Positions 1-64,000 of a stretch of 64,000 nucleotides of DNA are shown here, one piece after another. Numbering within the stretch: the first letter of the stretch is position 1; the number at the start of each line of letters is the position of its first letter. Made by a program: the position numbers and the translations under genes. The DNA comes from Candidatus Versatilivorator sp. (GTDB lineage Bacteria; Acidobacteriota; Terriglobia; Versatilivoradales; Versatilivoraceae): positions 4,032,001-4,096,000 of the forward strand of contig OZ242296.1 of NCBI GenBank assembly GCA_965207735.1. The letters are read 5' to 3'. The notes beneath the pieces are model-generated. The model was not told the origin of the DNA, ran no database searches, and saw only the letters and a list, made by a program, of their open reading frames with translations.

Positions 1-85
1 TCATGAGCAGGTTTTCCTGTGCCTGAAGCGGGACAACGGGCAGCAGAACAGCAAGCCAGAGGGTGGAAAGAGTGCCGCGTTTCAT
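1..85 (-). CDS. 5' part of a secreted protein running off the window; probably the TldE/PmbA-like partner of the adjacent TldD
   Basis: ATG at 85 preceded by AAGGAG. Translates MKRGTLSTLWLAVLLPVVPLQAQENLLM, a signal peptide. Lies directly downstream of tldD; partner identity is inferred from context. Confidence 0.55.
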   Translation of the reverse strand, partial: MKRGTLSTLWLAVLLPVVPLQAQENLLM

Positions 86-141
86 GGGATTGCTCCTTTA
101 GCCCGCATTTCTCACCGGGGACGTGATGCCGCCATGAAAGA

Positions 142-1830
142 TTAAGGCGACTCCCAGGGTGGGGGAAGGATCGGAAGTCGTTCCGGGGATTTCTCTTTCT
201 TCTGGACCTCGATCTGCGAAACCAGCACCGCCGGAGAGACGGCTGACACCGGCACCCCCCCGGACTCGGCTCCGCAGATGCCGTTAAAGGACTCGACCTG
301 ATCGTCCGCGGCCGTAATTTTGCTGAAGGAAGTAAGCGGCGTGCCGATCAGGTCCACCCCTCGGACCAGCTCCTCGCGCCCGTCGGCATAGATTCGGTAC
401 ACCATGGTCGGCAGCACGTTGAAGGCATTGGGTCTAACCCTGCCGGTCATGGTGAACCCGCCCTGGACGTCCTTGAAATAGAGTCCGAAGGGCTTGTCCT
501 CCCGCTTGAGATTTTCGATCAACATGGCCTTGAGCTCGTCGCGGGAGTGAGTCCGGTCCACCTCGACGAACAGGTTCGACTGGCGCGCCACCGCAGCCAG
601 GCCTGCCTGCTTTCGACCGTGCCCATTGGAGCGGGAAAATCCCTCGATAGGCGTCCGGGATATGAGGAAGTTCTTCAACACGCCCTTCTCGATGACAAGC
701 ACCCGGCGCGCCTTCACTCCCTCATTGTCGTAACGGTAGGCCCCGACCAGATCCATGGACTCCCTGCGCCGAACGGTGGGGTCGAAAATGACCGAAAAGG
801 TCTCCGGCAGCACCTTCTGATTCACCATCTTCTTGAAGGTCTGGCCCTCTTCTTCCCTTTTCTGGCGATGGCCTTCCACGCGATGGCCCAGAATTTCATG
901 GAAGAACACCCCGCTGGCCCGGCCGGAGAGAATGGCCGGGCCGGTATAGGGGTCCACCAACGGAGCCTCCCTCAGGGCTTTGAGATCGGCAATCATTTTC
1001 TCGACAGTCTGCAGGATCTCACTGTCGTCGGGGAGTCCCTCGGGAGTGAAGGAGAAGTAGGACTCGTAACGCGGCAGCTCCATCCCGTCCTCGGCCTTGG
1101 TGTAGGCCATGATCATCAGGCGGTAGTAGGATTGGGAGGTTCGAATCTCGCTGCCTTCGCTGTTCACGTACCAGCGAGTCTCCACGCTGGCCGACAGCGT
1201 GGCATTGGCCGAGTAGATGTAGCCGGAACCGGCAAAAGGAGCCGTGTACCGGCGCAGCTTCTCTTCCCAGGGAGATCGGTCGAAATCCAGAGGAAGCGCC
1301 TCCTCCAGCCACTTCTGGGCCGGTTCGGCCGAGAAGTCCCCGGCTTGATCCTCCTCTTCCACCTTGACCTGGACGTTGGTTTTGACCTTGGCCAACCGCT
1401 CGACGGCCGCCTTGTACTGCTGGTCGGTCCGGCGCCAGAGGATACTTCGAAGCGCCGCCGGATCTCCCAAGGGAGTCTGTTGATAGGCATACCGAGGGAA
1501 ATTGGCCGACCTGTCTCCCCGGATGGAGTGGGTGTTGTCCAGCTCGGGGCTGCCCACCCGGAGATCGACGTCGACTACGGCGCTCTCACCCTCTGAGCTC
1601 CCGATGATATTCCCGAACGAAGCTCTCACCGAATATCTCTGATTTCCGGTGACCTCGTAGCTGAGAAAGTAGAGCGGCGTCGGCTGTTTCGAGAATGTCT
1701 CGACCGAGCGTTGCAGCTCTTCCTTCATGGCATCCAGCACCGGAGTGGCGCCACGCACCGGATGGACAGCCAGGATCGAAGCCGCCACCAGCAGGGTTGG
1801 GAACAGGAGACCTCGGGGGAGTGATCTCAT
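142..1830 (-). CDS. TldD/PmbA family metallopeptidase with signal peptide
   Basis: HExxGH motif (FFHEILGHR), YDNEGV, GHGR..RQSNL and C-terminal CGAESG; hydrophobic N-terminus. Confidence 0.88.
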   Translation of the reverse strand: MRSLPRGLLFPTLLVAASILAVHPVRGATPVLDAMKEELQRSVETFSKQPTPLYFLSYEVTGNQRYSVRASFGNIIGSSEGESAVVDVDLRVGSPELDNTHSIRGDRSANFPRYAYQQTPLGDPAALRSILWRRTDQQYKAAVERLAKVKTNVQVKVEEEDQAGDFSAEPAQKWLEEALPLDFDRSPWEEKLRRYTAPFAGSGYIYSANATLSASVETRWYVNSEGSEIRTSQSYYRLMIMAYTKAEDGMELPRYESYFSFTPEGLPDDSEILQTVEKMIADLKALREAPLVDPYTGPAILSGRASGVFFHEILGHRVEGHRQKREEEGQTFKKMVNQKVLPETFSVIFDPTVRRRESMDLVGAYRYDNEGVKARRVLVIEKGVLKNFLISRTPIEGFSRSNGHGRKQAGLAAVARQSNLFVEVDRTHSRDELKAMLIENLKREDKPFGLYFKDVQGGFTMTGRVRPNAFNVLPTMVYRIYADGREELVRGVDLIGTPLTSFSKITAADDQVESFNGICGAESGGVPVSAVSPAVLVSQIEVQKKEKSPERLPILPPPWESP

Positions 1831-4356
1831 TCCGCACCTCTCGTCAAGAACGGACTACAGGTATTGACCGTGAAAGGGTTCTTAAAACCATTTTAACCGC
1901 AAAAATTGCCCACCGATCAAAATTCCGCCAGGGACAACCTCGCAAGCCGGGTGGGCGGGGGGAGCCGCCCCCATGAGGCGGACCCCCCGACAGATACAGC
2001 GACTGCCGGACCGCTCCCGTCAGCGCGGCTGATTCCAGTCGAGGTGTTTGCGCAGAAAGCGGAAGGTCCCTTCCCCGTGGATCTCGTGTTCTCCTTCGAA
2101 CCATTCGATCTCGGTGCGGCTGCCCAGGCCCAGTTCCCTGTAGAGACGCCTCACCTTGGCGTATTCGTGGGCGACCCACTCGTCCAGTCCCACGGCGTCC
2201 CGATGCCCGCGCTCCACCATGAAGGGGCGGGGGAAGGTCAGGTAGGCCATCTCGGCATAGTTGAAGCTCGTTCCCAAGCCGAACTCCGGCATTTCGTACT
2301 CTCCGGTGAACATGTAGCTGTTGGGCCACTCCACGGTCACGTTCTTCCATATCCACTGGTTGAAATCCCCGGAGCAGATGGAAAGGGCGTAGTCCTCCAG
2401 AACAGCCGGGACTCTCATGGCGGTCTTGCCGCCGTAGCTGAGGCCGTAGAAGCCGATCCGTTCCCCATCCACCCAGGGAAGGGTCTTCAGCCAATCCAGG
2501 ATGCGGCGGTGCTGGCCCACGATGAAGGAAAAGATGGAGAGCTTGAGGGGGTTGGCCTTGCGCTGCAGCACCCGGAAGCGGTCTCCTCCCCGGTAGGGGT
2601 TGTGGGGGGCGAAGACAACGAAGCCCTCCTCGGCCAGGCGGGAAGCAAAGGCCCGATAGTAGCGAAATCCGTCAACGTCGGTCCGAATCACGTCCTCGGG
2701 CAGCCCCTCCAGACCGTGCTGAGCCACCACCACCGGGCGGCGTTCCCCCGGCTGAAGATCCTTGGGGACCAGGAGAAGGCCCCAGGCAAAGACATCGGGC
2801 CAGACGTCGAGCACCACCTCGTACCCCGTCCACTTCCCGGTCTCCCTCCACCGGCGTGAACGCGGGTCGCCGGCAACCATGGGGTCCTCGATCTTGCCCA
2901 GGATCTCCTTCCAGAAGGTGGAGCGCCAGCGGGCCGAGTTGCGGGTGAAGGACTCGGCCGATTCCCGGTTGTCTCGCTTCAGATAGCGTTGGTCGCGGAT
3001 GCGGTCCGAGGTTCGCTGCAGGTCCTGAAGCGTCCTTTGGATACCGCCCACCAGGCGCCGCTGCTGCTCAGCCGCATCGGGAGGTCCCTTTCCCCTTCGC
3101 TTCGGCACCGCGCCCGAAACTGCCGCAACCACCGCACCCTCCGCCAGGGGTTCCAGCAACCCCTGCAGCGCCGCCTCCGACCCCGCGGAGACCAGTCCCG
3201 CACGCGGGTCCGGCGGGACCAGCTTGACCCGGCCCGCGGCCCCGGCGGGGAGGGCCGCCGCCCACTGCTTGAGCCGGTTGAACTCGGAGATCACCCTCTC
3301 GGCAGCGGGAGTTTCGATCCTGCCGGGCGCGGCCACGGACCTGCGGCCCTCCCCAGGGGGAGGCGGACCCTCCACCCGGGGGGCCCGCGAGTGCTCGACG
3401 ACCAGGGTGCGCGGCAGCACCAGGCTCCCGATCTCGGCGTCCCCGAACTCGGTCAGCAGGGCCCAGACGTTGCGGTAGATCGGTTCCTGCCAGACCCGCT
3501 CCCGAGCGGAAAAATAGCCGCTCACCAGGCAGGAATCGATTCTCGGATCCACCGCCGCGGCGTAGAGGGCGATCAGTCCCCCCTCGCCCTGCCCGGCCAG
3601 GCCAATCCCGGCTCCCGGCGAGGATCTCGACTCCAGCCAGTCCACCAGGGCCAGGACCTTCTGCACTTCGTATCCGATGGGGTGGCGTCCCAGGGGGTAG
3701 GCCATGCGGTAGAGCCACTCCCGGTGAGGCATGTTGGTCATGGCGCGCCCGGCGGGCTCGAGAGCCGGGTTGCCCGAAAACCGGCTGCCGCGGTCGACCA
3801 GGGCCGGCACGATCACCTGGCAGCCGGATTCCGCCAGACGAAGAGCGAATCTGTCCTCGGGCCGAACTCCCGGCTGCACTCCCACCAGTTGTTGCGGGGT
3901 GACGTCGGCATCCGGCAGCGCAATCACCTGGGCGATGGGAGGCCGGTTCCTGGGTCGCACCAGCAGTCCCTCGGCTGACAGGCCCGGCACCACGTCCCAA
4001 CGGACCCGCCAGACGGTCACCGAATCGCTTTGGGCCAGGGGCGCGCTTCCCTCGGCCGAGAGGAACTCCAGCCGGGGCGGGGACCTGCGGTCCACCGCTC
4101 CGATGATCTTGCGGAATCGCTCCCGGTTGGCCTCGATCGACCGGACGTAGTCGGATTCCGAGGAGAAATCTCTCTCCCAGAAAGCCGCTCGCCCCTCAGG
4201 CGCCGCTTTCAGTCGCCGCATCAGGAAACGGTCGATCCCGGCCACCATGCGAGCCGACAGGTCGCCCTCCCAAGTCAACTCGGCGGTGCCGGGAAGGCGC
4301 CCGGGTTGCTGAGCCGGCGCTGCCGAACCGGCCTGAACCAGAAAAACCAGTCCGAA

Positions 4357-5843
4357 GAGCCTTTTGCAAAATTCGCAGATAGCGGGAATTTTCACGTGGG
4401 GAAAGATCAAGGAGGGCAGGTGGAAGGAGGGGCAAGACCACTGTCTGTTGTATCATGAAGGTGTCTGAACCACATGATGAACGGAGGTGGAACTTGCCCC
4501 TTAGGGAAACCCTATCACGACACTGGTTCCGGTTTCAACGAGAGCTGTTTCCCCTGCTGGAGGAAGTTTTGGGGCCTCTGGGAGAGCGTTACCAGCGGCT
4601 GGTGCAGGTATTGGAGTTGGTGCGGGTGGAGGAGTTGCTGCCTTACAGTCGGGGCTGGCGTGGCCGGCCGCTGGAGGATCGGGCAGTGCTGGCGCGAGCC
4701 TATCTGGCGAAGTCGATGCTGGAGGTGGCGACCACGCGGGGATTGGTGGAGCGGCTGAGGAGTGAGGGGAGGCTGCGGCGGCTGTGCGGCTGGGAGAGGG
4801 CGTGGGAGGTACCGAGCGAGTCGACCTTCTCGCGGGCCTTTGCGGAATTCGCTGAGAGCGACCTGCCGGGGCGTTTGCACGAGGCATTGCTGGAGGAGAC
4901 GCTGAAGGGCCACTTGGCGGGGCATGTGTCGAGGGACTCGACGGCGATTGCGGGACGGGAAAAGCCAGCGGCCAAGGCTGCGCCGGAGGCCAAGCGGAAA
5001 CGCCGGCGGGGCCGGCCGCCGAAGGGCGAGCGACGGCCCAAGCGGTTGAGCCGGCTGGAGCGGCAGGGGTCGATGACGCTGGAGGAAATGTTGAAGGAGT
5101 TGCCCAAGGCCTGCGACATCGGCGTCAAGCGCAACGCCAAGGGGCATCAGGAGAGCTGGACCGGCTACAAGCTACACCTCGACGCCATTGACGGCGGGAT
5201 TCCGGTCAGTTGTCTGCTGACCTCGGCCTCGGTGCATGACTCTCAGGCAGCCATTCCGCTGGCGACGCTGACGGCAAGGCGGGTCGAGAGTCTCTACGAC
5301 TTGATGGACAGCGCCTACGATGCGCCGGAGATCCGGGCCTTCAGTGAGAAGCTGGGGCATGTGCCGATTATTGACGTCAACCCCCGCCGAAGAGCTACCT
5401 TGAAAGCCGAGCGGAAGCGGGAGGCACTGGCCCGGCGCTGTATCGGCCAAGTGACTCCCGAGGCGCGGCGCTACCGGGAACGCTCGACGGTGGAGCGGGT
5501 CAACGGACGGCTCAAGGAGGAGTTTGGCGGGAGGCAGGTGAGGGTTCGCGGCCCCGACAAGGTGAGGTGCCACCTGATGTTCGGCATTCTGGCCCTGACG
5601 GTGGATCAGTTGATGCGCCTGACGCTCTGAAGACCGGGTTGCCACCCCCAACCGCACAGCAGGTTCGCCCGCCTCAAGGCCGGGAGAGGGTAAGCTGTGC
5701 CTGCGTCCGGCGACCGCTGGCCATCCGGCCATCAGATTCGGGCTTTTTCCTTCAAAAGGGTCTTTGCAGCTGGGTAGTCACCGCCGGAACATCACTGTTG
5801 CCAGCCCAATGTCATGCCCGATTCCGAATTTTGCAAAAGGCTC
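4357..5843 (+). mobile_element. IS5/IS1182-like insertion sequence, copy 1 (1487 bp)
   Basis: 19-bp TIR GAGCCTTTTGCAAAATTCG / CGAATTTTGCAAAAGGCTC; 4-bp TSD CGAA; DDE transposase inside. Confidence 0.93.
4455..5630 (+). CDS. DDE transposase (DUF772-like N-terminus plus DDE_Tnp_1)
   Basis: PSESTFSRAF, SRDSTAI, GYKLHL, DSAYD and RSTVERVNGRLK motifs. Confidence 0.93.
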   Translation: MKVSEPHDERRWNLPLRETLSRHWFRFQRELFPLLEEVLGPLGERYQRLVQVLELVRVEELLPYSRGWRGRPLEDRAVLARAYLAKSMLEVATTRGLVERLRSEGRLRRLCGWERAWEVPSESTFSRAFAEFAESDLPGRLHEALLEETLKGHLAGHVSRDSTAIAGREKPAAKAAPEAKRKRRRGRPPKGERRPKRLSRLERQGSMTLEEMLKELPKACDIGVKRNAKGHQESWTGYKLHLDAIDGGIPVSCLLTSASVHDSQAAIPLATLTARRVESLYDLMDSAYDAPEIRAFSEKLGHVPIIDVNPRRRATLKAERKREALARRCIGQVTPEARRYRERSTVERVNGRLKEEFGGRQVRVRGPDKVRCHLMFGILALTVDQLMRLTL

Positions 5844-6010
5844 CGAATAGAAGAATTCTTGTTCTCATGGGCATCACCATTGTGTCCCGAAACGCAAACG
5901 CCTGCAATGAGAGTAGAATCTGTCCAAGCGTCACCTAATCTTGAACGGGCTGAAGGAGGAGGAGCATGAATACTGGACGAGGATCCATAGAACCGGCCAA
6001 TTCGGTCCGG

Positions 6011-7579
6011 ATGAAACTTGCGGCTTGCCTGGCCTTGGTCCTGGTCGCGGCCGGGTGCGGCGGGTCCGCGCCCGCCGGGTTGGAAGTCACGTTCTCCCAA
6101 CGCGTGCATCCGGTGCTGATCCGAAACGAGCACAATCCCCTGATGCGGCTGACGGTTGAATCCAAAGATCCGGGACTCAGCGTCCGATCCTTCACATTCA
6201 GGCTGAGTGGCACCGACGATCCCAGCGACATCGAGTCGCTCGAGTTGTTCTATTCGGGCGGCGGGGAGGATCTACAGATCGGGAACCCCTTCGGCGATCC
6301 CGCTGGCCCCGCCCCTGAACTGGCCTTCCAGGGCGACCGGGAACTCCCGCCGGGGAAACACGTCTTCCGGCTCTCCGTCCGGCTGAAGCCCGACGCCGAT
6401 CTGGGGCACCGGGTGGATGCGGTCTGCACCGCGGTGGAGACCTCGGCGGGGACTGTGAAACCCAAGGACACGACCCCCCAGGTCAGCAAACGCATCGGGG
6501 TGGCTCTGCGCAAACACATGGAAGAAGGGGTGCATACCTACCGCATCCCCGCTCTGGCCACCACTCCCAAGGGCACCCTGCTGTGCGTTTACGACATGCG
6601 GAGACGAAAGTCGCGCGATCTGCAGGAAGACATCGACGTCGGGCTGAGCCGCAGCACCGACGGCGGTCGGACCTGGGGGACCCAGCGGGTGATCATGGAC
6701 ATGGGGGAATGGGGTGGCCGGCCCCAGGAGGAAAACGGCATCGGCGACCCGGGCATCCTGGTCGATCCCAAGACCGGAGAGATCTTCGTCTTCGCCGTGT
6801 GGATGTGGGGAAAGCCCGGCAAGCACCAGTGGGTGGAGGACGGCTCCGAGCCCGGATACGACATCGCCAGGAGCGCCCAGTTCATGATGGCCCGCTCCAG
6901 GGACGACGGCTTGAGCTGGACCGAGCCCAAAAACCTCACCCGCACGCTGAAACAGCCGGAATGGTGGCTCTTCGCCCCGGCGCCCAATCAGGGGATCGCT
7001 CTTTCCGACGGCACCCTGGTCATGCCCACCCAGGGGCGCGACCGGACGGGATACCCCTTCGCCAACATCACCTACAGCCGCGATCACGGCGCCACCTGGA
7101 CCGTGAGCAACCACGCCTTCAGCGGCGGCAACGAGAGCCAGGCGGTCCAGCTCGGCGACGGGTCCATCATGCTGAACATGCGCAACGACAAGAAAGACCC
7201 CTACCGGGCCGTCTACGTGACCCGGGACCTGGGCCGGACCTGGGAACCGCATCCCACCGACCGCAAGGCGCTGGTGGAACCCAACTGCAACGGAAGCCTG
7301 TACCGGTTCGACTACCGCGATGAGGGAGAGACGAAGATACTGCTGCTGTTTGCCAATCCCAACTCGAAAGAGGGACGGCACCACCACACCCTGAAGCTCA
7401 GCTTCGACCAGGGCATGACCTGGCCGGAGGAGTACCAGATCCTGCTGGATGAAGGCCGCGGGCGGGGCTACCCCAGCATCAGCCGGGTGGACGACCGGCA
7501 CATTGGAATCGTGTACGAGGGAAGCCAGGCCGACCTGATCTTCGAGAAGCTGTCTCTGGAGGAGCTGCTGAAGCGGTAA
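6011..7579 (+). CDS. Exo-alpha-sialidase (GH33), predicted lipoprotein
   Basis: YRIP motif; Asp-boxes STDGGRTW, SRDDGLSW, SRDHGATW, SFDQGMTW; lipobox-like LVAAGC. Confidence 0.9.
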   Translation: MKLAACLALVLVAAGCGGSAPAGLEVTFSQRVHPVLIRNEHNPLMRLTVESKDPGLSVRSFTFRLSGTDDPSDIESLELFYSGGGEDLQIGNPFGDPAGPAPELAFQGDRELPPGKHVFRLSVRLKPDADLGHRVDAVCTAVETSAGTVKPKDTTPQVSKRIGVALRKHMEEGVHTYRIPALATTPKGTLLCVYDMRRRKSRDLQEDIDVGLSRSTDGGRTWGTQRVIMDMGEWGGRPQEENGIGDPGILVDPKTGEIFVFAVWMWGKPGKHQWVEDGSEPGYDIARSAQFMMARSRDDGLSWTEPKNLTRTLKQPEWWLFAPAPNQGIALSDGTLVMPTQGRDRTGYPFANITYSRDHGATWTVSNHAFSGGNESQAVQLGDGSIMLNMRNDKKDPYRAVYVTRDLGRTWEPHPTDRKALVEPNCNGSLYRFDYRDEGETKILLLFANPNSKEGRHHHTLKLSFDQGMTWPEEYQILLDEGRGRGYPSISRVDDRHIGIVYEGSQADLIFEKLSLEELLKR

Positions 7580-7634
7580 TCGGGAGGTAAACGCACCCGC
7601 GACTCTGATGCCGGGTAAGGTAAGTCCAGCCGTC

Positions 7635-8492
7635 TCAAGGCGAGGCGGCGACCACCCGGTTCTTCAGGACCCCGACTCCCTCGATCTCCACCGTGACCAC
7701 GTCCCCCGGCTGCATTCCCTTGGTGGTTCCTGGGGTACCGGTGAAGATGAGGTCCCCGGGCTCCAGGGTCACATACCTGCTGATGAAGCTGACGGTTTCG
7801 GATATCCCGTGAATCATGTCGGAGATGTGGGCCTGCTGGCGCACTTCCCCGTTCAGCTTGAGCACCATCTTCAGTTTGCTGTAGTCCACGCCCGAGAGAA
7901 TATAGGGGCCCGTCGGACTGAAGGTGTCGGCGGCCTTGGCCCGCCACCACTGCACGTCCCCCCTCTGCCAGGTCCGGGCGCTGATGTCGTTGCCGCAGGT
8001 AATTCCCAGAACATGGTCGAGAGCCGCCTCCTTGGAGACGTTCCTTGCCTGCTTGCCGATGACGACCACCACCTCGGCTTCGTAGTGAACCGGATCGGTG
8101 TCGGCGGGCTGGACGATCTCTCCGCCGTGGGCCAGCAGGGATGAAGGCAACTTGATGAAAGGCTGCGGATGGGGGCTCGGCTCGGCATCCTCATCGAGGT
8201 GGGACTTGTAGTTGCCCGCCAGCGCCAGCACCTTGGAGGGGGTTTTGCTGGGGACCAGAACCGTCACGTCGGCCAGAGCATGAGTGGTTTCGGTCTTGTC
8301 CCAGGTTCCGAAAAGGTCGCCCTTGAGCTCTCGCACCCGGTCTCCCTCCAGGATGCCGTAGGCTTCGCGATCACCCAGGCTGAAGCGAAGATATCGAGTC
8401 CCTCCGTCCTGTCGAGCTCCGGCCTGGCATGACTGCGCAAGTCCCACCCCGGCCAGCAACAGCAATACCGTCATCCGCTGCAAAATCATCAC
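7635..8492 (-). CDS. Fumarylacetoacetate hydrolase family protein with signal-peptide-like N-terminus
   Basis: HYEAEV, GNDISAR, KAADTF and LEPGDLIFTGTPG motifs. Confidence 0.9.
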   Translation of the reverse strand: MMILQRMTVLLLLAGVGLAQSCQAGARQDGGTRYLRFSLGDREAYGILEGDRVRELKGDLFGTWDKTETTHALADVTVLVPSKTPSKVLALAGNYKSHLDEDAEPSPHPQPFIKLPSSLLAHGGEIVQPADTDPVHYEAEVVVVIGKQARNVSKEAALDHVLGITCGNDISARTWQRGDVQWWRAKAADTFSPTGPYILSGVDYSKLKMVLKLNGEVRQQAHISDMIHGISETVSFISRYVTLEPGDLIFTGTPGTTKGMQPGDVVTVEIEGVGVLKNRVVAASP

Positions 8493-8577
8493 AACCCCCG
8501 TTAATTCAAAGTTTTCGTGAAAAGGGCGCCAGCATATCCCGGCCCTTACGGAACTGTCAACGTGGGCGGGAGGCAGA

Positions 8578-9375
8578 CTAGCCGGAGGGCTTCAAGGCGC
8601 GGTTGCTGCCCGTGGAGCTCTCGCCGCCGTCGGCGAAGAGGCAGGCGCCGGTGACGAAGGAGGACTCGTCGGAAGCCAGAAACAGGGCGCAGGCGGCGAT
8701 CTCCGCCGGCTCGGCGGGCCGCTTGAGCATGGTGGGCCGCCCGAATTCTTCCCTGAACTCCTCCAGGGTCTTGCCGGCATCGGCGGCGCGGCGCCGATGA
8801 AAAGGGGTCATGGTAGGCCCTGGACACAGGGCATTGACCCGGATGCCGTCCTCGGCATGGTCCCGGGCCATGGCGCGGGTCAGGCCGGTGACCGCCGCCT
8901 TGGTAGTATCGTACTGAACCGAGTGGTAGCTGGCGATGAAGGCGCTATTGGAGGCGATGTTGACTATGCTGCCCTTGCCGGAATGACGCAGCACCGGGAC
9001 CGCGGCTTGGGCGCAGAAGGCATACCCCTTGACGTTGACGCCCCAAATGGTGTCCCAGCTTTCCTCGCTGGCATCTTCCACGGTGTGGTAGAGACGGATG
9101 GCGGCGTTGTTAACCAGAATGTCCAGCCGCCCGAAGCGCTCGACGGTACGCCGAATGAAGCCTTCGGCCTCGGCCTGGCGGTCCAGCCGGGCTTCCACGA
9201 AGAAGGCCTCGCCTCCCCCCGCCCGTATTTGCTCAGCCACCTCGCGTCCGCGGGCTCGGTCCCGGTCGGCAAAGGCCACTCGCGCCCCCTCGGCCACAAA
9301 CAGCCGCACCGTGGCTTCGCCAATGCCCGAGGCGCCTCCGGTGACCGCCGCCACCTTGCCGTCCAGTCTTCCCAT
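8578..9375 (-). CDS. SDR family NAD(P)-dependent oxidoreductase
   Basis: TGGASGIG, NNAA and YxxxK (YDTTK). Start trimmed to MGRLDGKV. Confidence 0.92.
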   Translation of the reverse strand: MGRLDGKVAAVTGGASGIGEATVRLFVAEGARVAFADRDRARGREVAEQIRAGGGEAFFVEARLDRQAEAEGFIRRTVERFGRLDILVNNAAIRLYHTVEDASEESWDTIWGVNVKGYAFCAQAAVPVLRHSGKGSIVNIASNSAFIASYHSVQYDTTKAAVTGLTRAMARDHAEDGIRVNALCPGPTMTPFHRRRAADAGKTLEEFREEFGRPTMLKRPAEPAEIAACALFLASDESSFVTGACLFADGGESSTGSNRALKPSG

Positions 9376-9431
9376 CGGTCCCGTCCTTGGAATGCATCGG
9401 TGGACCCGGTCCGGAATGCCCGCCCGGCGGA

Positions 9432-9800
9432 TTAGCGCGACGCTTCTGCGGTGGGGAAATCCGCCGGCATGCAGATCTCGATCACCTCGAAGTCGTGGGA
9501 GAACTCCAGCACCTCGTGCTTGATTTTGGGAGGCTGGTACCAACTGTCGCCAGCCTCGAACCGGACCTCGCCGATATCCTCGAACTCGACCCGGGTCCAA
9601 CCGCGCAGGACGTAGTTCATCTGGAACTCGAGGTCGTGGGTGTGACGCCCGCCGGGTCCGCTGCAGGATTCCGTGGCCCGGATGCAGTGGGCAAGGACCT
9701 TGCCCTTGGTGGCCGCAACGATGCCGAGATCCCGATACTCAAAGTAGGAGCGGAGACCGGTCTTCCATTCCGCCGACTTGTGAAACGCCATGGTGGTCAT
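9432..9800 (-). CDS. Cupin domain protein
   Basis: HTHDLEFQMNYVLRG and GDSWYQPPKIKH cupin motifs; GGAGG upstream of ATG. Confidence 0.85.
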   Translation of the reverse strand: MTTMAFHKSAEWKTGLRSYFEYRDLGIVAATKGKVLAHCIRATESCSGPGGRHTHDLEFQMNYVLRGWTRVEFEDIGEVRFEAGDSWYQPPKIKHEVLEFSHDFEVIEICMPADFPTAEASR

Positions 9801-9996
9801 GCTGACTGATCCTCCCTGGATTGGACGAGATTGATTAAGGATAGGCAGGCATTCTAATCCGAACCCGACTCCCCGCCCCATCAAATTTCTTGAAAGGGTG
9901 GTTGGGAAAAGGAAAGGGAGGAGGTCAGACAAGCGCGCCGCCTGCCTTTCCGTGCGGATCATTCGAGGCAACACGTTTGCTGTCTGACGGTCAATG

Positions 9997-10117
9997 GCCA
10001 CAAGAGGCACAAAAAACACAAAAAAATCATCCGGTCGGCAAGACTCGAAATCAAGATACTCGTTTTGTGCCTTTTGTGCTTTTTGTGGTTTCTGTTGCCT
10101 CGTGTGCTTTTTGTGGT
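9997..10117. repeat. REP-like inverted repeat built from GCACAAAA trimers
   Basis: GCCACAAGAGGCACAAAAAACACAAAA (9997-10023) is inverted to TTTTGTGCCTTTTGTGCTTTTTGTGGT (10063-10089); a third degenerate copy runs to 10117. Confidence 0.7.
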
Positions 10118-10129
10118 GAATGCCGGAGC

Positions 10130-10191
10130 CTGCAGCACATCACCATTGCCGCCTCAGTGTCATTCCCGATTGCGAATTTTGCAAAAGGCTC
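10130..10191 (+). mobile_element. Solitary diverged right end of an IS related to the 1487-bp element
   Basis: ACATCACCATTGCC...CCGATTGCGAATTTTGCAAAAGGCTC resembles the last ~55 bp of the intact IS, including the full TIR. Confidence 0.8.
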
Positions 10192-10384
10192 ACTTTTGCC
10201 CTTCGTCCCCTTGTGAGGATTTCTTTTCTCGGACCCTTGCGGTAACGTCTCAATTGTTTCAGGCGACAGAATTGTTCGGGGTTGACGCATCTTGACTCCC
10301 CGGCGAGGTCATGAAATCCTTGCCACCTTCCAAGGCAATCGACCCGGGCGCAGGTTGCCCTGTCACCGCCCTGAGGTGAAACCC

Positions 10385-11185
10385 ATGATGGAACGCAGGC
10401 AGTTCGTGGCGCTGCTGGCCGCGGCGCCCGTGCTCGGCAAGATTCCCATGCGCGAGGCCGGCCGCGTGGAGACCGTCTTCAAGAGCCCCGGCCCCTACCC
10501 CAACGGCCTGCAGGCGACCGACGAGGGCTTGTGGATCATCGATGGGGAAGACGCCCGCGCCCACCTCGTCAGCTACAGCGACGGAACGGTGCTGCGGGGT
10601 TTCGATACCGGGGCCGTCCACCCCAGCGGGATCACTTTCGACGGAGAGGCGATCTGGGTGGCGTCGACCTACAGCCGGGAGATCATCCGCGCCGACGCCT
10701 CCAGCGGCAAGACCCTTGCGAAGCACTTCACACCCGGCGCCGGCGTGATCTACAGAATGCCCTCGGATCCCCCCGGTCGCCGAAGCCCGCTGGCCCCCGC
10801 CCCGCCGCCTGCGAGCGCAACGCCCGCCCCCGCCAAGCCCCGCCCGGCGACCGGCGCGCATGGCCTGGAGTGGCGAGAGGGCAAGCTATGGGCGGCGGTG
10901 CCACCCTCCCGAATGATCTACCGCATCGATCCCCGGAACTGGATGGTCGAGCAGCGCTTCCCCTCGGCGGGCAACCGCCCCCACGGCATCGGCTGGGAAG
11001 GCGACGACCTGTGGTGCACCGACACCAACCGTAACGCCTTCTTCAAACACAATCCCCAATCCGGGGAGATCGTCGAGAAGATCCAGCTCGCCGACGATGA
11101 CCCCCTGCCCCACGGAATGACCATCCGGGACGGCGTCCTGTGGTACTGCGACGACGTCGGCATCGTTTGCCGGCTGAAGCTCTGA
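10385..11185 (+). CDS. Beta-propeller protein (glutamine cyclotransferase/virginiamycin lyase-like repeats), possible Tat signal
   Basis: Repeated P-x-G-[IL]-x-[FW]-x-G-x-x-[LI]W units; N-terminal ERRQF. Confidence 0.7.
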   Translation: MMERRQFVALLAAAPVLGKIPMREAGRVETVFKSPGPYPNGLQATDEGLWIIDGEDARAHLVSYSDGTVLRGFDTGAVHPSGITFDGEAIWVASTYSREIIRADASSGKTLAKHFTPGAGVIYRMPSDPPGRRSPLAPAPPPASATPAPAKPRPATGAHGLEWREGKLWAAVPPSRMIYRIDPRNWMVEQRFPSAGNRPHGIGWEGDDLWCTDTNRNAFFKHNPQSGEIVEKIQLADDDPLPHGMTIRDGVLWYCDDVGIVCRLKL

Positions 11186-11301
11186 GCCGCGTCAAGTAGC
11201 GAGACCAGATTCTGATTCGGACCCCGGCAAACGTCCGAAAACGCTTGGTGTTCCAGCCAGACAGACTTTAAGGAAAGGTTCAGCCCAAGACCCGGGAGCC
11301 C

Positions 11302-12132
11302 CTACGGCTTCCGTCCGATCGCTTCTCCCCAGGCGATGGCAGAGACGGCGCCCGGGGAATCCCTCCATTGGTCCAGCAAGCGGCGCCAGTTGTCGAACTT
11401 CTCCTGAGTTGCCAGTCCGTATTTGATGGCAGCCTCGACGGTTTTGGGGGCAAAGAACCAACTGACGGAAAAGGCGTGGTAGAAGGCAACGTCCTCGGGC
11501 GTGCCGAAGTATTCGAACGAGGCGCTTCCATGGATCACCGAGAACCCGGCCTCAAGAAATCTCCTCGGCAGTTCCTTGCCCATCTCCGGATGGGACCCGT
11601 TGGCCTCAAGCAGCTTGGAGAAGGTCACCCAGGCATCGGCAAGAGCTTCGAATGCGGGTTCGGAAAAGGACGAGGAACCGATCATTTCGCGCGCCGAGAT
11701 GAGGCCTCCCGGCTTCAACACCCGTTTCACCTCGGCCAGGACGGCATCGGTGTCGGGAACGTGCATGAGGAGCGCGTGACAGTGGGCGACATCGAACGAA
11801 CTGTCTTCATAGGGAAGACGAGTCACGTCGCCCGTCCGGAAGACCGCGTTGTGGTGTCCGCCGGCTGTAGCGGCAGCCCTGGCGATCTCGATCTGGGACT
11901 CTTCCATGTCGATGCCGTGCACCTCTCCGGGATCTACTGCCTTCGCCAACCCCAACGAGATGGTTCCCGGACCGCAACCCATATCGAGGACACGCATTCC
12001 GGGCTTGAGATGGGCCAACAGATGCCCGGCGTTGGTCTCAGCATTGCGGCGGTCGAGTAGTTGCAAGAACTCGTCGCTGTAACCCATGGTGTAAGAAGCC
12101 GTGGGTGAATCCGGGTTCTGGCTACTGTTCAT
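11302..12132 (-). CDS. Class I SAM-dependent methyltransferase
   Basis: VLDMGCGPG, LPYEDSSFD and RVLKPGG motifs. Confidence 0.92.
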   Translation of the reverse strand: MNSSQNPDSPTASYTMGYSDEFLQLLDRRNAETNAGHLLAHLKPGMRVLDMGCGPGTISLGLAKAVDPGEVHGIDMEESQIEIARAAATAGGHHNAVFRTGDVTRLPYEDSSFDVAHCHALLMHVPDTDAVLAEVKRVLKPGGLISAREMIGSSSFSEPAFEALADAWVTFSKLLEANGSHPEMGKELPRRFLEAGFSVIHGSASFEYFGTPEDVAFYHAFSVSWFFAPKTVEAAIKYGLATQEKFDNWRRLLDQWRDSPGAVSAIAWGEAIGRKP

Positions 12133-12225
12133 TGTCTATTCCCTCCTGATCCATTGGAGCAATCGCTTCTGCGGTAGGAACTAACCGATTGCGGGAAAAA
12201 GAAACTCAGGCCGGGAGGCTGCTCC

Positions 12226-13440
12226 CTACTCCACTATTCCCGACAGGCGGGCGAGCTGCAGGACCGAGAGCGCGGCGATCACCAGCACCACCAGCACCCC
12301 GAGCGCGTTGGCCAGGCGGGTGTTGCGGAAGCGGCCCATGATCTCGGTCCGGTTCGCAATGACCAGCAGCAACACCAGCACCACCGGCAGGAACAGCGCG
12401 TTGGCCGCCTGGGCCAAGACAATCACCCTATAGGGCGAGCCGTCGAACAGTGCGCCGAACAGCACGCCGGTTACCAGCACGAATCCGCCCAGCAGACGCA
12501 GGCGGGCGCTCCGCAGGTCGGGAGTCCAGCCGAAGGCCCCGGAGACGGCGTAGGCGGCCGCCAGCGGGGCGGTGATGGCCGAGGTCAGGCCCGCGGCAAA
12601 CAGGCCCCCGGCGAACAGCACCGGGGCTGCCGGACCGAGGAGCGGCTCCAGCCGCTGGCCGACGGTGGCGGCGCTTACCTCTACCCCCAGCCCGTGCAGA
12701 GGTATGGCGGTGACCAGCACCGAGGCGGTGACCAGTCCCCCGAGTGCTACCGAGCAGACGGTATCGAGCCGAGCCTCCTTCACATTCGCCTCCTTGCGCT
12801 CCGCGTCGGGCCACTGCTCCAGGGCGGTGCTCGCGTGCAGAAAGAGGTTGTAGGAGACAACCGTGGTGCCGATGAGCGCCAGGACGATAAGCAGCGAGCC
12901 CGGCGGCACGGACGGCACCAGTGCGCCGGCCGCCAGCTCTCCCAGACTCGGCGCGGTCATCGCGGCGACGATGCAGAAAGTGACGCCCATCACCACCACC
13001 AGCGCCACCAGCACGTTCTGAATCATGCGGTACCTGCCGGTCAGCAGCAGGCCGCCGGCGAGAGCGCCCAGCAAGAGAATTGCCAAGCCCGGGTCCAGCC
13101 CGGTAAGCGCGTTGAAGCCCAGCGAGGCCCCCAGCAGGTTACCGGCCTGAAAGGCGGCGTTGCCCAGCAGGATAGTCACCGCGATCAGCACGACTACCAC
13201 GCCTTTGAGCACCGGCGACCCAATGCTGGCGCGCATGGACTCAGCCAGGCCCCGGCCGCCGGCGATGCCCACCCGGGCCGCCATGTCCTGCAAAACGATG
13301 GTGGCCGCCACGGAAAAAACGATAGTCCAGAGCAGAGCGGCGCCGTAACCGGCCCCGGCGGTGCTGGCCGTCACGATAGTGCCCGGGCCGATGAATGCAG
13401 CCGATACCAGCAGACCCGGTCCGAGTCGAAATTTGGTCAT
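12226..13440 (-). CDS. Nramp/MntH-like (YcsG-type) divalent metal transporter
   Basis: GPGLLVSAAFIGPG start, GTTVVSYNLFLH, about 11 hydrophobic segments. Confidence 0.85.
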   Translation of the reverse strand: MTKFRLGPGLLVSAAFIGPGTIVTASTAGAGYGAALLWTIVFSVAATIVLQDMAARVGIAGGRGLAESMRASIGSPVLKGVVVVLIAVTILLGNAAFQAGNLLGASLGFNALTGLDPGLAILLLGALAGGLLLTGRYRMIQNVLVALVVVMGVTFCIVAAMTAPSLGELAAGALVPSVPPGSLLIVLALIGTTVVSYNLFLHASTALEQWPDAERKEANVKEARLDTVCSVALGGLVTASVLVTAIPLHGLGVEVSAATVGQRLEPLLGPAAPVLFAGGLFAAGLTSAITAPLAAAYAVSGAFGWTPDLRSARLRLLGGFVLVTGVLFGALFDGSPYRVIVLAQAANALFLPVVLVLLLVIANRTEIMGRFRNTRLANALGVLVVLVIAALSVLQLARLSGIVE

Positions 13441-13576
13441 GGGAGAGATCTTGAGGGGCTGACTGCAAGCCGGTCAGCGGTGGCTGTCAATGATTTGTTT
13501 CCGATTTCCTGCAAGCGCTAGGTTACCACGACTGCAGGTTGGAGGCGCTACCGCGACGTTTGGGAAAGTTTTTAAT

Positions 13577-13612
13577 TTGACAACATTCAAAGTGTGTACT
13601 ATTTAATACACA
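13577..13612 (+). promoter_or_regulatory. Sigma70-type promoter with overlapping palindromic operator; probable leaderless transcript
   Basis: TTGACA at 13577-13582; AT-rich -10 region (TACTATTTAAT); inverted repeat TGTGTA-N8-TACACA at 13593-13612 abutting the ATG; no Shine-Dalgarno. Confidence 0.6.
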
Positions 13613-13965
13613 TGACACACTTTGGAAGAAGCATTCGAGCCCGCCGAGAGCACCTCCACCTGGAGGACAAGCGCTTTTCCCTGCGCCAGGTGGCCCTGCG
13701 CATCGGGATCGAGCCGGCCTATCTGAGCAAGATCGAACGGGGCGAGGTCTCACCGCCATCGGAGGCGACCACGGTCAGGCTCGCGCACGAACTGAGTGAG
13801 GACCCGGACGTGCTCCTGGCCTTGGCCGGGAAGGTCTCGGGCGACCTTCAGAACATCATCCGCAAGCGGCCCAAGCTATTCGCGGAATTGATCCGTCAAC
13901 TGAAGGAAGCGCCCGACCACGCACTCCTCCACGTGGTGCGGGAAGTGCGGGACGGCGAATGGTGA
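13612..13965 (+). CDS. XRE-family helix-turn-helix transcriptional regulator
   Basis: SLRQVALRIGIEPAYLSKIERG HTH_3 signature. Confidence 0.9.
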   Translation: MTHFGRSIRARREHLHLEDKRFSLRQVALRIGIEPAYLSKIERGEVSPPSEATTVRLAHELSEDPDVLLALAGKVSGDLQNIIRKRPKLFAELIRQLKEAPDHALLHVVREVRDGEW

Positions 13966-13992
13966 GGACGAACCCACAAGGAGACATCGACG

Positions 13993-15012
13993 ATGATCAC
14001 CCTCAAGAACGACAGCCTGGAGTTCCGCTTCCCCGAGGTGCACCGCGACGCGCGTTGCACGATCGAGTTTCAGCGCACCCTGCGAATTCCCGATGACGAC
14101 AGAGATTATCCTCTACCGCCGGGTCTGGGCCGCTTCCCCTTGCGGCATATCGACGACTTCGCAAGGCGCTTGCCGGAGCGGTGGCGCCGCAGGGGTGGCG
14201 TGATCGCGCCCATGCACCAGGCCGAAGCCATGTGGATCGCATTCGGGGGCCATTCCGAATACCCCTTTGCGGTGAAGATCGCCACCGGAAAGATCTGTGC
14301 GATCAGCGGCGACCCCTGGGTGAATCACCTGAACAAGGACCCGAAGGACTACGTAGTGTTGCCTGAGCAGCCCTGGCTGGACGGCTACTGCGTGGAGAAA
14401 GGAGTAATCCGCCAGTTCGTGGCCATGCCCCTGGGCAAGGGCTACACGGTCGAGGAGCAGTTGACTGGAGCGGCGCAGCACGGCGGCCTTCAGATCATGG
14501 TCTATCCGATGAAGCGCAAGCGTTACAAGCAGTTGATGGCTCGGGCTTCCCGGTGGCCCCGCCTCCCCCACATGCAAGATGCGGTCTGTTGTGTAGCTCA
14601 GGAGCCCATGGGCCTGGCCCCCGGAGGGAGGATGAGGCAGGAAGTCTATGACGACCCCTACGGTCTGGACGCCTGGGACCAGAAGCACTCCAGGCGCTGT
14701 TTCGTCACCATCGCCAATTCCACCCAATGGATGGCGATCACCGGTGAAAGGCCGCCAACAGTGCCACCGTCGGCGTTGGAGTACACCGAAGCGGGTTTTC
14801 CCTGGTTCGAATGGTATGGGGGGGACGTTGCAGCCATCGATGGCGCCGAGAGGCTCAAGAAGCTGGCGAGCGTGGCCCAACTGGGCAAGAGAACGGGCAA
14901 GCAACCGTTGTCGGGAAACGAATCGGTCGAAGTAACCCAGATTGTCGGGCTTTCAGCCGGAGGCGCCACCGTTGACCGGGAGTTTACTTCCGACGAGATC
15001 CTGCGTTCGTAG
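13993..15012 (+). CDS. Conserved hypothetical protein (FQRTLRIPDD...LPPGLG.FPL family)
   Basis: AGGAG RBS; motifs PMHQAEAMWI, QPWLDG, RQFVAMPLG.GYTVEEQLTG, MGLAPGG; co-oriented with the HTH gene. Confidence 0.75.
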   Translation: MITLKNDSLEFRFPEVHRDARCTIEFQRTLRIPDDDRDYPLPPGLGRFPLRHIDDFARRLPERWRRRGGVIAPMHQAEAMWIAFGGHSEYPFAVKIATGKICAISGDPWVNHLNKDPKDYVVLPEQPWLDGYCVEKGVIRQFVAMPLGKGYTVEEQLTGAAQHGGLQIMVYPMKRKRYKQLMARASRWPRLPHMQDAVCCVAQEPMGLAPGGRMRQEVYDDPYGLDAWDQKHSRRCFVTIANSTQWMAITGERPPTVPPSALEYTEAGFPWFEWYGGDVAAIDGAERLKKLASVAQLGKRTGKQPLSGNESVEVTQIVGLSAGGATVDREFTSDEILRS

Positions 15013-15191
15013 GGTCGCTTTCCTGCTCCGATGGCAATCGCAGCAGTTGCAGAGATGTGCAGTGAGCTCTGCAGAGTCTCAGGGCCCTCTGCACGGAATG
15101 GTCAAGCCATGCTCCGTGAACGAATACAGGACTGGAGGATAAGACCGACCGCAAGAACAGCCCGGACCGTCGGCCGGCTAATCTACGCGAT

Positions 15192-16190
15192 TCAGTTCCC
15201 CGATTCCGTTCCGTTCATGTTCGGTGCGGGAGATTCCAGGTAATAGCCCGCTCCGATCAGCACCGGCACCCCGAAGGACACCACCCTCTTGACGAAGGTC
15301 ACCTTGCGCCGCCACTGGTTGGTGGCAGGATTCCGGTTCCAGTAGTAGAGAAAGGACTCACCGAAGGCATCGGCAACCCCCAGGACGTTCCGCCCTGCGA
15401 AGCTGCCGATATAGACCGAGGACAACTCCGACCCGATCAGGGGATTTGCCGGGGAGCCTGTAAAAAGAGTGTAGCCGTAGGTGTCCAGGCCGAACAGGTA
15501 GATGGAGTCGCTTTTCCAACGAGGATCGTTGGCCAGGCTGACCGAGGCGAAATACCCCATGGAATCCAGCTCCATGGCGGCGCAGCGGACAAACTCCTGC
15601 AGCCGCGCCTCGGAGGGATAGGAGTGGAGCATGGCGGAATTGACCTCGTCGCTCCGGCAACTGCTGGGCAGGTCGCGCCGATAGATCCCCGCCCCAATGG
15701 CGGCGGACACCCCGTTCCAGTCGATGGCCTTGAAGTACGAAGCCTTGGGCTCGGCTCTGCCGGTGGCAGGATTGGTGAAGGAATAATAGACCCAACCCTG
15801 ACCGAAGTTGGTCGCGACGCGATAGAACTCCAGGATCAGGTCGGAGCCGAAGTCGTCCACCAGGACTCCCCACGCCAACCCCTCCAGAGAGGGATCAGGT
15901 GGGAAGACGAAAGCACGGGAGGCCCCGGGCACATCCGTCATTTCGTCGACGAAGACATAGGTGGGGCCGCTCTTCCAGCGCTCGTCCTCGTTGAAGGCTC
16001 TGCGGGCCTCCTCGAAGCCCACTTCCTGGACGAACTCGTAGGCGCACTGCACAAAGGCCTGCACGTCCTCCGTGGTGCGCACGGCGCTGGCCACGATGGT
16101 GCGTTCCTCACAGGTATCGTGAGAGGCTAGGCCCGGTGAGACGAGGATAGCCCCCAGAAAAATAAGAATCGAAAGGGTTTTAGTTTTCAT
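15192..16190 (-). CDS. Secreted protein with two tandem Cache-like domains
   Basis: Signal peptide; duplicated FVxCA...W..YVF / Y...NPAT...K...IGAG.Y units. Confidence 0.72.
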   Translation of the reverse strand: MKTKTLSILIFLGAILVSPGLASHDTCEERTIVASAVRTTEDVQAFVQCAYEFVQEVGFEEARRAFNEDERWKSGPTYVFVDEMTDVPGASRAFVFPPDPSLEGLAWGVLVDDFGSDLILEFYRVATNFGQGWVYYSFTNPATGRAEPKASYFKAIDWNGVSAAIGAGIYRRDLPSSCRSDEVNSAMLHSYPSEARLQEFVRCAAMELDSMGYFASVSLANDPRWKSDSIYLFGLDTYGYTLFTGSPANPLIGSELSSVYIGSFAGRNVLGVADAFGESFLYYWNRNPATNQWRRKVTFVKRVVSFGVPVLIGAGYYLESPAPNMNGTESGN

Positions 16191-16328
16191 AATGCGGTAA
16201 TTCTACCGGAAGGGAAGAGCTCCTGCAACCGTTATTTAACTGATTTTTCACTAATTTTCAGGGATCGGGCAAGGCTTGGAAAACTAAAATTTGTGTGGAT
16301 GCAATGAGTCTGAGCGATTTGTCCAATA

Positions 16329-16937
16329 TCAGATATTGCCTGACCTGATCATTGAGTGTGCCGTGTAAAGGTCACATGCTCCTACCTTGCGGAGTATCGT
16401 AGCTCTATATTCTGGCAGGAGAGGAGTCTCTATGCCCTCGACAATTGCCGAAGCCAAATAGCTAATGCCGTCAGTCCTCTTGGCACCAGCCGTTCCTCGC
16501 GCACTACGGATTGCTAAGTCCGCAAGGTGCTCAGGGGTTCGTTTTTCGATGTTCGCACCAATATTTGTAAAGAGTACGGTCTCGACACCCGCAAGATCTT
16601 CCACACACTCCACCAAGACATGGTTTTGGCCAGGCTTGGTTGGGCGGCTGTAGTGCTTTTGCGATAATTCATTTCTCGTCTCTCGCCTCCATAAAAGATC
16701 TTTGGCTCGCACACGTTCCACATTGGATTTGAGAACGAGGAGTACCGCCTTCACCGGAGCGCCACCAACCTCGACGGGAACGAGGGTCGGTCCTCCACCG
16801 CGAGTGCGGCTGGAGCGAGCAAACTCAACTGAGAATGGCGTCCCAACACCATGAATCTTCTTACAAACCAACGGACTCAACTCTACACCCGGATCTTTGA
16901 TTAGAGACCCGTACGCGAGAATAGCGATACGTGCCAT
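16329..16937 (-). CDS. Gamma-glutamylcyclotransferase/ChaC-like fold protein
   Basis: N-terminal IAILAYGSLI, RGGGPTLVPV, LWRRE and YL near the C-terminus; lower GC than flanks. Confidence 0.6.
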   Translation of the reverse strand: MARIAILAYGSLIKDPGVELSPLVCKKIHGVGTPFSVEFARSSRTRGGGPTLVPVEVGGAPVKAVLLVLKSNVERVRAKDLLWRRETRNELSQKHYSRPTKPGQNHVLVECVEDLAGVETVLFTNIGANIEKRTPEHLADLAIRSARGTAGAKRTDGISYLASAIVEGIETPLLPEYRATILRKVGACDLYTAHSMIRSGNI

Positions 16938-17282
16938 CACCTGCCCCGTTGACGCGTGGCCATTGCGTTGCCAAACACGTACCTAGAGTATTTCATGGAT
17001 ACGCAGGTAAATGTTTCCGGTCTCAGCGGCATATCGCCGTTTCCGCAGCAGCAGTTGAACTAGATCAATTCGTCCTTCGAGCACTCCCATTAAATCGCTC
17101 CCATCCATCAAGATTACCAAACGGCGTCCCGAAGCATGAGTATTGATTGCGTCCGTGGAAAATCCATTGACCGAGAGGAAGAGCCCCAGCGTATTTTCTA
17201 GCTTTCTGGACAGTTTCCCTGCTAGACCGTCTAGTTCCATAGCGGCGACGGGACCCTTTTGCCACTTCGCCTCTAAAAGATA

Positions 17283-18769
17283 GAGCCTTTTGCAAAATTC
17301 GCAGATAGCGGGAATTTTCACGTGGGGAAAGATCAAGGAGGGCAGGTGGAAGGAGGGGCAAGACCACTGTCTGTTGTATCATGAAGGTGTCTGAACCACA
17401 TGATGAACGGAGGTGGAACTTGCCCCTTAGGGAAACCCTATCACGACACTGGTTCCGGTTTCAACGAGAGCTGTTTCCCCTGCTGGAGGAAGTTTTGGGG
17501 CCTCTGGGAGAGCGTTACCAGCGGCTGGTGCAGGTATTGGAGTTGGTGCGGGTGGAGGAGTTGCTGCCTTACAGTCGGGGCTGGCGTGGCCGGCCGCTGG
17601 AGGATCGGGCAGTGCTGGCGCGAGCCTATCTGGCGAAGTCGATGCTGGAGGTGGCGACCACGCGGGGATTGGTGGAGCGGCTGAGGAGTGAGGGGAGGCT
17701 GCGGCGGCTGTGCGGCTGGGAGAGGGCGTGGGAGGTACCGAGCGAGTCGACCTTCTCGCGGGCCTTTGCGGAATTCGCTGAGAGCGACCTGCCGGGGCGT
17801 TTGCACGAGGCATTGCTGGAGGAGACGCTGAAGGGCCACTTGGCGGGGCATGTGTCGAGGGACTCGACGGCGATTGCGGGACGGGAAAAGCCAGCGGCCA
17901 AGGCTGCGCCGGAGGCCAAGCGGAAACGCCGGCGGGGCCGGCCGCCGAAGGGCGAGCGACGGCCCAAGCGGTTGAGCCGGCTGGAGCGGCAGGGGTCGAT
18001 GACGCTGGAGGAAATGTTGAAGGAGTTGCCCAAGGCCTGCGACATCGGCGTCAAGCGCAACGCCAAGGGGCATCAGGAGAGCTGGACCGGCTACAAGCTA
18101 CACCTCGACGCCATTGACGGCGGGATTCCGGTCAGTTGTCTGCTGACCTCGGCCTCGGTGCATGACTCTCAGGCAGCCATTCCGCTGGCGACGCTGACGG
18201 CAAGGCGGGTCGAGAGTCTCTACGACTTGATGGACAGCGCCTACGATGCGCCGGAGATCCGGGCCTTCAGTGAGAAGCTGGGGCATGTGCCGATTATTGA
18301 CGTCAACCCCCGCCGAAGAGCTACCTTGAAAGCCGAGCGGAAGCGGGAGGCACTGGCCCGGCGCTGTATCGGCCAAGTGACTCCCGAGGCGCGGCGCTAC
18401 CGGGAACGCTCGACGGTGGAGCGGGTCAACGGACGGCTCAAGGAGGAGTTTGGCGGGAGGCAGGTGAGGGTTCGCGGCCCCGACAAGGTGAGGTGCCACC
18501 TGATGTTCGGCATTCTGGCCCTGACGGTGGATCAGTTGATGCGCCTGACGCTCTGAAGACCGGGTTGCCACCCCCAACCGCACAGCAGGTTCGCCCGCCT
18601 CAAGGCCGGGAGAGGGTAAGCTGTGCCTGCGTCCGGCGACCGCTGGCCATCCGGCCATCAGATTCGGGCTTTTTCCTTCAAAAGGGTCTTTGCAGCTGGG
18701 TAGTCACCGCCGGAACATCACTGTTGCCAGCCCAATGTCATGCCCGATTCCGAATTTTGCAAAAGGCTC
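17283..18769 (+). mobile_element. IS5/IS1182-like insertion sequence, copy 2 (1487 bp)
   Basis: Same TIRs as copy 1; 4-bp TSD GATA. Confidence 0.93.
17381..18556 (+). CDS. DDE transposase, identical protein to copy 1
   Basis: Same 391-aa translation. Confidence 0.93.
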   Translation: MKVSEPHDERRWNLPLRETLSRHWFRFQRELFPLLEEVLGPLGERYQRLVQVLELVRVEELLPYSRGWRGRPLEDRAVLARAYLAKSMLEVATTRGLVERLRSEGRLRRLCGWERAWEVPSESTFSRAFAEFAESDLPGRLHEALLEETLKGHLAGHVSRDSTAIAGREKPAAKAAPEAKRKRRRGRPPKGERRPKRLSRLERQGSMTLEEMLKELPKACDIGVKRNAKGHQESWTGYKLHLDAIDGGIPVSCLLTSASVHDSQAAIPLATLTARRVESLYDLMDSAYDAPEIRAFSEKLGHVPIIDVNPRRRATLKAERKREALARRCIGQVTPEARRYRERSTVERVNGRLKEEFGGRQVRVRGPDKVRCHLMFGILALTVDQLMRLTL

Positions 18770-19431
18770 GATAGTCTGTGCCTTCGAAACTGAATGCCCC
18801 GTCTATTTGCTCCCCCACAATCTTGAATGAAGCCTTTGGATCCAAGTCAAACAGATCAAACAACCCCTTGATGACCTTCTCCAACGAGTATCCACGCTGT
18901 TGGGGTGTGTCCGATTCAACTAGCTGAAGGAACTCACGCTTTAGGATTTGTAGTTGCTGTTGCAGAGCGTTAGCCTGTTGTACCTTTGCGTAAGCGTCCT
19001 TCCGTCTTTTTTCGGCCTTTCGCGCCTCTTCCTCTATGTCCTTGTAGCCTGTGAGTTGCGCACGAAGCCCCTGCACTGCAGCCTTAGCATCTTTCGACTT
19101 GCTGATACCGTCTTCAAGCTTGCGGAGATGGGAGAAGTCTGTGATCTGGCAGACTTCCGATATGATTTGGATCAGATCCTGTTGATATACGTCCTGGCGC
19201 TTGACGAGGTGATCCACAAGTGTTGCAACAATGTTCCGCTTGTAGTCAGACCAATTGAGGCGTGACAAGACTGCCGATTCGGAAAGGCATTGAGTCAAGA
19301 AACTCCGTAGATCGGATTTGTACCAGTAGACAAGTGTTAAGGCCTCCTTTAGTGCCTGTATCGCCACCGGAGAGATCTTTTTGGTCATTGACGTGACTTC
19401 TCGTTCAGTGGGTAATACCAAAAATGGCATA

Positions 19432-19690
19432 ACCCAGGTTGCTCACGACAGGTAGGCAGCGTTGGTTCTTGGAATCTATTAAAACACTGTTATAAAGCAA
19501 GTTAGACAAATCCCTGAAAGAAAACGGGTGCTCTCATACTGTACCACCAAATTGCGGGAGTTTGAACAAGCCTGAGGCTGGACTTGACGGCGGTCCCATC
19601 ACCTGCGATGCCAGCGACCTGCTGTGCCGTAGATCGATCAGCGCTTGTTTCTCGTTGACACTTTGGTAGCCCGCTTAGACGACGGCCTCA
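19432..19690 (+). pseudogene. Degenerate IS1380-family left end and transposase N-terminus
   Basis: Near 19586 the frame reads DGGPITCDASDLL, then LVDTLVARLDD, resembling the IS1380 DGGxITSDAGLLL...L..RL...L.D start. Frameshifted; boundaries approximate. Confidence 0.45.
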
Positions 19691-20106
19691 ACTTCGACTG
19701 AATCCAACCTAACCTCACCGCGCAGTGCTTTGTCGCATTGTCGACATCGAGTCGGGCACGAGCACGTTTACGACCACAATCAACTCCATCACCATCCAAT
19801 CACGGTGCTCCTCCCAAGGCATCTCTACTGCCACCTCAACCACTCGGTCCTGCTTGCAATAAAGGGCACCCTCAAGCGACTCGAACATTTCGCCAGCAAA
19901 GGCCGTGACAGCAGAGAACACCCCTACCATTCGATTGACCTGAAATGGAAGGACTTCGCCTCTACTCTAACCTGTTGCCGGCTAGCTTCTGTCTGTGCGG
20001 TTGGCCCCTGGTCGGGCGTGTGAGAGAATGGACTTGGAACTATTGGCGGAAGCTATCGACATAAAGTTGGGCGTACGGACTTGTAGAGCGCATTAGTGAG
20101 GAAATC

Positions 20107-21132
20107 GTGTTTCAACTGATCCGTAAATGGTTTGGAACGATTGCGGTTCTACTGCTCATAAGTTTAGTGGTCGGCGCGCGAGCGCAGTCCTCGACGCAGT
20201 TGGAAGAGCAGCCAGCAAAGCAGTCGTCAGCCTCGCCGGAAGAGCAGTCCGCAACTCATTCGGAAGAAGAGTCCTTAGCAAAGTCTCCAGCCCAGTCGAC
20301 AACTGAGGCCGTGGAGCAGTCACCGGATCCTTCGGCAGATCAGGCCGGAGCTGAGCCGGAGAAGCAACCGACCGTTCAGTCGGCGGAGAAGCCGCAGGAC
20401 CGATCTCCAGCCCAGTCGGGAGAGCAATCGCCAACTCAGTCCGTTGAGCGGTCAACGGCTCAACCGAAAGCGCCGCCTGCAGTGCTGCCGGCGGCGGATG
20501 CCTACCGATTGACCGTGACCATTCACGGCGCATTCGGCCTCTGCCACAACGATGAATTCGGGTCGGAGGAATTGTATGTCGTGGTGAAGCGTCTGGACCT
20601 GGAACTGCAGGACCAGATCGAGGACACGGAGCGCGAAGCTCAACAAATCACAGGCAGCATGGCCTGGTGGCACGCGGAGCAGCGCGTGGATTCCTTGCGG
20701 AAACAGGACTTCAACAGCAAGAGCGATCCTCTTTCCGAGGCTGAACTGGAGTCATTGGAGAGGCTGCGAAGCAAAAGGCGATCAGAGCGGACGGATGACG
20801 AAGCTCGAGAGTTCAGGTCGCTCCGGGCCAGAGAGCCTATTTCGACCGCGGATGCGTCGGTGCTGGCTCGCATGAAGGAGTTGAAGACCCAACGGCGACG
20901 GTTGCTACGCCAGATTGAAATGCGCTCAAGCGCGAACAGACCCGGCTCATTACGCGTCTACCCGGACGACGAACTCCAGGTCGTCCTGATGGAAGACGAT
21001 CCCTTTTTCGACGATACCTGTTTCGGCTCGACAGTCATACTGGATCAATCCTCCCTGACGACCCCGTCGCTGGAAATCAAAAAGGATGAAAACACCTTGT
21101 TGACGCTGAACTTCAGGCCGCTCAGCAGGTGA
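20107..21132 (+). CDS. Secreted hypothetical protein: Q/S/E/P low-complexity linker, then a C2-like domain split by a helical insert
   Basis: Signal peptide; EQS/QS repeats; YRLTVTIHGAFGL..DEFGSEELYVVV and LQVVLMEDDPFFDDTCFG. Confidence 0.6.
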   Translation: MFQLIRKWFGTIAVLLLISLVVGARAQSSTQLEEQPAKQSSASPEEQSATHSEEESLAKSPAQSTTEAVEQSPDPSADQAGAEPEKQPTVQSAEKPQDRSPAQSGEQSPTQSVERSTAQPKAPPAVLPAADAYRLTVTIHGAFGLCHNDEFGSEELYVVVKRLDLELQDQIEDTEREAQQITGSMAWWHAEQRVDSLRKQDFNSKSDPLSEAELESLERLRSKRRSERTDDEAREFRSLRAREPISTADASVLARMKELKTQRRRLLRQIEMRSSANRPGSLRVYPDDELQVVLMEDDPFFDDTCFGSTVILDQSSLTTPSLEIKKDENTLLTLNFRPLSR

Positions 21133-21269
21133 ACGTCGTTCGTATTCCGACAGCCGGGAATTGTCCGGCTTCTTCAACTGTGGAGGCCGTGCCCACCAAG
21201 TAGAGATCGTAAGCAGCCGGTTCCAAAAACAGTTTCACTGCTAAATAATCTCAAGCCCCATGGAGAGCG

Positions 21270-21512
21270 TCAGGGACTCCGTCTCACCCCTCTCCTTCTA
21301 CCGCGCTCACGCCTGATGAGTTCGACAACCTCCTGTGTAGAGATGTTCGCGTTCACAGAGGGAACGTCCAGGGGCGAGTCGGGCATTCTCTCCGGAACCA
21401 GCGCATAAGTCCTGCCATCCCTTCGACGAATGAATACTTTTCCCGTTGACTCAGCCTCGTCGAGCACACTGGAAAGTTTCTGTCTGGCTTCCGAGTATGA
21501 ATAGATCTCCAC
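21270..21512 (-). CDS. Phd/YefM-family antitoxin
   Basis: YSYSEARQKLSSVLDEA...VFIRRRDG signature. Confidence 0.85.
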   Translation of the reverse strand: MEIYSYSEARQKLSSVLDEAESTGKVFIRRRDGRTYALVPERMPDSPLDVPSVNANISTQEVVELIRRERGRRRGVRRSP

Positions 21513-21513
21513 C

Positions 21514-21679
21514 TTACGCCTCCAGATTTACGAGCTTGACGTCAAGTCTGTCCGCGGCAAGCCTCAGCGGCCGGTCCAACGTCAGCAGGGGTGCACTGTA
21601 GCGCGCGGCACAATCCAGAAAGTATGCGTCGTAGGCATATAGGCCTAATCTAGCCGCGATGGACAATGTGTTCGCGATA
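21514..21679 (-). pseudogene. C-terminal remnant of a VapC/PIN toxin
   Basis: Reads IAARLGLYAYDAYFLDCAARYSAPLLTLDRPL...EA*; in-frame stop upstream and N-terminal half absent. Confidence 0.8.
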
Positions 21680-21748
21680 AAAACCAGACTGTTTCAGGAC
21701 AGGATACCGGGCACACTTGTGTCGAATGACGAACTCAGGGATTGCCGA

Positions 21749-22921
21749 CTACGCCGGCGGCGGACTCCAGATGGTGGCTCCGATGTAGCGTTCCGGGCCG
21801 GAGGCCTCGTCAGTGAAGTAGTACACGGCAACGACTTTGCCGTCCGGCCTCTGGATAGCCCTCACGTAACCGATATCCCGGCTGGCCCCGTCGTCGCGGA
21901 GCGTGATGGGATCGCTCCAGGTACTGCCCCTGTCGCCGCTAAGCACGGCGCGAATGCTGTAGGGTTCGGCTCGGTAGCCGTAGAGCAGGCAGATCCGTCC
22001 GTCCTGCAGTTCGATCATCGCGGGTGGATTGCCCACCCCCGCGTCCGGCACCGCCTCGTTCAAGTACTCCCAACCGGCGCCGTTGTCGGTCGACAGGTAG
22101 GTCCCGATCCACCTGCGGGTCGCCTCCCGCATTCGAACAGTCACGAGAATGTGCGTGTCGGATAGCCGAAGCGAGGCCGGCATGATGGAGAACCCTTCGG
22201 GCTCCGGACCGATCCAGGACACGAATTTCCAGGTCTTGCCGGAGTCGGTGGTCCGCACGCAAAGCGGCCTTCCCTCCCTTCCGTTGGCCTTTGCGGCCGT
22301 GATGAAGAGCGTGCAGGTCTGCTTGTCGTCAACGATGTAGTCCGTGCGGGGGGCAATGCCGGGTGAGTCGAAGCTGGGCAAGCGGAAGGGGCCCTCCCAG
22401 GTGCGGCCCCTGTCATAGGAATAGAAGACGCGGCCGATTCCGGCGTGAATACTGTTGGTGCGAACGGTCAGAGCGAAGTCCGGGTGGGTGAAGTCGATGC
22501 CACCCTCGCTATCTTTCAGCGGCGGGATCGTGACACCCGGACGGGTGATGCCGTGCAGGTATCCACCCTCAGCCAGCAGGTGCCCCTTCGCCCCCGGGTC
22601 CTCTATCGACCACGTCTCGCCGCCGTCAAGGCTTCGGGCCAACATCGGAATCTCCGGCTTCTCGCGATCGATGTGGTGGCCCAGACCCTGGTCCTTGTAG
22701 TAACCCATTCCGAAACCGACCAGGATCTCGTTGCCCCAACTCCAGATGCCGTGATTGGCCGGCCAGCCGCCGAACATGCCCTTCTCGAAGTAGACCTTGA
22801 GATGCCTGGGTTCGTCGGCCCTCACCTGCTTCTGGCCGGACAGATTCGTTTCATCCGATGTGCGACAGGCGACCATTCCGACCGCCAGCAACCCTATGAC
22901 AAGAAAGATTCTCAATTTCAT
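21749..22921 (-). CDS. BNR/Asp-box sialidase-like lipoprotein
   Basis: Five Asp-boxes (SLDGGETW, SYDRGRTW, TTDSGKTW, STDNGAGW, SGDRGSTW); lipobox MVAC. Confidence 0.82.
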   Translation of the reverse strand: MKLRIFLVIGLLAVGMVACRTSDETNLSGQKQVRADEPRHLKVYFEKGMFGGWPANHGIWSWGNEILVGFGMGYYKDQGLGHHIDREKPEIPMLARSLDGGETWSIEDPGAKGHLLAEGGYLHGITRPGVTIPPLKDSEGGIDFTHPDFALTVRTNSIHAGIGRVFYSYDRGRTWEGPFRLPSFDSPGIAPRTDYIVDDKQTCTLFITAAKANGREGRPLCVRTTDSGKTWKFVSWIGPEPEGFSIMPASLRLSDTHILVTVRMREATRRWIGTYLSTDNGAGWEYLNEAVPDAGVGNPPAMIELQDGRICLLYGYRAEPYSIRAVLSGDRGSTWSDPITLRDDGASRDIGYVRAIQRPDGKVVAVYYFTDEASGPERYIGATIWSPPPA

Positions 22922-23117
22922 TCGATTCCCCGCCTCTATGCAGACAGCGACCCGCGTTCGAACGCCGCAGGACTCTCGATGCCAATGACACCCGTCATGG
23001 GATGAACAAAAGCATCATATCGCAGCAGAGCGGAAGCCGAAGTCGTCCGGCAGACGCGCCCGGCGAAAATTGTAAGGTGGCCAGTCTGAATCCGGGCCCT
23101 CCCCAACGATACTGCCC

Positions 23118-23876
23118 TCAAGCCAGGTTGAACCTCACGGTAATGCGAGTCACCACTCGAACCGGCATTCCATTGAGCACGGTGGGCTTGTAGCGCAATT
23201 GTCTGACAGCTTCCAGAGCGCGCTCAGTCAACAAGGGATGGCCCTTGATTACGCGCAGATCTTCCACCAAACCCAGCTCGCTGATAGTCGCTTCCAGAAT
23301 CACCGTTCCCTGGATACGGGCCTGTACCGCCAGCGGCGGGTAACGGGGACGCACCTGTCGAATGAGCTTGGCGTGCTGCACGCTTCCACCCACGCGCACG
23401 CGTTGAGAGGGCTTGGCCCGCGGAGGTGCCGGAGGGAGTGGAAGAGGATCCATTGAAGCCGGCTCCCCCCCGATGACTCCATCAATGATGCCACCGGGCA
23501 CACCACCAGGAATACCTCCCGGAACACCCCCCGAAATACCGGCGACGAGCGAGTCGAGCGGAGGAGCTTCATCCATGCCTGTGAGGATCTCCTGGGGGAT
23601 TTCCACCGGAGCCTGGAAGGCATCCTCAACAACCGTCCTCGGGATTCTCCTGGATGTCGCCTCCGCCGGGGCTGCGGGAGGAGGTGCAGGGGGACGGGGA
23701 GGCGTTACCAGAAAACTCAGCCGCTGAATAGACCCCGACACGGTGTCGGGAAAGAGCAGCGGCAGGGTAATTGCTGAAACGATCAGAGCGACATGAATGG
23801 CGACTGAAACCATCAGAGTGTTTGATTTCTTCGCCGCCGTGCCAGCCTCTCCCGAATCCATAAACCCGTTAAACAT
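23118..23876 (-). CDS. Energy transducer TonB-family protein
   Basis: TM anchor SVAIH, Pro/Gly-rich linker with GGVPGG repeats, C-terminal PRYPPLA...IQGTVILEA...YKPT.LNG.PV. Confidence 0.88.
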   Translation of the reverse strand: MFNGFMDSGEAGTAAKKSNTLMVSVAIHVALIVSAITLPLLFPDTVSGSIQRLSFLVTPPRPPAPPPAAPAEATSRRIPRTVVEDAFQAPVEIPQEILTGMDEAPPLDSLVAGISGGVPGGIPGGVPGGIIDGVIGGEPASMDPLPLPPAPPRAKPSQRVRVGGSVQHAKLIRQVRPRYPPLAVQARIQGTVILEATISELGLVEDLRVIKGHPLLTERALEAVRQLRYKPTVLNGMPVRVVTRITVRFNLA

Positions 23877-24174
23877 GGTCAATCCCCTGTTCAAATACTT
23901 GCCGGCAGAGCCAACCGGCTTCTTCCAACTGACGACGAGAAGCTTTGTTCTTCCCCAGTATGGACACCACAGCCTCTGCTAAAGTTCCCGAATTGAACCG
24001 GGAGTCCCGAAATCCTCCCGAACCTCCTGAAGAATGGCACATCCTAGAGGAGCTAACAATACAAGGGACCGGAAATAGGGGAGGTTGTTGAATTAATTGA
24101 GTTGACTTTCGGGAGACACCCTTGATTGCAACGCAATCGTCGGGTAAGCTTTCTCCGAAGACGGAGGTGTGACA

Positions 24175-24417
24175 ATGGCAAGCATCACGATCCGCCATCT
24201 CGACAACGACGTGAAGACCCGACTTCGGGTTCGAGCATCCTCCAACGGTAGATCGATGGAAGAGGAGGCGCGGATCATCCTGCGCGAGGCGGTCGGCCGG
24301 GAAGCCGAACCCGAGAACCTGGCCAGTTTCATCCGCGAATGCTTCGAGCCATTCGGCGGGGTGGAACTAGAACTACCGCCACGCGAACCGATGCGCGAGC
24401 CGCCTGATTTCAGTTGA
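24175..24417 (+). CDS. FitA/StbC-like ribbon-helix-helix antitoxin
   Basis: MASITIRHLD...LRVRA...RSMEEEARIIL; GGAGG RBS. Confidence 0.88.
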   Translation: MASITIRHLDNDVKTRLRVRASSNGRSMEEEARIILREAVGREAEPENLASFIRECFEPFGGVELELPPREPMREPPDFS

Positions 24418-24426
24418 GGCTCACCA

Positions 24427-24849
24427 ATGTTCGTTCTCGATACCAACGTGGTGTCCGAGCTGATGCGCCCGGCGCCCGATCCGGTGATTGCATCCTGGGT
24501 CGCGGCCCATGCGACATCGAGCCTGTTTCTGACCGCAGTGACGGAGGCCGAGTTACGCTTCGGCCTTGCGGTCATGCCAACCGGCAAGCGCCGGGACGGC
24601 CTTGGAGCGGCGCTTGAACGCGTCCTGGAAACGGGCTTTGCGAACCGTGTGCTGCCGTTCGACAGGGGTGCCGCGCGGGCATATGCCAGGATCGCTGCCG
24701 TAAGACGCCAACTGGGCAGACCGATCCCGGAAGCCGATTGCCAGATCGCGGCCATCGCTGTGGCGCGCAGCATGGCAGTGGTAACCCGCAATACTCGGGA
24801 CTTCGAGAATACGGGCATAGACATCCTTGACCCGTGGAAGGGCGCATGA
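24427..24849 (+). CDS. vapC: VapC/FitB PIN-domain toxin
   Basis: VLDTNVVSE, DCQIAAIA, VTRNTRDF, DPW; adjacent to the antitoxin. Confidence 0.9.
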   Translation: MFVLDTNVVSELMRPAPDPVIASWVAAHATSSLFLTAVTEAELRFGLAVMPTGKRRDGLGAALERVLETGFANRVLPFDRGAARAYARIAAVRRQLGRPIPEADCQIAAIAVARSMAVVTRNTRDFENTGIDILDPWKGA

Positions 24850-24856
24850 GAGGGAA

Positions 24857-26026
24857 ATGAGTGAATCCGATCTCAACATCACGCTCGGCGTCGAGGAGGA
24901 GTTCTTCCTGGTCGACCCCGACACCCGCGACCTGGAGTCCGATCCAAACCCTGGTATCTTTGAGGCCTGCGAGCAGAACCGCGGGCCCCACACGGTCGCA
25001 CACGAGGTTTTGCGGACGCAGATCGAGACCAGCACCAGGGTGTGCGGGTCGGTGACGGAGGCCTGCGAAGCAGTGTGGGAAACCCGCCGCCTGGTGATCG
25101 AGGCTGCCGCCGAGCACGGGGTGGCGGTGCTGGCGGCGTCGACCCACCCGTTCGCCGAATGGAAGTCCCAACTCATCACGCCGCGGGAGCGCTACGAGCG
25201 ATTCGTCGTCACCTTTCAGGAGAGCGTGCGGCAGCAACTCATCGGCGGCATGCACATCCACGCCGGCTTCGGCGACCCCGACTCGCGGATCCGGGTCATG
25301 ACGGCGATGCGGCAGTACCTGCCGCTGATCCACGCGCTGTCAACATCCTCGCCGTTCCATGGCGGGCGCGAGACGGGCTTCAAGTCCTACCGCCTGAACA
25401 TCCTGGGAGTGCTGCCCCGCACCAGCCTGCCGAGCCCGCTGTCGTCGCGGGCGGAGTATGAACGTCTCTTGGCGACCTACCGGCGCATGCGCTTCATCCA
25501 GAGCGGCAGCGAGCTGTGGTGGGACATTCGACCGTCCCAAAACTTTCCGACGGTGGAGATACGGATCTGCGACGTTTGCCCGCGTCTCGACGACGTGGCC
25601 AGCATCGTGGCGCTCTACGCTTCGCTGGTCCGGCGCCTGTTGCGCCTCGACAGCGCAGGTCTGCTGCCCCCCGATCCGCCGACCGAAATTATCGCAGAGA
25701 ACCGCTGGCTTGCCCAGCGCTACGGCGTGCTGGCGTTCTTCGGTGACATGAACAGCGCCGAAGGGCGCGTCGACATCGAAGATTACGCCGCGCGGCTGGT
25801 GGAGGATTTGGCGGAGGATGCGCACAAGCTCGGCTGCGAGCGGGAGCTTCGCCACGTGCTCACCATCGTTCGAGAAGGCAGCGGCGCCGACCGCCAGCTC
25901 GACCTTTTTCGGCTCCGCCGGCTGGAGGGCGACACCGAGCAAGAAGCGTTGCGGGCCGTGGTCGATCTGGTGATTGCCGAGACCCGCAAGGGAGTGCGCG
26001 CCGATGCCTGGAGGACCCCTCATTAG
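24857..26026 (+). CDS. ybdK: Carboxylate-amine ligase YbdK (GCS2 family)
   Basis: TLGVEEEFFLVD, GMHIHAG, SSPF, LWWDIRP and TVEIRICD motifs. Confidence 0.88.
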   Translation: MSESDLNITLGVEEEFFLVDPDTRDLESDPNPGIFEACEQNRGPHTVAHEVLRTQIETSTRVCGSVTEACEAVWETRRLVIEAAAEHGVAVLAASTHPFAEWKSQLITPRERYERFVVTFQESVRQQLIGGMHIHAGFGDPDSRIRVMTAMRQYLPLIHALSTSSPFHGGRETGFKSYRLNILGVLPRTSLPSPLSSRAEYERLLATYRRMRFIQSGSELWWDIRPSQNFPTVEIRICDVCPRLDDVASIVALYASLVRRLLRLDSAGLLPPDPPTEIIAENRWLAQRYGVLAFFGDMNSAEGRVDIEDYAARLVEDLAEDAHKLGCERELRHVLTIVREGSGADRQLDLFRLRRLEGDTEQEALRAVVDLVIAETRKGVRADAWRTPH

Positions 26027-26045
26027 CGCCAATTCCTCACTCTGG

Positions 26046-26072
26046 GGTGGACCTAAATTGGGGGGGAGGTCA
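26046..26072. mobile_element. Isolated IS3-family-like terminal repeat remnant
   Basis: Reverse complement TGACCTCCCCCCCAATTTAGGTCCACC has the 5'-TG...C-run form of IS3 ends; no transposase or partner end seen. Confidence 0.35.
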
Positions 26073-26313
26073 CAGAGTCCGTAGAAAAGCCTCAAGGTCA
26101 CCCAACTGCAGTACAACTGAGGCACGTTGCGTGGGGGCAGGAAGGGCTCGACCTCTACCCGAACGCGCTCGCTGCCCACACGAATTCCTGAAGCGGTCTC
26201 AAATTAGTCAACGCCTCGGCTGTTGGTCGCGGCAGATAGTGCCGTGTCAAACAATTTCCCTAGTGATAGCGCCACGCTTCCGGGGTCTGAAATTGTGCCG
26301 CTGAGTCTCAACT

Positions 26314-27540
26314 ATGCGCTTTGGCAAAAAACAAGTCCCGGCCATCCGTTCCCAACTCTTCAACCGCAATTTGGCGATCCTGCTATTCGCGCAGGCAGTG
26401 GGGATCACCGGCTGGTTCGCTGTCGTTACGGCTGGCGGAATCCTTGGCCGTAGCCTGGCGGCAAACCCGGCCCTGGCGACCTTGCCGGTGTCACTGCTCG
26501 TCGTGGGCAACGCCGTTTGCGCGATCATCGCTTCGTGGACCATGGCGCGCGTGGGCCGCGCCCGTGGCTTTGCGATTGGCGCCACGGTGGGCGCCCTCGG
26601 AGCAGCCTGTGCTTTCCTTGCAACCCTGACTCACGACTTCGCGCTGCTTTGTGGCGGCTCGATCACGATCGGCTGCGCGGCCGCATTTTCTCAGCAATAC
26701 CGCTATGCCGCCACTGAATGTGTCGGTGCGGCGGCCGCACCAAAAGCGATCTCAATCGTGCTTTTGGGCTCCATCGTTGGCGCTTTCCTCGGCCCGGGAC
26801 TGATATCGTGGGGTGAGTCCTGGGTCGCGGGAGCACCGTTCGGTGGCTCGTTCGCCGCTATTGTGGCGTGCTATTTACTTGGCGCTGCCGCCCTCCTTGC
26901 CTTGCGGCCGATGACCCCTTCGGCCGAGGAAGAAACAACCGGGGGCGCTCGTCCTCTGCGCGTCATAGTTCGCGGCCGCTTCTTTATCGCGGCCGTCACG
27001 GGGGGCGGGGTCGGGTGGGGCGTCATGACTGTCTTGATGACGGCCGTACCGCTGGCCATGCATGTTGTCGACGGGTATTCCCTGGCGGCAACGGCGTCGA
27101 TCATCCAGGCCCATGTGCTGGCCATGTACCTTCCTTCATTGATCAGTGGTGCTCTCATCGGACGCTTCGGCGCCGGGCGGGTGATGATTGGGGGAGTGGC
27201 GCTGCTGGGCGCCACCCTGGTTGCGGGCCTGGCGGGCCGCCACATGCTGCACTACGGCCTGGCCATGGTGGCGCTCGGCGTCGGTTGGAATTTCCTCTAT
27301 GTTGGAGGAACGACGCTACTGGCCCGAGCCCATCGTCCAGCCGAACGCTTCCGTGTTCAGGCGCTGAACGATTTCAGCATTATGGGTATCTCGGCCCTTG
27401 CCTCCTGGAGTTCGGGGGCAGTCATGGAGCTGCTTGGCTGGAACTGGGTGCTCTACTCCTCGATTCCCGCCATCCTCGTTGCAGCAATGGTCATTCTCTG
27501 GGTACGTCCGGACCATCCGCCGGCAACTGACCGCGCATGA
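26314..27540 (+). CDS. MFS transporter
   Basis: About 12 hydrophobic segments; QQYRYAATE, HVLAMYLPS and GVGWNFLYVGGT motifs. Confidence 0.88.
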   Translation: MRFGKKQVPAIRSQLFNRNLAILLFAQAVGITGWFAVVTAGGILGRSLAANPALATLPVSLLVVGNAVCAIIASWTMARVGRARGFAIGATVGALGAACAFLATLTHDFALLCGGSITIGCAAAFSQQYRYAATECVGAAAAPKAISIVLLGSIVGAFLGPGLISWGESWVAGAPFGGSFAAIVACYLLGAAALLALRPMTPSAEEETTGGARPLRVIVRGRFFIAAVTGGGVGWGVMTVLMTAVPLAMHVVDGYSLAATASIIQAHVLAMYLPSLISGALIGRFGAGRVMIGGVALLGATLVAGLAGRHMLHYGLAMVALGVGWNFLYVGGTTLLARAHRPAERFRVQALNDFSIMGISALASWSSGAVMELLGWNWVLYSSIPAILVAAMVILWVRPDHPPATDRA

Positions 27541-27618
27541 GAGCAGGGGCGGCTGTCAACGGTCATCGGAAACCGCGTCAATCTGAACAGATGGTCGTCC
27601 GCAACATCTTGTAAGAAT

Positions 27619-27647
27619 TAGGGGACGTTGTTGAATTACTGGAATAA
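27619..27647 (-). repeat. Inverted copy of the RAYT-associated end motif
   Basis: TAGGGGACGTTGTTGAATTA is the exact reverse complement of the 20-bp end of the copies ending at 28646 and 29375. Confidence 0.85.
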
Positions 27648-27744
27648 CTTACCCAGTTTTTTCTTCCTGCAGTTTTGTGGAGTGTGCAACTAGATGATGC
27701 ATGGAAGTGTACCGCCCCCGATTCCCCGGACAGATACCATGCAC

Positions 27745-28155
27745 CTATTTCTCCGTGGAATGACGTCCTACGTAGCTAAGCGCGGCGCGAGCGAGCAGGC
27801 CTGACCGTGTTTCCCCTTCTCGGGCCGCCGCCTTGTCCACAATCGCCAGAACGCGGGCGGGCACCGTGATGTTGATTCGCTTGGTCTTGCTCAACAGCTT
27901 GGAGAGATCAACGTTCACGAGTGCCCAAATCCCAGACTTGTAATCATCATTCGCCTGGTGTGTTTCCAACGATTCCTTGGCAGGTATGGGTTCTCCATCC
28001 ATGAGGAGTCCCTCCAGATGGCAGGCAATAGCCTCCTGGGCCGCCTCGACGGCTTCCTCAAGCGTATCTCCCGCCGAAAAGCAGCCAGGCAGATCTGGTA
28101 CGCTAACCCCATAAGCACTCTCTACGTCCTTGTGGATCACAACCGGGTATCGCAT
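27745..28155 (-). CDS. hicB: HicB antitoxin
   Basis: YGVSVPDLPGCFSAGDTLEEA and C-terminal RINITVP...RSGLLA RHH domain. Confidence 0.92.
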   Translation of the reverse strand: MRYPVVIHKDVESAYGVSVPDLPGCFSAGDTLEEAVEAAQEAIACHLEGLLMDGEPIPAKESLETHQANDDYKSGIWALVNVDLSKLLSKTKRINITVPARVLAIVDKAAAREGETRSGLLARAALSYVGRHSTEK

Positions 28156-28156
28156 C

Positions 28157-28351
28157 TCAGCGGTCCTCCCATTTCCAATTGGCTTGTCGGTAGATGTTGC
28201 GCAGAGTGCCGATGGGGATCTCCTTACTGGGGTGCGTCACAGTGACCCGTCCGGACTTTTCAGGGTGAACGAATTGGTGATGGCTTCCGCGCACGTTGCG
28301 GGACACTCAGCCATCCCGCTTCAGTCTCCGAATAACCTCCGCGCTCCTCAT
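28157..28351 (-). pseudogene. hicA: HicA toxin with premature TGA at codon 15
   Basis: MRSAEVIRRLKRDG*VSRNVRGSHHQFVHP.K.GRVTVTHP...IGTLRNIYRQA; stop at 28307-28309 replaces the usual Trp of DGW. Confidence 0.88.
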
Positions 28352-28368
28352 TGTATGTATTATACACA
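28352..28368 (-). promoter_or_regulatory. Extended -10 promoter for probable leaderless hicAB transcript
   Basis: TGTGTATAAT ends 7 nt before the hicA ATG and sits in an imperfect palindrome. Confidence 0.55.
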
Positions 28369-28598
28369 CTATCTCACTCTTAGAACCTCACAGAGTGTGC
28401 TGTGCGCGCTTGGCGCCCTCAGGGACAGTTTTAAGAGCCAAGTCGCAGCGTTCCAAGCGTTTGCAAGTCCCCCGCCCCACGATTTCATTGGACAGTGATT
28501 TGAGGGACTCTATGAGAAGCTACACGAGAGGAGGATCACCCAGTTTCCTCACGCCATCCCGGATTTTCCCTCTGTTTTTCTTCCCTTTCCAGGCGTCG

Positions 28599-28646
28599 AC
28601 AGAATCGCCAGACAGAATAATTCCACTAATTCAACAACGTCCCCTA
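28599..28646 (+). repeat. 48-bp direct repeat, copy A
   Basis: Matches 29328-29375 with 2 mismatches; last 35 bp identical (ACAGAATAATTCCACTAATTCAACAACGTCCCCTA). Confidence 0.88.
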
Positions 28647-28659
28647 TTGGCTCCCCGAG

Positions 28660-29349
28660 AGTCACGGTCACCTTTTTCAGAATCGTTACAAATCCATTGT
28701 GTGTGAGGAGGACGGCTATTTTGTGGAGTTACTCCGCTACATCCATCTCAATCCTATTCGTGCCGGGCTGGTCGGCACTTTAGGCGAATTGGAGCATTAT
28801 CCCTGGATCGGGCATGCAGTGCTGTTGGGAGAGGTCGTAGGGAGCTGGCAAGAACGGGAGTGGGTCCTGAGTTGGTTCGGCAATACGGCCGATAGTGCCA
28901 AGAGGGCCTATCGGGAATTTGTAGCGGCGGGGGTGGGACAGGAGCGGCGGCCTGGGCTGGTCGGAGGAGGACAGGTCCGATCAGGAGGGGGTTGGTCGGT
29001 AGTTCGCGGCCGCAGTCGGCAAAAAGCAGGGAATGGGCGCATCCTTGGCGGTGAGGTCTTCGTGGACACGGTACTACGGGAAGCGGAAGAGCGAATACGC
29101 CGACAATTGGAGGTGCGACGAAACCAGTCTGGTATGACCGAGGCAATAGAGGAGGTCTGTCAGCAGGCTGGTGTCAGCCCACTGGAACTTAGGGCGGGCA
29201 GTCGGCGGAGGCAGGTGTCAAAGATTCGAGCGTTGCTGGCACAACGGTTAATGGAGGAATTCGGGCTTTCCCTGGCGGAAGTTGCTCGCGAGTTAGGGGT
29301 CTCTCTCTCCGCAATTGCCAAGAGTTTACAGAAGCGCCATACAGAATAA
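28660..29349 (+). pseudogene. 5'-truncated REP-associated tyrosine (Y1/HUH) transposase with C-terminal HTH
   Basis: HGHLFQNRYKSIVCEED..LLRYIHLNPIRAGLV..YPW motifs and SLAEVARELGVS HTH; N-terminal HUH part missing. Confidence 0.82.
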
Positions 29350-29375
29350 TTCCACTAATTCAACAACGTCCCCTA
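29328..29375 (+). repeat. 48-bp direct repeat, copy B, overlapping the transposase stop
   Basis: See copy A. Confidence 0.88.
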
Positions 29376-29385
29376 CTTTTCACTG

Positions 29386-30846
29386 TCAGGCAATGATGTC
29401 GTGCACGACGTTGCCGTAGACATCGGTCAGGCGGAAGTCGCGGCTGTTGTGGCGGTAGGTGAGCTGCTTGTGATCCAGGCCCAACAGGTGGAGGATGGTG
29501 GCGTGAAGATCGTGATGCGAGACGCGATCCTTGACAGCGTGCATGCCGAGCTCGTCGGTCGCGCCGTGCGTGATCCCCGGCTTGACGCCGCCGCCCGCCA
29601 TCCACATGGAGAAGCCGTAGTGGTGATGGCCGCGGCCGAGGGATTCCTCCTTACGAGCCTCCTCCATCGGCGTGCGACCGAACTCAGTGGCCCAGACGAC
29701 GAGAGTCTCGTCCAGCAGACCGCGCGACTTCAGGTCCATGATGAGGGCGGTGATCCCACGATCGGTGCGCGCCGCGTTGGTGCGGTGGTTGTTGATGAGC
29801 CCGCCGCGGTTGCCGTGCGCGTCCCATCGCCGCCCCTGGGCGCCGTCGAGAATCTCCACGAAACGGACGCCGCTCTCCACCAGCCGTCTCGCCGTCAGGC
29901 ACTTCCTCCCGAAGTCGGTGTCGCCATATAGAGCCTTCACCGAGTCCGGCTCGCTCCGGATATCGAAGATCTCCGGCGCTTCCATCTGCATGCGAAAGGC
30001 CGTCTCGAATGCGGCGATGCGCGCGTCGAGCTCGGGTTGGGTGCGATAAATACCGCGATGGAGGCGATTCAACTTCCGCACCAGATCCAACTGCGCGCGC
30101 TGCTGGCCTCGGCTGAGAAATGCCGGTGCATTGATGTGCGGCACCGGTGGATGTCCGGGCTTGAAGTCCGCCAGCGTGGCCTGGTGGATACCAGGGAGGA
30201 ATCCGGCCTGGTGAAGCGCGCGCCCGCCGGACGGTCGGCCGTCTGTCATCACCACGAATCCCGGCATGTTCCGGTTCTCCGTCCCCAGACCGTAGGTCAC
30301 CCACGAGCCAAGACTGGGGTGGCCCTGTCTGGAATAACCCGTGTGCATGAGGATCTGGCCGGTGAAGTGAAGTGCTGAATCGGTGTGCATCGACTTGATG
30401 AATGCGATGTCGTCGACCACCTTGGTCAGGTTCGGGAAGATCTCGCTGACCCATGCGCCGCTCTGCCCATAGCGCTTGAAGGAGAACACCGGCGGAACGA
30501 TGCGCGTGTTGGTGTAGGACTTCTCCGGGTTAAGGCCATTCAAGTCTTTTTTGGAGAATATGTCTCGTGCCAATCTTCCGGCGTACTTTTTCAGAAGCGG
30601 CTTGTGATCGAACGTCTCCAGCTGACTTGCGCCGCCGACCATGAACAGCAAGATGACGCTCCTCGCCCTGGGAGCGAAGTGTGGCTGCCTGGGCGCAAGT
30701 GGCTCGCTGAGGTCAGGCGCCGCACCGCTCGCTGTCTGGTCCGCGAGCAGGCTGGCCAGAGCGATGCCACCCAGGCCCAGTTCCTTGAGGAACCCACGGC
30801 GGTCCCTGCCAATCGGTCGAGTTCGATAAGCTGCGTCAGTGAACAT
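29386..30846 (-). CDS. DUF1501 domain protein (Tat-type RR signal)
   Basis: RRGFL, LFMVGGASQLETFDHKP, ARRLVESGVRFV, EFGRTP, HDLHATILHLLG. Confidence 0.9.
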   Translation of the reverse strand: MFTDAAYRTRPIGRDRRGFLKELGLGGIALASLLADQTASGAAPDLSEPLAPRQPHFAPRARSVILLFMVGGASQLETFDHKPLLKKYAGRLARDIFSKKDLNGLNPEKSYTNTRIVPPVFSFKRYGQSGAWVSEIFPNLTKVVDDIAFIKSMHTDSALHFTGQILMHTGYSRQGHPSLGSWVTYGLGTENRNMPGFVVMTDGRPSGGRALHQAGFLPGIHQATLADFKPGHPPVPHINAPAFLSRGQQRAQLDLVRKLNRLHRGIYRTQPELDARIAAFETAFRMQMEAPEIFDIRSEPDSVKALYGDTDFGRKCLTARRLVESGVRFVEILDGAQGRRWDAHGNRGGLINNHRTNAARTDRGITALIMDLKSRGLLDETLVVWATEFGRTPMEEARKEESLGRGHHHYGFSMWMAGGGVKPGITHGATDELGMHAVKDRVSHHDLHATILHLLGLDHKQLTYRHNSRDFRLTDVYGNVVHDIIA

Positions 30847-33037
30847 AGATGAATTCGTTCAGGCTCATGACGGCATGGCAATATTGGACCAGCGGGCTTC
30901 GCGCATCCAAAGACCCCGGCTCCTTGCTTGCCTCCAAGGAGCCAGCGCGCCGTTGACCGAGAAACGACAGGCCGATCTCGCGTTCTTCCACGGTCGGCGG
31001 CCGAGAAAGAGCAATCCGGTATGCCGACTCGATCTGTCGGCCGGGGTCGCCTCCGACTCTGTCCCGCACCCGTTGTGCGAAGCGCTTCGCTTGCTCCCAC
31101 ACGAATGGCGCATTCAGCGTGAACGCCGTGCTGCTCGGTGTCGTGCTGATGTCACGAAGGCCGACGCTTTGCGTGTTGTCCGGAAGGTCGAAGATCTTGA
31201 GAACCGGATGGAGGATGAAGCGCGGCGACATGAGGTAGACTGACCGGCGCCAGGTGTCCGGCGTGTCCTTGAAAGGTTCCTTGCGGCTGCCAATGGAAGT
31301 GCTGGGCCCGTACATGTTCGTGCGCAGAGCGCCGGAGACGCTCAACATATGATCGCGGATGACTTCAGCCTCCATGCGCAAGGGCCTGCGGTGCCACAGG
31401 TACTCGTTGTAAGCATCGCGCTGGGCCTGAGCCAACTCCGTGCTGGCCGCCTGTCTGTATACGGCGCTGTTCATCATCAGCCGGTGGATCGGTTTGAATC
31501 GCCAGCCCTCCTGGATCAGCTTGGAAGCGAGCCAATCCAGCAGAGCGGGGTGCGTGGGTTCGGTACCGAGTCTGCCGAAATCATTGGGAGTGCTGACGAT
31601 GCCGCGCCCGAAATGATGTTGCCAGAGACGATTGACGATCACCCGAGCCAGCAACGCACCGGCGCCGTGCTCGACGTCGGTCAGCCAACTCGCAAGCATC
31701 CGAAGCTTCGACGCCTCAAGCTGCGGCTCGGGGCCATCGGTGGCCTCGGGACGGGGCCGCCAATCCTTCGCGCTGCGACCGTCCCGCATCAAGACGCGCA
31801 GGAACCCTGGCTTGACTGGCTTGATGGGGCGCGCCCAACTACCGCCGGCCAGAAGATGGGGTGTGGGTACCTCCAGGGCAACATACTTGCCGCCTGCATC
31901 TGGCTTGACCTCGGCTTCGTCGAAGAATACAGCCGTCAACTGATAATATTCTTCGGCCGTGATCGGGTCGATCTTGTGGTCGTGGCAACGCGCACACCCG
32001 ACCGTCAGGGCAAGGAACGCTTGACCGGTCGTCGACACCATGTCGTCGAGTCGGTGAAACTTCCGATCGTTCGGGTTGTCGTTCTTGCTCAGATTCGTTC
32101 CAATCTGAACGAACCTGCCCAGGTCCCGCCGGCCGACGGGTATACCTCTCGGAGCACCGGCAACCTGGTAGCGGACGAAGTCGTTGTAAGGCAGGTCGTC
32201 ATTGAAAGCGCGAATCACGGCGTCGCGGTATCGATATGCGTCCTCTCGAATTGGGTTGTCCCCCTCGTGTGCTCCAAGGCTCTCGCCAAACCGAGCCACA
32301 TCCAACCAGTGCCGCCCCCACCGTTCGCCATAGTGCGGGCTGGCGAGCAGCCGGTCAACGAGCTGGCGAAAGGGTTCCGCAGAGGAATCTCGAACGAACG
32401 CCTCGACTTCGTCGGGTGCAGGCGGCAATCCGATCAGGTCGAAGTAGGCGCGGCGAATCAGCCTCGGCCGATCGGCCTCCTGTGCAGGGCGAAACTGCTT
32501 TCCGTGCAGCTTGGCGAGGACGAAACGATCAATCGGCGAGTCCGTCCACGTGGACTCTTCCGGACTTGCCGCCGACACCTGAGGCGGATCGACAGGACGC
32601 AGGGGGCGGAAGGCCCAGTGGAGACGTCCTGATTCGAGATCCATCTTCGCCGTATCAACCGACTGCGTATCTCTTGGATCGGGCGCACCGAGGGCCACCC
32701 ATTGGACGAAATCAGCGGTGACCTCGTCGGGCAACTTGCCGCCGGGCGGCATCTGCAGGTTGGGGTTGGTGTACTCGAGGGCCTCGATCAGCATCGACTG
32801 ATCGGGTCGCCCCGCCACGACGACGGAGCCCCGCGACCCGCCCCGCTGGACACCCTTCCGGGTGTCGAGCTGCAGCTTCCCCATCAGCATTCCCCTGCGG
32901 GCGGCCTCCGCCGAGTGACACTGATAGCAGCGCTCCGCCAACACGGGACGAATCTTCTCCTCAAAGAAGCTGACATGGTCTTGACCGGCTTCCTCGGGGG
33001 CTCCGAGCAGGCTGAGGGCGATTACGAATATGATCAC
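30836..33037 (-). CDS. Planctomycete-type cytochrome c / DUF1549 / DUF1553 protein
   Basis: CYQCH and CARCHDHK; YGERWGRHWLDVAR; VNRLWQHHFGRG. Confidence 0.9.
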   Translation of the reverse strand: MIIFVIALSLLGAPEEAGQDHVSFFEEKIRPVLAERCYQCHSAEAARRGMLMGKLQLDTRKGVQRGGSRGSVVVAGRPDQSMLIEALEYTNPNLQMPPGGKLPDEVTADFVQWVALGAPDPRDTQSVDTAKMDLESGRLHWAFRPLRPVDPPQVSAASPEESTWTDSPIDRFVLAKLHGKQFRPAQEADRPRLIRRAYFDLIGLPPAPDEVEAFVRDSSAEPFRQLVDRLLASPHYGERWGRHWLDVARFGESLGAHEGDNPIREDAYRYRDAVIRAFNDDLPYNDFVRYQVAGAPRGIPVGRRDLGRFVQIGTNLSKNDNPNDRKFHRLDDMVSTTGQAFLALTVGCARCHDHKIDPITAEEYYQLTAVFFDEAEVKPDAGGKYVALEVPTPHLLAGGSWARPIKPVKPGFLRVLMRDGRSAKDWRPRPEATDGPEPQLEASKLRMLASWLTDVEHGAGALLARVIVNRLWQHHFGRGIVSTPNDFGRLGTEPTHPALLDWLASKLIQEGWRFKPIHRLMMNSAVYRQAASTELAQAQRDAYNEYLWHRRPLRMEAEVIRDHMLSVSGALRTNMYGPSTSIGSRKEPFKDTPDTWRRSVYLMSPRFILHPVLKIFDLPDNTQSVGLRDISTTPSSTAFTLNAPFVWEQAKRFAQRVRDRVGGDPGRQIESAYRIALSRPPTVEEREIGLSFLGQRRAGSLEASKEPGSLDARSPLVQYCHAVMSLNEFIYVH

Positions 33038-33183
33038 GCGACTACCTTAGCTTTGCACTTGAGATCCTATTCGGATTGTGAAAAGAAATCCACCAGGCGA
33101 GTCGCCAAAAAAAATGCCCGAAAGAGAATTGTAGCGTCACGAAAAAAGGTACCCGAAAGGAAAGAGCGTTGTGTCGGGAAGAA

Positions 33184-33542
33184 TGGTGGAGGCGGCGGGA
33201 GTCGAACCCGCGTCCGAAATTACTTGGCGAAAAGAATCTACGTGTGTATCCGGTTCCTTTTTGGTTTCGCCGCCCGACATCGAGAACCGGCAAGAGTGCC
33301 TGGCGACTAGACCGGTGAGTTTCGCCGACGGCCCCCGGACAGCTGCCACCGGCTAGCCTGTTAGTCGACGCCCCACATCCGCCGCACAGGTATCAGCGGA
33401 GGGAACGGCTACTTAAATTTCTTTAAGCAGCAAGTGCCAATGGTTTATCAGCAGTTACGTTTAGGTCCATCTTTTTAACGAGGGGATGGTCCTCGACACG
33501 CATCTTCAGCCTCGATAATCCCGTCGAAACCGTTTCGCCCCC
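33184..33542 (-). ncRNA. ssrA: tmRNA; tag peptide (A)ADKPLALAA encoded at 33423-33452
   Basis: 5' GGGGGCGAAACGGTTTCGACGGG; 3' GGACGCGGGTTCGACTCCCGCCGCCTCCACCA; internal TAACT then GCT GAT AAA CCA TTG GCA CTT GCT GCT TAA; 359 nt. Confidence 0.96.
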
Positions 33543-33763
33543 AGGGGAATCTGCCCCGCCGAAAACTCGACAGCGGGTGAGGTAGAGTCATTATAGGCTG
33601 GGCTCGAAGAGTCTGTCAAGCCGCCTGGAACCACAGCAGTCCTTTTAGAATGAGAGGGATAGAAGTGGGGACATCGGTCCTGGTTGCCGCCCAAGGCCGG
33701 CGGAGAGCGAGCCACGGAGGCCCAACCCTGACGCACCGGCAACGCCCGCCCCGGCAGACGTTC

Positions 33764-34546
33764 TCACCCACGATCCGCCGGCGCTCTTCCCGCCCCCTGC
33801 TCCATCCCCGCGAACAGGTCGGTTTCAGGCCTCGCCACCAGCGGTGGCCCCCAGGCCTGGCGGAAGGGTTCGCTCGACAGCGCCAGTTCCGGGTCGGGTC
33901 GATCGAACCAGATCCGATTGATGGAGAGGTGCTGGGTGCGGTGGGCTCTCAGGGCTTCGGCCTTGCGGGCCGACCAGGCCCGGATGTCGACCAGGAAATC
34001 GACGCCGGCCCGGTTGCCCAGAGATGGGCCGGCTCCGATCTCCTCAGGCCGCAGGGGCGGCGTCCACAGCAGCCGGGGCACTCGATGGGGCTCGCCTGCC
34101 TCCGGCAGCCAGCGCGGGTCGGCCGCCGCGGCGATGGCGTCCGAGGTGAACCGGCTGATGGCAATATGGTCGGGGTGCCGGTTGAACCCGTTGGGGTCGA
34201 AAGTGATGACCAGGGCCGGCCGGTAGCGGCGGAGGAGCCGGACCAGTTGCCCGCGGATCCGCGCAGGATCGGCATCGCACAACTTCTTGTCCCGGTATCC
34301 CAGCAGGTGGAGAGAGTCGATGCCCAGTAGATCCACCGCTCGGCGCAGCTCGCTTTCTCTCACCCGGGGCAGTTCTTCTCTGGAACAGACGGGAGGATCT
34401 CCCACCTTTCCGGCATCGCCCAGGGTGGCGGTGGCCAGCACCAGCCGGACTCCCCGGGCGGCATACTTGCAGGACACCCCCGCCACCATGAAGCTCTCGT
34501 CGTCGGGATGGGCCAGGCTGAAGAGGATGGTGGGGCGATGTCCCAT
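33764..34546 (-). CDS. PIG-L family deacetylase
   Basis: AHPDDE, RESEL and HPDH motifs. Confidence 0.9.
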   Translation of the reverse strand: MGHRPTILFSLAHPDDESFMVAGVSCKYAARGVRLVLATATLGDAGKVGDPPVCSREELPRVRESELRRAVDLLGIDSLHLLGYRDKKLCDADPARIRGQLVRLLRRYRPALVITFDPNGFNRHPDHIAISRFTSDAIAAAADPRWLPEAGEPHRVPRLLWTPPLRPEEIGAGPSLGNRAGVDFLVDIRAWSARKAEALRAHRTQHLSINRIWFDRPDPELALSSEPFRQAWGPPLVARPETDLFAGMEQGAGRAPADRG

Positions 34547-34778
34547 GGAACGCCTCGTAGTCTATCAAAGACGGAAGACAACCCGGCATGCCGGGCCCTA
34601 CCCCTTGATACTTCGCTATTGCTGGAGCCGGCACCCTCGGATAGAGTAGCGCTTCTTGACGGTGCGGTTGCGATCAGGCGATCAAGATCCTTCCGCAATG
34701 CGCGGCGCTTCTGGCCCTGTATCCCGCTGCCGGTGCGTCCCTCTCGTTTCATCGCCAGGCATAGGAGACAATATTCTA

Positions 34779-35582
34779 ATGCTTAGACCGGTTTCTCTCA
34801 TCTCGAACACCCTGATGCTGGTGCTCCTGGTCACAAGCCTGTTGGGCCCAACGACGCCGGCCGAAGCCGCCCCATCGAAAGATGGGAAGGCTCAAGAGGT
34901 CGCCGCCAAACTGATGGAAGCCCTGGGGGGACAGGAAAACTGGGACCGGGCTCGCTATCTCCGTTTTGACTTTGTGGTGAAGCGGGATGGAAAGATCGTG
35001 TCAACGGTCAAACACCTCTGGGATCGTTACACCGGGCGATATCGCGTGGAAGGCAAGACCCGAGACAAGGGGGACTACGTGGTCTTGTTCGAGGACATCA
35101 ATGCCAAAAAAGGCCAGGCCTTTCGCAATGGAAAAGCCGTCCAGGGTGAGGACCACAAGAAGCTGATCGATCTGGGCTATGGCCGCTTCATCAACGACAC
35201 CTACTGGCTGCTGATGCCCTTCAAGTGGAACGATCCGGGGGTTCACCTGAAGTACGAAGGCACTGCCGGCGGGGGCGGGGGCACCATGTGGGACAAAGTC
35301 CTTCTGACCTTTGACGACAACGTGGGTCTCACGCCCAAGGACCGCTACTGGGCTTACATCAACCAAGAGACGGGGCTGATGGACCGCTGGGAATACATTT
35401 TGAAAGGTGGAAAGGGTCCGGCGACCGGGGCCGACTGGGTCCGGTGGGAGAAGTTCGGAGGCATCCTGCTGTCTCAAGAAAAAATTATCCAGGGACGTTC
35501 CGTGCGCATTCTTTTTCCCAACCTGCAGGTATCGTCAACCACCGACGAGAATCCCTTCACTTCGCCGGAAGCAAATCTGTAA
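34779..35582 (+). CDS. Secreted hypothetical protein (DUF6503-like)
   Basis: AGGAG RBS, signal peptide, ALGG.ENW, FINDTYWLLMPFK..DPGV.L. Confidence 0.7.
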   Translation: MLRPVSLISNTLMLVLLVTSLLGPTTPAEAAPSKDGKAQEVAAKLMEALGGQENWDRARYLRFDFVVKRDGKIVSTVKHLWDRYTGRYRVEGKTRDKGDYVVLFEDINAKKGQAFRNGKAVQGEDHKKLIDLGYGRFINDTYWLLMPFKWNDPGVHLKYEGTAGGGGGTMWDKVLLTFDDNVGLTPKDRYWAYINQETGLMDRWEYILKGGKGPATGADWVRWEKFGGILLSQEKIIQGRSVRILFPNLQVSSTTDENPFTSPEANL

Positions 35583-35602
35583 GAGCCACCGGGAGCAATA
35601 CC

Positions 35603-36751
35603 ATGCCCGACAAACCCCACCGGCTGGAAACCGACCTGATCCACGCGGGAGAACTCAGACCCCGCATCGAGGGGGCGGTGACCCTGCCGATCTTCCAGAC
35701 ATCCACCTACGAGGCCGACGGCGTATCCGACCGCTATCTCCGACTCAGCAACACACCCAACCACCAGGCGCTTCACCAGAAGTTGGCGGCGCTGGAAGGA
35801 GGGGAGGCGGCGCTGGTGACCGCCAGCGGCATGGCGGCCATCGCCACTACCCTGCTGGCCTGCCTGGATGCCGGCGATCACCTGCTGGCTCAGGACTGCC
35901 TCTACGGGGGGACCCACGGGTTGATCACCCGGGACATGGTGCGCCTGGGCCTGAACTTCGACTTCATCCAAGGCGACGACCCCGACTCCTGGCGGCGGTG
36001 CCTGAAGCCCAACACCCGGATTCTCTACGTGGAGTCCATCACCAATCCCCTGATGCAGGTGGCCGACCTGGAAGCCCTGGCCCGCTTCGCCCGGGAGCAC
36101 GGCCTGATCTCGGTCATCGACAACACCTTCCCCACCCCGGTCAACTTCCGTCCGCTGGAATGGGGGTTCGACCTGTCGGTTCACAGCGGCACCAAGTATC
36201 TGAACGGCCACTCCGACATCGTGGCCGGCGCCGTGATCGGCTCCCACGGGCACATCCGGAAGATCCACCATACGGCGAACCACTTGGGCGGCTCGCTGGA
36301 CCCGCACGCGGCCTTCCTGCTCCATCGTGGCATCAAGACCCTGGCGCTGAGGGTCGAGGCCCAGAACCGCGGCGCCCTCGAACTGGCCGAGTTCCTGCAG
36401 ACCCGCCCCGGCGTGGCCAAGGTCAACTATCCGGGCTTAAAGGACCACCCCGACCACCAGCGGGCCTCCCGCCTTTTCAAGGGCTTCGGGGGCATGCTGA
36501 GCTTCGAGCTGCACGGGGAAACCGAGGCGGCCGAGCGGTTCCTCAAGGCGCTGCGCCTGCCCGTCAACGCCCCCAGCCTGGGGGGCGTGGAGTCGCTGAT
36601 CACCCGGCCGGCCACCAGCTCTCACGCCGAGCTCTCCCGGGAAGAGAGGCGGCGTGCCGGAATTTCCGAAGGGCTGATCCGCCTGTCGGTCGGACTGGAG
36701 GCCCCCCAAGACCTGATCCGGGACCTGGATTCCGCTCTCGAAGCCGTTTGA
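35603..36751 (+). CDS. PLP-dependent Cys/Met metabolism enzyme (cystathionine gamma-synthase/lyase or methionine gamma-lyase family)
   Basis: ASGMAAI, YGGT, DNTF, HSGTKYLNGHSD, SLGGVESL, IRLSVGLE. Confidence 0.9.
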   Translation: MPDKPHRLETDLIHAGELRPRIEGAVTLPIFQTSTYEADGVSDRYLRLSNTPNHQALHQKLAALEGGEAALVTASGMAAIATTLLACLDAGDHLLAQDCLYGGTHGLITRDMVRLGLNFDFIQGDDPDSWRRCLKPNTRILYVESITNPLMQVADLEALARFAREHGLISVIDNTFPTPVNFRPLEWGFDLSVHSGTKYLNGHSDIVAGAVIGSHGHIRKIHHTANHLGGSLDPHAAFLLHRGIKTLALRVEAQNRGALELAEFLQTRPGVAKVNYPGLKDHPDHQRASRLFKGFGGMLSFELHGETEAAERFLKALRLPVNAPSLGGVESLITRPATSSHAELSREERRRAGISEGLIRLSVGLEAPQDLIRDLDSALEAV

Positions 36752-36898
36752 GGCAACTCCTGCTGTGGTAAGATCGGCGGGTCGCCCGACGGGCCGCGGA
36801 CCGACCTGCCGCGAGCATTTCCGGTGTCCGCCGGGGAGCGGATCGCCCGACGGCGACGGATTGCCCGCCCCCCATCGATCGGCCGCTTTCGGAGGAAA

Positions 36899-39181
36899 AT
36901 GGCAGCCATGAAGTCCAAGCGTCTGGATCTCTCCAGCCGGCGCCCGGTCAACCAGGACAGCTTCATCCAGGAATGGCCGGAGACCGGGCTGATCCTGTTC
37001 AACAGTCCCTTCGATCCCAAACCCGGGATTCGGATCTCCCGGGGCCGACTGTGTGAGCTGGACGGCAAGCCTGAAGCCGAATTCGATCTCATCGACCGGT
37101 TCATCGCCCGCTACGCCATCGACCTGACCCGGGCCGAAGAGGCCATGGCCCTGGATTCCACCGAGGTGGCCCGCCGGCTGATCGACATTGGCGTGCCCCG
37201 CCAGGAGCTGGTGGAGCTGTTCGGCGCCCTGACCCCCGCCAGGATCGTGGAGGTGGTCAACCGGCTCAACACGGTGGAGATGATGATGGGCCTGCAGAAG
37301 ATGCGGGCCCGCCGGACTCCCTCCAACCAGGCACACGTGACCAACCGCAAGGAGAACCCGGCCTTGCTGGCCGCCGACGCGGCCGAGGCGGTGGAACGGG
37401 GTTTCTCCGAGCTGGAGACCACGGTAGGCGTCTCCCGCTACGCCCCCTTCAACGCCCTGGCCCTGCTCATCGGTTCTCAGACGGGACGGGGCACGGCCCT
37501 GACCCAGTGCGCCGTGGAGGAGGCCCTCAGCCTCAAGCTGGCCCTGTTGGGTCTGACCACCTACGCCGAGACCCTCTCCGTCTACGGAACCGAGAAGGCC
37601 TTCCATGACGGCGACGATACGCCCTGGTCCAAAGCCTTCCTGGCCTCGGCCTACGCCTCCCGCGGCATAAAGGTGCGGTTTACCTCGGGGACCGGCTCGG
37701 AGGCGCTCATGGGCCACGCCGAAGCCAAGTCCATGCTCTACCTGGAAGCCCGCTGCCTGATGGCTATCAAGGGGGCCGGGTCCCAGGGAGTGCAAAACGG
37801 CTCCATCAGTTGCATCGCCCTTCCGGAGTCCCTGCCGGGCGGGGTCCGGGGCGTGCTGGCCGAAAACCTGATCGCCACCCTGCTGGACCTGGAGCTGGCC
37901 TCGGGCAACGACGCCCTGGCCTCCCATTCTTCCATCCGCAAATCGGCCAAGCTGATGCTGCAGTTTCTGCCGGGAACCGACTACATCTTCTCCGGCTACA
38001 GCTCCATGCCCAAGGAAGACAACCTCTTCGGCGGCGGCAACTTCGATGCCCACGACCTGGACGACTACAACGTTCTGCAGCGGGACATGCAGGTGGACGG
38101 CGGGCTGCGCCCCGTCAGCGACGAAGATGTTCTCAAGGTACGCCGCAGAGCCGCCCAAGCCGTGCAGGCCGTCTTTCGGCAACTGGAACTGCCGCCGGTG
38201 AGCGAGGCCGAGGTGGAAGCCGCCACCCGGGCGGAAAGCAGCACCGACATGCCGGAACGGGACGTGGTGGGCGACCTGGAGGCCGCGGGTCGCTTCCTGG
38301 AGGAAGGCAGGAGCGGACTGGACGTGATCCGTGCCCTAGCCCGGGAGGGGTTTGAAGATATCGCCCGGAAGGTTCTGGCGCTCCAGAAGCTGAGGCTTTC
38401 CGGGGATCACTTGCAGACCTCGGCCATGGTGCTCCCCGGACCCAAGGTGGTCAGCGCCGTCAACGATCCCAACGACTATCGGGGACCCGGGACCGGCTAC
38501 AGCCTCAGTTCGGAACGACGGCAGGAGATCGCCTCGCTCAACCAGGCCCTGGATCCGCGGGAAATCGGGCGGGAACCCTCCGCCCAATCCGGCAGCTTCC
38601 TCAGGGAAACCGGAGAGGCCCACGCCGGAACGGATCCAGGGGAGATCGTGATTGCGCTGGGACCGGCCTTCGGCACCGCGCTTCGATCCACCCTGTTGGG
38701 CATCCCCCACCGGGAGGTGCTTCAGGCTCTGATCGACGGGATCTGCGCCGAGGGCCTGCGGCCCAGGGTGGTGAAGATATACGCCACCTCCGATTGCGGC
38801 TTCATCGGCCACCGGGGAGCTCAACTGAGCGGTTCGGGGATCGCCATCGGCATCCAGTCCAAGGGCACCACCATCATCCACCAGCGCGACCTGGAGCCCT
38901 TGAACAACCTGGAGCTGTTTCCCCAGGCCCCCAACCTCGACCTGAGCTCCTACCGGACCATTGGGCAAAACGCGGCCAAGTACGCCAAGGGAGAGCCGGT
39001 GACGCCCGTCCCGACCCGGATCGACAACACGGCCCGGCTCAAGTACATCGTCAGGACCACGGTCCTCCACCTTCACGAAACCCGGCAGGTAGTAAAGGAC
39101 CGCAAAGCTCGGGAGTTGGACTGGAGCCCGATTCAGGCCGCGGCCGGATCGGGCGCGGTCGAGAAGGTGACACAGGCCTGA
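36899..39181 (+). CDS. pduC: B12-dependent diol/glycerol dehydratase, large and medium subunits fused
   Basis: RTPSNQAHVTN, YAETLSVYGT, DGDDTPWSKAFLASAYASRG, VDGGLRPV (large subunit), then in frame LSGSGIAIGIQSKGTT and NLELFPQAP (medium subunit). Confidence 0.93.
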   Translation: MAAMKSKRLDLSSRRPVNQDSFIQEWPETGLILFNSPFDPKPGIRISRGRLCELDGKPEAEFDLIDRFIARYAIDLTRAEEAMALDSTEVARRLIDIGVPRQELVELFGALTPARIVEVVNRLNTVEMMMGLQKMRARRTPSNQAHVTNRKENPALLAADAAEAVERGFSELETTVGVSRYAPFNALALLIGSQTGRGTALTQCAVEEALSLKLALLGLTTYAETLSVYGTEKAFHDGDDTPWSKAFLASAYASRGIKVRFTSGTGSEALMGHAEAKSMLYLEARCLMAIKGAGSQGVQNGSISCIALPESLPGGVRGVLAENLIATLLDLELASGNDALASHSSIRKSAKLMLQFLPGTDYIFSGYSSMPKEDNLFGGGNFDAHDLDDYNVLQRDMQVDGGLRPVSDEDVLKVRRRAAQAVQAVFRQLELPPVSEAEVEAATRAESSTDMPERDVVGDLEAAGRFLEEGRSGLDVIRALAREGFEDIARKVLALQKLRLSGDHLQTSAMVLPGPKVVSAVNDPNDYRGPGTGYSLSSERRQEIASLNQALDPREIGREPSAQSGSFLRETGEAHAGTDPGEIVIALGPAFGTALRSTLLGIPHREVLQALIDGICAEGLRPRVVKIYATSDCGFIGHRGAQLSGSGIAIGIQSKGTTIIHQRDLEPLNNLELFPQAPNLDLSSYRTIGQNAAKYAKGEPVTPVPTRIDNTARLKYIVRTTVLHLHETRQVVKDRKARELDWSPIQAAAGSGAVEKVTQA

Positions 39182-39237
39182 GAGGCGCGGCCAGGCGCCT
39201 GACCGGCCGCGCCCGGGCTCCAGGCGGCAAGAGAACC

Positions 39238-39630
39238 ATGAGCAGCATCACCGACAACTACCCGCTGTCCGAAAAGAACCCCGACCGGTTGACCACTCCC
39301 ACGGGCGCCTCCTGGAAGGACATCGACCTGCAATCGGTCCTGGACGGCACCCTCAGCATGAGCGATCTGCGAATCGCCCCCGAGACCCTGGAGCTTCAAG
39401 CCCAGATCGCCGAGAGCGCCGGCAGGCGTCAACTGGCGGAAAACCTGAGACGGGCGGCCGAGCTGGTTGGGGTTCCGGAGGACAGGATCCTGGAGGTCTA
39501 CCAAGCCCTGAGACCCGGCCGCAGCACCCCCGAACGGCTCGAACAGTTGGCCGGCGAGCTGGAATCGCAGTACCAGGCCCGCCGTTGCGCCCGCTTCCTG
39601 CGGGAAGCAGCCCAGGCCTACGGATCCTGA
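39238..39630 (+). CDS. pduE: Diol/glycerol dehydratase small subunit
   Basis: YPLSEK.P, RIAPETLELQAQIA, NLRRAAEL, YQALRP.RS, FLREAA. Confidence 0.92.
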   Translation: MSSITDNYPLSEKNPDRLTTPTGASWKDIDLQSVLDGTLSMSDLRIAPETLELQAQIAESAGRRQLAENLRRAAELVGVPEDRILEVYQALRPGRSTPERLEQLAGELESQYQARRCARFLREAAQAYGS

Positions 39631-39684
39631 GTCCGACCGGTTGCCCGGTTCCGTTGTTTCCACTGAACCCATCGAGAGAGGAAC

Positions 39685-40872
39685 ATGACCCATCAAACCC
39701 TGCGACGTTTCCCGTTGGCGCCGGCCGGCGGCTCCACCGCCGGCCTCCTGAGTCGCCTGGATTCCGGCGAGTCCGTCCACCTGGACGAGCTTCCCACCCC
39801 ATGCCTGCTTCTGGACATGGATCTGTTCGAGGCCAACCTCGACAAGATGAGCCGGAACGCCAAGCGCCACTCCATCGGGCTGCGGCCTCACGCCAAGACC
39901 CACAAATGCCCCGAAATCGCCCGGCGGCAGGTCGAGGCGGGTGCGCTGGGGGCCTGCACCGCCACCATCCACGAAGCCGAGGTGCTGGCGGCGGGAGGCA
40001 TACCCGGCCTGCTGATCACCTCCGAGATGGTGGGGCGCAACAAGATGGAGCGGCTGGTGGCGCTGACCCGCAGGCAGCCCGACACCATGTCGGTGGTGGA
40101 TGACATCGCGCACGCCCGCCAGCTCAACGACGCGGCCCAAGCGGGCAATGTGCAGCTCAACGTGCTGGTCGACATCGACCCCATGGGGCGCCGGACAGGA
40201 ACGACGGCCGGAGATCCGGCCATGGCCCTGGCCGAGGGGATCCTGAAGCTGTCGAACCTGAACCTGCGCGGAGTGCATTCCTACTCGGGGGCCAGCTCCC
40301 ACGTGGTCGGATTCGCCGAGCGCAAGGCCCACTCGGAGGAGGTGATGGCGCCTCCCATCGATACCTTTCAGCGGATGAAGAAGGCGGGGATGCCGGTCGA
40401 GATTCTCACCGGAGCCAGCACCGGCACCTACAACATCGACCCCTTTCTGGAAGAGATCACCGAGATGCAGGTGGGGTCTTACGTCTTCATGGACGTCGAC
40501 TACCAGATCATCGGGGGGGAGGGTGGAGAGGTCTACGACGATTTCGCCCCTGCCCTGACCGTGCTGACCACCGTCATGAGCAAGCTCCACCGGGACCTGG
40601 CCACCCTGGACGCGGGCATGAAGGCCTTCGCCACCGACCGGGAGTCGGTGCCCGAAGTCAAGGGTATCAGCGGCACCCGGTACCAGTTCGGCGGCGACGA
40701 GCACGGGATGCTCCAACTGCCCAACCCCAGCCGGGAGATCAAGCTGGGGGACCGACTGGAGTTCGTGGTGCCGCACTGCGATCCCACCGTCAATCTATAC
40801 AACTGCCTCTTGTTGCGCCGGGGAGAGCAGGTTGAGGGCTACTGGCCGGTGGCCGGCCGCGGGCACTCGTAG
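39685..40872 (+). CDS. DSD1-family PLP enzyme (D-serine dehydratase / D-threonine aldolase-like)
   Basis: LRPHAKTHK, GSYVFMD, DEHG and PHCDPTVNL motifs. Confidence 0.88.
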   Translation: MTHQTLRRFPLAPAGGSTAGLLSRLDSGESVHLDELPTPCLLLDMDLFEANLDKMSRNAKRHSIGLRPHAKTHKCPEIARRQVEAGALGACTATIHEAEVLAAGGIPGLLITSEMVGRNKMERLVALTRRQPDTMSVVDDIAHARQLNDAAQAGNVQLNVLVDIDPMGRRTGTTAGDPAMALAEGILKLSNLNLRGVHSYSGASSHVVGFAERKAHSEEVMAPPIDTFQRMKKAGMPVEILTGASTGTYNIDPFLEEITEMQVGSYVFMDVDYQIIGGEGGEVYDDFAPALTVLTTVMSKLHRDLATLDAGMKAFATDRESVPEVKGISGTRYQFGGDEHGMLQLPNPSREIKLGDRLEFVVPHCDPTVNLYNCLLLRRGEQVEGYWPVAGRGHS

Positions 40873-40945
40873 GGGACCCGCTGGCTTTGCCGGCCTCACG
40901 CCTACGACCACGGCCAGGCCTGTTGTGGCGGTCGAGTACGTTGCT

Positions 40946-41030
40946 GTCGCCGCCTTCGCGGCTCGGACTTTTACGCTACACTTTCCATGGGCTTACGCCC
41001 ACGGCTACCTGCTGCCGCGGCTTCGCCGCT
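40946..41030. repeat. REP-like palindromic cluster
   Basis: GTCGCCGCCTTCGCGGCT, CCATGGGCTTACGCCCACGGCTA and GCCGCGGCTTCGCCGCT short hairpins downstream of the operon. Confidence 0.55.
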
Positions 41031-41377
41031 CAAGTGGAACCCCGGTCTGGCGCCCTGCACCCCCGACGCAACGCTGACCCCCACTCCCGGAACGCCGCGT
41101 TTGCCCCCTCCGGCTCGACGGTGGGCTTCACCCTCTCGCGACGCCGCGGCTGCCCCCCTCCGGATCGACGGCGGGTTTCGCCCTTGTCTCGCCGACTCCC
41201 CTCAAGGAGGGAGTGATTCTCGAGCTCTGAACCAACTTTCTTGCCCGATTCTTTGGCGGGATGTAAACCATGTTCCCGGTATAAGGTGTGCATGACGCCC
41301 GCGCTCCCGGGGGGGCAATCCCTTTTAAACGCCTCGTGCCGGTGAAAGGACTTCACATCGCTTCGCTGCTCTTCTTT

Positions 41378-41830
41378 TCACAGCGACTTCAGCAACCCCT
41401 CCACGTGGCCCTTCACCTTGACCTTGCCGTGGACCTCGACGAGGTTGCCTTCCTCGTCTATCACGAAGGTGGAGCGGACGATGCCCATGTACTTCCTTCC
41501 GTACATGGACTTCTCCTGCCAAACTCCGTAGGCCTCGGCGATGGCGTGATCTCCGTCGCTGAGCAATCCGAACGGCAGCGAGAACTTGGCCTTGAACTTC
41601 TGGTGGGATTTGACCGAATCCGGACTGACCCCCAGCACCACCACGCCCTTTTGGCTGAGATCGGCCATCGAATCCCTGAAGTCGCAAGCCTCCTGCGTAC
41701 ACCCCGATGTGTTGTCCTTGGGGTAGAAGTAGAGCACCACCTTTCTGCCTAGTAGGTCCTTGAGGGCCACGGTCTGACCCTGATCGTCGGTGCCCGTGAA
41801 TTCCGGTGCCTTGTCCCCTGCCTTGAGCAT
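41378..41830 (-). CDS. bcp: Thioredoxin-dependent thiol peroxidase (BCP/PrxQ)
   Basis: YFYPKDNTSGCTQEACDFRD and RSTFVIDE. Confidence 0.95.
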   Translation of the reverse strand: MLKAGDKAPEFTGTDDQGQTVALKDLLGRKVVLYFYPKDNTSGCTQEACDFRDSMADLSQKGVVVLGVSPDSVKSHQKFKAKFSLPFGLLSDGDHAIAEAYGVWQEKSMYGRKYMGIVRSTFVIDEEGNLVEVHGKVKVKGHVEGLLKSL

Positions 41831-42009
41831 GCCATCCTCCTTGTGTCGGTTGATTCGGTTGACAACGTTGGATCGAAACGGAATCTCGGGGCGGAATCGC
41901 CATCGCCCGGGTTGCGGCGGCCTGCGCCGGCGATTCCAAGCCGCCCGGACCCCCTATCCTAGTCGGAGGCGGTCCCATCGCAAAGCCTCAGGAAGGGATC
42001 TCCGCGCCA

Positions 42010-42035
42010 ATCCTGTGCATCCTGTGCATCGATGT
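42010..42035. repeat. ATCCTGT-trimer repeat, same family as 50002-50235
   Basis: ATCCTGTGCATCCTGTGCATCGATGT. Confidence 0.6.
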
Positions 42036-42168
42036 AAGAAATCGATGTGAATCACATGGCAGCCTGTTCCCCCCGGTCTCCGAAACCAGTCAAGGCCCGG
42101 CCTCTTGACTCCGCTGCCCCGCTTCACTAATCTAAACTCACAGAGGACGATCCTACGAGGCCAACCCC

Positions 42169-45162
42169 ATGGCTGCGCTGTTGTCCCGAGCGTCTCTAAT
42201 CCGCCTTTCACTGCTGACCGCCTGGCTGCTGGTCGTACCCGGGGCAATCCCCGCGGCTGCCGAATCCGACCCTCCGCCCGGCTTCGAGACCGGGATTCTG
42301 CCCGTGCTGCAGGCCAAGTGCCTGGCTTGTCACGGCCCGCAAAGCCGGCAGGGTGAGCTGGACCTCGGCTCTCTGGAGAGCCTCCTCGAGGGCGGGGCCT
42401 CGGGACCTTCGGTCGTTCCGGGATCTGCCGAGCAGAGCCTGCTCTTTCAAAAGGTGGAGACCGGGCAGATGCCGCTCGGGCAGGATCCGCTGAGCCCCCG
42501 CGACTTGGAAATCATCCGGCGCTGGATCGACCAGGGAGCCTTGGCCGACGGCCAGGATCCCGAGGCGTTCCAGGCCCGCAAGGATCTGAAACCCGCCGTC
42601 ACCAGCCACGACGTGCTGGCGCCCATCCTGCACGTGCGCTGCCTGATCTGCCACGGACGCCGAACGCAGGAAGCAGGCCTGGACCTGCGGACCCGGGCCA
42701 GCATCCTGAAAGGGGGAGAGTCGGGCCCGGCCATGGTTCCGGGCAAGCCTGAAGAGAGCCTGCTGTTGCAACGCATCCAGGCCGAGGAGATGCCGCCTCC
42801 CAAGGACTTTTCCCGGTTCTGTGTCCGCCCCGTCACCTCGGGCGAACTGGAGAAACTGCGGCGCTGGATTGCCGACGGAGCTCCGGAAGCCCCGCCAAAC
42901 GGGGCCTCGAGAGCCGCCAAGGGATCGGCCGACACGGAAAAAGACCCGGCGCTCTGGTCCTTTCAGCCGCCGCGCAGGCCTGCCGTCCCCCGAGTTGCCG
43001 AAAGCAATCGGGTCCGGAATCCGATTGACGCCTTTCTATTGGAAAAGCTGGAGGCACGCGGGCTTGCCTTCGCTCCCCCGGCCGACCGCCTGGCCCTGAT
43101 GCGCCGGGCCTATCTGGACCTGGTTGGCTTGCCTCCCACCCCCGACGAAGTCAGGGCCTACCACCGGGACGCCGACCCTCAAGCCTACGAACGGCTGGTC
43201 GATCGGCTGCTGGATTCCGCGCACTATGGGGAACGCTGGGGCCGATACTGGCTGGATGCTGCCGGCTACGCCGACTCCGAGGGCAAGGTCCATGCCGACA
43301 ATCTGCGGCCCCACGCCTACCGCTACCGGGACTACGTCATCCGATCCTTCAACGACGACAAGCCCTACGACCGCTTCCTGCTGGAGCAGATCGCGGGCGA
43401 CGAGCTGGTGGACTACCGAAAGCTCAAATCCCTGACTCCGGATGAGGTGGAACCTCTGATCGCCACCGGCTTCCTGCGCATGGCGCCCGACGGCACCTGG
43501 TCCGGAGCTCAGAATTTCGTCCCCGAGCGGCTGGACGTAGTGGCCGACCAGGTGGAGGTGCTGAGCTCGACGGTGATGGGCCTGACCCTGGCCTGCGCCC
43601 GCTGCCACGACCACAAGTACGACCCGCTCCCCCAGCGTGACTTCTATCGCTTCAGCGCCATCCTGCGCTCGGCCTACGACCCTTACGACTGGTTGATTCC
43701 CCAGGAGCCCCTGCTGGCGCCGTCGGGAGGCCCCTTTCCCAAACGGCTGCTCCGTTACGGGTCGGAGAAGGAACTCCGGCAGGTGAAGCGGAACAACGGT
43801 CCCGTGGAGCAAGAGATCAAGCGTCTGAAGCGTTCTCTGGAAGAGAAGGCAGCCCCCTTCCGAAAGCAACTGCTGCAGGAAAAAATGGAAAAGATCCCGG
43901 CAGCACTGCGGGCGGACGTGGAAGCAGCCGCGGAGGTTGCCGAGGACAGTCGCAGCGAGTTGCAGAAATACCTGGTGGAGGCCTTTCAAGAGTTTCTCAC
44001 GCTGGAACCCGGCGAGTTGGAGAAACGCTTCGAGAAGTACCGAAAAGAGTCGGCCAAGATCAAGGAAGCGGTCACGAAGGCCGAAAAGAAGCTGCAGCGC
44101 CGTCCCTCCATCCGGGCGCTGTTCGACATGCCGGGGAAACCCACTCCGAACTACCTGCTGCTTCGGGGGGAGCATATCCGTCCCGGCGATTCCGTCGAAC
44201 CCGGAATCCCCACGGCGCTCAGGCCGCAAACCCGTCCCTACCGTATCGAGAAGCCCGAGTGGAGCAGCGGGCGGCGACTGGCTCTGGCCAGGTGGCTGGG
44301 ACAACCCGATCACCCCTTGACAGCCCGGGTGATGGTGAACCGTATCTGGCAGCACCATTTCGGCAGGGGCCTGGTGGCCACGCCCGGCAACTTCGGCAAG
44401 CTGGGGGCCGTCCCATCCCATCCGGAACTGCTGGACTGGTTGGCCACCGAGTTCGTGCGACGAGGCTGGAGCATGAAGGCCATGCACCGGCTGATCATGA
44501 CCTCCAGCGCCTACCGCCAGTCCTCGGGCAGTGCCGGCGATGAGGCGGCCAACGGCCATTCGGACAACTCCCTGCTCTCCCGATTTCCCCTGCAGCGGCT
44601 GGATGCCGAGGCCCTGCGCGACTCGATACTGAAGATCTCCGCCCGGCTGGACCCCACTCCCTTCGGCCCGGCCGACCAGGTCGAAGTCCAAAAGGACGGC
44701 GAAGTCACCAGCCAGTGCAGCTCGGCCGGCTGCCGGCGCAGTGTCTACATGCTGCAAAGACGCACCACTCCCCTGACCATGCTGGATACCTTCGACGCCC
44801 CCCAGCTCAACCCCAACTGCGTCAAGCGTTCCCAGTCGATGGTCACCTCACAGGCCCTTCAACTCTGGAATAGCCAACTGGCCCGCAAGAGTGCCCGCCA
44901 CTTCGCGGGCCGGGTCATCGACGCCGTGGGCAGCGACCTGGAGAGCCAGGTGGAGCAGGTCTATCTGGCCGCCTTGTCCCGCTGGCCCACCGCCACCGAG
45001 AAAGCGGTCGCCCTCAGGGAGATCGGTCAACTGGACCGGCATTGGGCCGAGCACCTGGAGAGCGACACGCCGGCCGAGCCCAGGCGGTCGCGAGCCCGCT
45101 GGCTGGCCCTCTCCACCTTTTGTCACGCCATATTGAACTCGGCGGAATTTATCTTCTATTGA
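42169..45162 (+). CDS. Planctomycete-type di-cytochrome c / DUF1549 / DUF1553 protein
   Basis: CLACH, CLICH and CARCHDHK; YGERWGRYWLD; VNRIWQHHFGRG. Confidence 0.9.
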   Translation: MAALLSRASLIRLSLLTAWLLVVPGAIPAAAESDPPPGFETGILPVLQAKCLACHGPQSRQGELDLGSLESLLEGGASGPSVVPGSAEQSLLFQKVETGQMPLGQDPLSPRDLEIIRRWIDQGALADGQDPEAFQARKDLKPAVTSHDVLAPILHVRCLICHGRRTQEAGLDLRTRASILKGGESGPAMVPGKPEESLLLQRIQAEEMPPPKDFSRFCVRPVTSGELEKLRRWIADGAPEAPPNGASRAAKGSADTEKDPALWSFQPPRRPAVPRVAESNRVRNPIDAFLLEKLEARGLAFAPPADRLALMRRAYLDLVGLPPTPDEVRAYHRDADPQAYERLVDRLLDSAHYGERWGRYWLDAAGYADSEGKVHADNLRPHAYRYRDYVIRSFNDDKPYDRFLLEQIAGDELVDYRKLKSLTPDEVEPLIATGFLRMAPDGTWSGAQNFVPERLDVVADQVEVLSSTVMGLTLACARCHDHKYDPLPQRDFYRFSAILRSAYDPYDWLIPQEPLLAPSGGPFPKRLLRYGSEKELRQVKRNNGPVEQEIKRLKRSLEEKAAPFRKQLLQEKMEKIPAALRADVEAAAEVAEDSRSELQKYLVEAFQEFLTLEPGELEKRFEKYRKESAKIKEAVTKAEKKLQRRPSIRALFDMPGKPTPNYLLLRGEHIRPGDSVEPGIPTALRPQTRPYRIEKPEWSSGRRLALARWLGQPDHPLTARVMVNRIWQHHFGRGLVATPGNFGKLGAVPSHPELLDWLATEFVRRGWSMKAMHRLIMTSSAYRQSSGSAGDEAANGHSDNSLLSRFPLQRLDAEALRDSILKISARLDPTPFGPADQVEVQKDGEVTSQCSSAGCRRSVYMLQRRTTPLTMLDTFDAPQLNPNCVKRSQSMVTSQALQLWNSQLARKSARHFAGRVIDAVGSDLESQVEQVYLAALSRWPTATEKAVALREIGQLDRHWAEHLESDTPAEPRRSRARWLALSTFCHAILNSAEFIFY

Positions 45163-45173
45163 GCGAGGAAACC

Positions 45174-46670
45174 ATGAGACCTGGGGACCGATCCCGTTTG
45201 GAGTCCACCCTTCCGAGCCGGGAGTCCGCGGAAACGGCGGCGCCCCTGCCTTCCCGCAGGGAGCTGTTTTCCAGCCTGGGCAACGGGTTTATGGGGGGTG
45301 CCCTGGCCTACCTGCTGGGAAGGGACCTCTTGTCCGCCCAACCCCTGCCGGCCGACAGCGGGCAGGCGCCCGACCTGAGACCCAGGAGACCTCACTATCA
45401 ACCGCGCGCGAAGTCGGTGATCCACCTCTTCATGAATGGCGGGCCCAGCCAGATCGATCTGTTCGACCCCAAGCCCATGCTGAAGAAGCACGAGGGGCAG
45501 CCGCCCGGACGCGACCTGACCAATGACGTGGAACAGATCGCCTCCGTCGGCACCCTGATGCCCTCCCCCTTCGAATTCCGAAAGCGGGGCCAGTGCGGAA
45601 TGGAGATTTCGGAGATGCTTCCCTTCCTGTCCCGCAAGGTGGACGACATCGCCTTGGTCCGTTCCATGTTCACCAAGCACTTCAACCACGAGCCCGCCAT
45701 TTTCCTGATGCAGTCGGGACGGACCATCGTCGGACGTCCCAGCCTGGGATCCTGGGTGGTCTACGGGCTGGGCAGCGAGAACCAGAATCTTCCCGCTTAC
45801 GTGGTGCTGGACGACCCCAAGATGCTCCCGGTGAACGGCCTTCAGAACTGGCAGGCGGGATGGCTGCCACCCATCTACCAGGGAACCCGCTTGAAGTCGG
45901 AGGGCTCTCCCCTGCTCAACCTGCATCCCAAGGAGGAATTTCCCGGTCCGGTGTTGAACATGGCCCGGTCGATCCTCACCCGGCTGGACCGGGGCCACCT
46001 GCACCGCCACCCGGGCCAGCCGGAGCTGCAGGCCCGCATCACCAATTACGAACTGGCCGCCCGCATGCAGATCGCCGCCAGCGATGCCCTGGATCTCTCC
46101 CAGGAGAGCCCGGCCACGCACGAGATGTACGGCTTGAACGACGAGGCCACGGCTTCCTACGGGAGGCGCTGCCTGATGGCCCGCCGGCTGGTGGAACGGG
46201 GAGTCCGCATGGTCCAGCTCTACATCGAGGAGCAGATCTGGGACCAGCACCAAGACCTGGCGGGCGGCCTGCGCTACGCCTGCGGCAAGACCGACAAGCC
46301 CGTTCACGCCCTGCTGACCGACCTGAAGCAGCGAGGCCTGTGGGACAGCACCCTGGTAGTGTGGGGAGGCGAGTTCGGCCGGCTGCCTCTTTCCCAGCAT
46401 CCCGACAAGGCGGCGGGCCGGGACCACGGACCGCCAGGATTCAGCGTCTGGCTGGCCGGGGCCGGGATCAAGGGGGGAACGGTCTATGGCGCCACCGACG
46501 AGCTCGGCCACCGCGCCGTCGAGAACCCGGTCAGCGTGCACGACCTGCACGCCACCATCCTGCACCTTCTGGGAATGAACCACCGCGACCTGGTCTACCG
46601 GCGCGAAGGACGTAATGAGCGCCTCACCGACGAATACCCGGCCCGGGTGGTGAAGGGGATACTGGCCTGA
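45174..46670 (+). CDS. DUF1501 domain protein
   Basis: SRRELF, LFMNGGPSQIDLFDPKP, EFGRLP, GRDH, HDLHATILHLLG. Confidence 0.9.
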   Translation: MRPGDRSRLESTLPSRESAETAAPLPSRRELFSSLGNGFMGGALAYLLGRDLLSAQPLPADSGQAPDLRPRRPHYQPRAKSVIHLFMNGGPSQIDLFDPKPMLKKHEGQPPGRDLTNDVEQIASVGTLMPSPFEFRKRGQCGMEISEMLPFLSRKVDDIALVRSMFTKHFNHEPAIFLMQSGRTIVGRPSLGSWVVYGLGSENQNLPAYVVLDDPKMLPVNGLQNWQAGWLPPIYQGTRLKSEGSPLLNLHPKEEFPGPVLNMARSILTRLDRGHLHRHPGQPELQARITNYELAARMQIAASDALDLSQESPATHEMYGLNDEATASYGRRCLMARRLVERGVRMVQLYIEEQIWDQHQDLAGGLRYACGKTDKPVHALLTDLKQRGLWDSTLVVWGGEFGRLPLSQHPDKAAGRDHGPPGFSVWLAGAGIKGGTVYGATDELGHRAVENPVSVHDLHATILHLLGMNHRDLVYRREGRNERLTDEYPARVVKGILA

Positions 46671-46708
46671 TCGGGGCTTGCGGAACTTGTCTGAAACAAC
46701 CCCGCAGT

Positions 46709-48103
46709 TCAAGCGGCTGCGATTTGTGGAACCAGGTTGAAACCAAGAGACTTAGCAGCATCTTTGAGGCCCGCGAGGCGGCGTCTCCGGAACCGGTCTT
46801 CGTAGCACGCTTCCCCGATGTCGATGTAGTCCTGGCCGTAGCGCAGCATGCGGTAGACGAGAACGGCCAGCCGGCGGGCCATGGAGAAGACGGCGACGGT
46901 CCATCCCTTGTGGCGGGCCTTGCGACGGAAGGCGGCCCCCAGAGCGGTCTTGGAGTGCTTCAGAGAGACGGCTGCCATGCGCAGGACGGCGGCGGCGCGA
47001 GTAGACCCGGTGCTGTTGGCCTTCTTGTAGTGGAGCGGCTTGCCTGCGGAGACGGCCGTTTTTGGAGCCAGGCGCAGCCAGGATACAAAGTGCTTCTCCG
47101 AGGGGAAGGCCGTCAGGTCGAGGCTGGCCTCAGTCAGCAGGGTCAGGGCCGCTTCGGTGCCGATGCCGTCGATACGCGTCAGATCGACTCCGGCAAAGCG
47201 CCACAGTTCGGTGCGCAGGTGGTGCCCACCGCGGCGGCGAATCGCCTTTTCCTTGATCGCATTGGGATGCTTCGGCACGGGCTGGTCGTGGCGCTCCACC
47301 GGTTGCAGCGCCTGGATTTCCTCCAGGATGCGGGCCTCATAGGCCGCAATCTCGCGTTGAGTCATGTCGTAGAGCTTCAGCGCCGACTTGAGGTTGAACA
47401 GATGCTCTTCTCGCCAGTTGCCTCTGAGGTGCTCGGCAAACTCCCGGCTGGACTTCTTGCACCGTCGGTCCCGCAGACCCGCCAGACGGACCGGGTCCCG
47501 TTCTCCGTTGACAATCGCCCGCACGATCGCTATCCCCGTCTGACCGGTCAGATCGGTGACCGCACGATGGATCTGGACGTTCATCTGATCCAGCGCCTTC
47601 TGCATCCACTGCACAAAGCGGGTACTCTCGGCCCCCAGAGTGCTCAGTTGCCGGTGCAGGGTCCGAACCCGGACGATCGCCTCGTGCGGACGGAAGGATC
47701 CCCGCAGCAAGCCGCAACTGTGCAGCAACTGGATCCACTGGCAGTCCCGCATGTCGGTCTTGCGGCCCGGAACGTAGCGCAACTGCCGGGCGTTGACCAG
47801 CAAGACCTCGATGCCGCAGGACTCCAGCAGTTCGTAGAGGGGAATCCAATACACGTTGGTGCTCTCCATCGCCACCGACTCCACCCCTTGCTCCAGCAAC
47901 CAGTCGGCCAGTTGCTGCAGTTGCTCCATGGTGGTGCCGAAGGTGCGCACGTTCGGCTTCCCTGGGGTTGCCTCCGGAGCGCACACCCAGTGCTCCCGAC
48001 TCCCCAGGTCGATCCCTGCCACCTCGGGGTGGATCCGCGACAAGGCTGTCGAACGGCTGCGCTTCTTCTTCGTCTTCGTGTTGACTTTCCTGCTCTTTTG
48101 CAT
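46709..48103 (-). CDS. IS110-family DEDD recombinase/transposase
   Basis: AGIDLG, VAMESTNVYW, KTDMRDCQW, IDGIG, F.SWLRLAP...SAG; GAGGAGG RBS before ATG at 48103. Confidence 0.93.
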   Translation of the reverse strand: MQKSRKVNTKTKKKRSRSTALSRIHPEVAGIDLGSREHWVCAPEATPGKPNVRTFGTTMEQLQQLADWLLEQGVESVAMESTNVYWIPLYELLESCGIEVLLVNARQLRYVPGRKTDMRDCQWIQLLHSCGLLRGSFRPHEAIVRVRTLHRQLSTLGAESTRFVQWMQKALDQMNVQIHRAVTDLTGQTGIAIVRAIVNGERDPVRLAGLRDRRCKKSSREFAEHLRGNWREEHLFNLKSALKLYDMTQREIAAYEARILEEIQALQPVERHDQPVPKHPNAIKEKAIRRRGGHHLRTELWRFAGVDLTRIDGIGTEAALTLLTEASLDLTAFPSEKHFVSWLRLAPKTAVSAGKPLHYKKANSTGSTRAAAVLRMAAVSLKHSKTALGAAFRRKARHKGWTVAVFSMARRLAVLVYRMLRYGQDYIDIGEACYEDRFRRRRLAGLKDAAKSLGFNLVPQIAAA

Positions 48104-48143
48104 GAGATTGGCCTCCTCGGCGGCGATCACTCCGGCCCGAGTT

Positions 48144-48335
48144 GGCGTGGTCGTTCGGATTCTTGTCTTGAGGAGAGCTTCCCGGGAAGCCTCACTAATG
48201 AATGATGACCTGCTCGGACCCAGACTTGCCTTGGGGCACGGGGCACCAATGCTGGAACGGGGCGTAGCTGCCGGAGTCTCGCCAGGTGCTTATTCTTTCA
48301 CAATGATCCGTTGTTTCACCCTCGAATGATCCGCC
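48144..48335 (+). ncRNA. Candidate IS110 bridge-like RNA, antisense to the recombinase
   Basis: Outer stem 48144-48158/48322-48335 encloses TTCTTGTCT, GACTTGCCT and GTTGTTTCA, which match the element's junction halves. Transcription is not shown. Confidence 0.55.
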
Positions 48336-48387
48336 CGTCGTGGGGGGCGGGGGCGGGACTTGCCTGAAACAACCCAAAAAGACAAAA

Positions 48388-49874
48388 GAGCCTTTTGCAA
48401 AATTCGGAATCGGGCATGACATTGGGCTGGCAACAGTGATGTTCCGGCGGTGACTACCCAGCTGCAAAGACCCTTTTGAAGGAAAAAGCCCGAATCTGAT
48501 GGCCGGATGGCCAGCGGTCGCCGGACGCAGGCACAGCTTACCCTCTCCCGGCCTTGAGGCGGGCGAACCTGCTGTGCGGTTGGGGGTGGCAACCCGGTCT
48601 TCAGAGCGTCAGGCGCATCAACTGATCCACCGTCAGGGCCAGAATGCCGAACATCAGGTGGCACCTCACCTTGTCGGGGCCGCGAACCCTCACCTGCCTC
48701 CCGCCAAACTCCTCCTTGAGCCGTCCGTTGACCCGCTCCACCGTCGAGCGTTCCCGGTAGCGCCGCGCCTCGGGAGTCACTTGGCCGATACAGCGCCGGG
48801 CCAGTGCCTCCCGCTTCCGCTCGGCTTTCAAGGTAGCTCTTCGGCGGGGGTTGACGTCAATAATCGGCACATGCCCCAGCTTCTCACTGAAGGCCCGGAT
48901 CTCCGGCGCATCGTAGGCGCTGTCCATCAAGTCGTAGAGACTCTCGACCCGCCTTGCCGTCAGCGTCGCCAGCGGAATGGCTGCCTGAGAGTCATGCACC
49001 GAGGCCGAGGTCAGCAGACAACTGACCGGAATCCCGCCGTCAATGGCGTCGAGGTGTAGCTTGTAGCCGGTCCAGCTCTCCTGATGCCCCTTGGCGTTGC
49101 GCTTGACGCCGATGTCGCAGGCCTTGGGCAACTCCTTCAACATTTCCTCCAGCGTCATCGACCCCTGCCGCTCCAGCCGGCTCAACCGCTTGGGCCGTCG
49201 CTCGCCCTTCGGCGGCCGGCCCCGCCGGCGTTTCCGCTTGGCCTCCGGCGCAGCCTTGGCCGCTGGCTTTTCCCGTCCCGCAATCGCCGTCGAGTCCCTC
49301 GACACATGCCCCGCCAAGTGGCCCTTCAGCGTCTCCTCCAGCAATGCCTCGTGCAAACGCCCCGGCAGGTCGCTCTCAGCGAATTCCGCAAAGGCCCGCG
49401 AGAAGGTCGACTCGCTCGGTACCTCCCACGCCCTCTCCCAGCCGCACAGCCGCCGCAGCCTCCCCTCACTCCTCAGCCGCTCCACCAATCCCCGCGTGGT
49501 CGCCACCTCCAGCATCGACTTCGCCAGATAGGCTCGCGCCAGCACTGCCCGATCCTCCAGCGGCCGGCCACGCCAGCCCCGACTGTAAGGCAGCAACTCC
49601 TCCACCCGCACCAACTCCAATACCTGCACCAGCCGCTGGTAACGCTCTCCCAGAGGCCCCAAAACTTCCTCCAGCAGGGGAAACAGCTCTCGTTGAAACC
49701 GGAACCAGTGTCGTGATAGGGTTTCCCTAAGGGGCAAGTTCCACCTCCGTTCATCATGTGGTTCAGACACCTTCATGATACAACAGACAGTGGTCTTGCC
49801 CCTCCTTCCACCTGCCCTCCTTGATCTTTCCCCACGTGAAAATTCCCGCTATCTGCGAATTTTGCAAAAGGCTC
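48388..49874 (-). mobile_element. IS5/IS1182-like insertion sequence, copy 3 (1487 bp, inverted)
   Basis: Same TIRs; 4-bp TSD AAAA. Confidence 0.93.
48601..49776 (-). CDS. DDE transposase, identical protein to copies 1 and 2
   Basis: Same 391-aa translation. Confidence 0.93.
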   Translation of the reverse strand: MKVSEPHDERRWNLPLRETLSRHWFRFQRELFPLLEEVLGPLGERYQRLVQVLELVRVEELLPYSRGWRGRPLEDRAVLARAYLAKSMLEVATTRGLVERLRSEGRLRRLCGWERAWEVPSESTFSRAFAEFAESDLPGRLHEALLEETLKGHLAGHVSRDSTAIAGREKPAAKAAPEAKRKRRRGRPPKGERRPKRLSRLERQGSMTLEEMLKELPKACDIGVKRNAKGHQESWTGYKLHLDAIDGGIPVSCLLTSASVHDSQAAIPLATLTARRVESLYDLMDSAYDAPEIRAFSEKLGHVPIIDVNPRRRATLKAERKREALARRCIGQVTPEARRYRERSTVERVNGRLKEEFGGRQVRVRGPDKVRCHLMFGILALTVDQLMRLTL

Positions 49875-50001
49875 AAAAGAAAAAGACATTTCCACGAAGG
49901 AACACGAAGACTCACGAAGCAAGACGCCGAAGGGAACCCGGAACTTCATGGCCTATCGGGAATAGGCCCATGTTCCGTTAAACCGGTTGGTTGCATGAGG
50001 G

Positions 50002-50235
50002 AACATGGATATACAGGATTAACAGGATAAAAGGAATGAAAAGCTGTTGCGCGGGAAGCGGACTGGCTCGATGAGCGGATGCTCGCTCGATGTGATTCAT
50101 GACAATGGGAGCGGGTTTTGGAATCCTTGTTGAAGTAAGGGTAACGGTCGAACTCGAGGGGGGAGAACGTCCGTCCCGGAGCATTCTGTCCAGACCCATC
50201 AACCAAGAATCCTGTATATCCTGTTCATCCATGTT
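50002..50235. repeat. Inverted trimer repeats enclosing about 180 bp of degenerate sequence
   Basis: AACATGGATATACAGGATTAACAGGAT (50002-50028) is inverted to ATCCTGTATATCCTGTTCATCCATGTT (50209-50235). Confidence 0.75.
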
Positions 50236-50464
50236 AATTACGCAGTTAAATCAGGGTTTCACTTATTCTCGACGCCGAGACAAAACGCCGGGAATTGTAG
50301 GGTGAAACTTTGTGTCCGTCGTGGAATACCCCTCAACCGGTTCCCCTTCACCCGATCCCAGGGGTTGTTTCAGGTAAGTGGATAGTTATTGGATCGACAC
50401 GTTTAGCATCTGAGACAAATTTGTCTCGCTCTCGTATCATCCACCCGGCAGGCTTGGGGGACTA

Positions 50465-51667
50465 ATGAAATCGCACACCCCGCTTCTCCGGCTTTTGCCT
50501 TTGCTGCTCCTCTTCTCGATCGTTCCAGCAGCCGGCGCCGGGGCTCAGGATGCAACCGGGGCCGCCTCCCCCATCCATATTTCCAAGGTCAGCTTCCTGA
50601 TCCATCCTGTCTGCTGGGACCTGGCCCTGGCGGAAGGGGGCCGCATGCGCCCCGAATTCCTCTACCAGTCCTTCACCTATCGTGGCGGCGCCTGGTACGA
50701 CAAGCAGGAATTCTACGAGATCCTGGAATGGGAGCGGCGGGTCAACCGAAAACAGAAGGAATACATCCGGGCCATGGGCCCTGACGAGGCACTGATCATC
50801 TACCCCATTGGAAACCGGCCGGCCATGCAGGCCCTGGAGAACGAGGGGCGGGAACGGCTGGGGCGCCGCTGCCTGATCATTCGCTCGGAGAGCCCCTCGG
50901 CCAACCAGAAGGTGGATTACCGGCAACTATTGCCGGACGCGGTGAAAATCGAGCTGCTGGACGACCTGTTGGAGGCCGTACGGCACAACAGCGACACCTG
51001 GAACGCCCAAGCGCTGGAAGTCATCTTCTACAACCGCATGATCGCGCTCGAAATCGAGCGGGGGTTCCGGGAGCGGCGGCTTCGGGTCGATCCCGACAGG
51101 GTCGAGGCCCTGGCCTTCGGCGAGGGATTCGAACAGTGCGCCACCACCTGGAAGGCCATGGTGGGCACCTACCTCGGCTGGTCCCGGCCCATTGAAATCG
51201 ACTACAACCTGTCGGTGAGCGGCATGCCGCTGCTACGCGGGGCAAAGTTCAAGGAGAGGGTGGCGGTGGGGGAGGAGGTCCGCATGTTCCTGTGGGAACT
51301 GGAGGACGGACGTCCCATGGCCTGGTTCGTGCGAACCCGGGGCAGCCTGGCCCAGGCCCAACTCTTCGTCAGCCTGCCCTTCGACCTGAAGGCCTTCAAG
51401 CTCTTCGACGAGTTCGGCACCCAGCTCTGGCCCGATCCCGTTCGCGAGACTCAGCACCTGGGAGGCGTCCACTGGTGGTGGATGGGATCGGCTAACGATT
51501 CTCCGCTCAGGATGGACTTCAAGGGACCGATGAGGGTGCCGGTCTCTGTGGGCCTTCGCCAGTTGCCCACCGACCGCAACATCTTCATCGTCTCCAACGG
51601 TATCCCCTTCGACGAATTTCGCCAGGCCCTGCTGAAAAGCGCCATCGGCTCGGCGCCCTCAAGGTAA
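50465..51667 (+). CDS. Secreted hypothetical protein
   Basis: 400-aa ORF with signal peptide and host-like codon usage; no family recognised. Confidence 0.7.
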   Translation: MKSHTPLLRLLPLLLLFSIVPAAGAGAQDATGAASPIHISKVSFLIHPVCWDLALAEGGRMRPEFLYQSFTYRGGAWYDKQEFYEILEWERRVNRKQKEYIRAMGPDEALIIYPIGNRPAMQALENEGRERLGRRCLIIRSESPSANQKVDYRQLLPDAVKIELLDDLLEAVRHNSDTWNAQALEVIFYNRMIALEIERGFRERRLRVDPDRVEALAFGEGFEQCATTWKAMVGTYLGWSRPIEIDYNLSVSGMPLLRGAKFKERVAVGEEVRMFLWELEDGRPMAWFVRTRGSLAQAQLFVSLPFDLKAFKLFDEFGTQLWPDPVRETQHLGGVHWWWMGSANDSPLRMDFKGPMRVPVSVGLRQLPTDRNIFIVSNGIPFDEFRQALLKSAIGSAPSR

Positions 51668-51675
51668 GATCCCAG

Positions 51676-54600
51676 CTAGAACTCATAGCGCAGGCCGAAC
51701 TGGATCACTCGCGGCGGAACCATGACCCGGGAGTAGTTGCCGAAGCTCCCGGGGAAGGTGAACGAGAGGGTTTCCCAAACGTCGGCATTGAACCGAACGC
51801 TGTTGGTCAAATTGAAGGCCTCGGCCCGAAACTGGAGGCTGTGATTCTCGAACGGCAATGCAAAGCGCTTTCCAATGGACATGTCGATCGAGAAGATCCC
51901 GTCGCCGCGCAGGTTGTTCCGCTGTCCGACCTCCCCGGGCAGGACTTGCCTGAACGAGGCCAGGGCCGCCTCCGGATCGCTGAAGACGTTGGGTCCGGAC
52001 CCCCCTCCGATCAACCTCGCGTTCTTGGCGTTGGTCTGTGCCGGCGCCGGCCCGTCGGTTTCGGCAAAGTGCTGGTAGCAGTAGCAGGTCGGCCAGGCCA
52101 GACCGTTCAGCACGCTGAGGGGAAGGCCCGAGGTCAAGCGCATCAGGCCGCTGAGCTGCCAGCCTCCAAGCACCGCCTGGCCCGCACCTCCCATATCCGG
52201 AAGGATCGGCTTCCCGGTTCCGATCGGCAACTCCGCCACCCAGTTGGCGTTCCACTGGTGGCGCATGTCGAAATCTGAAACGGACCGCTGGGCTTCCCGG
52301 TCCCAGGAATTGATGACGCTGAAGGCGGACCAGTAGGTGTCTCCCGGAATCTGGCCGAACCGTTCTCCCTGGCTGCGGCGAGCGGCGACCGACACCAGGT
52401 CGGTGGACTTGGAAAGGGTATAGTTCAGGTCGAACTGGTACCCTTGGGAGAAAGCCTTCCGCAGGGACACCTGCATCGAGTGGTAGGTCGAGGTTCCGAA
52501 AGACCGGAGCGCATCGAAGGCCCAGAACTGCGGATTCATGGACACCCCCGGCCCCATGTCGCTGCAAAACGGGATGCAGGCGTAGTCGAGGTAATAGAGA
52601 GCCGTGCCCGTGTCGGGACTGGCGGACCGGATAACATCGTAGACACGCTGAGTCGCGGTTGCGTCCGGCGTGGCAGCTCCGGCATAGAGGTTCTCCCAGA
52701 ACGTGATCGGCTGCACGGACTCGGTCGGGACTCCGCGGTGCGCCATGCGTTCCATTGCCTGAAGCGCATCCATCAAATACTGGCCGGACGCCGGATCCTT
52801 GAAGTTGGTGTACTGGGCCGAGGCGGTGTCGTTGACCAGCAGCCTGCGGCCGAGTCGGCCCACATAGCCGATGTCCACCAGGAATCCCCCGCCAAACTCA
52901 CGGGCCAAAGAAAAGGTGGGGTTGATGCTGTAGGGCGGCTGCAGGCTGGAGTCGACTCCCTGGCTCCATCCCAGTCCGGTCGGGTTGGGTGTGCCAGGGC
53001 CACCCGGTGGAGGAGGCAGGATCCCTGCCGCGGGCAGGGTCGATAGCCCGGTGAAGCGAGGAGCATCGGCGACTCTGGCGATCTGGTTGGTCACCTTGCT
53101 GGTGAGCCCGAAGGCATTGCGGTCCAGCATCTGCATCATTCCCATCCCGAAGCTGTTGTAGAAGAGGCCCGCCCCTGCCCGGATCGAGGTTTTTCCCGGG
53201 CCGCCGAGCAGCTTGCCCAGAACTCCGTCGCTGGACCCCGGCGAGTAGGCGATGGCCAGCCGTGGCGAGAAATTCTTGGCATGGGTCGCCCACAGGGGAC
53301 CGCCCTGGGCGTCGTCCACTCCCACGAAGCCGATGGAGCCCGCTTCGCGCGTGGGACGACCGTTCGCCGCCAGGTCCAGACGCTGCCCGATGTACTGGTC
53401 GAGACCCGGCGTGATGCTGACCTGGATCCCATTCACCTCCCTGACCGGCGGCATCAGCGACCAGCGCAGGCCGGCCGTGATGGCCAGGCCCGGCCGGACG
53501 CGCCAGGTGTCCTGGAAGTAAAGCTCCAGCTGTTCCACTCCGAAAGTCCGGTTGACGGGGTCACCCAGAGGCAGCGGATTGCCGTCCAGATCGTAGTTGT
53601 AATTGGCGTCGAAGAAGTTGAGAACCCCGAGGGCGGTCGCCATGGTCTCCCGGTAGACTCCGGGGTTGGCGGCCGCTGCCGAGAGTGGGCCGTCGAATAA
53701 CGCCGGGCCGTCGGCTAAAGCCCAGGCGGCCTGCTTGGCGAAGTGAAAGCTGTTGCCGTAACTCAAACGACGGTTGCGATTGGAGAAGAATGCCCCTCCG
53801 AACTGCAGGGAGTGGGCACCACTAATCACCGAGAAGTCCGCCGACAGGGTCTGAGTCGGCAGTTCGACGTCCCGGGGGGTCGTCGCACCCTCGATATCGT
53901 CGATGATGCTATCCCCAAGACTTGCCCTGGATTCCGTCTGCACACCCGAAAAGTTCAACTTCTGGCTAGTCAATCCGTAGCGAAACGTGCCTACGAGGTT
54001 GCCGGCGAACAAGCCGTTGTACCCCAATGCCATACCGCGGCTGGTGTCGGCGGTCTCCGTGTTCGGGGGCTGCCCGGGAAACTGGGGAACGCTTCCGATG
54101 CTGTCGTTCTGGTAGTTGAGACGCAGGAACATGCTGTGCGAACCCTGCTGATCCAAATTCCAGTCCGTCTTCGAGATGAAGGTGTTCCAGCTCAGGGGTG
54201 TCGGAGCCGTGAACCGGTATCCCGCCGTGTTGAGACCGTCTCCGACAGTGGAGTCGTTCGGTTCCGGAAAGGATCTGAAGTATTCGAGCGTGGCGGGACT
54301 GGGACCGGTCCCGAGCGGATCGATCCGGGTGCGGATGAATGCCGGATCGAGTGTCTGTACCACCCCGTCAACGCTTCTGTACCGAACGAACCCATCGCGC
54401 ATGGAAGCCGTCGGAACCCGGCGCACCGCGCTGCCGTCGCTGGCGTCCCGCCGCCCTTCGTAGTTGAGGAAGTAGAAGACGCGGTCCTTCTTGACGGGAC
54501 CGCCGACAGAACCTCCGAACACGTTCCGGATGAGCTTGGGGCGATCCACGCCGGCCCTGTTGTTGAAGAAATCATTGGCGGCGGTGATGGTGTTGCGGTG

Positions 54601-55389
54601 GTATTCGTAGAGCGACCCGTGGACTTCGTTGGTGCCGCTCTTGGTCACCAGCGACACTTGCGCACCCGATGAACGGCCCTGGTTGGCATTGGCCGTGGTG
54701 GTCACCACCCGGAATTCCTGAATCGAATCCAGCGTGTTGCGAAGGACGCTGGTGAAGGGCAAGCGTCCGTTCTGATCGTTCACGTCGACCCCGTCGAGGG
54801 TGACGTTCGACTGGTCGCTCTGAGCTCCGTTCACGGTGCCGTTCCGGATGTCACCCGACAACTTGGAGTCCAGCGGGTCGGCGGTAAGGAAGGTGACGCC
54901 CGCCTGCAGCGAGAGCAGCCCGGCCGGATTTCGCGCGTTCAGAGGCAGTTGTCTGATCGGCTTGGTTCCAAAGGCGTTCCCCACCGAAGCGTCGGTGGTA
55001 TTCAGCTGTGGAGCCGAAGCAGCCACCGTGATGGACTTGGTGAGCGTGGCTACGGTGTCGAACACCACCGGAAGCTCGAGGTTGGTGTTGACCAGCAAGG
55101 TGATGCCTTCAATGGTGACCGAATTGAAGCCCGGCTGGGTCGCCGACAGGGTGTAGGCACCGGGAGGGAGCTGGGCAAAGACGAACAGACCCTCTTCGTT
55201 GGACAGCACGGTTCGCTGGAGGTTGTTGTCCTGGTTGATCACGGTGACCTCGGCATCGGGCAGGATGCCGCCGGTCTCATCGGTGACCACTCCACTCAAG
55301 CTGCTCGATTGAGCCTGCGCCTCGGGAGCGAACAGGGCGATGGCCACCAGCAAGGTCAGAAACGGAATGCAAGTACGAGCTAGTTTCAT
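51676..55389 (-). CDS. TonB-dependent receptor (Oar-like, N-terminal carboxypeptidase-regulatory-like domain)
   Basis: SGVVTDETG, LPLNARN, LDGVD, IQEFRV, TKSGTN..HGS, C-terminal PRVIQFGLRYEF. Confidence 0.92.
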   Translation of the reverse strand: MKLARTCIPFLTLLVAIALFAPEAQAQSSSLSGVVTDETGGILPDAEVTVINQDNNLQRTVLSNEEGLFVFAQLPPGAYTLSATQPGFNSVTIEGITLLVNTNLELPVVFDTVATLTKSITVAASAPQLNTTDASVGNAFGTKPIRQLPLNARNPAGLLSLQAGVTFLTADPLDSKLSGDIRNGTVNGAQSDQSNVTLDGVDVNDQNGRLPFTSVLRNTLDSIQEFRVVTTTANANQGRSSGAQVSLVTKSGTNEVHGSLYEYHRNTITAANDFFNNRAGVDRPKLIRNVFGGSVGGPVKKDRVFYFLNYEGRRDASDGSAVRRVPTASMRDGFVRYRSVDGVVQTLDPAFIRTRIDPLGTGPSPATLEYFRSFPEPNDSTVGDGLNTAGYRFTAPTPLSWNTFISKTDWNLDQQGSHSMFLRLNYQNDSIGSVPQFPGQPPNTETADTSRGMALGYNGLFAGNLVGTFRYGLTSQKLNFSGVQTESRASLGDSIIDDIEGATTPRDVELPTQTLSADFSVISGAHSLQFGGAFFSNRNRRLSYGNSFHFAKQAAWALADGPALFDGPLSAAAANPGVYRETMATALGVLNFFDANYNYDLDGNPLPLGDPVNRTFGVEQLELYFQDTWRVRPGLAITAGLRWSLMPPVREVNGIQVSITPGLDQYIGQRLDLAANGRPTREAGSIGFVGVDDAQGGPLWATHAKNFSPRLAIAYSPGSSDGVLGKLLGGPGKTSIRAGAGLFYNSFGMGMMQMLDRNAFGLTSKVTNQIARVADAPRFTGLSTLPAAGILPPPPGGPGTPNPTGLGWSQGVDSSLQPPYSINPTFSLAREFGGGFLVDIGYVGRLGRRLLVNDTASAQYTNFKDPASGQYLMDALQAMERMAHRGVPTESVQPITFWENLYAGAATPDATATQRVYDVIRSASPDTGTALYYLDYACIPFCSDMGPGVSMNPQFWAFDALRSFGTSTYHSMQVSLRKAFSQGYQFDLNYTLSKSTDLVSVAARRSQGERFGQIPGDTYWSAFSVINSWDREAQRSVSDFDMRHQWNANWVAELPIGTGKPILPDMGGAGQAVLGGWQLSGLMRLTSGLPLSVLNGLAWPTCYCYQHFAETDGPAPAQTNAKNARLIGGGSGPNVFSDPEAALASFRQVLPGEVGQRNNLRGDGIFSIDMSIGKRFALPFENHSLQFRAEAFNLTNSVRFNADVWETLSFTFPGSFGNYSRVMVPPRVIQFGLRYEF

Positions 55390-55876
55390 TGTTGGAATCC
55401 TCTCCAGCAGAATCCGGGGCTGGATCTCTCACCGTGGGCAGGCAGCATGGGTTCTCGAAACGGGATGCAATACTCGTGTGAACAAAGTTTGCCGGGTTTC
55501 AAGAGGAGAACTGACTCCCGCATTCTACCAAAATTGAAAGGAAAATCAGGCTAATAGCTCCCTGTCCGAAAATTGATGCCTTAACTATACGGTAATCCCA
55601 CCTCTTGCTGAAATAAAACACCGTTCCCTTGTCTCGAAAACGGCTGCGACCGGCAACCCTCCAAGCCACCAGTAACTCACTTTCTGTGTGAATTCCATCC
55701 CGAGACCGGCGAATCGTCTTCAACAGAATTCACCTATCCTCTCCTCCCGCAAGAACTCTCCCCAACCTGATCGAGGATCGAGCCGGAAACGGGATCCCCC
55801 ATCTGAATTACCGGACACTCTGGTTCCGGAGCAAGGCCGGTGATAGAATTTGCAGACCGGTTGCAGGAGTCATCCC

Positions 55877-57805
55877 ATGTGCTCAGGAACAGGGTTCGAT
55901 CCGGCATGGATCATTGCCTTCCGAATCGCCCTCCTCTCCTTTCTCGTCGTTCCAATCGGCAACATCCACGCCCAGAACCCCAAGAGCGCCTCCTCACCGG
56001 AACCACAAGTGCTATCCGTCTATCCTTTGGGTGCCCGGCCCGGCGACAGCCTGCTGGTGGAAGTATCGGGACATGATCTCGACGGCTGTTACGCCCTCTG
56101 GGTCAGCGCCGGGGGCCTGTCGGGGAAAATCCGGGGAATCGCCTCTGTCGAAGCCGAAGAGCCAAAAGACTATGCTGTCGGGTCGGAGCCGGAACGCCCC
56201 AGACAAAGGGTGTCAATCCAACTGGAAGTGGATGCCGAAGCCGTACCGGGCGAGCGCCAGGTTCGACTGGTGACGCCGAGCGGGGTAACCAACAGCCTGC
56301 GCTTTCTGGTCACGCCTTTTCCGGCAATCCGGGAGGAGGAGCCCCCCGAGCTGCTGCAACTTCCGGTAGCAGTCAACGGCAGAATCGGGCAGGGCGGCGA
56401 GGAAGACACCTACGCTTTCGAAGCCTCGGAGGGGCAGACAGGTCTCTTCGAGGTGCTCTACGACCCCGGCCCTCCGAGAATTCCCGGCCGGCCCGTTCGC
56501 AAGACCCTCGATCCCGAGTTGACGCTCTACGCCTCCGGCGGAAGCTGGTTCGACCCCCTCCGGCCGGTCCGCCTGGCCTTCAACGACGAACCGCTCTCGC
56601 CGCGCCGCAGCAAGGCCCCCAGGCTGGTCTACAACTTCGCAGCCTCCGGCCGCTACTTCATCAAGGTAGGATCCTTCAAGGGACTGGGGGACCCCGACTT
56701 CTGCTATCAGCTGCTTCTGACCCTTCTTGAAGAGGGGGATGCCCTGCCCGCCCCGGCAGAACGCGCGCTTCCCGAACATTCCAGCCCGGAGACGCAATGG
56801 AAAGAGCGGGATTTCGAGCGGATTCTGGGACAGACACACCTGCTGCGCCTTCGATCCAGAACCCTTGAGCCCCCGCAAGCTCCCTCGGCCGATCGGGACG
56901 GGGAGGGCGAAACGCCGGCCGCAAACGGATCCGCCGCGGGCCATCCACCTGCCCCTGCCCCCGACTCGGACCGGCTTCCGGACCCCGTGGGGGAAGGCCC
57001 CTCCAACAACTCCTTCGAGCAGGCGGTGGAAGTCGGCCTGCCGGCCCTGGTGGAAGGAGCCATCGAGCACCCGGGGGACGTGGACACCTTCAAGATTCAG
57101 GTCGGTACCGGCGACCGCCTGGCCTTTGAAATCGAGACACCCGAATCCAGAACGCCGCAGTTCAATCCCCGCCTGGGCGTTTTCGACAGCGACGGCAGGG
57201 AGTTCCTGACCAACGTCTACAAGAGAATCAGCCGCAACGGCCAGTTCTATTTGAAGACGGTGGAGCCCAAGACCCTCTACACCTTCAGGTTGGGCGGGGA
57301 ACACTACCTGCAGATCCGGGACGTGACCTCCCGCTACGGAGATCCCGGTTTTCGCTATCGCCTGCTGATTCGCCCTCAAATCCCCCACGTCGGCGACATC
57401 CAGGTGCTGGAGGACCGGCTCAACCTGAAGCCGGGCCAAGCCCGCAAATTGACGGTAACCACGGCTCAGGAGGAAGGGTTCGAGCACGACATCGCCATCA
57501 CCCTGGAAGGGCTGCCGGAGGGGGTGCGACTCCTGCCCGGCACCCAGGTGGAACCCGACAAGGGACCCCCGCTCGATGAGGGCGAGAAGGACCGGTTCGT
57601 TCCCAAGACCGAAAAAGCCATCCTCATGCTGCTGGCCGAAGCAACGACCCCGGCAACCTCGATGCCCAGGTCGGTGCAGGTCTCGGCTCGAGTGGTGGTC
57701 GGTGGAAAAGTCGGACCCCGGCTGGCGGTGAAGCGGATTCCGGTGATGGTTACCGCGGCGACCCGCAAGATGTCCAGCCTTGACACAGGAGGAGGGCCGC
57801 AGTGA
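55877..57805 (+). CDS. PPC (pre-peptidase C-terminal)-like domain protein associated with DUF1549 clusters
   Basis: SVYPLGARPG, VNGRIG..GEEDTYAF and VEGAIE.PGDVDTFKI repeats; AGGAG RBS; start uncertain. Confidence 0.75.
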   Translation: MCSGTGFDPAWIIAFRIALLSFLVVPIGNIHAQNPKSASSPEPQVLSVYPLGARPGDSLLVEVSGHDLDGCYALWVSAGGLSGKIRGIASVEAEEPKDYAVGSEPERPRQRVSIQLEVDAEAVPGERQVRLVTPSGVTNSLRFLVTPFPAIREEEPPELLQLPVAVNGRIGQGGEEDTYAFEASEGQTGLFEVLYDPGPPRIPGRPVRKTLDPELTLYASGGSWFDPLRPVRLAFNDEPLSPRRSKAPRLVYNFAASGRYFIKVGSFKGLGDPDFCYQLLLTLLEEGDALPAPAERALPEHSSPETQWKERDFERILGQTHLLRLRSRTLEPPQAPSADRDGEGETPAANGSAAGHPPAPAPDSDRLPDPVGEGPSNNSFEQAVEVGLPALVEGAIEHPGDVDTFKIQVGTGDRLAFEIETPESRTPQFNPRLGVFDSDGREFLTNVYKRISRNGQFYLKTVEPKTLYTFRLGGEHYLQIRDVTSRYGDPGFRYRLLIRPQIPHVGDIQVLEDRLNLKPGQARKLTVTTAQEEGFEHDIAITLEGLPEGVRLLPGTQVEPDKGPPLDEGEKDRFVPKTEKAILMLLAEATTPATSMPRSVQVSARVVVGGKVGPRLAVKRIPVMVTAATRKMSSLDTGGGPQ

Positions 57806-60345
57806 TTGGCTTCTCACATCCCCTCCGCAGACCGGGCCGCCTTGCGGCCCTGCCGGTCTGCCTGCTGGCAGGGCTGCTGTTCGACTCCTCCGCCGCCGGA
57901 CAATCCCGGCAGGCTCCCCTCTCGCTGCGCCTGGTCCCCAAGGAGATTCGCCTGTGGGAGGCCGGGGCCACCCAGCGATTCCTGCTGTTGGGCCGCTACG
58001 GAGACGGCCTGGAGCGCGATTTGACGTCACAGGCCGATTTGTCCGTTTCAGACACCGCGGTGGCCCGCCTCGACCGGGAGGGGAAAGTGGCGGCAGTGGC
58101 CCGGGGAGCGGCAACGCTGACGGCAGCGGTGAAGGGGCTGCGAGCCGGTGCAGAAATCAACGTGACCGCCGCCGACGGAACCCGCCCCTTCAGCTTCGGA
58201 CGCGAGATCGGCGGGATCCTGACCAAGAAAGGCTGTAACGCCAGCGACTGCCACGGCAGCGTGAAGGGCAAGGGCGGGTTCAAGCTTTCGGCCAACGCCC
58301 TCTATCCCAAGGAGGACTACCAGTGGATCGTAGAGGGCGGGGCCTACCAGGTGCTTTCGCCTGAGGCGGCCGGGGAGCGCAAATCAAGGATCGACCTGAA
58401 GGACCCCGAGAAGAGCCTGCTGCTGGCCAAGGCCACCCTGGCCCTGCCTCACGGGGGCGGAGCCCGGCTCAACCCGGACTCCCGGGACTACCTGGCGATT
58501 CTGGACTGGATACGAGAGGGAGCGGTCTACGGCCAGGAGCACGACGGAACCGCTGCCCGCATCCGGAGGCTGGAAATCCTGCCTCGATCGGTCACTCTCG
58601 ATACCGGAGGAACGTCCCAGCTCATCGTGATGGCTCACCTTTCCGACGGGCGCCGGGAAGACCTTACCGACCAGGTCCTCTACGCCTCCAATGACGCCAG
58701 CGTCGTGGAGATTTCCGAGAGGGGCCTGGTGACGGGAATGCAGACGGGAGAAACGGCGGTAGTGGTGCGCGCCGCCGGCCAGGCCGCCAGTATGGGCGTG
58801 GGCGTCATCGCCGATCCTATTTTGGACTACCCGGAGGTCCCCCGGCGCAATACCATCGACGAGTTCGTCTTCGCCAAGCTGCGCCGCCTGAACATCCTGC
58901 CCTCGGAGCTCTCCAGCGATGAAGAGTTCCTGAGACGGGTCTGTCTCGACCTCACCGGCACCTTGCCACCCCCGCAACGGGTGCGGGAGTATCTGGAAGA
59001 TCCCGATCCGGGCAAGCGGGACCGCTTGATCGAGGTCCTCCTCGACTCTCCCGAATACGTCGACTACTGGACCTATCGGCTGGCGGACCTGTTCCGGGTG
59101 GCCATGTACAGCACCGGCAAGCTGAAGAACACCCGCATGTACTGGGAGTGGATCCGCGACGGCGTGGCCCGCAACCGCCCCTACGACCGGATCGCCAGAG
59201 AGCGCATCGGAGCCCAGGGCTACGACGGACCTTCCCGCCACTACTACCGTCCGGGAGGAGAACTCCCCCTCCCCGCCAACATGATGGCCGAGCAGGTGCG
59301 GGTCTTCCTGGGGCGACGGCTGGACTGCGCCCAGTGCCACAACCATCCCTACGAGCGCTGGAGCCAGGACCAGTTCTGGGGTCTGGCGGCCTTCTTCGGG
59401 CGGGTCTCCAGAATCGGACAACTGGGGATGGATATGATCATCATCGACGACCCGGCCGGCCACGGCCAATTCGGGCAGGGGGAGAAGGTCATCCATCCCC
59501 GCACCCGGCAGTTGGTGGAACCGCGTTTCCTGGACGGACAGCCCCTGCCCGAGGAGCAACGGACCGACCTGCGCATGAAGCTGGCAGAGTGGATCACCGC
59601 CCATCCCTACTTTGCGGAAGCCGCGGTCAACCGCTTCTGGGGCTACTTCTTCGGGCGTGGCCTGGTGGATCCGGTGGATGACTTTCGCCTGACCAATCCG
59701 CCCTCCCATCCCGGGCTGCTGCGGGCGTTGGCCAAGGACTTTCGGAAGCAGGGACACGACCTGAAGCACCTGATGCGGCAAATCGTCCAGTCCAGGACCT
59801 ACCAGTTGTCCGGCGGGACCAACCCCAGCAACCGCAAGGACCGCGTCAACTTCTCCAGGGCGCTGCCCCGGCCCCTGGATGCGGAAGTGGTCCTCGACGC
59901 CATTTCCCAGGTCACCGGGATCAACGAGGACTTCCATCACTGGGACCCCGGGCGGGAGCCTTCCGGGACCCGGGCCATAAACCTGATCTGGCCCGACGTG
60001 GTGCCCTCCCACTTCCTGGAGCTGCACGGAAGGCCCAACCGCCAGATGATTCCCGAGCGGCAGGCGGAAGCCAGCCTGGGCCAGGCGCTCCACCGCCTGG
60101 TGGGAGAGACCTATACCCGCAAGCTGTCGGCCGAGGGCGGGCGGCTGGACCGTCTGCTGCGGGAGCAGGCCTCCGACGGCCAGGTGATCGAAGAGCTCTA
60201 CCTGGCGGCGCTGTCGCGCTTCCCGGCGCCCCGGGAAAAACAGGAGTTGCGGCAGGCCCTGGCGTCGGCCTCCTCCAGGCGGGAGGCGCTGGAAGACCTA
60301 ACCTGGGCCATGATAGCCACGGCGGAGTTCGCCTCGAACCATTGA
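57802..60345 (+). CDS. DUF1549/DUF1553 protein with Ig-like repeats
   Basis: GCNASDCHG, FLRRVCLDLTG, CAQCHNHP, VNRFWGYFFGRGLVDPVDD. Confidence 0.9.
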   Translation: MIGFSHPLRRPGRLAALPVCLLAGLLFDSSAAGQSRQAPLSLRLVPKEIRLWEAGATQRFLLLGRYGDGLERDLTSQADLSVSDTAVARLDREGKVAAVARGAATLTAAVKGLRAGAEINVTAADGTRPFSFGREIGGILTKKGCNASDCHGSVKGKGGFKLSANALYPKEDYQWIVEGGAYQVLSPEAAGERKSRIDLKDPEKSLLLAKATLALPHGGGARLNPDSRDYLAILDWIREGAVYGQEHDGTAARIRRLEILPRSVTLDTGGTSQLIVMAHLSDGRREDLTDQVLYASNDASVVEISERGLVTGMQTGETAVVVRAAGQAASMGVGVIADPILDYPEVPRRNTIDEFVFAKLRRLNILPSELSSDEEFLRRVCLDLTGTLPPPQRVREYLEDPDPGKRDRLIEVLLDSPEYVDYWTYRLADLFRVAMYSTGKLKNTRMYWEWIRDGVARNRPYDRIARERIGAQGYDGPSRHYYRPGGELPLPANMMAEQVRVFLGRRLDCAQCHNHPYERWSQDQFWGLAAFFGRVSRIGQLGMDMIIIDDPAGHGQFGQGEKVIHPRTRQLVEPRFLDGQPLPEEQRTDLRMKLAEWITAHPYFAEAAVNRFWGYFFGRGLVDPVDDFRLTNPPSHPGLLRALAKDFRKQGHDLKHLMRQIVQSRTYQLSGGTNPSNRKDRVNFSRALPRPLDAEVVLDAISQVTGINEDFHHWDPGREPSGTRAINLIWPDVVPSHFLELHGRPNRQMIPERQAEASLGQALHRLVGETYTRKLSAEGGRLDRLLREQASDGQVIEELYLAALSRFPAPREKQELRQALASASSRREALEDLTWAMIATAEFASNH

Positions 60346-60373
60346 TCCGCGTTATCAATTCGGGAGCAGACCA

Positions 60374-61711
60374 GTGAATCCATCTTCGTTTCAAAAGGAG
60401 CTGACACACCCCTTTCCCCGCCGCCACTTCCTGCGGGTGGGCTCACTCAGCCTGCTCGGAATCCACCTGAGCCAGTTCTTCCACGCCCGCCGGACGGCGC
60501 TGGCCAGCGGCACCGCCCCCAAGGGTAAGGCCCAGGCCTGCATCCTGCTCTGGCTGGAAGGGGGACCCAGCCAGGTGGACACCTGGGACCCCAAGCCCAA
60601 CAGCTCCTTCAAGCCCATCTCCACCAACGTGCCCGGAATCCGGATTTCGGAGCTGCTGCCCCGGGTGGCCAGGCACATGGACAAGCTGTCCATCATCCGT
60701 TCCATGCACACCGAGGAGATCGACCACCCCGAAGGGCACCACTACGCTTTGACCGGACACCGGCCCAATCCGGCCATGCAGTTTCCCAGCCTGGGCTCCA
60801 TCGTCTCCAAGGAGATGGGGCCGCGCAACGAGCTCCCGGCCTACGTGGTCTGTCCCGAGTGGTACATCCACAAGGCCTACGAGAGCTTTTTCAAGGCGGC
60901 TTTTCTGGGACCCGGTCACAACCCCATGTTCATCCCCGATCCCAGCAAGGGGAACTTCCAGCTCCCCGACCTCAGCCTGCCCAAGTCTCTCTCGCTGCAG
61001 CGGGTGGAGAGCCGGCGCGGCCTGCTGGACATCGTGGAGCGTCTCTACCGCCAGAAGGAAGCGGCGGCCGAGTTCGCCAAAATGGACACCTTCACCGAGC
61101 AGGCCATGAGAATGATCGTCTCGCCCAACGTCAAGCAGGCCTTCGACCTGTCCCGGGAGAGCGACAAGACCAAGGACCGCTATGGCCGGCACGGGTTCGG
61201 TCAGAGCGTGCTGATGGCCCGGCGCCTGGTGGAGTCGGGCTGCCGCTTCGTCACCGCCTCCGGCTACAAGTACAGTCAGTGGGACACCCACGGCACCAAC
61301 GACAAGCTTCACCGGGAGGAGCTGGTTCCCAAGCTGGACCAGGCCTTGTCCACCCTGCTGGAGGACCTGGAGGAGAGAGGGCTGCTGGAATCGACGGTGG
61401 TCATCGCCATGGGCGAGTTCGGCCGGACGCCCCACATCAATCCGGGCATGGGCCGCGACCACTGGCCCAACTGCTGGTCACTGGTTTTGGGAGGCGGCGG
61501 CATTCGGGGCGGCCAGGTGATCGGGGCCAGCGACGAGAGAGGGGCCAAGGTGGTGGAACGGCTCACCACCATCGGCGATCTGTTCGCCACCGTTTACAAG
61601 GCCTTCGGCATCGACTGGACCAAGACCTACATGACTCCGATCGGACGCCCCATAAAGATTGCCAACTCCATTGACGACGAGACCGGCGTGCCCATCGATG
61701 GGCTGATCTGA
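60374..61711 (+). CDS. DUF1501 domain protein
   Basis: RRHFL, LWLEGGPSQVDTWDPKP, WDTH, EFGRTP, GRDHWP. Confidence 0.9.
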   Translation: MNPSSFQKELTHPFPRRHFLRVGSLSLLGIHLSQFFHARRTALASGTAPKGKAQACILLWLEGGPSQVDTWDPKPNSSFKPISTNVPGIRISELLPRVARHMDKLSIIRSMHTEEIDHPEGHHYALTGHRPNPAMQFPSLGSIVSKEMGPRNELPAYVVCPEWYIHKAYESFFKAAFLGPGHNPMFIPDPSKGNFQLPDLSLPKSLSLQRVESRRGLLDIVERLYRQKEAAAEFAKMDTFTEQAMRMIVSPNVKQAFDLSRESDKTKDRYGRHGFGQSVLMARRLVESGCRFVTASGYKYSQWDTHGTNDKLHREELVPKLDQALSTLLEDLEERGLLESTVVIAMGEFGRTPHINPGMGRDHWPNCWSLVLGGGGIRGGQVIGASDERGAKVVERLTTIGDLFATVYKAFGIDWTKTYMTPIGRPIKIANSIDDETGVPIDGLI

Positions 61712-61777
61712 CCCGGCGCCGGCTTGACCCGGACTCACGAAGATCGACCATAGTCAACTGCGAAAGGAGGCAGATTG

Positions 61778-62212
61778 ATGACTACCCTCACGAAGGTTAT
61801 AGGTGCCGTTCTCATCCTCATCGGGGCCTTGGTGGCGATTCACACCGTCATCGAGCCGCTCTATCACGCCTCCAGCCAGGCCAACCCCTACAGCCCCAAC
61901 TGGAGCTATATCAACCCGCTGATGGCGATTGCGATAGCGCTGGGCCTGATCTTCAGCTGCATGCGCAAGCAGGAGGTCGGCCGGGAAGGCGGCAATGCAC
62001 CGGTAACCCGTGCCTATCTGGCTGCCAACACGATCTTCTACGGGCTGCTGTTCATCGGCATCCTCTTTTTCTTCAACTGGTTCAACCTGCAGAGCCCTGC
62101 CTACAACGCCGTGGGGCCGGACGCCGTTTCGGTAATCTGGGCAGTGATCGACGCCGCTCTGCCGCTGCTCCTGGGAGCTCAGGGTGTGTCTCTGTTGAGG
62201 AGCGGGACGTAA
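61778..62212 (+). CDS. Hypothetical membrane protein (about 4 TM)
   Basis: AAGGAGG RBS; four hydrophobic segments. Confidence 0.72.
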   Translation: MTTLTKVIGAVLILIGALVAIHTVIEPLYHASSQANPYSPNWSYINPLMAIAIALGLIFSCMRKQEVGREGGNAPVTRAYLAANTIFYGLLFIGILFFFNWFNLQSPAYNAVGPDAVSVIWAVIDAALPLLLGAQGVSLLRSGT

Positions 62213-62264
62213 ACCCCTCCCGCAGACCATGGCAGGGAAGGCGTGTTCGGGTATCGGCTACGGG

Positions 62265-62305
62265 TTGAGAAATACGTATACTCTAGGGTACAATTAGTAT
62301 ACCTA
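62265..62305 (+). promoter_or_regulatory. Promoter and operator of the TA pair
   Basis: TTGAGA-N18-TACAAT with two GTATAC palindromes (62276-62281, 62297-62302) flanking the -10. Confidence 0.5.
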
Positions 62306-62325
62306 TATTGGAGGCGCCAACTATC

Positions 62326-62550
62326 ATGAAGCAAAAGCTGACAATCACCGTGGACTCCGAGCTCCTTCCCATAGCCAAGCGCTACGCGCGCTCCCGCGGT
62401 GTCTCGCTGTCTTTTCTTGTCGAGCAGTCTCTCAGAGAGATTGCAGGGGATGATACCCCGTCATTTTCGGGCCGCTGGCGGGGCCGGTTCAGAGCGGCGG
62501 AGCGTGACGATCCACGTTACGACGCGCTCGCCAGGAAGTACCTTCAATGA
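62326..62550 (+). CDS. RHH-type antitoxin (DUF6364-like)
   Basis: MKQKLTITVD...AKRYA...VSLS.LVE...L..KY; ATGA overlap with the PIN gene. Confidence 0.8.
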   Translation: MKQKLTITVDSELLPIAKRYARSRGVSLSFLVEQSLREIAGDDTPSFSGRWRGRFRAAERDDPRYDALARKYLQ

Positions 62551-62954
62551 TACTTCTGGACACCGACATTCTTATCGATACCGCCCTCGACCGGCGTCCC
62601 CACTCCGAACCCGCCTCCGAACTCCTGGACAGGATTGAATACGGCGCGGAGAGCGCATTCATCGCGTGGCACTCCGTCTCGAATTTCTACTACATCGTAG
62701 CTCCAGCCCGCGGCGGGGTGAGTGCATTGGATTTCATCGCTGAACTGACCCGCTTCGTTTCGGTGGCAACCACTGACACCGAAGGCATTCGTTACGCCGT
62801 CGGGCTTCCCATGAAGGACTTCGAGGACGCCATGCAGGTGGCGGCCGCCCGGGCCTGCGGCGCCCGGCACATCGTAACCAGAAACGTCAGAGACTATGCA
62901 CGTTCTCCAATTCTTGCGGTCAATCCGCAGGAGGCACTCCGTATCTTGTTCTGA
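62547..62954 (+). CDS. PIN-domain toxin
   Basis: ILLDTDILID, DFEDAMQ, IVTRNVRDY. Confidence 0.88.
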   Translation: MILLDTDILIDTALDRRPHSEPASELLDRIEYGAESAFIAWHSVSNFYYIVAPARGGVSALDFIAELTRFVSVATTDTEGIRYAVGLPMKDFEDAMQVAAARACGARHIVTRNVRDYARSPILAVNPQEALRILF

Positions 62955-63267
62955 TGGCTTGAGAGCAACGAACATCCGCCGGGGTAAAATCAGGAAAAGC
63001 CATTGGGTCAGAAGCCCGCGCAGCCCTGTGACCAGTATTGAGACCGCAATCGCCCCAAGTCCGACCCTGGAATAGGTCATGTAGTGCGCAACTCCCATGG
63101 CTTTCGCCCTCCCGGTCCCGAGAATAGCGAATCTTCTTTGCAGACAATGTCCTATTGCCCGCGCAAGACCGTTTCAAACTTCGACAAAATCCTGATAAAA
63201 TTCCTCATTCCGTCTCCTGGACCACTTTGCCCAAGATTAGTCGACCTCCGGACCAAGAGCGTTAACC

Positions 63268-64000
63268 ATGAAGGTACCTCCGCTGCTGCCGGCGTTGTTC
63301 ATCGCCACCCTGGTGGCCATCGGCCAGCCTGAAGACAAGGCAGGCAAGAAGCCGCATCCGCCCAAGCCCGGTTCCGGCAGCCGGGCGGAGCTGGATGAGG
63401 TCACCACCCGGGTGACAGCCGGCCTGGCCGGTCCGGAAAACTCGCCGCCGGTCCGCAGAAACAACTACATCGACGACTTCATCTTCGACAAGCTGGAGCA
63501 AGACGGGATTCCGCACGCTCCCCTGTCCTCGGACGCCGAGTTCCTGCGCAGAGCCCACCTGGACCTGACCGGCCGCCTGCCGGAGGTCGACAAGGTGCGG
63601 AGTTTCCTGAAGGACACCGACCCCGACAAGCGGTCCAGGCTCATCGACGAGCTGACCGGAGCCAGGGTGGACCCCGCCGCCGCCGACCACCCCTCCCACC
63701 CTTACCTGGATCGCTGGACCTATTTTCTGTGCGATCTCTTTCGCGCCACCCAGGGCGGGATTGGCCCCAAGGGACGGAATCTCTTTTGGGACTATCTCAA
63801 CACGGCCCTGCTGCTGGACGTGCCCTACGACCAGTTGGTCACCGAGATGCTGACGGCCACGGCCCGCTCCAACTGGGAGTCGGCACCCGCCAACTATCTG
63901 GCCAGGAACCACGCCGACGATGCCGACGGGTTGGCCGTCAACCACGAGGACAGCATCGAGGACATCGCCATCAGCAGCACCAGGAACTTCCTGGGGATCA
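63268..64000 (+). CDS. DUF1549-domain protein, partial (runs off window)
   Basis: ATG at 63268; NYIDDFIFDKL and DAEFLRRAHLDLTGRLP. Confidence 0.85.
   Translation, partial: MKVPPLLPALFIATLVAIGQPEDKAGKKPHPPKPGSGSRAELDEVTTRVTAGLAGPENSPPVRRNNYIDDFIFDKLEQDGIPHAPLSSDAEFLRRAHLDLTGRLPEVDKVRSFLKDTDPDKRSRLIDELTGARVDPAAADHPSHPYLDRWTYFLCDLFRATQGGIGPKGRNLFWDYLNTALLLDVPYDQLVTEMLTATARSNWESAPANYLARNHADDADGLAVNHEDSIEDIAISSTRNFLGI

Follow-up and report, generated by a model that had tools for sequence, protein, structure and literature searches.

Introduction

Among the closest described systems is IS621 (Durrant 2024, PMC11208160; Hiraizumi 2024, PMC11208158), in which the 3' guide side of the bridge RNA forms base pairs with the DNA's top strand. 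According to the accessible text of the second report (PMC11208158), RTG residues G77–G80 of IS621 pair with tC11–tC8, and this guide is hence AG-ended; handshake positions 81–82 read donor positions 6–7 after top-strand exchange. A second group is formed by the IS1111-type elements with their seekRNAs. As described in the text available from Siddiquee 2024 (PMC11187229), the complement of the top strand comes first in IS1111-type seekRNAs, and the order is reversed in the IS110 type; a few IS1111 relatives have their non-coding region upstream, and the transposases of the IS110 subgroup comprise 395–455 aa. Two preprints, in the text accessible from them, describe that IS110 elements form single-strand circles and that the top strand is transferred; they raise the question of whether these elements move as single-stranded circles, and by what means a circle of this kind could be recognized.

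In this study, we analyzed an IS110-family element whose long non-coding end had been proposed to encode a guide RNA on the strand opposite the recombinase. Judged by sequence comparison, this end is a real bridge-RNA locus and a variant of the known type, with its RNA predicted on the recombinase strand.

Results

The element and its recombinase gene

Within the window (the whole stretch of DNA that was analyzed, 64,000 nucleotides), the IS110-family element occupies positions 46686–48360 on the minus strand, both copies of its CT core included (1673 bp counting one core). Ten copies of the element, sharing 97–100% identity, are present in the genome. The recombinase gene (46709–48103), which lies on the minus strand as originally reported, starts at an ATG behind a GAGGAGG ribosome site and encodes 464 aa with an N-terminal DEDD (RuvC-like) domain (PF01548, 8e-23) and a C-terminal PF02371 domain (1.1e-11), both above their cut-offs. 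The protein also matches the NCBIfam equivalog NF033542, "IS110 family RNA-guided transposase", with 217.3 bits (cut-off 140). Of the candidates for the catalytic D, E, D, and D and the Tnp-domain serine, D32, D117, and S352 are invariant in five relatives, and the putative E position is occupied by E or Q among the relatives and by E in the window protein. The non-coding stretches of the element comprise 262 nt upstream and 21 nt downstream of the recombinase gene.

Copies L004–L007 form a subfamily (B) with a 12-bp insertion in the basic N-terminal stretch of the recombinase; they measure 1573 vs 1561 between anchors in the other copies of this genome (G000), have an open frame of 530 vs 526 aa, and also differ in segment 1 (A for G), which is described below. 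A 493-aa open frame on the plus strand (46724–48205) runs antisense over the full length of the recombinase gene and probably represents a shadow frame caused by the GC-rich DNA.

Position of the crossover and ends of the element

The two junction strings on which the original prediction relied are present in the window, at 46684–46700 and 48357–48374, and each contains the motif ACTTGyCT with a variable y. Copies from the genome, an empty site, and a relative together place the crossover 5 bp to the left of the ends that had been proposed. At the left junction (y at 46690), y is T in two and C in eight copies and agrees with the element subfamily in 10/10. At the right junction (y at 48363), C and T occur in five copies each among the ten without subfamily agreement, and further variants are present there in L008 and L010. 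Therefore, the y at 46690 belongs to the element, whereas the y at 48363 and the L008/L010 variants, being independent of subfamily, are derived from the target, and the crossover lies to the left of y.

The orthologous empty site in the sister genome G002, whose flank is 99% identical, reads GCGGAA-CT-TGCC, with C as at 48363; G005 has T, not C, at the same site, and the G002 empty site alone is not decisive for the ends. A relative in G008 with an 80%-identical element sits in a different tandem repeat. Its target reads GTGGTC-AG-TGATCAG and its donor GACA-AG-CCCAG, and only AG is common to both. The behavior of y at the junctions, the G002 empty site, and the AG-only overlap in G008 thus identify, at the level of sequence, the first CT of ACTTGyCT as the core and the point of crossover. 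It is CT on the plus strand and AG on the recombinase strand, with a left copy at 46686–46687 and a right copy at 48359–48360.

In the 10-copy alignment, an indel of 1 nt in the hairpin is the sole variation on the plus-strand right side through ...GGGCGGGA-CT. A 55-bp look-alike of the left half of a genomic palindromic repeat, the same in all copies, is located in the left end of the element (the end upstream of its recombinase gene), and the invariance up to ...GGGCGGGA-CT makes this look-alike a part of the element. An alternative end at approximately 48310, with an intact repeat adjoining, was rejected because the look-alike does not vary among copies and because three copies also carry a true repeat half on the other side.

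In L022 (G002), which is otherwise near-identical, the first 5 nt of the left end are CGACG, not TCCCG; the same 5-mer stands at this position in the genomic repeat beside L040, and it may have come from exchange with a repeat. In L023/L033 (G013:C1:313510–316576), two copies are arranged head to tail, and a single core connects the far end of the leading copy to the left end of the next. This joint reproduces, in the chromosome, the circle (donor) junction that is predicted for the element.

Sub-terminal inverted repeats and the targeted palindromic repeat

The element carries a 9-bp sub-terminal inverted repeat, with a right-end arm at 46692–46700 (TGAAACAAC on the plus strand) and its reverse complement as a left-end arm at 48310–48318 (GTTGTTTCA on the plus strand). 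The left-end arm, found where it had been reported, was taken for a third guide in the original prediction; it is an arm of this repeat and falls outside the conserved model described below. The reverse complement of the right-end arm is located 32–41 nt into the left end in 20/21 lineages (shuffled mean 6.9, max 14), and the arms change together (GTTTC/GAAAC, GTTAG/CTAAC, and GTTCC/GGAAC).

Both arms are also part of the palindromic repeat of the genome, which serves the element as its target. The repeat is approximately 76 bp long and consists of these outer arms and a variable GC hairpin. Its right part, at 48361–48389, represents the target in the window, and approximately 76 further short matches in the genome, solo copies of the repeat, span 48311–48389 only. 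A 14-mer of the repeat, CTTGYCTGAAACAA, occurs 201 times in the genome (reversed control, 0). The repeats are often organized in tandem arrays with a period of approximately 182 bp and conserved spacers (e.g., G000 C1:1368268–1369242), and the element is present at only 10 sites. In 7/10 element copies in this genome, there is no repeat half on the side of the module-1 5' guide (see below), and targeting looks, from the sequences, to be dominated by the right half.

A second insertion sequence (48390–49810) abuts the right part of the repeat. Its transposase (48601–49776, minus strand) gave sub-threshold NCBIfam IS1182/IS5 hits (117 vs 270; 70 vs 140). At L001, L003, and L008, ...GACAAAAG is followed either by the end of this insertion sequence or by the inverted form of that end (GAGCCTTTTGCAAAATTCG), which suggests that this insertion sequence, too, has a fixed insertion point within the repeat.

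A conserved structure in the non-coding end

For comparison, 23 rows were extracted from in-genus relatives and aligned, and 77 loci with 40–79% protein identity were found in public genomes with a 5-protein alignment. A conserved-motif regex located the region in 22 of the 77 loci. The alignment used below (A2) holds 21 sequences, namely seven in-genus representatives, after duplicates had been dropped, and 14 of the 22 motif loci. Loci L052, L055, and L056 were dropped as duplicates, L051 as identical with the in-genus G008 element, and L107 as truncated; in L091 and L126, which were also dropped, the motif match lies beside the start codon, not in the non-coding end.

The structure derived from A2 consists of an outer helix, one stem round each of two modules, and one hairpin per module. 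Each module runs through a stem, a variable 7 nt followed by CA, UU, a stem-loop, a variable 5–6 nt followed by AG, 2 nt, and the stem again, and the pair has the form of the two internal-loop modules of IS621 (stem/5' guide/stem-loop/3' guide/stem). In the 21-sequence alignment, 88.2% of 686 cells are paired, compared with 77.6% in shuffles (0/500 as high), and slid controls reach at most 53%. Both sides change in 15/33 pairs, and compensatory cells number 70 vs 24. RNAalifold independently returned the same helices with 19/29 pairs compensatory, giving module 2 a GG/CC closure instead of the derived three-pair extension. Compensatory changes occur in all five helices save the small module-1 hairpin.

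In the window, this conserved structured core, the predicted bridge RNA, covers 153 nt (48127–48279, minus strand) and matches model R1 with 142.6 bits. With the covariance model derived from A2, 83 matches were obtained, distributed over 79 sources (the window, L027, L028, L030, and 75/77 loci) and nearly all of them directly upstream of the recombinase gene and on its strand; since the model was built from the recombinase strand, these matches show conservation, not the strand of an RNA. In L054 (3012–3168) and L055 (3170–3326), a second match lies approximately 1.8 kb downstream of the first. Segment 1 of the second match in L055 (CAGGTCAG) equals segment 2 of the first element, and this match looks like a relative aimed at the end of the other element.

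A search of Rfam at E up to 10 gave chance-level matches only, all with E above 5, and a promoter and terminator scan gave 0 sigma-70-like promoter sites. Folding of both strands, which had been suggested as a check, gave single-sequence folds no better than shuffles on either strand (z +0.76 and +1.37). The two stems that had been drawn on the plus strand were not confirmed. The long stem between 48144–48158 and 48322–48335 amounts to four G-C pairs with scattered wobbles and is absent from the plus-strand minimum-energy fold, and part of one of its sides lies in or beside helices with compensatory changes. The 3' arm of the second stem is the 5' guide of module 2, for which no conserved complement was found upstream (mean best match 6.02 vs 5.98 shuffled); its reverse complement was found in 3/31 lineages, with a shuffled mean of 3.2.

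Predicted right guides and a handshake-like dinucleotide

Guide matches were examined in 56 model matches located just upstream of a matched recombinase, which reduced to 48 non-redundant matches and 47 with both segments complete. These lineages are related, and the shuffle tests therefore overstate independence.

Segment 1 (AGGCAAG, 48225–48231, minus strand), which corresponds to the right target guide in IS621 terms, is found as an exact 7-mer in the upstream flank (190 nt) in 31/47 lineages (shuffled mean 1.2, max 6), and takes the form of 43 distinct 7-mers across the lineages. In G008, segment 1 is GGUCAG and the target ends in GGTCAG. In the genome studied here, segment 1 and the flank are in agreement at the A/G position in 7/10 copies, or in 9/10 if rG:dT is allowed; L005 shows an A:C mismatch. 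Segment 2 (AGACAAG, 48162–48168, minus strand), the right donor guide, is found as an exact 7-mer within 150 nt past the stop codon in 32/47 lineages (shuffled mean 2.4, max 9). At the A/G position, segment 2 corresponds to the far end of the element in 10/10 copies of the genome and in 21/22 alignable in-genus rows, where L047 disagrees; L048 has lost its end. Reverse-complement controls gave 0/47 for each segment and cross controls 1/47 each, and AG stands at the end of each segment in 45/47. The 2 nt that follow segment 1 (UC, 48223–48224, minus strand) resemble the handshake guide, both being identical to the start of the left end in 25/31 lineages (shuffled mean 8.5, max 17). For the dinucleotide that follows segment 2, no match to the flank was seen (4/31 lineages vs 2.9).

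Within the 64-kb window, AGRCAAG occurs 21 times, compared with 15.0 ± 3.8 expected, and 11/100 shuffles reach 21. The significance of the segment matches comes solely from the comparison with relatives.

The 3' guides are therefore, in the sense used for IS621, complementary to the core and the right half of target and donor. The right donor half is not at the start of the RNA-encoding end, where IS621 has it; segment 2 matches the recombinase-distal end.

The original prediction had noticed the same places on the plus strand, as GACTTGCCT at 48223–48231 and TTCTTGTCT at 48160–48168. Its expectation that guide-like segments of the non-coding end covary with the flank and the element end in homologs is borne out for these two; GTTGTTTCA is the inverted-repeat arm. 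The exact 9/9 match of GACTTGCCT arises as the complement of the right target guide plus the handshake dinucleotide, and equals the right-hand junction at 48357–48365. In the 7/9 match of TTCTTGTCT, the right donor guide is extended by two positions that do not match. With the corrected ends, the roles of donor and target are exchanged, and 48225–48231 reads the target and 48162–48168 the donor.

Candidate 5' guides, a donor box, and a GC-rich hairpin

The 5' guide candidate of module 1 (GUUCCAG+CA, 48250–48258, minus strand), a possible left target guide, has seven hypervariable nucleotides and a conserved CA; its core position reads CA, not CU. Its match to the reverse complement of the 3' flank/junction is weak (mean best 4.94 vs 4.45 of 9; 1/1000 shuffles as high, in 32 lineages of which one has an empty guide). 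A comparison with all nearby sequence in both orientations gave this weak canonical signal only and no same-sense signal. A 5-nt same-sense match at the junction of the window copy itself was discarded as probably due to chance.

The 5' guide of module 2 (CAUCAUU+CA, 48199–48207, minus strand) is in the position of a left donor guide. No match was found to the bases beside the core, which the left donor guide of IS621 reads; the 5 nt beside the core vary among G000, G013, G005, G004, and G008 (TCCCG, CCGCG, TCGGG, CACCA, and CCCAG), and the guide is unchanged. In the same sense, this guide matches a box at 48323–48331 (the "D-box"), just inside a GC-rich hairpin. At least 7 of 9 positions match in 11/31 lineages (shuffled mean 2.4, max 7; 0/2000), and in these 11 lineages the box is located 19–27 nt from the start of the left end. 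Box and guide change together across lineages (CATTC, CATAC, CCTATCA, ATCCAACA, ATTGAA, and TTTGAAC). The hairpin (48332–48357) lies between the box and the core, and its CCGCCC/GGGCGG is changed to CTGCCC/GGGCAG in G004. When the plus strand of the natural right junction was folded as single-strand DNA, an outer repeat stem and an inner hairpin were obtained (-16 kcal/mol, z -1.9; 8/200 shuffles equally good).

Because the module-2 guide has the same sense as the box beyond the hairpin, both donor guides would pair with the plus strand, flanking the hairpin. We tentatively consider the possibility that the donors of this clade are read in the form of one folded strand that both donor guides recognize. 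The sub-terminal repeats (48310–48318 with 46692–46700 in the circle) would then form the outer stem on the plus strand and the GC hairpin the inner stem, leaving an internal loop between them. The 3' side of this loop (CT+TGTCT) would pair with the right donor guide, and its 5' side (the box at 48323–48331) would replace the missing bottom strand and pair with the left donor guide. In the folded plus strand, the box would run antiparallel to the core-proximal strand, and the geometry of IS621 would be kept with one strand. A single-stranded circle could thereby be recognized by both donor guides without second-strand synthesis. The plus strand is the one that carries CT, and in IS621, as far as the published text available describes it, the CT-bearing strand is exchanged first. 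Alternatively, the repeats may be recognized by protein, or the box may have a role in another step. In the accessible article texts on IS110 elements and bridge RNAs, we found no account of a box that matches a guide and lies on the far side of a hairpin in the donor.

Strand of the predicted RNA

Read on the minus strand, each segment is located 3' of a stem-loop and ends in AG, and segment 1 is followed by the 2-nt handshake-like match. This is the layout of the right guides of IS621; therefore, the recombinase-sense strand fits and the plus strand does not. Apart from this layout, indications of the strand are few. In the structure alignment, there are 38 G.U cells on the sense strand vs 19 A.C cells. 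Thermodynamic comparison did not separate the strands, with alifold energies of -20.5 vs -17.8 kcal/mol and fixed-structure energies of -27.2 vs -27.0 kcal/mol, the latter being lower on the sense strand in 11/21 sequences. Provided that an RNA is made, its strand is in all likelihood the sense (recombinase) strand. The fuller prediction, that the 153-nt element (48279 to 48127, minus strand) is transcribed in the direction of the recombinase and acts as a bridge RNA, is very likely.

Public RNA data were surveyed in 24 listed runs, four of which were examined as Logan contigs at a likeness of at least 90%. Metatranscriptome contigs from relatives cover the recombinase gene and the left end; the contigs carry no strand. 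A contig joint from 48337 to 46684, with 15 other letters, was considered as a circle junction and rejected, as it corresponds to a solo genomic repeat.

Discussion

We propose a model for the element in which the right target guide would pair with CT+TGCCT and the right donor guide with CT+TGTCT (46686–46692), both on the plus strand. The dinucleotide after segment 1 would serve as the handshake guide after top-strand exchange, CT would be the cleavage site of the DEDD/serine recombinase, and copies of the palindromic repeat would be the sites into which it inserts the circle. With the CT-bearing plus strand taken as the top strand, the right donor half is at the recombinase-distal end, and the guides, in the direction of the recombinase, are ordered with the top-strand complement first and the bottom-strand match second.

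In the reading that we started from, the guide RNA is transcribed from the plus strand, divergent from the recombinase; its left guides terminate with the second CT, and the target loop encloses the donor arm. All three of its segments are indeed present on the plus strand, the helices are nearly equal in energy on either strand, and 19 cells form G.U on the plus strand only. However, the balance of G.U cells, at 38 to 19, favors the sense strand, and this reading assumes ends that are 5 bp off. With the corrected ends, its segments would begin with the core (CU + 5 nt), be preceded by the handshake-like 2 nt, and be located 5' of the stem-loops, an arrangement that corresponds to no guide described in the accessible text of the reports cited here. 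Its third segment is the inverted-repeat arm outside the conserved model, and both of its stems are without support. We therefore regard transcription of the guide from the plus strand as very improbable.

Two further explanations dispense with a guide RNA, and we give either of them hardly any credence. The internal copies could be DNA sites bound by the recombinase and the helices a leader controlling its translation, as might be suspected from the outer helix, which ends 26 nt before the ATG and near the GAGGAGG ribosome site, and from the sub-terminal repeats, which could be protein sites. Segment 1, however, tracks the host flank outside the element in 43 distinct forms, unlike a protein site; the modules are laid out like those of the solved bridge RNA, and the protein itself falls in the NCBIfam family of RNA-guided transposases. 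Alternatively, the ends may copy the palindromic repeat by gene conversion, the internal segments being decayed pieces without function. The 55-bp look-alike of the left repeat half and the different 5 nt beside the core in the G002 copy L022 are in keeping with such mimicry. Against it, the G008 element and more distant relatives, which sit in unrelated targets, still keep the match of segment to flank, and the segments occupy fixed positions in a covarying structure. A bridge RNA read in the direction of the recombinase thus remains our preferred interpretation.

The choice of strand and ends matters for use of the element, as the wrong strand or ends that are 5 bp off would lead to wrong guide and donor designs in annotating or reprogramming it. 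The clade comprises approximately 75 loci, assigned by record titles to Acidobacteriota, Opitutales, Polyangia, cyanobacteria, Dehalococcoidia, and proteobacteria, and provides right guides that are naturally 7 nt long and follow a clear handshake rule. Donor guides that would read the same strand on either side of a hairpin bear on the question of IS110 movement as single-stranded circles and on how a circle of this kind could be recognized.

The locus resembles IS621, as described in the accessible text of PMC11208160 and PMC11208158, in several features. Its predicted RNA is encoded in the long end that lies upstream of the gene for a DEDD/serine recombinase; in two pseudo-symmetric internal-loop modules, a stem-loop stands between a 5' guide position of 9 nt and a 3' guide ending in AG; the target right guide is followed by two handshake nucleotides that would read the donor; the core is CT, and the target is a repetitive palindrome. 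It differs from the published descriptions of IS621 in several respects. The right guides have 7 nt here and 4 nt in wild-type IS621, and the bases adjoining the core are not those read by the 5' donor guide. The right donor half is recombinase-distal and the core reads AG in the direction of the gene, whereas in IS621 this half is at the start of the RNA-encoding end. The recombinase has 464 aa, compared with 315–330 aa in the IS621 branch (PMC11187229), and the sub-terminal inverted repeat has 9 bp, compared with 2–3 bp.

In other respects, the element resembles the IS1111-type seekRNA elements, such as ISPa11 on REP, as far as they are covered in the accessible text of PMC11187229. It shares with them sub-terminal inverted repeats (9 bp here, within the IS1111 range of 7–17 bp), the order of the guides, and insertion into potentially folded repeats. 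The non-coding region, however, is upstream of the recombinase gene here and downstream of the gene for the transposase in the IS1111 type, and the extensions past the repeat are approximately 6–7 nt and approximately 48 nt (hairpin and box), compared with 7 and 3 bp. A conserved GC-rich stem-loop beside the recombination site in the DNA substrate is also part of the "dual-match" targeting of ISPpu10 (bioRxiv 10.64898/2026.03.19.712850). In the text available from that preprint, the stem-loop of ISPpu10 is in the target and is called a structural gate/specificity element, whereas the invariant hairpin described here is in the donor and parts the guide-matching box from the core.
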